Virus record (IMG/VR): IMGVR_UViG_3300010413_000009
Span: 1-17,628 of that record
DNA length: 17,628 nt
DNA from: a virus
Strand: one strand, 5' to 3'
Shown: positions 1 to 17,628 of the stretch, piece by piece
Position numbering within the stretch: position 1 is the stretch's first letter
How the letters are laid out: each line of letters begins with the position of its first letter
Translations under genes and position numbers: made by a program
The notes under the pieces: model-generated
The model's input: the letters and a program-made list of their open reading frames with translations, nothing else
Told to the model about the DNA's origin: nothing
The model's database searches: none

Positions 1-938
1 CAGTTTTCAATGATGAGTCCGGCCTGTACGTATGACATGTCCTTGCCAAGCAAGGACACCGCGCCTGCGCCAACGACCCAGACGTCAGTGACCCCTTCCA
101 CAATGATGCAGAACGGCAAGGTTTTTGCCATGTCCGCACCGTACAGCATTAGGCGCTTGTTCGTCCGAGGACGGTTGTAGTATTTTGGCTGTCCAGCCGC
201 TTTCCAATCTATGTCGTAAGGCGGGCGTGCCTGCCATCCCACCATTTGACCATCCATGTAGATCGGAATGATCATCTTGCCGACAACGGCCGGAAATTCC
301 AACGATTCATTACAGTACGACACGTCGTATCGTTCCCCGACTACCTGTGGCGATATTCCGCGCCCCAGCAGGTACTGGCATGCGATATGCTCCACAGGCA
401 AGTTGTCCAATCGCTGACAGTGCCCTGGTAAGTCCACCACGCCCAACGAAAGGTTCTCTGTCTTGCCCGGACGAACAGTTACTCGTTGGCCATGTAATTC
501 GCGCCCGACGCCGCCATAGATCATGTTCCGGAGCGCTTTACGGTTTGCTGGATTTTCCATGCATCCTTCGTTGTAGCAGACGCACATCCACCAGAAGCGA
601 TCGTCCTTATTGTAAAGTGGGTCTGTGGGATCTAATCCTACGCCCCAGCGGTGATTGATCCATAACCGATGGCGCGTATCTACAGCACCGCGCTGGAGAC
701 AGAACGGGCAGCAAACACGGTAATACTCACCAGAACTCAATGGAGAATACCTGTTGTGCCCGCCTACGAACTCGTAGCCGCCGCCGAACATCGCCTCGCC
801 TTGCTTAGCAATTACGACGCTACCGAACTGGCGTACCAGTCGCTCATATAGCATTGGATTGAGCACGCTGGCAGTGTTATTGCCAACATCCCATTCCAAT
901 CCAGCGCCGTTATTAGGCCCGAGTGTTGTGGTATCCAT
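1..938 (-). CDS. DNA primase, DnaG/T7 gp4-like (N-terminal ~312 aa; 3' end runs off the left edge of the window). Not in the supplied ORF track because no stop lies within the window
   Basis: Manual translation of the minus strand from ATG 938..936 is open to position 1. It begins MDTTTLGPNNGAGLEWDVGNN... Zinc ribbon: CCPFC (aa 76-80), then CVCYNEGC (aa 119-126), roughly 561..713. TOPRIM-type motif LPFCIIVEGVTDVWVVGAGA (E-G-x-x-D) at about 75..118. The ATG overlaps the TAA stop of the upstream helicase gene (TAATG at 936..940), which indicates translational coupling. Confidence 0.8.
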   Translation of the reverse strand, partial: MDTTTLGPNNGAGLEWDVGNNTASVLNPMLYERLVRQFGSVVIAKQGEAMFGGGYEFVGGHNRYSPLSSGEYYRVCCPFCLQRGAVDTRHRLWINHRWGVGLDPTDPLYNKDDRFWWMCVCYNEGCMENPANRKALRNMIYGGVGRELHGQRVTVRPGKTENLSLGVVDLPGHCQRLDNLPVEHIACQYLLGRGISPQVVGERYDVSYCNESLEFPAVVGKMIIPIYMDGQMVGWQARPPYDIDWKAAGQPKYYNRPRTNKRLMLYGADMAKTLPFCIIVEGVTDVWVVGAGAVSLLGKDMSYVQAGLIIEN

Positions 939-2554
939 TACCTATCTATCACGACCTGTGGCGCCCTGTGTGCCACGCTTGAATGAAACTTGGAGACATC
1001 TGCCCGCGGCACAAGTCGCCGTGTCACATCATCGACTTGGTAGTGCTTCGAGACATCCACCATGCGACAGTACGCACCATCAATCTTAAGGATCACGGGA
1101 GGCATCGACTCCCCGTGTCGTGTCTTCGTTGCGGCGAACTGACATACGCTATGCTCTTTGTCCTTCGTGCTCAATGCAAAAGCATACCATGCGTGGTCAG
1201 CGAACGATGAACACCACTGTGCTTCTGCGTGATGCGGCAACTTCGCCGGGGGCCGATCATTCAGGCTTCCCTTGAGCTGGTGCGCAATCCACACTGTGCA
1301 GCCGAATGGCGCCGCGATCTCCTGCTTCGCACGATTGACCAGGTTCTGCAGTTGTAGTGACATACCGCTGCCGTCTATGCGCCCCTCTTCAGCCTGAAGG
1401 TAATTTGCCACCATTGCGCCAGCCCAGTCAAGCACAACCATACGGATTGGCATTCCGCGATTATGCCGGATCGCCGTCAGCTTCTGGGCGACTTCCGTGA
1501 CGTGGCCTTTCCCGCCTTTCGCCGGGTTATGATGATCAAGCAGCACGAGGTACTTATTCAGCCACGGACGTGCTTGTTCCAGCCGCTCGGTCTCGCCCAA
1601 CATTTCCGCCGGGTTAGTCGCGCTTGAATACATCGCTTTCTCATAATCCTCAAGGCGGCCGATGCGGCTCAGTTCTGAGTCATCTTTGAGAAAGCGCAGA
1701 CGATCCTTCAGTACGCGCGCACTATACGACGCCGCACGGATTTGGATCATATCCAGATCGTCTTCATAGCTGACAAATACGATAAGGCCCGGTTCCCCGT
1801 CCGCAGCGCGGCGTGTCGCCTGGTGCTGCAATCGCGCTGTGGAACATGCGAGCTGCATTGACAACGTCGTCTTACCGCCCCCGGTAGGTCCAATGAGGAC
1901 ATTGCAATCACCTGGCTGACTGCCGCCACCCATTAGAACATCAACAAAATCGACTCCCGTCGGCCATAGTGGTTTAGCCGCTTTGGCCCACCGCGTTGGT
2001 AACGTGGTGGTGGTTTCCTCCACGCTGCCCAATGCCGCGATATCGATTATGCGCTGCTGTGCCCGTTCAATGATTGCCGGTAGGTTCGCGACGCGCTGTC
2101 CGGCTGCATACGTGATCGCTTGCCGCAGCTCTTCCTCAGGTCCGCGGTCAATTAGAATCTGCCGCAGGATGAATTTGGCTTCGTGCGGTTCAAGCGCCTC
2201 GGGCGGATTGACCTGTGCGTCGAACATGAATTTGAGAATGTGCTCAGCATTCTCGAGGATCTTGCCGCCGGTGGCCGGATCCGCACGCGCGAGCGGATCA
2301 TTCTCGATGTCCGTCAGGACGCGCACGGCCAGCGACTCGTACTTCGGTAGCTGGGCATGCTGTTCGTAGAAGTCCTTTACCTCGCGCCAGATATGTCGAT
2401 AGGGCATCTCGCTCGGCCGAGAGAACATATCCGGATGCAATTCTGTGAAACACAGCTGAAAGACCGCCGGGTCCTGTATCGCGTGCATCAACAGAAATTC
2501 AATGGCAAGCCCGTTGATTTCGAATGGCGCCTGCGGTTGCTTTGTCATTTGCAT
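938..2554 (-). CDS. Replicative DNA helicase, DnaB/SF4 (RecA-fold) family
   Basis: 538 aa, ATG start. Walker A LIGPTGGGKTTLS at about 1865..1891. Walker B-like hydrophobic-D stretches: LVLLDHHNP and RMVVLDWAGAM. The N-terminal ~200 aa helical domain precedes the ATPase core, as in DnaB and gp4 helicases. SD GAGGT lies 8 nt upstream. The stop overlaps the primase start. Confidence 0.8.
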   Translation of the reverse strand: MQMTKQPQAPFEINGLAIEFLLMHAIQDPAVFQLCFTELHPDMFSRPSEMPYRHIWREVKDFYEQHAQLPKYESLAVRVLTDIENDPLARADPATGGKILENAEHILKFMFDAQVNPPEALEPHEAKFILRQILIDRGPEEELRQAITYAAGQRVANLPAIIERAQQRIIDIAALGSVEETTTTLPTRWAKAAKPLWPTGVDFVDVLMGGGSQPGDCNVLIGPTGGGKTTLSMQLACSTARLQHQATRRAADGEPGLIVFVSYEDDLDMIQIRAASYSARVLKDRLRFLKDDSELSRIGRLEDYEKAMYSSATNPAEMLGETERLEQARPWLNKYLVLLDHHNPAKGGKGHVTEVAQKLTAIRHNRGMPIRMVVLDWAGAMVANYLQAEEGRIDGSGMSLQLQNLVNRAKQEIAAPFGCTVWIAHQLKGSLNDRPPAKLPHHAEAQWCSSFADHAWYAFALSTKDKEHSVCQFAATKTRHGESMPPVILKIDGAYCRMVDVSKHYQVDDVTRRLVPRADVSKFHSSVAHRAPQVVIDR

Positions 2555-2558
2555 TGCA

Positions 2559-3296
2559 TTACCTCAGTTTGGCCATCAGTGTGATTTCCGCATCAGTCAC
2601 CAGCTCGACCGGCAGTGCCGTGTTCCAGGTTGCAACATAGCCCATTGGATCCGTCAGGAACTGCTGCATTGCTGCTTCTTTGAAGTGGTCTGCAGCCGGC
2701 AATTGCTCGCTCGTCGCGATGCAGTATCGGAACAGCGGCGGCAACTCCAGCATTGTGTTCATGAGAACATAATTCCAGAGTTGCCTGTTACTGTAGTGCG
2801 GGAATGTCGTCAGCGCTTCGTCTGCGCAGCATTCAAACTCGAGATTGGCCGATGCCAGTTCCTGCTGCAGCGATGCGTCTGCGAACCGTTGGTAGTTCAG
2901 GTAGCGGTCCATTGCTTGTTGCGTATCGAAGGTACCCGGATTTGGCGCCGACGATAGCGTATCATCCCTGGCTATGCTGTACCGATATTGCGCGTGAATG
3001 TATCTCTCGAAATTATCCACGTCGTGCACCAGTAAGAATCGTGCGATACGCATCCAGAGCGGTTTCACGTCCTTTGGACCAGTGAGGTATTCGGAGCGTC
3101 CGGATACCTGCACACTGCGGGCCTTGGCCTCCCTGAGATTGGCGGCAGCCAGTCGATACGCGGCACGATATGTCTCGTTCTGCTGCGTTGGTGTAACTAG
3201 TTCCGCGCTCTCGGGTGGAGGCTGTTGCATGTAGAGATTACCCTCACGAATACGGCCGCGCTTAAACTCATTGACTGTATCATTAGAGTCTTGCAC
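2559..3296 (-). CDS. Hypothetical protein (245 aa), positioned between the two helicase genes
   Basis: ORF with a GTG start preceded by SD GGGAG (8-nt spacer). The stop is 4 nt from the helicase ATG. It overlaps the 3' end of the SF2 helicase gene by 14 nt. No recognisable motifs. Confidence 0.55.
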   Translation of the reverse strand: MQDSNDTVNEFKRGRIREGNLYMQQPPPESAELVTPTQQNETYRAAYRLAAANLREAKARSVQVSGRSEYLTGPKDVKPLWMRIARFLLVHDVDNFERYIHAQYRYSIARDDTLSSAPNPGTFDTQQAMDRYLNYQRFADASLQQELASANLEFECCADEALTTFPHYSNRQLWNYVLMNTMLELPPLFRYCIATSEQLPAADHFKEAAMQQFLTDPMGYVATWNTALPVELVTDAEITLMAKLR

Positions 3297-4812
3297 GTCG
3301 TCTACTCCCAGGTTGCCAAATCGTGCCGTCGCTATTCAGCTGCGTCCAGCCCCGTTTGTGATACATCCGCCGGCGATTATGCGATCGCGAATGAAAGCCC
3401 GTGTCCCAGATATCGTTGCAGTCTACCAGTATGCCCGCAGTCTTGTTCGTTGCGGGATCATTACGGCAAACACGGCCAGGGATTTGCACATTGAATGTGT
3501 CGCTGTCCCCTGCCTCAGCGCGTATCAGCACGTTGAGTGAGTCGAAACTGACCCCTGTGGACCAAACTCCCGTAGCGATTACACACATCTCTCGCCGACG
3601 TTCAAATGCCTGCCCAAGCTCGATACGTCGCTGCGTCGTCATTTCTTCGTCGGGCGCCATTAAGCCTTGCTGGACGTACGATCTTCGTTTTCCTTCGTCC
3701 AAGGCACCTTCTGAATAGCACAAGGTGGCCTCTGGAAGACAACTGCGTAGGTGCATGGCATGCTCCACGGTGTCGACCATTATCAGGACTTGGAGGCCGT
3801 CTTGTAAGAACGAGCGTGCCGCATCTGCTATCACCTGATTCCGCCATGGGTTCCTCCATATTCCGTGTCGCTTCCTTGCTACTAACTGCTGAAACCTCTC
3901 AGCCGGATTGGCACCTGGATCGATATCGAGCCACTGCACATATACGTGTGCTACAAGTCCCAGCGCCTCAGCTTCTTGCTGTGTCATGTGGAAAATGCGT
4001 GGGCCGAAGATGCCTTCCATTCGATGGTGCGCATTGTCCAGTCGCATATCAGGCGTTGCTGTGAAGCAGTAGTTTCGTGACGTCCAGTATCGGCCAAGCA
4101 TGCCAGCGAGCCGATCAGTCATCAATTCATGCGCTTCATCAGCGAGCAGTATATCCGCGCTGAAATCCGAATGGTGCAAACTGTCTGCAGTGTAGACGGT
4201 AACGCGTCGATTGCGTTCCTTCTTGCCGCCGCCGATCTGGCCCATACTTGGTACCCATCGTGTGAGCAATGTCCGTATGCGCCTGACAACGTCTTTCCGT
4301 TTGGTAACGATGTCGATCTTGGCGTGCGGATACATACACGCAATCATGCCCATCAGATGCGTCTTGCCGAAAGCCGGCGGTGCATCTATCAGGCCGTAGT
4401 CGTGCATGTCGATCTGGGCCAGACACACATCCTGTTTGGGCCGTAGCTCGAACCGCTCGAAGATGCGGTCCCACTGCGCAGTATAGATGCGCTCGGCTTT
4501 AGGTTCATCCTTGTCGATGTAGATGACCTCGTAGCCCGCGCGCTGTAGGAGTCCACGCACTCGCGGATAGAAACCCTTCTGACAGACGAAACGTCCCTGC
4601 GAATCGTACTGATACAGCCGACGCTGCTCGTGCTGTTTTATCTCATGTGGACGCCCGTCGTAAGGGCCTCTATGTGCACCGTACTCGAAGTGTAGGTGTG
4701 TGTAGGTGAGCGGTTTCTCTAGTTGTCGATACGTCTTCGGCGATAATGGCTGCACGCCATCTGCAGAGACTTCGATGAACGGACCGCCCTTTTTAACAAT
4801 CGCCCTAACCAT
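3283..4812 (-). CDS. Superfamily 2 DEAH-box DNA helicase (UvsW/Res-subunit-like)
   Basis: 509 aa, ATG start. Motif I DAPPAFGKTHLMG (Walker A). Motif II LLADEAHEL (DEAH). Motif III FTATP. Motif VI QIPGRVCR. Confidence 0.8.
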   Translation of the reverse strand: MVRAIVKKGGPFIEVSADGVQPLSPKTYRQLEKPLTYTHLHFEYGAHRGPYDGRPHEIKQHEQRRLYQYDSQGRFVCQKGFYPRVRGLLQRAGYEVIYIDKDEPKAERIYTAQWDRIFERFELRPKQDVCLAQIDMHDYGLIDAPPAFGKTHLMGMIACMYPHAKIDIVTKRKDVVRRIRTLLTRWVPSMGQIGGGKKERNRRVTVYTADSLHHSDFSADILLADEAHELMTDRLAGMLGRYWTSRNYCFTATPDMRLDNAHHRMEGIFGPRIFHMTQQEAEALGLVAHVYVQWLDIDPGANPAERFQQLVARKRHGIWRNPWRNQVIADAARSFLQDGLQVLIMVDTVEHAMHLRSCLPEATLCYSEGALDEGKRRSYVQQGLMAPDEEMTTQRRIELGQAFERRREMCVIATGVWSTGVSFDSLNVLIRAEAGDSDTFNVQIPGRVCRNDPATNKTAGILVDCNDIWDTGFHSRSHNRRRMYHKRGWTQLNSDGTIWQPGSRRRARL

Positions 4813-4832
4813 GCTATCTCGTAGTGCTGGTA

Positions 4833-4861
4833 TTGACAGCGAACATACGAAGGGCTAGGAT
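4833..4861 (+). promoter_or_regulatory. Sigma70-like promoter TTGACA-N17-TAGGAT on the plus strand
   Basis: TTGACA at 4833..4838 and a 17-nt spacer, then TAGGAT at 4856..4861. The same -35/-10 pair and spacing recurs on the minus strand at 5441..5469. Confidence 0.4.
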
Positions 4862-4867
4862 CGTGGG

Positions 4868-4938
4868 AAGAATCGCCCCAACGACCATACCCTTTGGTCG
4901 CGAATTACCGGAGCCCTGCTGCTACAGGGCTCCTTTTT
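4868..4938 (+). ncRNA. Candidate ~70-nt plus-strand small RNA, antisense-oriented in the helicase / 156-aa-gene intergenic region
   Basis: Bounded by the promoter at 4833..4861 and the intrinsic terminator at 4910..4938. Contains an internal hairpin CGACC-N9-GGTCG (4882..4900). No coding capacity. The overlapping plus ORF 4824..5015 runs through the terminator, so it is unlikely to be a gene. Confidence 0.3.
4910..4938 (+). terminator. Rho-independent terminator, plus-strand oriented
   Basis: Stem GGAGCCCTG, loop CTGCTA, stem CAGGGCTCC (perfect 9-bp stem), followed by TTTTT. On the minus strand the same hairpin follows the TAA stop of gene 4937..5407 but has no U-tract. It therefore works as a terminator only for plus-strand transcripts. 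Confidence 0.6.
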
Positions 4939-5407
4939 ACGTCCTACATGCAGTCTTGTCTGCTTGCTGCCCCTGCGCCGGGGACACGTCTACTACTTCG
5001 AAAGTACCGTACTGATTATCCTTCCTGTAAGGACTGATACCGCGGTAACATCCGGCGATTCGCATAAGCTCTCTGAAGTCGTCAGCCGGTAATGAGGATG
5101 GTATAACTGCACGCACGACAATCGTATCTCCTGGGTAGAACGCTTCGTGCACAGTATACTGACTCGGCGCGTAGAAGCGCTTGTATTCGCGCGGCTCGCC
5201 ATCAATGACAGGATCCCAATCGATGTCTTTGACAGCAGCATGATGCCTATTGACGACTTTAGCCGCGTAACGCATCAATGCCTGCCACCAGGTAGGCAAG
5301 AACATTACGCGGCCGTCTGGCGCGTGGAGCATCCTGCTTATCCGCTTGTGCCTACAGTCTCCCAGTGAGTGCTGATTGAAACGAATCGTAACTGCCATTT
5401 CCCTCAT
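4937..5407 (-). CDS. Hypothetical protein (156 aa)
   Basis: ATG start with SD GGAAGG (6-nt spacer). It lies directly downstream of the TTGACA-N17-TAGGAT promoter. No recognisable motifs. Confidence 0.6.
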   Translation of the reverse strand: MREMAVTIRFNQHSLGDCRHKRISRMLHAPDGRVMFLPTWWQALMRYAAKVVNRHHAAVKDIDWDPVIDGEPREYKRFYAPSQYTVHEAFYPGDTIVVRAVIPSSLPADDFRELMRIAGCYRGISPYRKDNQYGTFEVVDVSPAQGQQADKTACRT

Positions 5408-5440
5408 CGCTGGCCTTCCTTGTCGCCGGCGATTCCGGCA

Positions 5441-5469
5441 ATCCTAGTCGTCCCTGCTGCACGTGTCAA
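5441..5469 (-). promoter_or_regulatory. Sigma70-like promoter TTGACA-N17-TAGGAT on the minus strand, driving gene 4937..5407 and downstream genes
   Basis: Minus strand: TTGACA (5469..5464), then the 17-nt spacer cgtgcagcagggacgac, then TAGGAT (5446..5441). An A-tract (gcgaaaaagtga) lies immediately upstream of the -35, like an UP element. The predicted transcription start is near 5434, about 27 nt before the ATG at 5407. Confidence 0.55.
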
Positions 5470-5495
5470 TCACTTTTTCGCGGCCAACAGCCACG

Positions 5496-5540
5496 GGCCA
5501 CAAATTGTGGTGCGCATGGATACCGGCCACTAGATGTGGT
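5496..5540. promoter_or_regulatory. Two copies of the inverted-repeat site GGCCAC-N5-GTGGT (candidate operator or activator sites)
   Basis: Site 1 is GGCCACAAATTGTGGT at 5496..5511 (core CCACAAATTGTGG is a perfect 13-bp palindrome). Site 2 is GGCCACTAGATGTGGT at 5525..5540. Centres are 29 bp apart. The sites lie about 27 and 56 bp upstream of the -35 of the minus-strand promoter. Confidence 0.45.
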
Positions 5541-5587
5541 ACAGCTACTCCAGTTTAGCAGGCATCCACGTGACACACCAGCTGATG

Positions 5588-6619
5588 TCAGATCATCCCC
5601 GTCATCACTTGGTGCAGCTCGTAAGCCTCGACCTCAATCGGATGCTGAAAGAAGTCTGCGGGACGGAACAATGCTGCATGGCGCTCTGGTGTTGCATCAG
5701 ATTCGCGATACAGCTCACTGAGCCATGTGTGGCGCAGAAAGGCAATAAAGCGCTGAGAAGCGCGCAGATCCGCGATCACGGGATCCGCTGGTGCCCGCGC
5801 GGATGATCCCAATCCGAGTTTGCTGCCCCACGCACGCCACACGAAGTCGCACGGCGCGACGCCTGGCAATGTTGCGTCCTCTACTGGAACGGGCTTGTTG
5901 ATTTCAAACCGCTCGCGGATATCATTCTCCAGCCGGCTGTTCTTCCAACAATTCATCACCACGGCACAGCGATCGTGATATCGCCAACGCCGTTTACCGC
6001 CAGATACGCCTGCTTGCGTTTTCGGATGTAGCCCAAGCCACGCTTCAAGCTTGCCTGTGCGATCTGGCGCGCATTGATCGATGTACCATCTAGGATCGAG
6101 TATGTATGAGAGCAATCCGGCGACAGAGACCCTGTCGAGGCTCTGGATGAAAGATAGCGGACGCCATGCTGGATGCGCGCGCAGCGCGGGAATGATGGCC
6201 GCGGTGATCGCATTCTGCTCGGCAATACTCTTGAGAGCTGCCACGCACAGTGAGTACGCCCGGTAATCGGCCTCAACCACCTCATGAAAACCACCAATGC
6301 TGGGTGCGCGCTGAAACAGCAACATCCGCATCAGCAAAGCTTCTGGCTTGCGTCGCTCGCGCTCAGTCTTGCCGATGAGCGGAGTACACACTTGCACGCT
6401 GCCTATCAGGCCGCGTTGCTTACGGTCATACAGTTGTGTAATGAGCCTCGCGTTCGAGCTGGCGCCGATCACACGGATGCGATCTATTCCGTCTGCTTCG
6501 CCGCTGTCTAGGAATTCCTCCGGGCTACGACTGGACCATCGCACATCGTGGTTATTGGCCAGATACCAAACTCGACCGGCATGCACATGTATGTTCAGTA
6601 CCTGCATAGTCGTTGTCAT
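5588..6619 (-). CDS. Hypothetical protein (343 aa), translationally coupled downstream of the SbcC-like gene
   Basis: ATG at 6619..6617 overlaps the TGA stop of the SbcC-like gene (ATGA). A possible nucleotide-binding-like stretch is RIRVIGASSNARL. No confident family assignment. Confidence 0.6.
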   Translation of the reverse strand: MTTTMQVLNIHVHAGRVWYLANNHDVRWSSRSPEEFLDSGEADGIDRIRVIGASSNARLITQLYDRKQRGLIGSVQVCTPLIGKTERERRKPEALLMRMLLFQRAPSIGGFHEVVEADYRAYSLCVAALKSIAEQNAITAAIIPALRAHPAWRPLSFIQSLDRVSVAGLLSYILDPRWYIDQCAPDRTGKLEAWLGLHPKTQAGVSGGKRRWRYHDRCAVVMNCWKNSRLENDIRERFEINKPVPVEDATLPGVAPCDFVWRAWGSKLGLGSSARAPADPVIADLRASQRFIAFLRHTWLSELYRESDATPERHAALFRPADFFQHPIEVEAYELHQVMTGMI

Positions 6620-14200: not shown

Positions 14201-15097
14201 TCAGCGAACGAGCACGGCCTCCGCGCACTGATTCGCCATTTCGAGATTGGTCACCGCGCCGCGGATCTGGGTCTGTGCCCGCTGCAGGAACTCGATCTGG
14301 AGTCCGATACGCACATCCGAATTGAGCAGCATCTGGGTGGTCCCAGCATGCATCATCTCCTCCGTGACAGCTAGCGACGACTCGTCGGCTTCCACCGGCA
14401 TGCGCGGTTGTGCAGCCTCGGCTACCGTCACTAGCGCGGACGCGGCATCCGTCAACTCCGCGGAAGTTCGGATCTTATGCAGCACCTCGTAGGCGCGCTG
14501 GATAGCCAGAGGACTAGCAGTATCGTCCGTAACCGCACAGGCGTTGGCCTCTGCCAGGCACGCATCGATGTTGATGAGGTGCCCGGCGGCCTTCTCGCGC
14601 TCGACGATCATGATGAACGCATCCTCGTACGTCACCGGCAGTGCGTTAGCAACGTGCTTCGCGCGCTGCGCCACGGCCCGCTCCTTCGCGGATCGCGCCG
14701 CAAGCGTGCGGCCGTTATGCTTCGCCTTGGAATCGTACACGATGAAGATGCGATTGTCATGATCGTGCTCATCCCTGAACAGCGCAACAGCCGCATCATT
14801 GCCATTCCTCTTGAACTCGGCGATGACCTGGTTTCGGCACTGAATCGCGGCAGCGTGGGCGATAGGTTTGCCCACGTACCTCTTCTTCAACTTCCTGAAG
14901 GTGTGGCGCACGCCGTCGAGACTGCTGGCACCTGGATGCTCGCGATAGAACGCGCGGAGCTCGTTCCGATGCTTCGACCGGCCGGGATAAGTCAAAGGAT
15001 CCCATCCGGACTTGCCCTTCTTCTTGCGCTTCGTGCTGTGCGACGGTGACGACGGACGGTCGTTCCGGAACCGGCGTCTTGCAGTGGCAGATCTCAT
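14201..15097 (-). CDS. Hypothetical basic protein (298 aa), candidate DNA-binding protein
   Basis: ATG with consensus SD AGGAGG (6-nt spacer). The N-terminus is strongly basic and NLS-like: RRRFRNDRPSSPSHSTKRKKKGKSGW. The rest is Ala-rich and helical. Confidence 0.65.
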   Translation of the reverse strand: MRSATARRRFRNDRPSSPSHSTKRKKKGKSGWDPLTYPGRSKHRNELRAFYREHPGASSLDGVRHTFRKLKKRYVGKPIAHAAAIQCRNQVIAEFKRNGNDAAVALFRDEHDHDNRIFIVYDSKAKHNGRTLAARSAKERAVAQRAKHVANALPVTYEDAFIMIVEREKAAGHLINIDACLAEANACAVTDDTASPLAIQRAYEVLHKIRTSAELTDAASALVTVAEAAQPRMPVEADESSLAVTEEMMHAGTTQMLLNSDVRIGLQIEFLQRAQTQIRGAVTNLEMANQCAEAVLVR

Positions 15098-15118
15098 AAC
15101 TTTCCTCCTGGGAAATAC

Positions 15119-15191
15119 GGGCGCATCGGCGCCCTGGCAGTGATTGCGACCACGATGATCGCGTTAGGAGTTTGACGCACACCGATGTGCG
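15119..15191 (-). promoter_or_regulatory. Two hairpins in the 115-nt intergenic region upstream of gene 14201..15097
   Basis: Hairpin 1 is GGGCGC-ATCG-GCGCCC (15119..15134). On the minus RNA it is followed by GUAUUUCCC and then the SD AGGAGG. Hairpin 2 is CGCACA-CCGA-TGTGCG (15176..15191). Both share a GCGC-rich stem and a 4-nt loop. Confidence 0.35.
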
Positions 15192-15212
15192 CCAATATGC
15201 CTCTCCACGTCC

Positions 15213-15650
15213 TCATTTCTTCTTCTTTGTTTTTGGTCTGGGCTCCTTCTTGGATTTGGGGTTAGGTTCGGATCTGGTGATTATGATCTTCTCAGGCAGA
15301 TCATCGAGCCTGCCTTGTGCACGGTCTTTTTCCATCGCATGGGTCTTAATATCCTGCTCCAGTCCTCGGTGAATCGAGGTAGTGGCTTCATACACTTTAA
15401 CCGTCTCGGACAGCGCCATGAGTGCTTGAATCACTTGCTCTCCGCGGCTCAAAGCATCCGGGATGACGGATTTACCGTAACGCCCTGACACTGCGCTCGA
15501 ACGGAATTCAAGCATACAGCCAGGGAGTGTGAAGTGGATGACATACGACGCCGAATCGACCGATTGCGTGATGATCTCGGCATTGACGATGAGTTTTGTC
15601 GCCGTGCCTGGCGGGATTGCCTCAGGCAATACCGTTTTCCTAATAACCAT
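15213..15650 (-). CDS. Hypothetical protein (145 aa) with a Lys-rich C-terminal tail
   Basis: ATG with SD AAGGAG (7-nt spacer). Overlaps the upstream gene by 11 nt. The C-terminus is EPNPKSKKEPRPKTKKKK. Confidence 0.6.
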   Translation of the reverse strand: MVIRKTVLPEAIPPGTATKLIVNAEIITQSVDSASYVIHFTLPGCMLEFRSSAVSGRYGKSVIPDALSRGEQVIQALMALSETVKVYEATTSIHRGLEQDIKTHAMEKDRAQGRLDDLPEKIIITRSEPNPKSKKEPRPKTKKKK

Positions 15651-16071
15651 TCATGATCTCCTTGACTGCAAGCAGTTCGGAATCCGGTACTGGGATTGGG
15701 TTGAGCATGCCTCCGTAACGCATGCGCAGTGAGACCAACTCACCGTCACGTACCAGATTGCCACGGTACCTTATAATGCCGTATCCATCTGCGAGTTTAA
15801 TGCGCAGCGTGCGCAGTTCGGCAACCAGCTGTATGCAGTTTTCGGAATCAGCTGAGATGTAGAATCGTTTCGCGTCCAGCGTGCCCCACCAGCACTTTTC
15901 TGCCGTACGGTACTCGAGATCGCCGATACGGCCCGCGGCTTCGCGAAAGATGATCTTCTGTCGGTCTTCTTGTACCGCATTGATTCCGTACATCACCGCC
16001 GTGGTAATGAAGGCAACAAGCAACACCACGATGAGCCAGTTGTGGAAAGTTCGACCCGCAGTCGATGCCAT
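15640..16071 (-). CDS. Membrane-anchored protein (143 aa from ATG), with an N-terminal signal-anchor/TM helix
   Basis: The track ORF starts at a TTG at 16098. The first ATG (16071) has SD AAGGAG at a 7-nt spacer. Hydrophobic segment WLIVVLLVAFITTAVMYGI near the N-terminus. The remainder is predicted to be extracytoplasmic. Confidence 0.55.
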   Translation of the reverse strand: MASTAGRTFHNWLIVVLLVAFITTAVMYGINAVQEDRQKIIFREAAGRIGDLEYRTAEKCWWGTLDAKRFYISADSENCIQLVAELRTLRIKLADGYGIIRYRGNLVRDGELVSLRMRYGGMLNPIPVPDSELLAVKEIMNGY

Positions 16072-16282
16072 CCGAACACTCCTTGTTCTCGTGATCAAAG
16101 TCTGGAAAATGCCTATCCCGGCCTACCCAAAGTACCCAATTTCACAATATATCGGGCAAATCAGGCACGCGTGACAGAAGTCGTTACGGCCGCACGAGTT
16201 ATGACGAGAAATCGTCACTCCGGCATACCACCTCAGAGGGGAAACGTACGGCTAAATGTGCTGGGTCTTGCCTATTTTAACA

Positions 16283-16298
16283 TACGGGTTAACCCGTA
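16283..16298. promoter_or_regulatory. 16-bp perfect palindrome TACGGGTTAACCCGTA (candidate operator), within a promoter-like element on the minus strand
   Basis: Perfect dyad symmetry centred on GTTAAC. On the minus strand it sits in the 16-nt spacer between GTTACA (-35-like) and TATGTT (-10-like). The surrounding 16260..16420 is AT-rich relative to the rest of the window. Confidence 0.4.
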
Positions 16299-16381
16299 GT
16301 TGTAACTCGAGGCAGTACAAGAACTTAGCTGAGGTCAAAAATGATACCCCCCTTTTGGGATTCGGGAATTTGAAATAGTAT

Positions 16382-16445
16382 ATATTAGTCCTCATTTCAT
16401 TCGGACTAATATCGCCGCCGACCGGACGGACGAGATGTCCGTCCG
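16382..16445 (-). terminator. Tandem perfect hairpins at the operon boundary downstream of the 29-aa peptide gene
   Basis: Hairpin A is ATATTAGTCC-N11-GGACTAATAT (16382..16412; 10-bp stem). On the minus RNA it is followed by AUACUAUUUC. Hairpin B is CGGACGGAC-GAGAT-GTCCGTCCG (16423..16445; 9-bp stem). Orientation as a minus-strand terminator is inferred, and the U-tract is modest. Confidence 0.35.
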
Positions 16446-16646
16446 ATCAGGTGGCGTGATGCCCCTCTTTTTTACTATCCAGACGTTGAAGCCTTCTGCG
16501 TACCCAGCGACGGTATTCCGGACCGAGGCGTGGATACGTAAAGTCTCGACGCACCACTGGTGTTGCGCGCGTCTGTTCTGGCGAATTGCCCCGTTTGCAT
16601 TGTTGTTCGACTGCCCGCTGACGCGCAGCCTGTAGATCTGGATGTG

Positions 16647-16736
16647 TCAGAGCAGAATCGCCGCGAGTGCAATGATCAGAATAGCAACCAGTGTGAGCAC
16701 CTCGAAGATGCTCATCTTGCCGTGCTTCCGTGTCAT
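16647..16736 (-). CDS. Small hydrophobic membrane peptide (29 aa), unannotated in the ORF track because it is below the size cutoff
   Basis: Manual translation gives MTRKHGKMSIFEVLTLVAILIIALAAILL*. It has a cationic N-terminus followed by a single TM-length hydrophobic helix. Consensus SD AAGGAG lies 6 nt upstream of the ATG. It starts 11 nt after the TAG stop of the upstream 2-TM protein gene. Confidence 0.5.
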   Translation of the reverse strand: MTRKHGKMSIFEVLTLVAILIIALAAILL

Positions 16737-16749
16737 GATTGTCTCCTTG

Positions 16750-17307
16750 CTACGAGTACCTTTTGAGATAGCCGGCAGTGATCACGACGCCGAGTAACCC
16801 TGCGCCGAGAATCGAAAGCGCGAACGTAAACTGATTCGGGAAGAGAGAGATCCTCGGCGGTGCGGTAACCGACGGCGACTGCCCTTCGTCGATTAGGGTC
16901 TCCCGCAACTTCATCAGTTGATTCGAGATCTCCAACGGCTTCGCATCCGTTGGAAAATGTTCTAGCTCATCGTATGCGCTCTGGATATTGTCGTGCCAGA
17001 ACTTCACATCGCATTTTGGTGTGTAGATGAGCAGTTGCGACTGCCCACTAGTACAACCGCGAATTTTCATTCCGGCCAGCGCGTACTCGAGCTCCTGCTT
17101 TGCCAGCCCGATCGTGTTAGCATCGGCAGCGCGTTTCAAATGTCCGCCAATGTCGCGCTCGTAGCTGAGCCACGCCAGCCCGAGCATCGCCATGAGTACG
17201 CAGAACGGCAGCCAACCGATGGTTACCCAAATCCACGACAGCTCCGATTGGCGCCGTCGCCTTCGCGTTCCGTAATAATCCTGCATACGTTCACTCAATG
17301 TCTTCAT
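16750..17307 (-). CDS. Membrane protein with two predicted TM helices (185 aa from ATG)
   Basis: The track ORF begins at a GTG at 17325. The ATG at 17307 has SD GGAAGGAAGAG. This ATG overlaps the TGA stop of the upstream gene. Basic cytoplasmic N-terminus (GTRRRRRQ). TM1 WIWVTIGWLPFCVLMAMLGLAWL. A ~110-aa central domain. C-terminal TM FALSILGAGLLGVVITAGYL. Confidence 0.6.
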   Translation of the reverse strand: MKTLSERMQDYYGTRRRRRQSELSWIWVTIGWLPFCVLMAMLGLAWLSYERDIGGHLKRAADANTIGLAKQELEYALAGMKIRGCTSGQSQLLIYTPKCDVKFWHDNIQSAYDELEHFPTDAKPLEISNQLMKLRETLIDEGQSPSVTAPPRISLFPNQFTFALSILGAGLLGVVITAGYLKRYS

Positions 17308-17576
17308 CAAAACTCTTCCTTCCACGTAGCCCGCCAGACAATCCGTTCTATCAAGAGCTCGTCCGCTAGAAGCACGTCGTATGGACTGTGCGACTTATCT
17401 CTGAGTCCACGCGCACGACACCGCACGATTGCTTTGGTATCGCGATTCGTGAATCGAGCGAGATATGCGCGCGCCGTAGCGAACGACTTGAATACGTGCC
17501 ATCCAGACACGTACCATGTCTTCGCGTCGCGCACATGCTTATGTTCAGCCTCAAGCCACTGATTGCGCGGCAACAC
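17307..17576 (-). CDS. Hypothetical protein (89 aa; GTG start as given by the track)
   Basis: ORF whose stop is coupled (1-nt overlap) to the start of the downstream membrane protein gene. An alternative-frame ORF at 17366..17596 was rejected. No recognisable motifs. Confidence 0.4.
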   Translation of the reverse strand: MLPRNQWLEAEHKHVRDAKTWYVSGWHVFKSFATARAYLARFTNRDTKAIVRCRARGLRDKSHSPYDVLLADELLIERIVWRATWKEEF

Positions 17577-17628
17577 ACGCGTGCCGCCGTTGCCATGGAA
17601 CAGCGTCTTCAGTCGTCTACGCGCGTCG

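What the first reader, a model, noticed from the sequence alone, without database searches (positions are those of the whole stretch)
4833..4938. Plus-strand promoter plus a perfect intrinsic terminator delimit a ~70-nt antisense small RNA in an otherwise all-minus-strand region
There is a textbook terminator on the plus strand: GGAGCCCTG-CTGCTA-CAGGGCTCC followed by TTTTT. It lies in the gap between two minus-strand genes. On the minus strand it has no U-tract, so it is built to stop plus-strand transcription. Seventy-five nt upstream there is a TTGACA-N17-TAGGAT element. It matches the minus-strand promoter at 5441..5469 in both hexamers and in spacing. The bracketed transcript, about 4868..4938, contains a second hairpin and no ORF. 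It sits exactly where readthrough into, or initiation of, the SF2-helicase gene would be controlled. It might act as an antisense or trans-acting regulator. It could also be a transcriptional-interference device.
Basis: seen in the sequence. Interest (0 to 1): 0.55.

Follow-up and report, generated by a model that had tools for sequence, protein, structure and literature searches.

The report
Conserved antisense small RNA before phage helicase
A roughly 71-base non-coding RNA gene with its own promoter and terminator points against the replication genes of an uncultured large phage and is kept in at least 14 related phages, so it is probably a real antisense regulator of the helicase operon, a known kind of device in a new family.

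Summary
TTGACA-N17-TAGGAT (4833..4861, +) and the hairpin 4910..4933 plus TTTTT are present. They bracket a 71-nt unit (4868..4938) in the 124-nt gap between a 156-aa gene and an SF2 helicase gene, both on the minus strand.

No transcript has been observed; the main support is comparative. I found 14 distinct versions of the unit in metagenomic relatives (helicases 52-78% identical), always directly upstream of the helicase.
- All 14 keep a -35 TTGAC[AC] and a -10 TAnnnT. Thirteen keep a 17-nt spacer.
- All 14 keep the U-rich tail on the strand opposite to the genes.
- The flanking sequence diverges.
- Both hairpins show compensatory changes: 91.8% of cells paired, 14 pairs changed on both sides, 0 of 500 shuffles as high.

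No Rfam family matches, and no ORF is conserved on either strand.

Best reading: a cis-encoded antisense RNA (countertranscript) that tunes the helicase/DnaB-like operon. The closest analogues are lambda OOP and plasmid copy-control RNAs. In about half of the loci its 5' part is also complementary to the helicase start region.

It is a new RNA family of a known kind.

In passing, the 343-aa protein two genes upstream has a TasR/IS110-like fold.

The parts
4833..4838 (+). -35 hexamer TTGACA of the small-RNA promoter
   Evidence: TTGAC[AC] is present in 14 of 14 homologous loci. Identity between the two subgroups is 0.83, against 0.18-0.40 in the flanks.
4856..4861 (+). -10 hexamer TAGGAT, 17 nt after the -35
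   Evidence: TAnnnT is found in 14 of 14 loci (TAGGAT, TAGTAT, TACGAT, TACTAT, TACCAT, TATCAT, TATATT). The spacer is 17 nt in 13 of 14 and 18 nt in one.
4868..4938 (+). Predicted 71-nt non-coding RNA. The start is inferred as the A located 7 nt after the -10; the end is in the U-run.
   Evidence: Fold of -28.4 kcal/mol, z = -5.35. Covariance model R1, built on 8 homologues, scores it at 73 bits (it is one of those 8). It finds 3 subgroup-B members outside the training set at E = 1e-7 to 5e-5. No Rfam match.
4873..4903 (+). Hairpin 1. The upper stem is 4883-4887 paired with 4895-4899, with a C-rich loop. A weaker lower stem pairs 4873-4876 with 4900-4903.
   Evidence: Upper stem: 4 of 7 pairs show changes on both sides and 93% of cells are paired. 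Lower stem: only 77% paired. The segment GTCGCGAAT (3' arm plus linker) is invariant in the 8 subgroup-A sequences.
4910..4933 (+). Terminator stem-loop GGAGCCCTG-CTGCTA-CAGGGCTCC
   Evidence: The hairpin alone folds at -17.7 kcal/mol. Eight of 10 pairs show compensatory changes and 100% of cells are paired.
4934..4938 (+). U-tract of the terminator. It overlaps the stop codon (4937-4939) of the 156-aa gene by 2 nt.
   Evidence: There are 4-8 U in the 8 nt after the stem on this strand and 1-4 on the gene strand. The count is higher on this strand in 14 of 14 loci.
3283..4812 (-). SF2 helicase gene, first gene of the helicase / 245-aa / DnaB-like block and the presumed target operon
   Evidence: Pfam Helicase_C and ResIII, PHROG 16 DNA helicase. 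The small-RNA unit is always directly upstream of its homologue, with the -35 lying 18-31 nt from the ATG.
4798..4805 (-). GGGCGATT in helicase codons 3-5, complementary to RNA nt 4-11 (4871-4878); 13 of 15 nt pair over +4..+18
   Evidence: The 8-mer occurs only at these two places in the window. The local alignment has p = 0.002. The helicase start region ranks in the top 2.4% of windows for pairing. This feature is not conserved in all loci.
5441..5469 (-). Forward promoter TTGACA-N17-TAGGAT facing the small-RNA promoter. It presumably drives the 156-aa gene and the helicase operon.
   Evidence: Equivalent promoters are seen in L001, L002, L003 and L034, and in L046 and L049.
4937..5407 (-). 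156-aa gene of unknown function upstream of the unit. It is dispensable for the unit.
   Evidence: No family or solved-structure hit. The gene is absent in L001, L034 and L046, which still carry the small-RNA unit.

Best explanation
Positions 4868..4938 (+) are a small non-coding RNA gene.

Proposed mechanism:
1. Host sigma-70-type RNA polymerase starts at the promoter 4833-4861, transcribes about 71 nt against the direction of all neighbouring genes, and stops at the intrinsic terminator 4910-4938.
2. The RNA is perfectly complementary to the stretch of the long minus-strand mRNA that lies just ahead of the SF2 helicase gene. In this window that stretch is intercistronic; in relatives that lack the 156-aa gene it is the 5' leader.
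3. I propose that it acts as a countertranscript. Its duplex with the nascent or mature operon mRNA leads to processing or decay (RNase III type).
4. Its promoter sits 20 nt from the helicase ATG and faces the forward promoter, so polymerase bound there also obstructs incoming polymerases.
5. Together these effects would tune expression of the helicase/DnaB-like replication genes, possibly in proportion to phage genome copy number.
6. In about half of the family the 5' tail and the C-rich loop can also pair imperfectly with the real helicase ribosome-binding and start region, which would add translational repression.

Shown: the sequence elements, their conservation and the covariation. Inferred: transcription itself, the target and the direction of the effect.
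For: - Motifs: the promoter and terminator are present and non-random.
- Distribution: 14 distinct homologous units sit directly upstream of helicase homologues from independent metagenomes.
- Promoter signature: the -35 is present in 14 of 14, a -10 TAnnnT in 14 of 14, and a 17-nt spacer in 13 of 14. Identity between the two subgroups is 0.83 for the -35 and 0.66 for the -10, against 0.18-0.40 for the flanks and spacer.
- Terminator orientation: the tail is more U-rich on the anti-gene strand in 14 of 14. A genuine minus-strand terminator in the same window (14182..14158) carries its T-run on the gene strand.
- Structure: 91.8% of cells paired against 77.4% when shuffled, 14 pairs with changes on both sides, covariation score 0.483 against 0.199, and 0 of 500 shuffles as high. 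Sliding the 3' partner by one column or more drops pairing to 33-42%.
- Independent detection: a model built on subgroup A alone detects subgroup B members at E = 1e-7 to 5e-5.
- The RNA product appears to matter: GTCGCGAAT is invariant in 8 sequences whose helicases are only about 70-78% identical.
- Link to the helicase rather than the upstream gene: the unit persists where the 156-aa gene is missing (L001, L034, L046) or where another small ORF intervenes (L003).
- Extra pairing with the helicase start region: it ranks at or below the 5% tail in 5 of 14 loci and at or below 9% in 7 of 14. The seed co-varies between subgroups, AAUCGCC:GGCGAUU against UACCGCC:GGCGGUA (read directly from the sequences).
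- Precedent: lambda pO-oop-tO is a short leftward RNA ended by a hairpin terminator. It overlaps cII and mediates RNase III-dependent cleavage of cII-O mRNA (PMC5869508).
Against: - There are no expression data of any kind, the host is unknown, and sigma-70 use is inferred from motif shape only.
- Covariation does not identify the strand. Folding energies favour the plus strand in 5 loci and the minus strand in 4. G-U against A-C counts in the two good helices are only 7 against 2.
- The structure-based alignment was fitted to the model and the sequences are related, so the shuffle statistics overstate significance.
- The unit is absent from 5 related lineages in which the helicase abuts or overlaps the upstream gene (L004, L048, L052, the P0011 contig) or has a different upstream region (L054). 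It is therefore dispensable.
- Complementarity to the helicase start region is missing in about half of the loci.
- The direction and size of any regulatory effect cannot be derived from sequence.
Confidence: 0.55

Rival explanations
1. Pure transcriptional-interference or insulator device. What matters is the act of firing a convergent promoter next to the helicase start. The terminator only stops antisense transcription from entering upstream genes, and the RNA itself has no function.
For: The two face-to-face promoters have identical hexamers. The -35 lies only 18-31 nt from the helicase ATG in all loci. A tight terminator 70 nt downstream is conserved.
Against: Hairpin 1 is maintained by compensatory changes, and a 9-nt segment of the transcript is invariant in subgroup A. 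Interference alone would not require either.
Confidence: 0.15
2. Trans-acting small RNA whose C-rich hairpin loop (UCCCC-type) and A/U-rich linker pair with Shine-Dalgarno regions of phage or host mRNAs elsewhere. Its position next to the helicase would be incidental or only partly relevant.
For: C-rich apical loops are seen in most members (UAUCCCCG, UGCCCC, CGCCC). An A/U-rich single-stranded linker precedes a U-tailed terminator, which by general knowledge resembles an Hfq-type module. The best, non-significant Rfam resemblance is to the C-rich-loop RNA RsaE (14.2 bits, E = 4.5).
Against: The position upstream of the helicase is fixed in 14 of 14 loci. No conserved complementary site was found elsewhere in the sequences held. 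Complementarity between a C-rich loop and a Shine-Dalgarno sequence is easy to obtain by chance.
Confidence: 0.15
3. The functional element is on the gene strand. The hairpins would be a 3' stabiliser or processing site for the upstream gene, or a 5'-UTR structure of the helicase mRNA, and the plus-strand promoter-like hexamers would be fortuitous.
For: Both hairpins fold about equally well on the minus strand. The hairpin abuts the stop codon of the 156-aa gene.
Against: This does not explain the selective conservation of -35, -10 and spacing across 14 loci. It does not explain the A-run before, rather than a U-run after, the hairpin on the gene strand. It does not explain persistence without the upstream gene.
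Confidence: 0.07
4. Partner or guide RNA of the neighbouring 343-aa protein, which has a TasR/IS110-like fold.
Against: The protein gene is kept in L004, L048 and L054, which lack the RNA. The RNA has no tandem units, no dual spacers and no conserved CCA...UG boxes (PMC12045711; sequences). It has its own terminator, it is antisense to the protein gene, and no guide-like match to nearby DNA was found.
Confidence: 0.05
5. Primer or R-loop RNA of a replication origin located in the replication module.
For: The unit lies among the helicase, DnaB-like and SbcCD-like genes. Lambda oop was historically considered in this role.
Against: The transcript is G+C-rich and structured and ends at a strong terminator. 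There are no iterons and no A+T-rich unwinding element in the 124-nt gap.
Confidence: 0.03

Closest known systems
Bacteriophage lambda OOP RNA (pO-oop-tO)
   Same: Both are short RNAs with their own sigma-70 promoter, transcribed against an early operon and ended by a hairpin terminator. In both, the promoter lies at the start of the replication gene (O in lambda, the helicase here). The OOP duplex with the operon mRNA is cut by RNase III (PMC5869508).
   Different: There is no sequence or model similarity. OOP overlaps 52 nt of the upstream cII coding region and acts on cII. This RNA overlaps only the stop codon and stays linked to the downstream helicase even when the upstream gene is absent. 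The phage type is also different: a large environmental phage, with related contigs up to about 227 kb.
Plasmid replication countertranscripts (R1 CopA/CopT, ColE1 RNA I, pT181 RNA I); comparison from general knowledge
   Same: These are constitutively made structured RNAs of about 70-100 nt, antisense to the leader of a replication-gene mRNA. They give gene-dosage-dependent negative control and start pairing through a hairpin loop.
   Different: The CopA-type leader peptide coupling was tested and is not conserved here. A 24-codon uORF ending 1 nt before the helicase ATG exists in the window, but it lacks a start codon in L033, L034 and L045 and changes frame and length elsewhere. No attenuator terminator lies between the target and the helicase start.
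Phage P22 sar RNA (Rfam RF00262) and RsaE/RoxS (RF01820)
   Same: They are small two-hairpin regulatory RNAs. sar is a phage antisense RNA, and RsaE uses C-rich loops against ribosome-binding sites.
   Different: Scores are 12.6 bits and 14.2 bits against gathering thresholds of 43 and 79, with E = 7.4 and 4.5. This RNA is not a member of either family.

Membership tests
Intrinsic (Rho-independent) terminator | G+C-rich stem-loop followed immediately by a U-tract on the transcribed strand | tested here: met
   9-bp stem with 7 G-C pairs, 6-nt loop and 5 U. Hairpin energy -17.7 kcal/mol. The tail is U-rich on the plus strand and not on the gene strand in 14 of 14 homologues.
Intrinsic (Rho-independent) terminator | Termination activity | not testable with these tools
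   Needs in vitro transcription or Term-seq.
Sigma-70-type promoter | -35 TTGACA-like and -10 TAnnnT hexamers separated by 17 +/- 1 nt | tested here: met
   10 of 12 consensus matches with a 17-nt spacer. The pattern is conserved in 14 of 14 homologues, with variation confined to -10 positions 3-5.
Sigma-70-type promoter | Initiation in vivo | not testable with these tools
   No transcriptome is available and the host is unknown.
Cis-encoded antisense RNA / countertranscript (functional class) | Independent transcription unit on the strand opposite to, and overlapping, a transcribed region of the target operon | tested here: inconclusive
   The geometry fits: the unit lies between the forward promoter 5469..5441 and the helicase ATG at 4812, and inside the 5' leader in L001, L034 and L046. 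Co-transcription of the 156-aa gene and the helicase is inferred, not shown.
Lambda OOP RNA family | Sequence or structure homology to oop and overlap with the 3' coding end of the upstream gene | tested here: not met
   No Rfam or phage-database similarity. The overlap with the upstream ORF is 2 nt, against 52 nt for OOP.
R1 CopA/CopT-type control | Conserved leader peptide translationally coupled to the replication gene, with the antisense RNA covering its start | tested here: not met
   The uORF 4888..4814 exists in the window. It has no ATG in L033, L034 and L045, stops after 10 codons in L032, and is in another frame in L002.
Type I toxin-antitoxin | Conserved small hydrophobic toxin ORF opposite the RNA | tested here: not met
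   The window peptide MVVGAILPTILALRMFAVNTSTTR is hydrophobic, but the homologous positions do not encode a conserved peptide.
Rfam families (all 4227) | Score at or above the gathering threshold | tested here: not met
   No hits at gathering thresholds. The best sub-threshold hits have E = 3.3-7.7.
TIGR tigRNA | Tandem units with two 8-12-nt spacers flanked by box C (CCA) and box D (UG) next to a Tas gene | tested here: not met
   There is one copy per locus and no tandem array. The CCA of hairpin 1 is not conserved (UCG or CUG in L033, L034 and L045). Family definition from PMC12045711.

The most novel reading that the evidence does not exclude
The small RNA is the missing RNA partner of the adjacent 343-aa TasR/IS110-like protein (RuvC-like plus Nop-like fold, with histidine at the position of the catalytic D11). 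Together they would form a single-guide, array-less RNA-guided DNA-binding module inside a phage replication operon, for example repressing or marking the helicase promoter region.
Probability: 0.05. Interest if true: 0.85.

Novelty: new member of a known kind. Interest (0 to 1): 0.5.

Why it matters
Few phage small RNAs are backed by more than one genome. This one has a promoter signature, a terminator orientation and hairpin covariation conserved across 14 divergent uncultured phages, which makes it one of the better computationally supported phage antisense RNAs. It points to antisense control of replication-gene dosage, familiar from lambda and from plasmids, in a lineage of large environmental phages. 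It offers a compact and testable unit: about 105 bp from the -35 to the end of the terminator. It also gives an anchor for annotating this lineage, including the neighbouring TasR/IS110-like protein that has no recognised guide RNA.

Tried and rejected
- Near-identity search against 50,697 phage records found nothing. The helicase has only about 23-25% identical relatives in known phages (T5-like Vibrio phages, cyanophages), and the 156-aa protein has none.
- A 17-mer scan of IMG/VR gave 27 stretches; only the two already known loci were real.
- The helicase-profile scan of 185,579 species genomes found nothing.
Covariance model R1 rejected all of the new stretches. One biased 22.6-bit hit, L147, was ignored.
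- Unrestricted RNAduplex of the whole RNA against the helicase start region gave long implausible duplexes and no signal. It was replaced by ranking restricted windows.
- Comparing folding energies of the two strands did not discriminate between them.
- MAFFT alignments put the terminator arms out of register, so a hand-specified structure and model-based realignment were used.
- Rejected ideas: a conserved uORF or leader peptide, a type I toxin, a tigRNA, a forward promoter inside the unit (none listed, and no conserved -35/-10 pair on the gene strand), a tRNA or tmRNA, and a replication origin (no repeats or A+T-rich tract).
- The idea that the gene-strand copy of the RNA's 5' part is a decayed duplicate of the helicase start region is supported in some loci only: window, L002 and L032 clearly, L003 and L034 marginally.

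Full report
OBSERVATION

The plus strand carries TTGACA (4833-4838), a 17-nt spacer and TAGGAT (4856-4861). It also carries a perfect 9-bp stem with a 6-nt loop at 4910-4933, followed by TTTTT at 4934-4938. The unit fills most of the 124-nt gap between two minus-strand ORFs, 3283..4812 and 4937..5407. On the minus strand the hairpin is followed by GGTAATTC, which is not a U-tract.

The only other TTGACA-N17-TAGGAT in the window is the minus-strand site 5469..5441. With one mismatch allowed, the expected number of sites is 0.04, and none of 200 shuffles gave two. The 71-nt RNA 4868..4938 folds into two hairpins at -28.4 kcal/mol, z = -5.35. Terminator-like hits as a class are not enriched in the window (14 found, 14.5 expected), so the single-sequence evidence is suggestive only. 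The same sequence occurs in two independent assemblies.

CONTEXT

All long ORFs are on the minus strand and form a phage replication and repair module:
- a DnaB-like helicase (938..2554);
- a 245-aa protein;
- an SF2 helicase (3283..4812);
- a 156-aa protein of unknown function;
- a 343-aa protein;
- an SbcC/Rad50-like ATPase (6616..8754);
- a weakly metallophosphatase-like protein (9324..10460);
- an HldE-like kinase/adenylyltransferase (11143..12648).

Nothing similar at the DNA level exists among 50,697 deposited phage genomes, and protein similarity to known phages is only 23-25%. Relatives are metagenomic contigs of up to about 227 kb.

COMPARATIVE EVIDENCE

Using the helicase as an anchor, I collected the region upstream of its homologues (52-78% protein identity). 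Fourteen distinct versions of the unit were found: the window (identical in L043 and L044), L001, L002, L003, L032, L033, L034, L036 (same as L050), L037 (same as L051), L041, L045, L046, L049 and L053. They form two subgroups:
- subgroup A: window, L032, L045, L034, L033, L001, L002, L046;
- subgroup B: the remaining six.

Promoter. All 14 have TTGAC[AC] and a -10 of the form TAnnnT (TAGGAT, TAGTAT, TACGAT, TACTAT, TACCAT, TATCAT, TATATT). T1, A2 and T6 are invariant and positions 3 and 4 vary freely. The spacer is 17 nt in 13 loci and 18 nt in one. Between subgroups the -35 is 83% identical and the -10 is 66% identical. The 10 nt upstream, the spacer and the 6 nt downstream are 18%, 40% and 35% identical. 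This is the pattern expected of a promoter under selection.

Terminator. The 8 nt after the terminator stem contain 4-8 U on the anti-gene strand and 1-4 on the gene strand. The anti-gene strand has more in every locus. A gene-strand terminator elsewhere in the window (14182..14158) carries its T-run on the gene strand.

Structure. A covariance model built from subgroup A with a hand-specified structure recovered three subgroup B members that were not used to build it, at E = 1e-7 to 5e-5. It found exactly one copy per locus and none elsewhere in the window. On the resulting 11-sequence alignment:
- 91.8% of cells form standard pairs, against 77.4% when shuffled;
- 14 of 23 pairs have changes on both sides;
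- the covariation score is 0.483 against 0.199, with 0 of 500 shuffles as high;
- sliding the 3' partners by one to three columns drops pairing to 33-42%;
- the terminator has 8 of 10 compensatory pairs and 100% pairing;
- the upper stem of hairpin 1 has 4 of 7 compensatory pairs and 93% pairing;
- the lower stem is weak, at 77% pairing.

Two caveats apply. The alignment is fitted to the model, and the sequences are related.

Other observations:
- The strand cannot be read from covariation. Folding energies are split between the strands, and G-U against A-C counts in the two good helices are only 7 against 2.
- GTCGCGAAT (3' arm of hairpin 1 plus linker) is invariant in subgroup A.
- No ORF is conserved on either strand. 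The 24-codon minus-strand uORF of the window (4888..4814) has no start codon in L033, L034 and L045 and differs in frame or length in L032 and L002.
- Rfam gives nothing.

WHAT THE UNIT IS LINKED TO

The unit always sits with its -35 located 18-31 nt from the helicase ATG, whatever lies upstream:
- the 156-aa gene in the window and in L002;
- an extra small Cys-rich ORF in L003 and its relatives;
- nothing but the forward promoter in L001, L034 and L046, where the RNA is antisense to the 5' leader of the helicase operon.

Five related lineages lack the unit. In four of them the helicase directly abuts or overlaps the upstream gene (L004, L048, L052, the P0011 contig). L054 has a different upstream region. 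The unit is therefore an accessory element attached to the entry of the helicase operon.

MECHANISM

The best-supported reading is a cis-encoded antisense RNA. It would be made from a strong promoter that faces the operon promoter, be terminated after about 71 nt, and be perfectly complementary to the operon mRNA just ahead of the helicase gene.

Known systems suggest what follows: lambda OOP (PMC5869508) and, from general knowledge, plasmid countertranscripts. By analogy, duplex formation would lead to RNase III-type processing or decay. Polymerase sitting on a promoter 20 nt from the helicase ATG would also obstruct incoming polymerases.

A second layer is possible. RNA nt 4-11 (AAUCGCCC) are complementary to helicase codons 3-5 (GGGCGAUU), and these are the only two occurrences of that 8-mer in the window. 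Over +4..+18, 13 of 15 nt pair. The helicase start region ranks in the best 5% of all gene-strand windows for pairing with RNA nt 1-34 in 5 of 14 loci, and in the best 9% in 7 of 14. Subgroup B shows the compensating pair UACCGCC:GGCGGUA at the same place. The gene-strand copy of this part of the RNA resembles the true helicase start region in some loci. The resemblance is clear in the window (p = 0.002), L002 (p < 0.001 over 34 nt) and L032 (p = 0.016) and marginal in L003 and L034, which hints at an origin by duplication. Because the feature is missing in about half of the loci, I treat it as secondary.

I put about 0.85 on the unit being a real RNA gene. I put 0.55 on the full statement that it is a countertranscript regulating the helicase operon.

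RIVALS

- Interference only (0.15) does not explain the conserved hairpin 1 and linker.
- A trans-acting RNA with a C-rich loop (0.15) does not explain the fixed position.
- A gene-strand element with a fortuitous promoter (0.07) does not explain the promoter signature or the orientation of the U-tract.
- A partner RNA of the neighbouring Tas-like protein (0.05) is discussed in the next section.
- A replication primer (0.03) does not fit a G+C-rich, terminated transcript in a gap that has no iterons or A+T-rich tract.

NEIGHBOURING PROTEIN, NOTICED IN PASSING

The 343-aa protein (5588..6619, minus strand) and three homologues give weak but consistent NCBIfam hits to the TIGR-Tas endonuclease model. 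A model built from 24 homologues is confident (pLDDT 91.8).
- Its best Foldseek matches are the two chains of TIGR-TasR (probability 0.99).
- The protein therefore has a RuvC-like domain plus a Nop-like domain. A near-invariant histidine sits at residue 11, on the first strand, the residue number of the TasR catalytic aspartate (the D11A mutant in PMC12045711). The equivalence was not checked by a residue-level alignment.

No TIGR array is visible in the window.

The small RNA is unlikely to be its guide. The protein gene persists in L004, L048 and L054, which lack the RNA. The RNA is single-copy, has its own terminator, and lacks dual spacers and conserved CCA/UG boxes. No guide-like matches were found nearby. 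The possibility is not strictly excluded, so it is my "most novel reading".

COMPARISON AND NOVELTY

The unit works like lambda OOP or a plasmid countertranscript. It is not a member of any described RNA family, and its sequence and structure are new. Its target geometry also differs from OOP: it is linked to the downstream replication gene and has a 2-nt rather than a 52-nt overlap with the upstream ORF. I class it as a new member of a known kind, with an interest score of 0.5. It is real and well conserved, and it is useful for annotating and studying large environmental phages. It is not conceptually surprising unless the Tas-like connection or the dual cis/trans control proves true.

Noticed in passing
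[not shown]
   Followed up: partly
window 5498..5539 (-), upstream of the forward promoter 5441..5469: Two 13-bp palindromes, CCACATCTAGTGG (5539..5527) and CCACAATTTGTGG (5510..5498), lie 29 nt apart just upstream of the -35. A related 'ACAAAAT' box lies upstream of the equivalent promoter (about 20-45 nt from the -35 where one is recognisable) in L001-L004, L034, L046, L049 and L054. This is a candidate regulator-binding site.
   Followed up: partly
window 4814..4888 (-): A 24-codon hydrophobic uORF (MVVGAILPTILALRMFAVNTSTTR) starts inside the RNA-complementary region and stops 1 nt before the helicase ATG. It resembles tap/repA coupling but is not conserved: there is no ATG in L033, L034 and L045, and the length or frame differs in L032 and L002.
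   Followed up: yes
window 4863..4890 versus 4790..4830 (-): The gene-strand sequence under the 5' part of the RNA resembles the true helicase Shine-Dalgarno, start and first codons. In L002 the match is 34 nt at 71% identity. This suggests that the unit arose by duplication of the helicase start region.
   Followed up: partly
window 14158..14182 (-): A canonical gene-strand terminator (10-bp stem followed by CACTTTTCC) lies in the gap after ORF 14201..15097. It is a useful contrast showing that this phage's forward terminators carry their T-run on the gene strand.
   Followed up: no
window 16099..16749: A 650-nt region without a long ORF contains a small membrane-like ORF (16736 to 16650, minus strand). 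It also holds several different hairpins, including the perfect 10-bp inverted repeat ATATTAGTCC/GGACTAATAT (about 16380-16412), followed by an A+T-rich stretch. It could be a regulatory or origin-like region.
   Followed up: no
window 11143..12648 (-): A phage-encoded HldE-like bifunctional PfkB kinase plus cytidylyltransferase-like protein (Pfam E = 7e-33 and 3e-16). This is unusual in a replication module and may relate to sugar-nucleotide supply or DNA modification.
   Followed up: no
L048 3726..4524; helicase homologues P0022, P0059, P0067, P0098: Some relatives carry intein or homing-endonuclease domains (Hint, Hom_end) inside the DnaB-like or SF2 helicase genes.
   Followed up: no

Follow-up and report, generated by a model that had tools for sequence, protein, structure and literature searches.

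A sigma-70-like promoter with two conserved upstream boxes and a putative convergent antisense RNA in the replication region of uncultured large phages

How is a phage replication block transcribed from within, and are two short inverted repeats in one of its intergenic gaps part of that control? The question was raised by a stretch of viral DNA of 17,628 nucleotides (the whole of which we call the window), in which a first-pass annotation had proposed a promoter preceded by twin dyads. The explanation that we consider the best, and to which as a whole we give a probability of roughly 0.55, combines a minus-strand promoter (P2), two operator-like boxes upstream of it for a dimeric protein and a small RNA from a second, convergent promoter (P1). 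Almost every gene of the window is encoded on the minus strand, in a replication and recombination block of phage type that also contains an HldE-like kinase/adenylyltransferase gene and a pair of Mre11-like and SbcC/Rad50-like genes. In the direction of transcription, the order is the 343-aa gene, the gap with P2 and the boxes, the 156-aa gene, the gap with P1, the SF2 helicase gene and then, further down the P2 unit, a 245-aa gene, a DnaB-like helicase gene and a primase-like ORF. The best fold matches of the 343-aa protein are TasR and TasH, and its NCBIfam profile match is weak (score 21.7, cutoff 100); PADLOC matched nothing meaningful among the neighbouring proteins.

Known phages gave no megablast match to the window and a best identity below 25% by tblastn, and the species genome collection yielded no relative. 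Relatives were therefore sought among metagenomic sequences with the helicase and with the 156-aa protein, which gave about 16 distinct phage loci with common flanking proteins and, where reported, helicase identities of 52-76%. They lie on contigs of up to 227 kb, the uncultured large phages of this group having contigs of 100-230 kb, and loci of up to 21.5 kb were examined. The features of the window are listed in Table 1, in which the box centres are computed with +1 set 7 nt after the -10.

Table 1. Positions of the features discussed, in coordinates of the window
Feature	Position	Strand	Description
343-aa gene	5588..6619	-	RuvC-like N-terminal domain and helical domain; upstream of the boxes and P2
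Intergenic gap	5408..5587		180 bp; holds P2 and both dyads
Box A (distal), GGCCACTAGATGTGGT	5525..5540		core CCACATCTAGTGG at 5527..5539, palindrome 9/10; centred about -99
Box B (proximal), GGCCACAAATTGTGGT	5496..5511		core CCACAATTTGTGG at 5498..5510, perfect CCACA-N3-TGTGG; centred about -70
P2 -35, TTGACA	5464..5469	-	perfect hexamer; TTGAC invariant in 11 box-bearing relatives
P2 -10, TAGGAT	5441..5446	-	17-nt spacer from the -35
Shine-Dalgarno-like motif, AAGGAAGG	5414..5421	-	6 nt before the start codon of the 156-aa gene (ATG, 5407)
RAMP (Cas7/Csm3-like) fold protein, 156 aa	4937..5407	-	first gene behind P2
Putative small RNA, about 71 nt	4868..4938	+	hairpin 1, linker, terminator
P1, TTGACA-N17-TAGGAT	4833..4861	+	-35 at 4833..4838, -10 at 4856..4861; convergent with P2
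SF2 helicase (ResIII and Helicase_C)	3283..4812	-	next gene in the P2 transcription unit

The hexamer and dyad coordinates of the first-pass annotation proved exact throughout, and TTGACA and TAGGAT, with a 17-nt spacer, do occur once on each strand, as it had noticed. The pattern TTGACA-N16-18-TAGGAT has two matches in the window against 0.01 expected, a number reached in none of 200 shuffles. The two sites, P1 and P2, are the top two sigma-70-like sites of the window, with 10/12 matches each; promoter-like sites overall are not enriched there (7 against 11.2 expected). When the related loci were scanned with TTGACN-N16-18-TANN[AN]T, P2 was found at the syntenic spot in all relatives except one gene-dense type: every locus with intergenic space has TTGAC[ACTG]-N17/18-TAnn[AC]T at this position, the TTGAC of the -35 being present in the P2-bearing loci without exception, and the loci of up to 21.5 kb hold a single further match, intragenic in L024. 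Mean pairwise identity over 11 genomes is 0.90 in the -35 and 0.86 in the -10, and falls to 0.40 in the spacer between them, where a G at about -18 is nevertheless invariant in 11 P2 orthologues. An AAGGA-type motif recurs in the relatives at the place of the Shine-Dalgarno-like motif, and in the relatives as in the window the ATG is found about 30 nt downstream of P2. The locus thus has what a sigma-70-type promoter should have, hexamers separated by 16-18 nt and better conserved than spacer and flanks, and the retention of the -35/-10 pair in synteny while its surroundings diverge bears out the proposal of a real promoter at 5441..5469 on the minus strand, which is very probably genuine. Its start is assumed to lie at about A5434, some 7 nt past the -10.

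The first-pass annotation had further regarded TAGGAT as an unusual -10, specific to this element. Among the relatives it is one form of a variable hexamer: most P2 orthologues have TAGGAT and others TAGTAT, TAGCAT, TACGAT, TAATAT, TAGGCT or TATCTT, and at P1 we found TAGGAT, TAGTAT, TACCAT, TACGAT, TATCAT, TAATAT, TAAGAT and TATATT. The consensus across both promoters is TAnnAT, with TAGGCT, TATCTT and TATATT as exceptions in three loci. T-12, A-11 and T-7 are the positions that sigma-70 reads most strongly, and these are retained among the orthologous hexamers while the middle bases vary, so TAGGAT is better described as the lineage state of a standard -10 than as a signature of the element. 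A search of the literature for TAGGAT as a special -10 returned nothing relevant. Nor does the motif head gene blocks in general, since the 17.6 kb of the window hold just these two sites and the 21.5-kb loci L001 and L002 add none. The G-rich block said to precede TAGGAT is indeed there in both copies, at spacer positions that differ between them. Inspection by eye found no sigma-54 GG-N10-GC conserved across the relatives, no IHF core (ATCAA), no extended -10 (TGn) and no DnaA box better than 6/9 positions. P2 therefore looks like an ordinary host-type, sigma-70-like promoter, and we infer that it is read with a host sigma factor. It resembles the bacterial sigma-70 promoters of phage early genes in its perfect TTGACA, its 17-nt spacer, its T-12, A-11, A-8 and T-7, and the Shine-Dalgarno-like motif and ATG that follow; it differs from them in the G/C-rich middle of its -10.

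The second copy of the motif is not the promoter of a gene. P1 is retained at the syntenic position in nearly all relatives; between its -35 and the ATG of the helicase gene, which is on the opposite strand, there are 21 nt in the window and about 20 nt in the relatives. P1 is predicted to make a conserved RNA of about 71 nt, closed by a terminator and antisense to the helicase leader, in the gap that separates the 156-aa gene from the helicase gene. In this RNA a first hairpin, of which the stem is GACCA/UGGUC and the C-rich loop is conserved, would be joined by a conserved linker (GGUCGCGAAU) to a strong intrinsic terminator (stem 4910..4933 and U5 in the terminator scan); the U-tail of the terminator is found on the plus strand only. 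The fold energy of a 73-nt stretch is -28.4 kcal/mol (z = -4.9), and 7 of 14 pairs show compensatory changes in a 10-sequence alignment. Among loci outside this alignment, the covariance model trained on it detects a single copy in each of L024 (72 bits), L025 (45), L026 (44) and L021 (17.5), syntenic and on the expected strand; it finds none in L019, L020 and L027, where the genes abut. The putative RNA has no match in Rfam, and Rfam and tRNA scans at the two promoters were likewise empty. An own promoter, a covarying structure and a terminator on the same strand, the marks of a terminated small antisense RNA, are thus all found at P1, and transcripts from P2 can reach the helicase gene only by reading through the small-RNA gene and P1. 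The 156-aa gene is missing from L001, L004 and L006; there the helicase leader comes immediately after P2, and the two promoters face each other at a distance of only about 120-170 bp.

What, then, are the two dyads? Their place upstream of the -35, 29 bp apart in the window, is as originally described, and the pair is a conserved feature of 11 genomes. A scan of the 17.6-kb window for CCAC-N5-GTGG returned exactly two matches, the cores of boxes A and B, both in the one 180-bp gap (0.23 expected; 3 of 200 shuffles reach two), and a matrix made from box B detected no other strong site in 17-21 kb, box A excepted. The dyads belong to a 19-nt direct repeat with 79% identity and 29-bp spacing. 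Scored against CCACA-N3-TGTGG, the two boxes of the window reach 10/10 and 9/10, as do those of L024, and the remaining genomes have scores of 7-9/10, with a background of about 7e-4 per position for matches of at least 8/10; the palindromy is good in these first two and degenerate in the rest. From the stop codon of the upstream gene to P2 there are four conserved islands, namely box A, box B, the -35 and the -10, and the DNA between them is unalignable. In the 11 genomes with free-standing boxes, to which the mean pairwise identities given here refer, mean pairwise identity is 0.45 in box A and 0.68 in box B, against 0.29 in the upstream flank, 0.26 between the boxes and 0.29 in the filler that separates box B from the -35. 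The length of this saturated filler is 27±1 nt in 10 of the 11 genomes; in L004, box B is 11 bp closer to the -35, about one helical turn, which puts it at about -59. The boxes themselves are spaced 28-29 bp apart in the majority of the genomes, with 32 bp in L026. The boxes therefore combine the conserved dyad and the fixed promoter distance of an operator, with a symmetry that is strong in the window and L024 only, and a candidate site for a dimeric regulator is the best reading of the dyads that their sequence allows. In L025, L015 and L021 free-standing boxes are absent and P2 is still there, which makes the boxes accessory to the promoter.

Where the boxes came from can be traced in part. 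In L009, L013 and L028 the upstream gene runs up to P2, and the apparent boxes are its last codons (…FFPHVVEVQAYNHYI…). Those of L009 and L013, one turn nearer to P2, had been considered as independent support for the boxes and were rejected as coding 3' ends, which leaves L004 as the one true 11-bp spacing variant. The coding ends have the same invariant columns as the post-stop boxes of the window's clade (alignment A7), and the post-stop DNA of L024 is identical to L028 coding DNA over CCCACATGTTGTGGA (15/15 nt) and matches the L009 coding end over CCACAATATGCGGAAT in 15/16 positions. In the window's clade, the box stretch is interrupted by stops and frameshifts that leave remnants of the type PH[VLI][VW] … [HY][KN][MI], and the upstream gene ends before the boxes in a different, common C-terminus (…AYELHQ..MI, then the stop). 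By this sequence comparison, the boxes are what a duplication or recombination scar has left of an earlier gene end, and part of their similarity is thus inherited from coding DNA.

The main rival to a regulatory role takes this origin as the whole explanation: the boxes would be a nonfunctional scar, the last 20 or so codons (…PHVV…xHYM…) of a longer ancestral upstream gene, their conservation would reflect codons conserved in the donor genes, and P2 would work alone. The L024-L028 identity, the near match to L009, the invariant columns common to coding and post-stop versions and the broken remnants in the translations all agree with this, as do the loci in which P2 does without free-standing boxes. 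Neutral decay, however, should be uniform, and the contrast of box B, and to a lesser degree box A, with the DNA between and around them is not what it predicts; nor is the constant distance from box B to the -35 across filler that is saturated with change. The new C-terminus found throughout the clade suggests one origin rather than repeated fresh scars. Since uniform decay fails on both the conservation contrast and the fixed spacing, we read the boxes as retained cis-elements, and consider a scar without function unlikely.

Could the boxes act as RNA instead? Transcription from upstream probably runs through the boxes, as the stretch from the 343-aa gene to P2 holds no terminator, and in the read-through or 3' UTR RNA of that gene the boxes might form a hairpin, a processing site, a 3'-end stabiliser or a guide-like unit. 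The guide-like version would be a single unit, built of box C CCA, a short spacer and box D UG in two copies, which the adjacent TasR-like protein would use: the sense RNA of each box does read CCA-N7-UG, the fold of the upstream protein is like those of TasR and TasH, and TIGR units have been reported at or inside tas 3' ends (bioRxiv 10.64898/2026.09.09.750476). Moreover, the 3' arm of box A and the 5' arm of box B are able to base-pair in most genomes. The duplex is nevertheless no better within genomes (-9.8 kcal/mol) than between them (-9.1; permutation p = 0.18), and the complementarity is explained by the presence of one palindromic motif in both boxes. The folds are unremarkable, with z-scores from -2.2 to +0.4 and predicted structures that differ among genomes, and the terminator scan at the dyads found nothing; there is neither a stable covarying stem nor a U-run, and the reading of the dyads as an RNA hairpin was rejected. 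As guide RNAs the boxes have the reverse of the expected pattern: conservation is highest in the would-be spacers (CAAAAUG), and it is the would-be box C/D that varies. The spacers are 5-7 nt long here as opposed to the 8-12 nt of known tigRNAs (PMC12045711), a tandem array is absent and the NCBIfam score of the protein is far below its cutoff. We regard a role of the boxes at the level of RNA as very unlikely.

A related idea gives the TasR-like protein a larger part. A preprint of 2026 describes dead-RuvC TasR proteins that act as RNA-guided repressors, tigRNA units at the 3' ends of tas genes, and an array-less, compact TasR branch in dense viral genomes for which the source of the guide is open (bioRxiv 10.64898/2026.09.09.750476). 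These repressors and 3'-end units make a link between the 343-aa protein and the boxes conceivable: the boxes, the P1 RNA or both might be the nucleic-acid partner of an array-less TasR-like protein that controls the replication operon at -70/-99. The RuvC domain of the 343-aa protein is probably inactive, and the RAMP-fold protein and the SF2 helicase are perhaps involved as well. The likeness to TIGR-Tas lies in the TasR/TasH fold of the protein, with its weak profile match, and in the place of the boxes at or just past the 3' end of its gene, where tigRNA units can sit; the differences are the missing array, the low score, the opposite conservation and the lack of covariation, and the tandem box C/D units, variable spacers of 8-12 nt and Tas (Nop-domain) gene that define a TIGR array are not found as a set. 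In 9/10 genomes, the complementarity of the P1 RNA to the P2/box region did not exceed the length seen in shuffles; L003 shows a borderline 10-mer complementary to the P1 RNA, located within the end of the upstream coding sequence. Such a partnership strikes us as a long shot.

Least probable of all is the suggestion, already made in the first-pass annotation, of an iteron-like pair, in which the dyads would be initiator sites of an origin within the replication module and P2 and P1 would provide activation or a primer with antisense control: the position between recombination and replication genes and the two repeated sites next to promoters speak for it, as does the short antisense RNA beside a helicase gene, which recalls lambda oop near ori and ColE1 RNA I/II, but origins of this type usually have at least three direct repeats, an AT-rich element and an initiator gene, and we find just two copies, no AT-rich unwinding element, a flat GC content with no skew inflection, several relatives that have the whole replication module and lack the boxes, and a P1 RNA that would end after about 71 nt.

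The regulated promoter is thus the reading that we retain. Host RNA polymerase would read P2 as an internal sigma-70-type promoter of the minus strand, in a transcript covering the RAMP-fold gene, the SF2 helicase gene and the replication genes beyond. The two 13-bp pseudo-palindromes upstream would be the sites of a dimeric, sequence-specific binder that modulates P2, and an activator-like or architectural geometry would fit their position and the one-turn-closer variant of L004 better than a steric repressor. P1 would fire towards P2 and yield the RNA antisense to the helicase leader, so that the helicase block is probably expressed according to the balance of the two promoters, by way of antisense pairing, transcriptional interference or both. 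The binding of a protein to the boxes, the sign of the regulation and the interference between P1 and P2 are the parts of this scheme that we infer. With its perfect -35 and 17-nt spacer, P2 has no obvious need of an activator, which counts against this scheme.

Known upstream sites offer a partial parallel. Class-I sites of CRP lie at -61.5/-71.5, and Fis binds at about -71 and -102 of rrnB P1. The boxes resemble these in their centres, their fixed distance from the core promoter and the L004 variant one turn closer; they differ in that their sequence is unrelated to either consensus, that the P2 core is already near consensus and that the boxes are out of phase. The first-pass annotation had described them as helical-phase-related, and the 29 bp between them correspond to 2.76 helical turns, which places them on different faces of the DNA; this spacing also counts against the regulatory scheme.

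A second parallel is provided by the lambdoid Cro/CI-type operators, of which that of phage 434 reads ACAA-N6-TTGT. Here too, short palindromes with ACA/TGT half-sites stand in tandem beside a promoter, and by this analogy the boxes would imply a homodimeric binder of helix-turn-helix type. In contrast to the lambdoid operators, the half-sites are spaced as CCACA-N3-TGTGG, the boxes lie clear of the -35 and -10, and no repressor gene was detected near them; no helix-turn-helix or other DNA-binding family was found among the ORFs of the window. Two candidates were set aside. The 156-aa protein is ruled out as a general binder, as L001, L004 and L006 keep the boxes without its gene. The basic 298-aa protein, named as a possible regulator in the first-pass annotation, has no family match and nothing ties it to the site.

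For P1 and P2 together, the nearest analogue would be lambda oop/pO against the pR operon. In lambda oop/pO opposes pR, and coliphages 186 and P2 have face-to-face promoters. Like oop, the P1 RNA would be 70-80 nt long, would start from a sigma-70 promoter of its own and stop at an intrinsic terminator, would oppose an early/replication operon and would lie just upstream of a replication gene, and the promoters converge as in the two coliphages. It differs from oop in having no sequence or Rfam relation to it, in being antisense to an intercistronic leader instead of a coding 3' end, and in its conserved C-rich loop; the phages that carry it are uncultured, with contigs of 150-230 kb.

The locus is of value for its conserved architecture, which combines the boxes and P2 with the RAMP-fold gene, the putative antisense RNA and the helicase gene; the promoter itself is ordinary. 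This architecture and the neighbouring proteins are more interesting leads than the promoter and the dyads themselves. The pair of promoters is the sole strong host-type pair in about 20 kb of replication region and would mark a regulatory node in uncultured large phages, one that offers a defined upstream cis-element, with 30 bp to mutate, and a conserved putative antisense RNA outside Rfam. Its neighbours, a protein of TasR-like fold and a stand-alone RAMP-fold protein, are unexpected in a phage replication module. Should the partnership of the boxes or the P1 RNA with the TasR-like protein be true, it would represent RNA-guided or guide-derived self-regulation in large phages, and would bear on the source of the guide in array-less TasR (bioRxiv 10.64898/2026.09.09.750476).

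Our analysis predicts that P1, the plus-strand promoter, drives its own small RNA of ~71 nt, transcribed antisense to the SF2 helicase leader. Two conserved parts of this RNA are a C-rich hairpin loop (uCCCC) and the linker GGUCGCGAAU. The predicted RNA has no entry in Rfam and was found in most of the related metagenomic phage loci, among them three without the adjacent gene for the 156-aa RAMP-fold protein. The absence of this gene is clean in these three relatives (L001, L004 and L006), which keep P1, the small RNA, the minus-strand promoter P2 and versions of the two CCACA-N3-TGTGG dyads (boxes) upstream of P2, and P1 there faces P2 at a distance of only ~120-170 bp. In the window, the sequence CACGTGTCA (5460..5468), which overlaps the -35 of P2, is repeated 107 bp away as CACGTGACA (5567..5575), where the upstream gene has its stop codon, probably by chance.

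Coordinates of the features in the window and of the loci compared in related phages
Feature	Position	Strand	Remarks
Promoter P1, small RNA (~71 nt) and its intrinsic terminator	4833..4938	+	conserved among relatives
343-aa protein gene	5588..6619	-	fold matches and weak NCBIfam match
Bifunctional PfkB-type sugar kinase and cytidylyl/adenylyl-transferase (HldE-like)	11143..12648	-	phage-encoded
Strong intrinsic terminator	14158..14182	-	10-bp stem with 8 GC pairs, then T-run
650-bp region without long ORF	16100..16750	read on minus strand	lower GC (0.51)
L001, without 156-aa gene	9664..9991
L004, without 156-aa gene	2719..2991
L006, without 156-aa gene	~2700..3000
L019, abutting or overlapping genes	1556..4541
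L020, abutting or overlapping genes
L027, abutting or overlapping genes	2501..4488

The protein encoded upstream of the boxes (343 aa) has TIGR-TasR and TasH as its top fold matches, followed by an IS110-type transposase and RuvX, and its match to the NCBIfam TIGR-Tas family is weak. In an alignment of 28 sequences, strand 1 of the RuvC-like domain has no acidic residue that is invariant, and no TIGR array was found near the gene. An array-less, compact viral branch of TasR is mentioned in a 2026 preprint (bioRxiv 10.64898/2026.09.09.750476), and the 343-aa protein may belong to it.

Elsewhere in the window, the replication/recombination block houses the HldE-like gene, whose product may be tied to nucleotide-sugar or DNA-modification chemistry. 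The strong terminator lies directly after the gene for the basic 298-aa protein, with only ~12 nt left to the start of the following gene, a position that suggests partial termination or control by read-through. On the minus strand, the 650-bp region contains two strong hairpins, CGGACGGAC/GTCCGTCCG (~16445..16420) and ATTAGTCC/GGACTAAT (~16410..16385), and it also holds a tiny hydrophobic ORF (~16735..16650). This region may be a further one with a regulatory or RNA function.

In the more distant relatives L019, L020 and L027, the genes encoding proteins of 313, 166 and 512 aa adjoin or overlap. L027 also carries a homing-endonuclease/intein (Hom_end_hint) domain (5190..5462) within its DnaB-like helicase gene, the product of which is 862 aa long. 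P2, P1 and the small RNA are all absent from L019 and L020, and L027 has P2 and the boxes and lacks P1 and the RNA. Because distant relatives with abutting or overlapping genes lack them, the P1/P2 pair and the RNA would, on this comparison of sequences, have been either invented by one sub-lineage or retained by it alone.

What the first reader, a model, noticed from the sequence alone, without database searches (positions are those of the whole stretch)
15640..17307. Block of membrane proteins including an unannotated 29-aa single-TM peptide with a consensus SD: candidate lysis, exclusion or signalling cassette
Immediately after the 2-TM protein (16750..17307) there is a 29-codon ORF, MTRKHGKMSIFEVLTLVAILIIALAAILL. 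It has AAGGAG exactly 6 nt upstream. That is too well signalled to be random, and the ORF track would miss it because it is below the size cutoff. Across the AT-rich gap lies a type-II (N-in) membrane-anchored protein. Its gene overlaps that of a Lys-tailed protein by 11 nt.

A small cationic-N-terminus TM peptide next to larger membrane proteins resembles several arrangements. One is a holin/antiholin or spanin-type cassette. Another is a superinfection-exclusion system. A third is a type-I toxin-like membrane peptide.
Basis: partly seen in the sequence, partly recalled or inferred. Interest (0 to 1): 0.55.

Follow-up and report, generated by a model that had tools for sequence, protein, structure and literature searches.

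The report
Phage micro-membrane protein beside 2-TM partner
The 29-codon ORF is very probably a real phage gene for a one-helix membrane microprotein that works with the two-helix membrane protein encoded just before it, and nothing supports the proposed lysis or toxin cassette.

Summary
On the minus strand, 16736..16647 encodes MTRKHGKMSIFEVLTLVAILIIALAAILL, with AAGGAG, 6 nt, then ATG. It starts 13 nt after the 185-aa 2-TM gene. It is the only SD-preceded, TM-grade small ORF in the window; 0 of 100 simulated sequences had one.

An equivalent 29-32-aa TM ORF follows the orthologous gene in two other diverged phage lineages, there with an ATGA overlap. It is missing in three further relatives.

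The 185-aa protein belongs to a large unnamed family (544 cluster representatives), absent from Pfam, PHROGs and NCBIfam. The model is TM1, a periplasmic four-helix bundle, then TM2. About 13% of members carry a third, C-terminal TM helix exactly where the mini-ORF sits, often a prepilin-type motif. The window peptide shares the position and an edge glutamate but fails both prepilin models.

The downstream 143-aa protein has a homologue with a true prepilin leader. The Lys-tailed protein is not conserved.

I found no endolysin, lipobox or antisense signal, and neighbours are DNA-metabolism genes. So lysis and type-I-toxin readings are not supported; an envelope or pilus-directed exclusion role is possible but unproven. 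The gap contains a conserved, covarying hairpin.

The parts
17307..17628 (-). 3' part of a 136-aa gene cut by the window end. Its stop overlaps the ATG of the 2-TM gene by 1 nt (TGATG).
   Evidence: L001 9591..10001. Homologues precede the family gene in L006, L050 and L105. No Pfam or PHROG hit.
16750..17307 (-). 185-aa inner-membrane protein: basic N-terminus (RRRRR), TM1 26-44, four-helix bundle about 45-138, TM2 160-178, short basic C-terminus. Member of a large unnamed family with motifs GHLKRAADANT, GFWYxNLK and SNxLMKLRETLLD.
   Evidence: Hydropathy. Exhaustive phmmer found 544 representatives at E<=1e-3 and 370 at E<=1e-10. Alignment A1. AF2 pLDDT 95.8, pTM 0.84. Only generic four-helix-bundle fold matches. 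No Pfam, PHROG, NCBIfam or PADLOC family.
16743..16748 (-). Shine-Dalgarno AAGGAG, 6 nt before the ATG of the mini-ORF and 1 nt after the stop of the 185-aa gene.
16647..16736 (-). 29-codon gene: MTRKHGKMSIFEVLTLVAILIIALAAILL. Short basic N-terminus, Glu12 at the edge of a single TM helix, no tail after the helix.
   Evidence: Positional equivalents in L008/L051 (29 aa) and L050 (32 aa). pN/pS 0.5-0.7. Collinear with the fused third TM of family members. Called by public pipelines.
16072..16646 (-). 575-nt spacer between two transcription units. It has more predicted structure than shuffles and contains the conserved hairpins listed below. About 170 nt (16449-16646) and about 110 nt (about 16100-16290) are window-specific insertions relative to L006 and L008.
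   Evidence: Fold z = -4.83. Alignment A3. No tRNA or Rfam family. No protein remnant by tblastn.
16420..16448 (-). Hairpin H1: GC-rich 12-bp stem with a 5-nt loop.
   Evidence: I4. Conserved with compensatory changes in L006 and L008.
16382..16412 (-). Hairpin H2: ATATTAGTCC-GAATGAAATGA-GGACTAATAT. The stem covaries and the loop is conserved.
   Evidence: I6. Same element in L006, L008 and L105 with 9 of 9 pairs kept, the pair type changing at all 9 positions in at least one lineage (5 of these through L008 alone), and loop GAAYG(W/TA)ARTGA. One copy per locus.
16297..16330 (-). Conserved block AGCTAAGTT... with a third small hairpin (approximate limits).
15640..16071 (-). 143-aa protein with one N-terminal TM helix (12-30) and a beta-rich C-terminal part. 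AAGGAG lies 7 nt upstream. Its homologue in L006 carries a genuine prepilin-type leader; the window copy has lost the Glu and fails the models.
   Evidence: tblastn 35% identity over residues 44-141. L006 protein: PF07963 22.8 bits (cut-off 21.2) and TIGR02532 25.3 bits (cut-off 16.3). Window protein: no hit. AF2 model unusable, pLDDT 48.5.
15213..15650 (-). 145-aa soluble protein with a Lys-rich tail, overlapping the previous gene by 11 nt. Lineage-specific and not part of any conserved unit.
   Evidence: No family hit. No homologue in syntenic loci, where a DUF5983 protein occupies the slot.

Best explanation
The 29-codon ORF is a real, translated gene of a large uncultivated phage.

Shown:
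- It has a consensus SD and is unique among small ORFs in the window.
- It recurs, directly behind the orthologous 2-TM gene, in three lineages whose 2-TM proteins are only 63% identical in the conserved core.
- In about 13% of the wider family a third TM helix is fused to the C-terminus at exactly this position. It follows a short basic loop and has an acidic residue at the cytoplasmic edge of the helix.

Inferred:
- The peptide inserts N-in/C-out and packs against TM1/TM2 of the 185-aa protein. This makes a split three-helix membrane anchor under a periplasmic four-helix bundle.
- The gene pair is made together, by close spacing in the window and by ATGA coupling in relatives. It closes an early or accessory operon (NDK, 136-aa gene, 2-TM gene, mini-gene) that ends at the conserved hairpins.
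- The complex acts on the host envelope rather than in lysis.

Most likely target class, weakly inferred: the type IV pilus / type II secretion pilin-handling machinery. The fused third helices are often bona fide prepilin-type helices. The next gene's homologue is a prepilin-type protein. A roughly 30-aa phage inner-membrane peptide (PfsE) is already known to block pilus assembly.
For: - SD and uniqueness.
- Identical sequence in three independent assemblies.
- Conserved mini-ORFs in L008/L051 and L050 with an ATGA overlap, and none behind about 80 other family genes.
- pN/pS below 1.
- Core-identity matrix places the window outside the (L008, L050, L006, L105) group, so the mini-ORF predates that split.
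- 19 of 150 representatives have a third TM.
- Collinear alignment with a near-invariant Glu (E197 of the concatenate).
- An acidic residue at the edge of an uninterrupted helix is seen in 3 of 3 mini peptides but only 15 of 330 control TM segments.
- Fused tails pass PF07963 (P0031, P0088) and TIGR02532 (P0031, P0088, P0055).
- An HMM of the tails hits the L006 pilin-like N-terminus at 32 bits.
- Confident 2-TM + four-helix-bundle model.
- Topology is consistent with a cytoplasmic RRF domain fused N-terminally in P0001.
- No lysis genes, and accessory or anti-defence neighbours across the family.
- PfsE precedent: PMC8764522.
Against: - The mini-ORF is absent from three relatives of the same phage group (L006, L105, L058), so it is dispensable or replaceable.
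- The three mini peptides score only 1-2 bits against the HMM of fused third helices, no better than ordinary TM segments.
- They get no hit from PF07963 or TIGR02532 even at E<=10. The link to the fused helix therefore rests on position, length and one glutamate.
- No pilus or secretion genes lie next to any family member examined.
- Only one of eight canonical fused tails has Gly at -1, so cleavage by prepilin peptidase is doubtful.
- No direct evidence of translation, membrane insertion or interaction. A complex could not be modelled with the tools allowed.
Confidence: 0.55

Rival explanations
1. Lysis cassette. The 2-TM protein is a holin, the 29-aa peptide an antiholin or pinholin-like partner, and the 143-aa type-II protein an i-spanin.
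For: Small membrane proteins are clustered. The type-II topology of the 143-aa protein resembles i-spanins.
Against: - No endolysin-type domain in the window or in 20 kb of the parent contig.
- No lipobox ORF embedded in or next to the 143-aa gene.
- A highly conserved folded four-helix bundle sits between the TM helices.
- Across 150 neighbours of family genes there is no recurrent lysin; one VanY hit only.
- The region encodes replication and nucleotide-metabolism genes.
- The two units are separated by a conserved structured spacer.
Confidence: 0.04
2. Type-I toxin-like membrane peptide, kept in check by an antisense or overlapping RNA.
For: Its size, single TM and cationic N-terminus resemble Hok/Ibs/TisB-type peptides (own knowledge).
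Against: - Same strand as, and 13 nt behind, the upstream gene, with a strong unmasked SD.
- ATGA overlap with that gene in L008 and L050.
- No promoter-like site on either strand nearby.
- No Rfam antitoxin RNA.
- The basic N-terminus is not conserved in the homologues.
Confidence: 0.03
3. Non-functional leftover. A C-terminal third helix was cut off by a mutation. The ORF persists by chance or is on its way out.
For: It is lost in L006, L105 and L058. Similarity among the peptides is weak: 8-9 of 27-28 residues identical between the window and the others.
Against: - An intact ORF of nearly the same length persists in three lineages separated by about 37% core divergence.
- Each has a proper ATG, with either a consensus SD or an ATGA overlap.
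- pN is below pS, with synonymous changes.
- The Glu is conserved.
- It is the only such small ORF in the window.
Confidence: 0.13
4. The peptide acts on its own on a host membrane protein, as PfsE acts on PilC or MgrB on PhoQ. The upstream 2-TM protein would be only a neighbour.
For: The PfsE precedent of a 30-aa phage peptide (PMC8764522). The mini-ORF is dispensable in some relatives that keep the 2-TM gene.
Against: It is never found apart from the 2-TM gene. Fusion of a helix at the same position in 19 of 150 family members argues for physical association. The PfsE YxWGW motif is absent.
Confidence: 0.15

Closest known systems
PfsE (PA0721) of Pseudomonas filamentous phage Pf4
   Same: A phage-encoded inner-membrane peptide of about 30 residues, inserted N-in. 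It binds the pilus platform protein PilC and gives superinfection exclusion (PMC8764522). Size, topology and phage origin match.
   Different: No sequence similarity, and the YxWGW motif is absent. PfsE acts alone in a filamentous prophage. Here the peptide is tied to a 2-TM four-helix-bundle protein in a large phage carrying lytic-type replication genes. No functional data exist.
Prepilin-type N-terminal cleavage/methylation domain (Pfam PF07963 N_methyl; NCBIfam TIGR02532) of type IV pilins and T2SS pseudopilins
   Same: Short basic leader, then a hydrophobic helix with Glu near its start (MSIFE... in the window). Fused third helices of family members (P0031, P0088, P0055) and the L006 homologue of the 143-aa protein pass the curated cut-offs.
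   Different: The window peptide and its two homologues get no hit. Gly is at -2, not -1. There is no globular domain. In the fused relatives the motif is C-terminal, behind a 170-residue 2-TM protein, which is not the known architecture.
Small membrane proteins that partner larger membrane proteins (MgrB/SafA with the 2-TM sensor PhoQ; KdpF, CydX, AcrZ); own knowledge
   Same: A 29-50-aa single-TM peptide encoded next to, or acting on, a multi-TM partner. The partner has two TM helices and a periplasmic domain.
   Different: No homology. The partner here has no cytoplasmic output domain. The system is phage-encoded.
Periplasmic four-helix-bundle modules (cytochrome b562 / BRIL, 4HB-type chemoreceptor sensor domains)
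Holins, antiholins and spanins
   Same: Small phage membrane proteins, and a type-II anchored protein nearby.
   Different: No endolysin and no o-spanin lipoprotein. There is a large folded inter-TM domain. The genomic neighbourhood is not late or structural.

Membership tests
Unnamed 2-TM / four-helix-bundle family (for the 185-aa protein) | Significant full-length sequence similarity, including motifs GHLKRAADANT, GFWYxNLK and SNxLMKLRETLLD between two TM helices | tested here: met
   (370 representatives at E<=1e-10).
Prepilin-type N-terminal domain (PF07963 / TIGR02532), for the 29-aa peptide | Profile match at or above the curated cut-off | tested here: not met
   No hit even at E<=10 for the window peptide, L008 peptide or L050 peptide. 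Met by fused relatives and by the L006 141-aa protein.
Prepilin-type N-terminal domain, for the 29-aa peptide | Gly at -1, hydrophobic +1, Glu at +5 | tested here: inconclusive
   The sequence is HGK|MSIFE. Glu is +5 from Met8, but -1 is Lys and Gly is at -2. L050 has Q|TTVFE. L008 has no register.
Prepilin-type N-terminal domain, for the 29-aa peptide | Cleavage and N-methylation by prepilin peptidase | not testable with these tools
   Needs biochemistry in a host with PilD/GspO.
Prepilin-type N-terminal domain, for the 143-aa protein | Profile match at or above the cut-off | tested here: not met
   Window protein: no hit. Glu5 is replaced (TFHNW...). Its L006 homologue does pass.
Holin / antiholin | Gene adjacent to an endolysin in a lysis module | tested here: not met
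Holin / antiholin | Short loops between TM helices and a charged C-terminal tail | tested here: not met
   A 110-residue folded bundle lies between the helices. The peptide ends at the end of its TM helix.
Spanin pair | An outer-membrane lipoprotein ORF (signal peptide + lipobox) embedded in or next to the type-II protein gene | tested here: not met
   The lipobox scan of all minus-strand ORFs in 15000-17628 found nothing plausible.
Type-I toxin-antitoxin | Independent transcription unit with a cis-antisense or overlapping regulatory RNA | tested here: inconclusive
   No promoter-like site and no Rfam RNA. Coupling to the upstream gene in relatives argues against it. No transcript data.
PfsE family | Conserved aromatic YxWGW motif needed for PilC binding | tested here: not met
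   The motif is absent from all three peptides. Motif taken from PMC8764522.

The most novel reading that the evidence does not exclude
A widespread, undescribed family of phage inner-membrane proteins uses a periplasmic four-helix bundle on two TM helices as a carrier. The carrier presents a 'headless pilin': a pilin alpha1-N-like helix with the key glutamate but no globular head and usually no cleavable Gly-1. The helix is either fused to the C-terminus or, as in this window, encoded as a separate 29-aa microprotein.

It would dock into the host's pilin-handling machinery (prepilin peptidase, platform protein, or the membrane pilin pool). That would jam type IV pilus or type II secretion assembly and give pilus-receptor shutdown and superinfection exclusion.

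The neighbouring prepilin-type protein (143-aa slot) would be a second decoy of the same strategy.
Probability: 0.2. Interest if true: 0.78.

Novelty: new variant of a known kind. Interest (0 to 1): 0.5.

Why it matters
Microproteins below gene-caller comfort limits are rarely validated in phage genomes. This one has comparative support and a defined partner.

The partner belongs to a family of at least 544 sequence clusters. It occurs in contigs of up to 673 kb and is absent from Pfam, PHROGs and NCBIfam. A very confident model exists but there is no functional clue.

Some members end in a prepilin-type helix at the wrong end of the protein. In this lineage a separate mini-gene sits at the same spot. 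Together these give a concrete, testable entry point: do these proteins interfere with pilus or secretion machinery?

If they do, this would be a new and common phage strategy for receptor shutdown. It would also be a natural example of gene fission producing a one-helix subunit.

Tried and rejected
- Pfam, PHROGs, NCBIfam and PADLOC scans of all four proteins gave nothing.
- Megablast of the whole window against GenBank phages gave no match.
- Single-protein scans of IMG/VR for the 185-aa and 143-aa proteins found nothing. An alignment was needed.
- A concatenated query in the word-indexed protein search returned only the RRF fusion P0001 and missed even the self hits.
- Searches with the 143-aa protein and its L006 homologue returned only themselves.
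- The AF2 model of the 143-aa protein was too poor to use, pLDDT 48.5.
- I tested whether the gap is a decayed pilin gene. tblastn with all proteins of the syntenic loci found no remnant.
- I tested whether the mini peptides are specifically similar to the fused third helices. By HMM they are not. I therefore downgraded 'split pilin helix' from finding to hypothesis.
- I searched for pilin-like ORFs or pilus genes near other family members. None were found outside this phage group.
- I tested whether hairpin H2 is a repeated promoter or terminator element. It occurs once per locus, and the exact-pattern scan of IMG/VR found only the L006/L007 contigs.
- MAFFT mis-aligned the L008 hairpin, so the pairs were tabulated by hand.
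- A complex model of the peptide with the 185-aa protein could not be submitted under the tool's sequence restrictions.
Full report
**Observation**

All genes in the window run on the minus strand. The layout is as follows.
- The 185-aa gene occupies 17307..16750.
- One base after its TAG stop comes AAGGAG (16748..16743), then six bases, then ATG at 16736.
- A 29-codon ORF follows, ending at 16647: MTRKHGKMSIFEVLTLVAILIIALAAILL.
- A 575-nt spacer comes next.
- The 143-aa gene lies at 16071..15640 and has AAGGAG 7 nt upstream.
- The 145-aa Lys-tailed gene lies at 15650..15213, with an 11-nt overlap.

Hydropathy gives two TM segments in the 185-aa protein (26-44, 160-178), one in the peptide (10-28), one in the 143-aa protein (12-30) and none in the 145-aa protein.

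It is also more than chance.
- AAGGAG occurs six times on this strand and never on the other. Three copies sit before these consecutive genes.
- Among 149 ATG-started ORFs of 20-45 codons in all six frames, this is the only one with both an SD and a TM-grade hydrophobic stretch.
- None of 100 simulated sequences produced such an ORF.

Three independent assemblies carry the same sequence (99.94-100% identity). Their gene callers did call the 29-aa ORF, so it is 'hypothetical' rather than unannotated.

**Context**

The window is part of a large uncultivated phage. The protein clusters that hold the 143-aa protein and the 29-aa peptide each record a 101-kb contig. A syntenic relative lies on a 226-kb contig. 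Neighbouring genes include:
- a DnaB-like ATPase, an SF2 helicase, a Rad50-like ATPase and an Mre11-like phosphoesterase;
- an HldE-like kinase/nucleotidyltransferase;
- upstream, NAD-ligase, NT5C and NDK.

No lysozyme, amidase or peptidase domain is present. GenBank phages give no nucleotide match.

**The 185-aa protein**

It has no Pfam, PHROG, NCBIfam or PADLOC family. An exhaustive phmmer search nevertheless finds 544 cluster representatives at E<=1e-3 and 370 at E<=1e-10.

Most are 160-220 residues, share the two-TM layout, and carry strongly conserved motifs: GHLKRAADANT, GFWYxNLK, SNxLMKLRETLLD and VTxP.

A basic N-terminus places the bundle in the periplasm. So does the natural fusion of a cytoplasmic ribosome-recycling-factor domain to the N-terminus in P0001. 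This placement is an inference.

The family occurs on 43 IMG/VR contigs of up to 673 kb, on metagenome contigs, and only on MAG contigs among genomes. One fused member sits in a bacterial-looking context. Its neighbours vary: methylases, RecA, RusA, NDK, the anti-defence genes Apyc1 and Tad8. No partner recurs, and there are no pilus genes and no recurrent lysin.

**Is the mini-ORF conserved?**

Five other lineages share synteny with the window: L006/L007/L049, L008/L051, L050, L105 and L058.
- In L008 and L050 a small TM ORF overlaps the stop of the family gene as ATGA.
- The L008 peptide is MKQQLPPFMEMMILFAAILIGLALIFGVN (29 aa).
- The L050 peptide is MTREPQTTVFELVILAAAILVGLYIIFGVNGF (32 aa).
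- No comparable ORF starts next to the stop of about 80 other family genes. The few small hydrophobic ORFs listed begin 34-149 nt further on and are unrelated.

The three peptides share a glutamate at the N-terminal edge of an uninterrupted hydrophobic helix. Only 15 of 330 control TM segments have that feature. pN/pS is 0.5-0.7, with saturated synonymous sites.

In the conserved core, the window protein is 63-67% identical to L008, L050, L006 and L105. Those four are 69-77% identical to each other. The mini-ORF is present on both sides of that deepest split, so it is most simply ancestral and was lost in L006 and L105. L058, which lies further out, lacks it.

The gene is therefore maintained but dispensable.

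**The Rosetta-stone evidence**

Nineteen of the 150 best family representatives carry a third TM helix fused to the C-terminus. It follows a short basic loop. Concatenating each 2-TM protein with its mini peptide gives a collinear alignment with these fused proteins, and the glutamate column is at least 90% conserved.

In many fused members the helix is an unmistakable prepilin-type motif:
- P0088: GSGFTLVEGLVVLAIIGVLISLVAG
- P0104: SSSSFTLVEVLTVLAIIALLGS
- P0031: SSFSLIELMIVIAIIAILVG

PF07963 passes its gathering score in P0031 and P0088. TIGR02532 passes its cut-off in P0031, P0088 and P0055, with near misses in three others. An HMM built from the fused tails hits the N-terminus of the L006 pilin-like protein at 32 bits.

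The caveat matters. The three mini peptides score only 1-2 bits against that HMM, which is no better than ordinary TM helices. They also get no hit from either prepilin model.

So 'the mini-gene encodes the split-off third helix' rests on position, size, topology and one residue. It does not rest on demonstrable sequence homology. 'The window peptide is a pilin-type helix' failed its membership test.

**The downstream unit**

The 143-aa protein is homologous over residues 44-141 (35% identity) to a 141-aa protein in L006. The L006 N-terminus, MRRAFTVVELLVVIAIVGILASLLVG, passes both prepilin models.
- The window copy has lost the Glu (…RTFHNWLIVV…) and fails the models.
- The L008 gene in the same slot keeps MLREFTLVEVLV but has lost the hydrophobic helix.

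The lineages with a mini-ORF have a degenerate leader on this protein. L006, which has no mini-ORF, has a canonical one. That is three data points only and is noted, not claimed.

The AF2 model of the 143-aa protein is unusable.

The 145-aa Lys-tailed protein has no homologue in the relatives, where a DUF5983 protein occupies the slot. No lipobox ORF exists in the region.

**The spacer**

The gap folds far better than shuffles (z = -4.8). It aligns in blocks with the spacers of L006 and L008.

Hairpin H2 (16412..16382) recurs in L006, L008 and L105. All nine stem pairs are kept and all nine positions show more than one pair type among the four lineages (five of them through L008 alone, whose stem differs throughout). 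The loop GAAYG(W/TA)ARTGA is conserved. It occurs once per locus and matches no Rfam family.

The GC-rich hairpin H1 also covaries.

These elements lie just after the 2-TM/mini-gene unit and before the conserved 5' leader (TTGATCNC…AAGGAG) of the next gene. They probably mark the end or a processing site of the upstream transcript, but the conserved loop suggests a protein-recognised element. This remains unexplained.

**Interpretation**

Best-supported reading: a real microprotein gene whose product is the third membrane helix, or partner, of a 2-TM periplasmic four-helix-bundle protein. The pair is expressed from an accessory operon of a large phage and acts at the host envelope.

The lysis and type-I-toxin readings fail their defining tests.

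A pilus- or secretion-directed exclusion role is the most interesting reading. The supports are the pilin motifs in fused relatives, the adjacent prepilin-type homologue and the PfsE precedent (PMC8764522). It is unproven. The window peptide fails the pilin models, Gly-1 is mostly missing, and no pilus genes co-occur.

**Verdict**

I rate the novelty as a new variant of a known kind: a phage small membrane protein with a partner. The partner family is undescribed, and some of its members carry an unusual C-terminal prepilin-type helix.

Noticed in passing
window 16382-16412 (- strand); also L006 4637-4665, L008 4585-4613, L105 about 1313-1342: Hairpin with a fully covarying 9-10-bp stem and a conserved 11-12-nt loop GAAYG(W/TA)ARTGA. 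It occurs once per locus in four diverged phage lineages, directly after the 2-TM gene unit. In L105 the stop codon lies inside the stem. No Rfam family matches. It does not look like a typical terminator: large conserved loop and weak U-tract.
   Followed up: partly
window 16420-16448 and about 16297-16330 (- strand): Two further conserved hairpins (a GC-rich H1 and a small H3 inside the AGCTAAGTT block) with compensatory changes in L006 and L008. The whole 575-nt spacer folds with z = -4.8.
   Followed up: partly
L004 3547-4602 (P0001; JGI 3300045911): A ribosome-recycling-factor domain is fused N-terminally to the 2-TM four-helix-bundle module. That would be a membrane-tethered RRF in a phage contig that also carries ClpS and several tRNAs.
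   Followed up: partly
L004 4770-4970 and 5456-5550: A stretch that looks tmRNA-like by eye (GGGGCGATTCGACC … GGTTCGACCCCCACCA) but is not called by ARAGORN or Rfam. There is also a 95-nt tRNA match that seems to contain an insertion or intron.
   Followed up: no
window 11143-12648 (- strand): A 501-aa PfkB-kinase plus cytidylyltransferase-like fusion (HldE / ADP-heptose-synthase-like) inside a block of phage replication genes. It could serve sugar-nucleotide synthesis for DNA or surface modification.
   Followed up: no
window 16748, 16084, 15663 (- strand): The perfect AAGGAG is rare: 6 copies on this strand and none on the other. It is concentrated before the three consecutive genes for the 29-aa, 143-aa and 145-aa proteins. 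Most other genes in the window have weaker ribosome-binding sites.
   Followed up: partly
L008 4791-5066: The gene in the slot of the 143-aa protein begins MLREFTLVEVLV (a prepilin-type start) but then lacks the hydrophobic helix. It looks like a decayed or remodelled pilin-like gene. It starts at TTG after AAAAGGAG.
   Followed up: partly
L106 (Logan SRR13776244 contig, P0004 at 3935-4513): A three-TM (fused) family member, 49% identical to the window protein, lies among bacterial-looking genes: a MASE1-PAS sensor, a CoA-binding protein and NAGPA. The family may not be exclusive to phages.
   Followed up: no
window 16449-16646 (and + strand ORF 16435-16635): A segment of about 170 nt between the mini-ORF and hairpin H1 is absent from L006 and L008. 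JGI called a 66-aa ORF on the opposite strand here. Its Trp/Cys-rich sequence and lack of conservation suggest a spurious call.
   Followed up: partly
window 17307-17628 (- strand): A 136-aa gene of unknown function (motif WYxSGWHVF…CRARGL) is translationally coupled (TGATG) to the 2-TM gene and is conserved in front of it in L006, L050 and L105. It may belong to the same functional unit.
   Followed up: no

What the first reader, a model, noticed from the sequence alone, without database searches (positions are those of the whole stretch)
16099..16646. 550-bp AT-rich non-coding island with a 16-bp perfect palindrome and two perfect hairpins: an operon boundary, repressor-controlled promoter, or origin candidate
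This is the only large non-coding stretch in the window, and it is visibly AT-richer than the flanks. It contains TACGGGTTAACCCGTA (16283..16298), a perfect 16-bp palindrome. On the minus strand the palindrome fills the spacer of a GTTACA-N16-TATGTT promoter-like element, which is an operator-in-spacer layout. The region also contains two perfect stem-loops: ATATTAGTCC-N11-GGACTAATAT and CGGACGGAC-GAGAT-GTCCGTCCG. It separates the membrane-protein block from the DNA-binding and HldE block. AT-rich intergenic DNA with dyads inside a replication module is also what an origin of replication looks like.
Basis: seen in the sequence. Interest (0 to 1): 0.6.

Follow-up and report, generated by a model that had tools for sequence, protein, structure and literature searches.

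The report
Conserved three-hairpin spacer in large phages

Summary
Window 16072-16646 is a 575-bp non-coding spacer between two minus-strand gene blocks of an uncultivated large phage.

- **Hairpins:** both lie in a ~130-nt element (16315-16447, minus strand) conserved at the syntenic position in six deep lineages. Their flanking proteins are only 35-60% identical.
- **AT-rich hairpin:** its stem covaries (8 of 10 pairs compensatory, 100% paired) around a conserved 11-nt loop, GAAYGNARTGA. G·U versus A·C counts (8:1) favour the gene strand.
- **Known families:** it matches no Rfam family.
- **Palindrome:** it is absent from all relatives, and such a palindrome is not rare by chance.
- **Promoter:** The clade's real sigma70 promoters are near-consensus and conserved elsewhere.
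- **Origin:** there are no iterons, DnaA boxes or skew inflection.

Best reading: a cis-acting structured RNA at an operon junction, recognised by a trans-acting factor. Its exact role is unproven.

Side findings:
- a conserved antisense small-RNA gene candidate at 4833-4940;
- a clade-wide hairpin motif placed over ribosome-binding sites, one copy at 16083-16098.

The parts
16647..16736 (-). 29-aa hydrophobic ORF (MTRKHGKMSIFEVLTLVAILIIALAAILL) with an AAGGAG ribosome-binding site. It is the upstream boundary of the spacer.
   Evidence: Called in the source contig; sequence and translation.
16475..16646 (-). GC-rich (58%) lineage-specific spacer ('domain A'). It is weakly structured and has no counterpart in relatives.
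   Evidence: Fold z = -2.3. Absent in L005 and L012, where hairpin H1 follows the upstream gene closely. No gene-like ORF and no pseudogene remnant.
16315..16447 (-). Clade-conserved three-hairpin element: H1, H2, linker, H3 and box.
   Evidence: Covariance model R1 gives 108.9 bits here. It gives 99-117 bits in the other three training lineages. It also detects L055 (53.8 bits) and L058 (46.5 bits), which were not used to build it. There is one copy per locus.
16414..16457 (-). H1, a GC-rich hairpin. No U-tract follows it.
   Evidence: The structure is kept with different sequences in relatives: 83% of cells paired, 3 pairs with compensatory changes.
16382..16412 (-). The loop is conserved as GAAYGNARUGA. 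Its sequence allows tandem G.A pairs (not tested); the predicted inner A-U and Y-R pairs, which covary, close a GNA triloop.
   Evidence: All 10 pairs are paired in all 6 lineages and 8 show compensatory changes. A core-only model also finds it in AT-rich marine phages.
16362..16381 (-). Conserved single-stranded linker AUAUAC...UUUCAAAU.
   Evidence: Alignments.
16346..16361 (-). H3, a short CCC-loop-GGGG hairpin followed by GGUAU. Only in this phage is it followed by U5.
   Evidence: 79% of cells paired, no compensatory change.
16318..16327 (-). Conserved box TAAGTTCTTG (consensus TAASTYCTT), followed after 12 nt by TTAC.
   Evidence: In this phage and in L005 the only exact copy is this one; 1-mismatch variants occur elsewhere in some loci (for example L012).
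16296..16306 (-). GTTACAACTAC, shared with L005 (GTTACAAGTAC) and L058 (GTTACAAATAC).
   Evidence: alignment.
16283..16298 (-). Perfect 16-bp palindrome TACGGGTTAACCCGTA, specific to this lineage.
   Evidence: It falls in an alignment gap relative to L005 and L012.
16274..16282 (-). TGTTAAAAT, the only extended -10-like match inside the spacer on the gene strand.
   Evidence: Not conserved in relatives.
16083..16098 (-). Dyad TTGATC-ACGA-GAACAA directly 5' of the AAGGAG ribosome-binding site (16079-16084) and the ATG (16069-16071) of the 143-aa gene. It is one copy of the clade-wide motif TTGWTC-N4-GAWCAA.
   Evidence: 21 matches at <=1 mismatch in six loci (several inside genes) against 0.48 expected. 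Most sit just upstream of start codons. Orthologous copies lie before the homologous gene in L005 (6244) and L055 (5268).

Best explanation
Window 16072-16646 is the spacer between two co-directional gene blocks of a large uncultivated phage.

**What is there.** The functional core is not the palindrome. It is a ~130-nt element on the gene (minus) strand at 16315-16447, made of:
- H1, a GC-rich hairpin;
- H2, an AT-rich hairpin with a covarying stem and a conserved purine-rich 11-nt loop;
- a conserved single-stranded stretch, AUAKAC/UUUCAAA;
- H3, a short G/C hairpin;
- the box UAAGUYCUUG-N12-UUAC.

**Proposed mechanism.** I propose that it acts as RNA inside a transcript that runs through the spacer. 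H1 and H2 would form a stable structured module just after the conserved upstream genes. The invariant H2 loop would be the docking site for a trans-acting factor, phage or host protein. That factor would decide what happens to the transcript at this junction. It could cleave or stabilise it, or it could let RNA polymerase carry on into the variable genes and the long replication and repair operon, as a nut-like site does.

**Other features.**
- The 16-bp palindrome is a recent, lineage-specific insertion just 3' of the conserved GTTACAA-TAC. At most it is a private hairpin or operator.
- Translation of the first downstream gene is preceded by a copy of a clade-wide hairpin motif next to the ribosome-binding site.

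**Shown:**
- the spacer is non-coding;
- the element is conserved at the syntenic position and single-copy per locus;
- H2 covaries;
- pairing is biased to the gene strand;
- canonical promoter, terminator and origin signatures are absent.

**Inferred:** that it is RNA rather than single-stranded DNA, that a factor binds the loop, and which process it controls.
For: **A large gap is conserved at the same place.** It measures 575 bp here, 291 bp in L005, about 820 bp in L009, 359 bp in L012 and 760 bp in L013. Protein matches confirm the synteny.

**The element is recognisably homologous.** It scores 99-117 bits in the four training lineages. It is detected independently in L055 (53.8 bits, E about 1e-11) and L058 (46.5 bits). 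Flanking proteins are only 35-60% identical.

**The structure covaries.**
- 91% of cells are paired, against 72% in shuffles.
- The covariation score is 0.66 against 0.29, reached by 0 of 500 shuffles.
- Slid controls pair only 35-46%.
- H2 is 100% paired, with 8 of 10 pairs compensatory.

**Pairing favours the gene strand.** There are 8 G.U cells against 1 A.C. Folding is stronger on the minus strand, z = -4.9 against -3.2.

**The H2 core is older than the clade.** It recurs between genes, on the gene strand, in AT-rich marine phages.

**It is unique, not a generic signal.**
- There is one copy per ~20-kb locus.
- It is not coding.
- It is not in Rfam.

**Read-through of terminators must occur in this phage.** A strong hairpin plus U-run sits immediately before the NDK ribosome-binding site with no room for a promoter (L001 7862-7889).
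Against: - No transcript data exist, so neither read-through transcription nor RNA ends are shown.
- Six lineages is a small sample.
- The alignment used for pair counts was fitted to the model.
- H3 shows no compensatory change.
- G.T wobbles are also tolerated in single-stranded DNA, so a DNA-level role (priming signal, origin, hairpin recognised by a DNA-binding protein) fits the same covariation.
- The element was not found in four more distant syntenic lineages (L013, L019, L023, L025).
- No candidate binding protein was identified.
- No intrinsic-terminator U-tract follows H1 or H2, so a plain 3'-end function is not evident either.
Confidence: 0.5

Rival explanations
1. One reading: a sigma70-type promoter (GTTACA-N16-TATGTT, minus strand) for the downstream block. 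The 16-bp palindrome in its spacer would be the operator of a dimeric repressor.
For: - The palindrome is perfect and fills the spacer exactly.
- An extended -10-like TGTTAAAAT overlaps it, the only such match inside the spacer on that strand.
- The downstream block needs some promoter unless it is read through from upstream.
Against: - The match is only 8/12, and the spacer holds three such matches on the gene strand. The tool's scan at >=9/12 finds none.
- The palindrome and the -10 are missing in all relatives, including L005 and L055, which keep the same downstream gene.
- Five homologous spacers, this one included, have no sense-strand site of >=9/12.
- The clade's true sigma70 promoters are near-consensus and conserved.
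- A perfect 16-bp palindrome occurs in 36% of random windows, and one lies inside a gene here.
- There is only one copy, even allowing 3 mismatches.
Confidence: 0.1
2. An origin of replication, or a single-strand priming or helicase-loading signal. The AT-rich hairpin region would melt and the strand-specific hairpins would be recognised on single-stranded DNA, as in the three-hairpin complementary-strand origin of phage G4 or plasmid ssi sites.
For: - It is single-copy and conserved.
- It holds the AT-richest 60-nt windows in 26 kb.
- It has three hairpins within ~130 nt.
- It lies among replication and nucleotide-metabolism genes: ligase, NDK, SbcCD, helicases, DnaB-like, primase-like.
- Strand-biased pairing would also fit single-stranded DNA.
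Against: - There are no direct repeats or iterons and no DnaA-box-like sites in the spacer.
- Cumulative GC skew rises steadily with no inflection across 26 kb.
- Genes on both sides run the same way.
- In the marine relatives the core hairpin sits in a ~100-nt intercistronic gap, about 20 nt before a ribosome-binding site. That looks like an mRNA feature.
Confidence: 0.13
3. An ordinary operon end: tandem terminator or mRNA-stabilising hairpins, plus chance dyads, with no specific function in the loop or palindrome.
For: - Hairpin clusters are common in this phage's spacers, for example three tandem GC hairpins before NDK and hairpins at 14158-14182 and 4910-4933.
- H1 follows the upstream gene closely in L012 and L058.
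Against: - A terminator needs no conserved 11-nt loop and no conserved flanking single-stranded motifs.
- H1 and H2 lack the U-run that the clade's clear terminators have.
- The element is unique per locus, whereas generic terminators recur.
Confidence: 0.15
4. A free-standing small-RNA gene (H1-H2-H3) with its own promoter and terminator.
For: - It is a strongly structured, conserved, non-coding element of 125-140 nt.
- H3 plus U5 looks terminator-like in this phage.
Against: - No promoter lies upstream of H1 in any lineage; in L012 and L058, H1 abuts the upstream stop codon.
- The U-run after H3 is not conserved.
- The clade's convincing small-RNA candidate at 4833-4940 has both a consensus promoter and a canonical terminator.
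Confidence: 0.1

Closest known systems
Lambda-type nut sites (boxA plus the boxB hairpin) and HK022 put RNAs: cis-acting antitermination RNAs. Comparison from general knowledge.
   Same: - A short hairpin whose loop is conserved while the stem covaries between related phages.
- Adjacent conserved single-stranded sequence.
- One copy per operon, lying ahead of a long operon that contains internal terminator-like hairpins.
   Different: - No sequence similarity.
- The conserved linear motif follows the hairpin rather than preceding it.
- The loop is 11 nt, with predicted internal pairs, not a GNRA-like pentaloop.
- No promoter was found upstream.
- No N-like protein was identified, and the function is untested.
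PeSL cassettes of T4-like phages: composite promoter-early plus stem-loop motifs (PMC4122927, PMC2839356).
   Same: A stem-loop-containing non-coding cassette at the border between conserved genes and variable ORFan genes. Here the genes just downstream differ between lineages.
   Different: - PeSLs are multi-copy and carry a sigma70-type -35/N17/-10.
- This element is single-copy per locus.
- It has no such promoter.
- It has a conserved loop, which PeSLs do not require.
Intercistronic RNase III or RNase E processing hairpins of T7 and T4 early mRNAs. Comparison from general knowledge.
   Same: Stable hairpins between cistrons of a polycistronic phage transcript, next to AU-rich single-stranded sequence.
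   Different: Those sites recur many times per genome and are defined by stem geometry rather than by a conserved apical loop. Cleavage here is untested.
Phage G4 complementary-strand origin and plasmid ssi signals. Comparison from general knowledge.
   Same: About 130-140 nt with three strand-specific hairpins in an intergenic region of a phage that encodes its own helicase and primase.
   Different: Those act in single-stranded DNA replicons. Here there is no evidence of origin activity, no skew change, and the core hairpin also occurs in tight intercistronic gaps.

Membership tests
Sigma70 promoter with operator in the spacer | -35 and -10 hexamers close to TTGACA/TATAAT at 16-18 bp spacing | tested here: not met
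   The match is 8/12 (GTTACA/TATGTT), below the scan threshold. The scan finds 0 sites in 15600-17628. The spacer holds three 8/12 matches on the gene strand.
Sigma70 promoter with operator in the spacer | Promoter and operator conserved in related genomes | tested here: not met
   The palindrome is absent from 138 other loci. Five homologous spacers, this one included, have no sense-strand site of >=9/12; L058 and L013 each have one 9/12 site at non-equivalent places. Conserved TTGACA-N17-TAGGAT sites exist elsewhere in the clade.
Intrinsic (rho-independent) terminator | GC-rich stem-loop immediately followed by a U-run | tested here: not met
   H1 is followed by GGUCGGCGGCG and H2 by AUAUACUAUUUC. 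Only the weak 5-bp H3 has U5, and that is not conserved.
Replication origin | Iterons or initiator boxes | tested here: not met
   Only short two-copy chance repeats are present. No DnaA-box-like site lies in the spacer.
Replication origin | AT-rich unwinding region | tested here: met
   16242-16430 holds the AT-richest 60-nt windows in 26 kb, with a minimum of 30% GC.
Replication origin | GC-skew turning point | tested here: not met
   Cumulative skew is monotonic over 26 kb. The whole genome was not available.
Replication origin | Supports replication | not testable with these tools
   This needs a plasmid or marker-frequency assay.
PeSL (promoter-early stem-loop) cassette | Many copies per genome, concentrated in variable regions | tested here: not met
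   There is one copy per ~20-kb locus. PeSL definition from PMC4122927.
PeSL (promoter-early stem-loop) cassette | Stem-loop adjoining variable ORFan genes | tested here: met
   Downstream genes differ between lineages. The 143-aa gene found no relatives beyond its own cluster in the 5.8-billion-protein search; direct comparison shows a weak match (35% identity) to the L005 141-aa gene.
Known RNA families (Rfam 15) | Match to any covariance model | tested here: not met
   There are no gathering-level hits in the window or in 7 related loci. Only chance-level hits appear at E<=10.
nut/put-like antitermination RNA | Hairpin with conserved loop and covarying stem, plus a conserved linear element | tested here: met
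   This is a resemblance only, not sequence homology.
nut/put-like antitermination RNA | Transcribed from an upstream promoter and makes RNA polymerase resist downstream terminators | not testable with these tools
   No transcript data are available. The need for terminator read-through is inferred from L001 7862-7889.
CsrA-type binding site (for the dyad at 16083-16098) | GGA in the loop of a short hairpin overlapping the ribosome-binding site | tested here: not met
   The loop of this copy is ACGA. Many other copies in the clade have AGGA in the loop. No CsrA gene lies in the 26 kb of this phage, whereas relatives have one.

The most novel reading that the evidence does not exclude
The H1-H2-H3 element could be a new class of phage cis-acting nucleic-acid signal, in one of two forms:
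- a processive antitermination or transcript-fate RNA, analogous to nut or put but unrelated in sequence, docking a still unknown conserved factor through the GAAYGNARUGA loop;
- a strand-specific single-stranded-DNA signal that loads the phage's own helicase-primase.

Its hairpin core would be old enough to be shared between ~55% GC phages and ~26% GC marine phages.
Probability: 0.25. Interest if true: 0.7.

Novelty: new member of a known kind. Interest (0 to 1): 0.45.

Why it matters
Large uncultivated phages are known almost only from their protein genes. Their regulatory RNA and DNA signals are essentially unmapped.

This spacer offers a concrete, testable non-coding element: a defined structure, a conserved loop, a fixed genomic position and a covariance model. 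It marks the junction between a conserved gene block and a fast-changing one. If the loop is a protein docking site, it gives a handle on how these phages control passage of transcription, or possibly replication, into their replication and repair operon.

The eye-catching perfect palindrome is the least conserved feature of the region.

Tried and rejected
**Known RNAs.** Rfam at gathering and at E<=10 on the window and on relatives found nothing. The tRNA/tmRNA scan found none.

**Hidden gene.**
- A codon-usage log-odds score for every ORF in the spacer gave a best of 0.099, at the edge of shadow-ORF noise. That best ORF, 47 aa, is broken by stops in L005 and L012.
- The in-frame 84-codon extension after the TGA of the 29-aa ORF scores 0.06. 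Domain A, which it largely spans, has no counterpart in L005 and L012.
- A tblastn of 28,333 ORF fragments from relatives against the spacer gave nothing beyond multiple-testing noise.

**Close relatives through the flanking genes.**
- The 143-aa, 298-aa, 185-aa and HldE single-protein scans of viral and metagenome contigs found nothing.
- blastn and tblastn against GenBank phages gave either no match or only distant HldE hits.
- L002 is a near-identical copy and therefore uninformative.
- The 185-aa protein has many homologues, but the two looked up lie in unrelated contexts.
- Success came only from the phage-type HldE clade and from the 136-aa protein alignment.

**Repeated promoter or operator motifs.** TAAGTYCTTG, GTTACAA and WATAKAC are not repeated in the available loci.

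**Pseudoknot or trans target of the H2 loop.** No conserved complementary site was found. A leader mini-ORF ending at the UAA of the box was checked by eye and is not consistently present.

**Wider distribution.**
- A specific IUPAC pattern returned only the already known lineages in viral contigs.
- It returned one coding-region chance hit in bacterial genomes, which the model rejects.

**PeSL membership** was rejected on copy number and promoter.
Full report
**1. What the window is**

All long ORFs lie on the minus strand. They encode the following:
- a DnaB-like helicase and a superfamily-2 helicase;
- an SbcC/SbcD-like pair;
- a bifunctional HldE-like kinase/adenylyltransferase;
- many proteins without family assignment.

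The same DNA occurs on a 39-kb Logan contig (L001, four SNPs, none in the spacer). It also occurs on a 101-kb JGI contig. L001 adds an NAD-dependent ligase, NT5C and NDK upstream. Nothing similar exists among GenBank phages at the DNA level. The SbcC-like protein has no tblastn hit there. This is an uncultivated, poorly sampled large phage.

**2. The observation**

The non-coding stretch runs 16072-16646 (575 bp). It lies between a 29-aa hydrophobic ORF (16647-16736) and the ATG at 16071 of a 143-aa ORF. That ORF carries an AAGGAG ribosome-binding site. It is the largest spacer in the window.
- No ORF inside it has gene-like codon usage.
- No tRNA or Rfam family matches.

Overall GC is 51.3% against 55.2% for the window. 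The AT-rich part is the central ~190 bp, which holds the AT-richest 60-nt windows in the 26 kb available.

Chance expectations differ for the two kinds of feature.
- **Palindrome:** a perfect 16-bp palindrome is expected 0.47 times per window, and a second one lies inside the SbcC-like gene. The palindrome alone is therefore unremarkable.
- **Hairpins:** perfect stems of >=9 bp are sevenfold over-represented and concentrated in spacers. The hairpin region folds far better than shuffles on the minus strand (z = -5.7). The leader downstream of the palindrome does not (z = -0.5).

**3. Finding relatives**

The immediately flanking 143-aa protein found no relatives in the large protein search. Single-protein scans failed.

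The HldE-like protein belongs to a distinct clade (37-62% identity) on contigs up to 226 kb. It is well separated from bacterial HldE, which is at most 34% identical.

Fetching those contigs showed conserved gene order on both sides of the spacer. Protein identities are 35-60%. Every syntenic relative has a large uncalled gap at the same place:
- 291 bp in L005;
- 359 bp in L012;
- 760 bp in L013;
- about 820 bp in L009, once a probably spurious 75-aa call is discounted.

**4. What is conserved**

Its parts, in order, are:
- **H1:** GC-rich, with a sequence that varies between lineages.
- **H2:** a stem that differs between lineages around an 11-nt loop, GAAYGNARTGA.
- **Linker:** ATAKAC and TTTCAAA.
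- **H3:** CCCC-loop-GGGG, followed by GGTAT.
- **Box:** TAAGTYCTTG, then TTAC 12 nt later.

A covariance model built from four lineages found two further lineages that were not used to build it. These are L055 at 53.8 bits and L058 at 46.5 bits. It found exactly one copy per locus.

Pair counts on six lineages:
- 91% of cells are paired, against 72% for shuffles.
- The covariation score is 0.66 against 0.29, reached by 0 of 500 shuffles.
- Slid controls pair only 35-46%.
- H2 is paired in every cell, and 8 of its 10 pairs show compensatory changes. These include two pairs inside the 'loop' (A-U to G-C and U-A to C-G).
- The predicted H2 tip therefore has an A-U pair and a Y-R pair closing a GNA triloop. 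The conserved GA...GA loop ends also allow tandem G.A pairs, which were not tested.

G.U cells outnumber A.C cells 8 to 1 on the gene strand, so the structure belongs to that strand.

A model of the H2 core alone also matches hairpins in AT-rich marine phages. There the hairpin is CCATAGTA-GTAATGAAATGAA-TACTATGG followed by GTATAC-TTTAAAC. It sits in short intercistronic gaps on the gene strand.

Other negative results:
- No frame is open across all lineages.
- No Rfam family matches any relative.
- A specific IUPAC pattern for the element finds only this clade in IMG/VR.
- The same pattern gives only a coding-region chance hit in GTDB genomes.

**5. What is not conserved**

- **Palindrome:** it falls in an alignment gap relative to L005 and L012. 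It is absent from all 138 other loci. It sits just 3' of GTTACAACTAC, which is shared with L005 and L058.
- **Upstream spacer:** the 172-bp GC-rich stretch between the 29-aa ORF and H1 has no counterpart in L005 or L012. It is not a gene remnant.

**6. Promoter, terminator, origin**

This clade does use canonical signals.
- A near-consensus TTGACA-N17-TAGGAT promoter lies before the 156-aa gene (window 5469-5441, minus strand).
- A second one lies on the opposite strand at 4833-4861.
- GC hairpins followed by U-runs serve as terminators.
- These signals are conserved across lineages.

By contrast, the spacer here and those of L005, L055, L012 and L009 contain no sense-strand site of >=9/12. 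H1 and H2 have no U-run.

For an origin there is only AT-richness. There are no iterons, no DnaA boxes and no skew inflection.

A strong terminator lies immediately before the NDK ribosome-binding site, with no room for a promoter (L001 7862-7889). Read-through of terminators must therefore happen in this phage. A transcript crossing the spacer is plausible.

**7. Interpretation**

The best-supported reading is a cis-acting structured RNA at an operon junction. Its conserved H2 loop would be recognised by a trans-acting factor. The particular process is inferred, not shown. It could be processing or stabilisation of the upstream message, or control of read-through into the variable genes and the replication and repair operon.

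The same covariation would fit a strand-specific single-stranded-DNA signal, so an origin or priming role keeps a modest probability.

The closest analogues are these.
- **nut/put antitermination RNAs:** they share the logic but not the sequence.
- **T4 PeSL cassettes:** they share the position next to variable genes, but PeSLs are multi-copy and carry sigma70 promoters.
- **Intercistronic RNase sites.**
- **G4-type three-hairpin origins.**

It is a member of none of these by the tests possible here.

**8. The downstream edge**

Directly before the ribosome-binding site of the 143-aa gene lies TTGATC-ACGA-GAACAA (16083-16098). The motif TTGWTC-N4-GAWCAA matches 21 times at <=1 mismatch in six loci, against 0.48 expected. 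Several matches lie inside genes, but most end 0-4 nt before a start codon. Many carry AGGA in the loop, as in UUGUUC-AGGA-GAACAA-AAUG.

Orthologous copies precede the homologous gene in L005 and L055.

Five relatives encode a CsrA homologue. This phage has none in the 26 kb available. A GGA-in-loop hairpin over the ribosome-binding site is the textbook CsrA target (general knowledge). The copy in this spacer lacks GGA in its loop.

**9. Verdict**

The real feature is a previously undescribed conserved structured element. It is a new member of a familiar kind, of moderate interest, and directly testable.

Noticed in passing
window 4833-4940, + strand (spacer 4813-4936); also L005:17440-17565, L007:9020-9130, L008:8925-9030, L009:18765-18862, L012:17385-17480 (strand opposite to the genes): A candidate small-RNA gene antisense to the gene direction. 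It has a TTGACA-N17-TAGGAT promoter, a ~75-nt transcript with a covarying hairpin and the conserved stretch GUCGCGAAUYAC, then a GGAGCCC-loop-GGGCUCC hairpin plus U5 terminator. Promoter, body and terminator are conserved in five other lineages (70% mean column identity). It is not in Rfam.
   Followed up: partly
window 16083-16098 (-); L001:7894; L005:4636, 6244, 12324, 19598; L009:6019, 7043, 12311, 20914; others: A clade-wide motif, TTGWTC-N4-GAWCAA, often seen as UUGUUC-AGGA-GAACAA-AAUG. That form is a 6-bp hairpin with the ribosome-binding site in its loop, just before the start codon. There are 21 matches at <=1 mismatch in six loci (some inside genes) against 0.48 expected. Relatives encode CsrA, so these may be CsrA-type translational control sites.
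   Followed up: partly
L005:11722-11898(-), L007:1876-2073(-), L008:2276-2458(-), L009:11713-11889(-), L012:11695-11877(-): Five related phages carry a small CsrA-family gene (PF02599) on the opposite strand just after the HldE-like gene. This phage has no CsrA homologue in its 26 kb.
   Followed up: partly
L001:7862-7930 (beyond the right end of the window): A strong intrinsic terminator (12-bp GC stem plus U5) abuts the ribosome-binding-site hairpin of the NDK gene. NDK appears to start at ATC (AGGAGAACAAAATCGCG...), whereas L005 has ATG at the same place. The L009 homologue of the 136-aa protein may likewise start at ATT.
   Followed up: no
window 7064-7079: A second perfect 16-bp palindrome, AAGTGATCGATCACTT, lies inside the SbcC-like gene. 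It shows that such palindromes occur here without being regulatory.
   Followed up: no
window 16750-17307 (-): The 185-aa two-pass membrane protein upstream of the spacer has 270 homologues at about 40-55% identity. Source names include Peregrinibacteria, Doudnabacteria, Nanoarchaeota and Saprospiraceae. One was seen in a phage-like contig (L003) and one in a cellular-looking contig (L004). No Pfam family matches.
   Followed up: partly
window 15640-16071 (-); L005:6274-6699: The first gene after the spacer is pilin-like. Its L005 homologue (35% identity) passes the Pfam N-terminal methylation motif (PF07963), and the protein here begins with a similar hydrophobic N-terminus.
   Followed up: partly
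window 16395-16646 (-): An 84-codon open frame continues in frame after the TGA stop of the 29-aa ORF, with a marginal coding score of 0.06. Domain A, which it largely spans, has no counterpart in L005 and L012, so stop-codon read-through or recoding is unlikely.
   Followed up: partly
L009:7151-7378 (+) and L009:6686-6913 (-): The equivalent spacer in lineage C hides an uncalled 75-aa CxxC...CxxC zinc-ribbon-like ORF. The called 75-aa minus-strand gene overlaps the conserved hairpin element and is probably spurious.
   Followed up: partly
L003:9748-11733: A ~2-kb stretch with no called gene lies in an unrelated 90-kb phage-like contig that carries a homologue of the 185-aa protein.
   Followed up: no
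L002 (SRR29850985 contig), 5' end = window 16324: An independent 994-bp assembly of the same phage starts inside the conserved TAAGTTCTTG box. If that run were a metatranscriptome, this could mark an RNA 5' end. The run type could not be checked.
   Followed up: no
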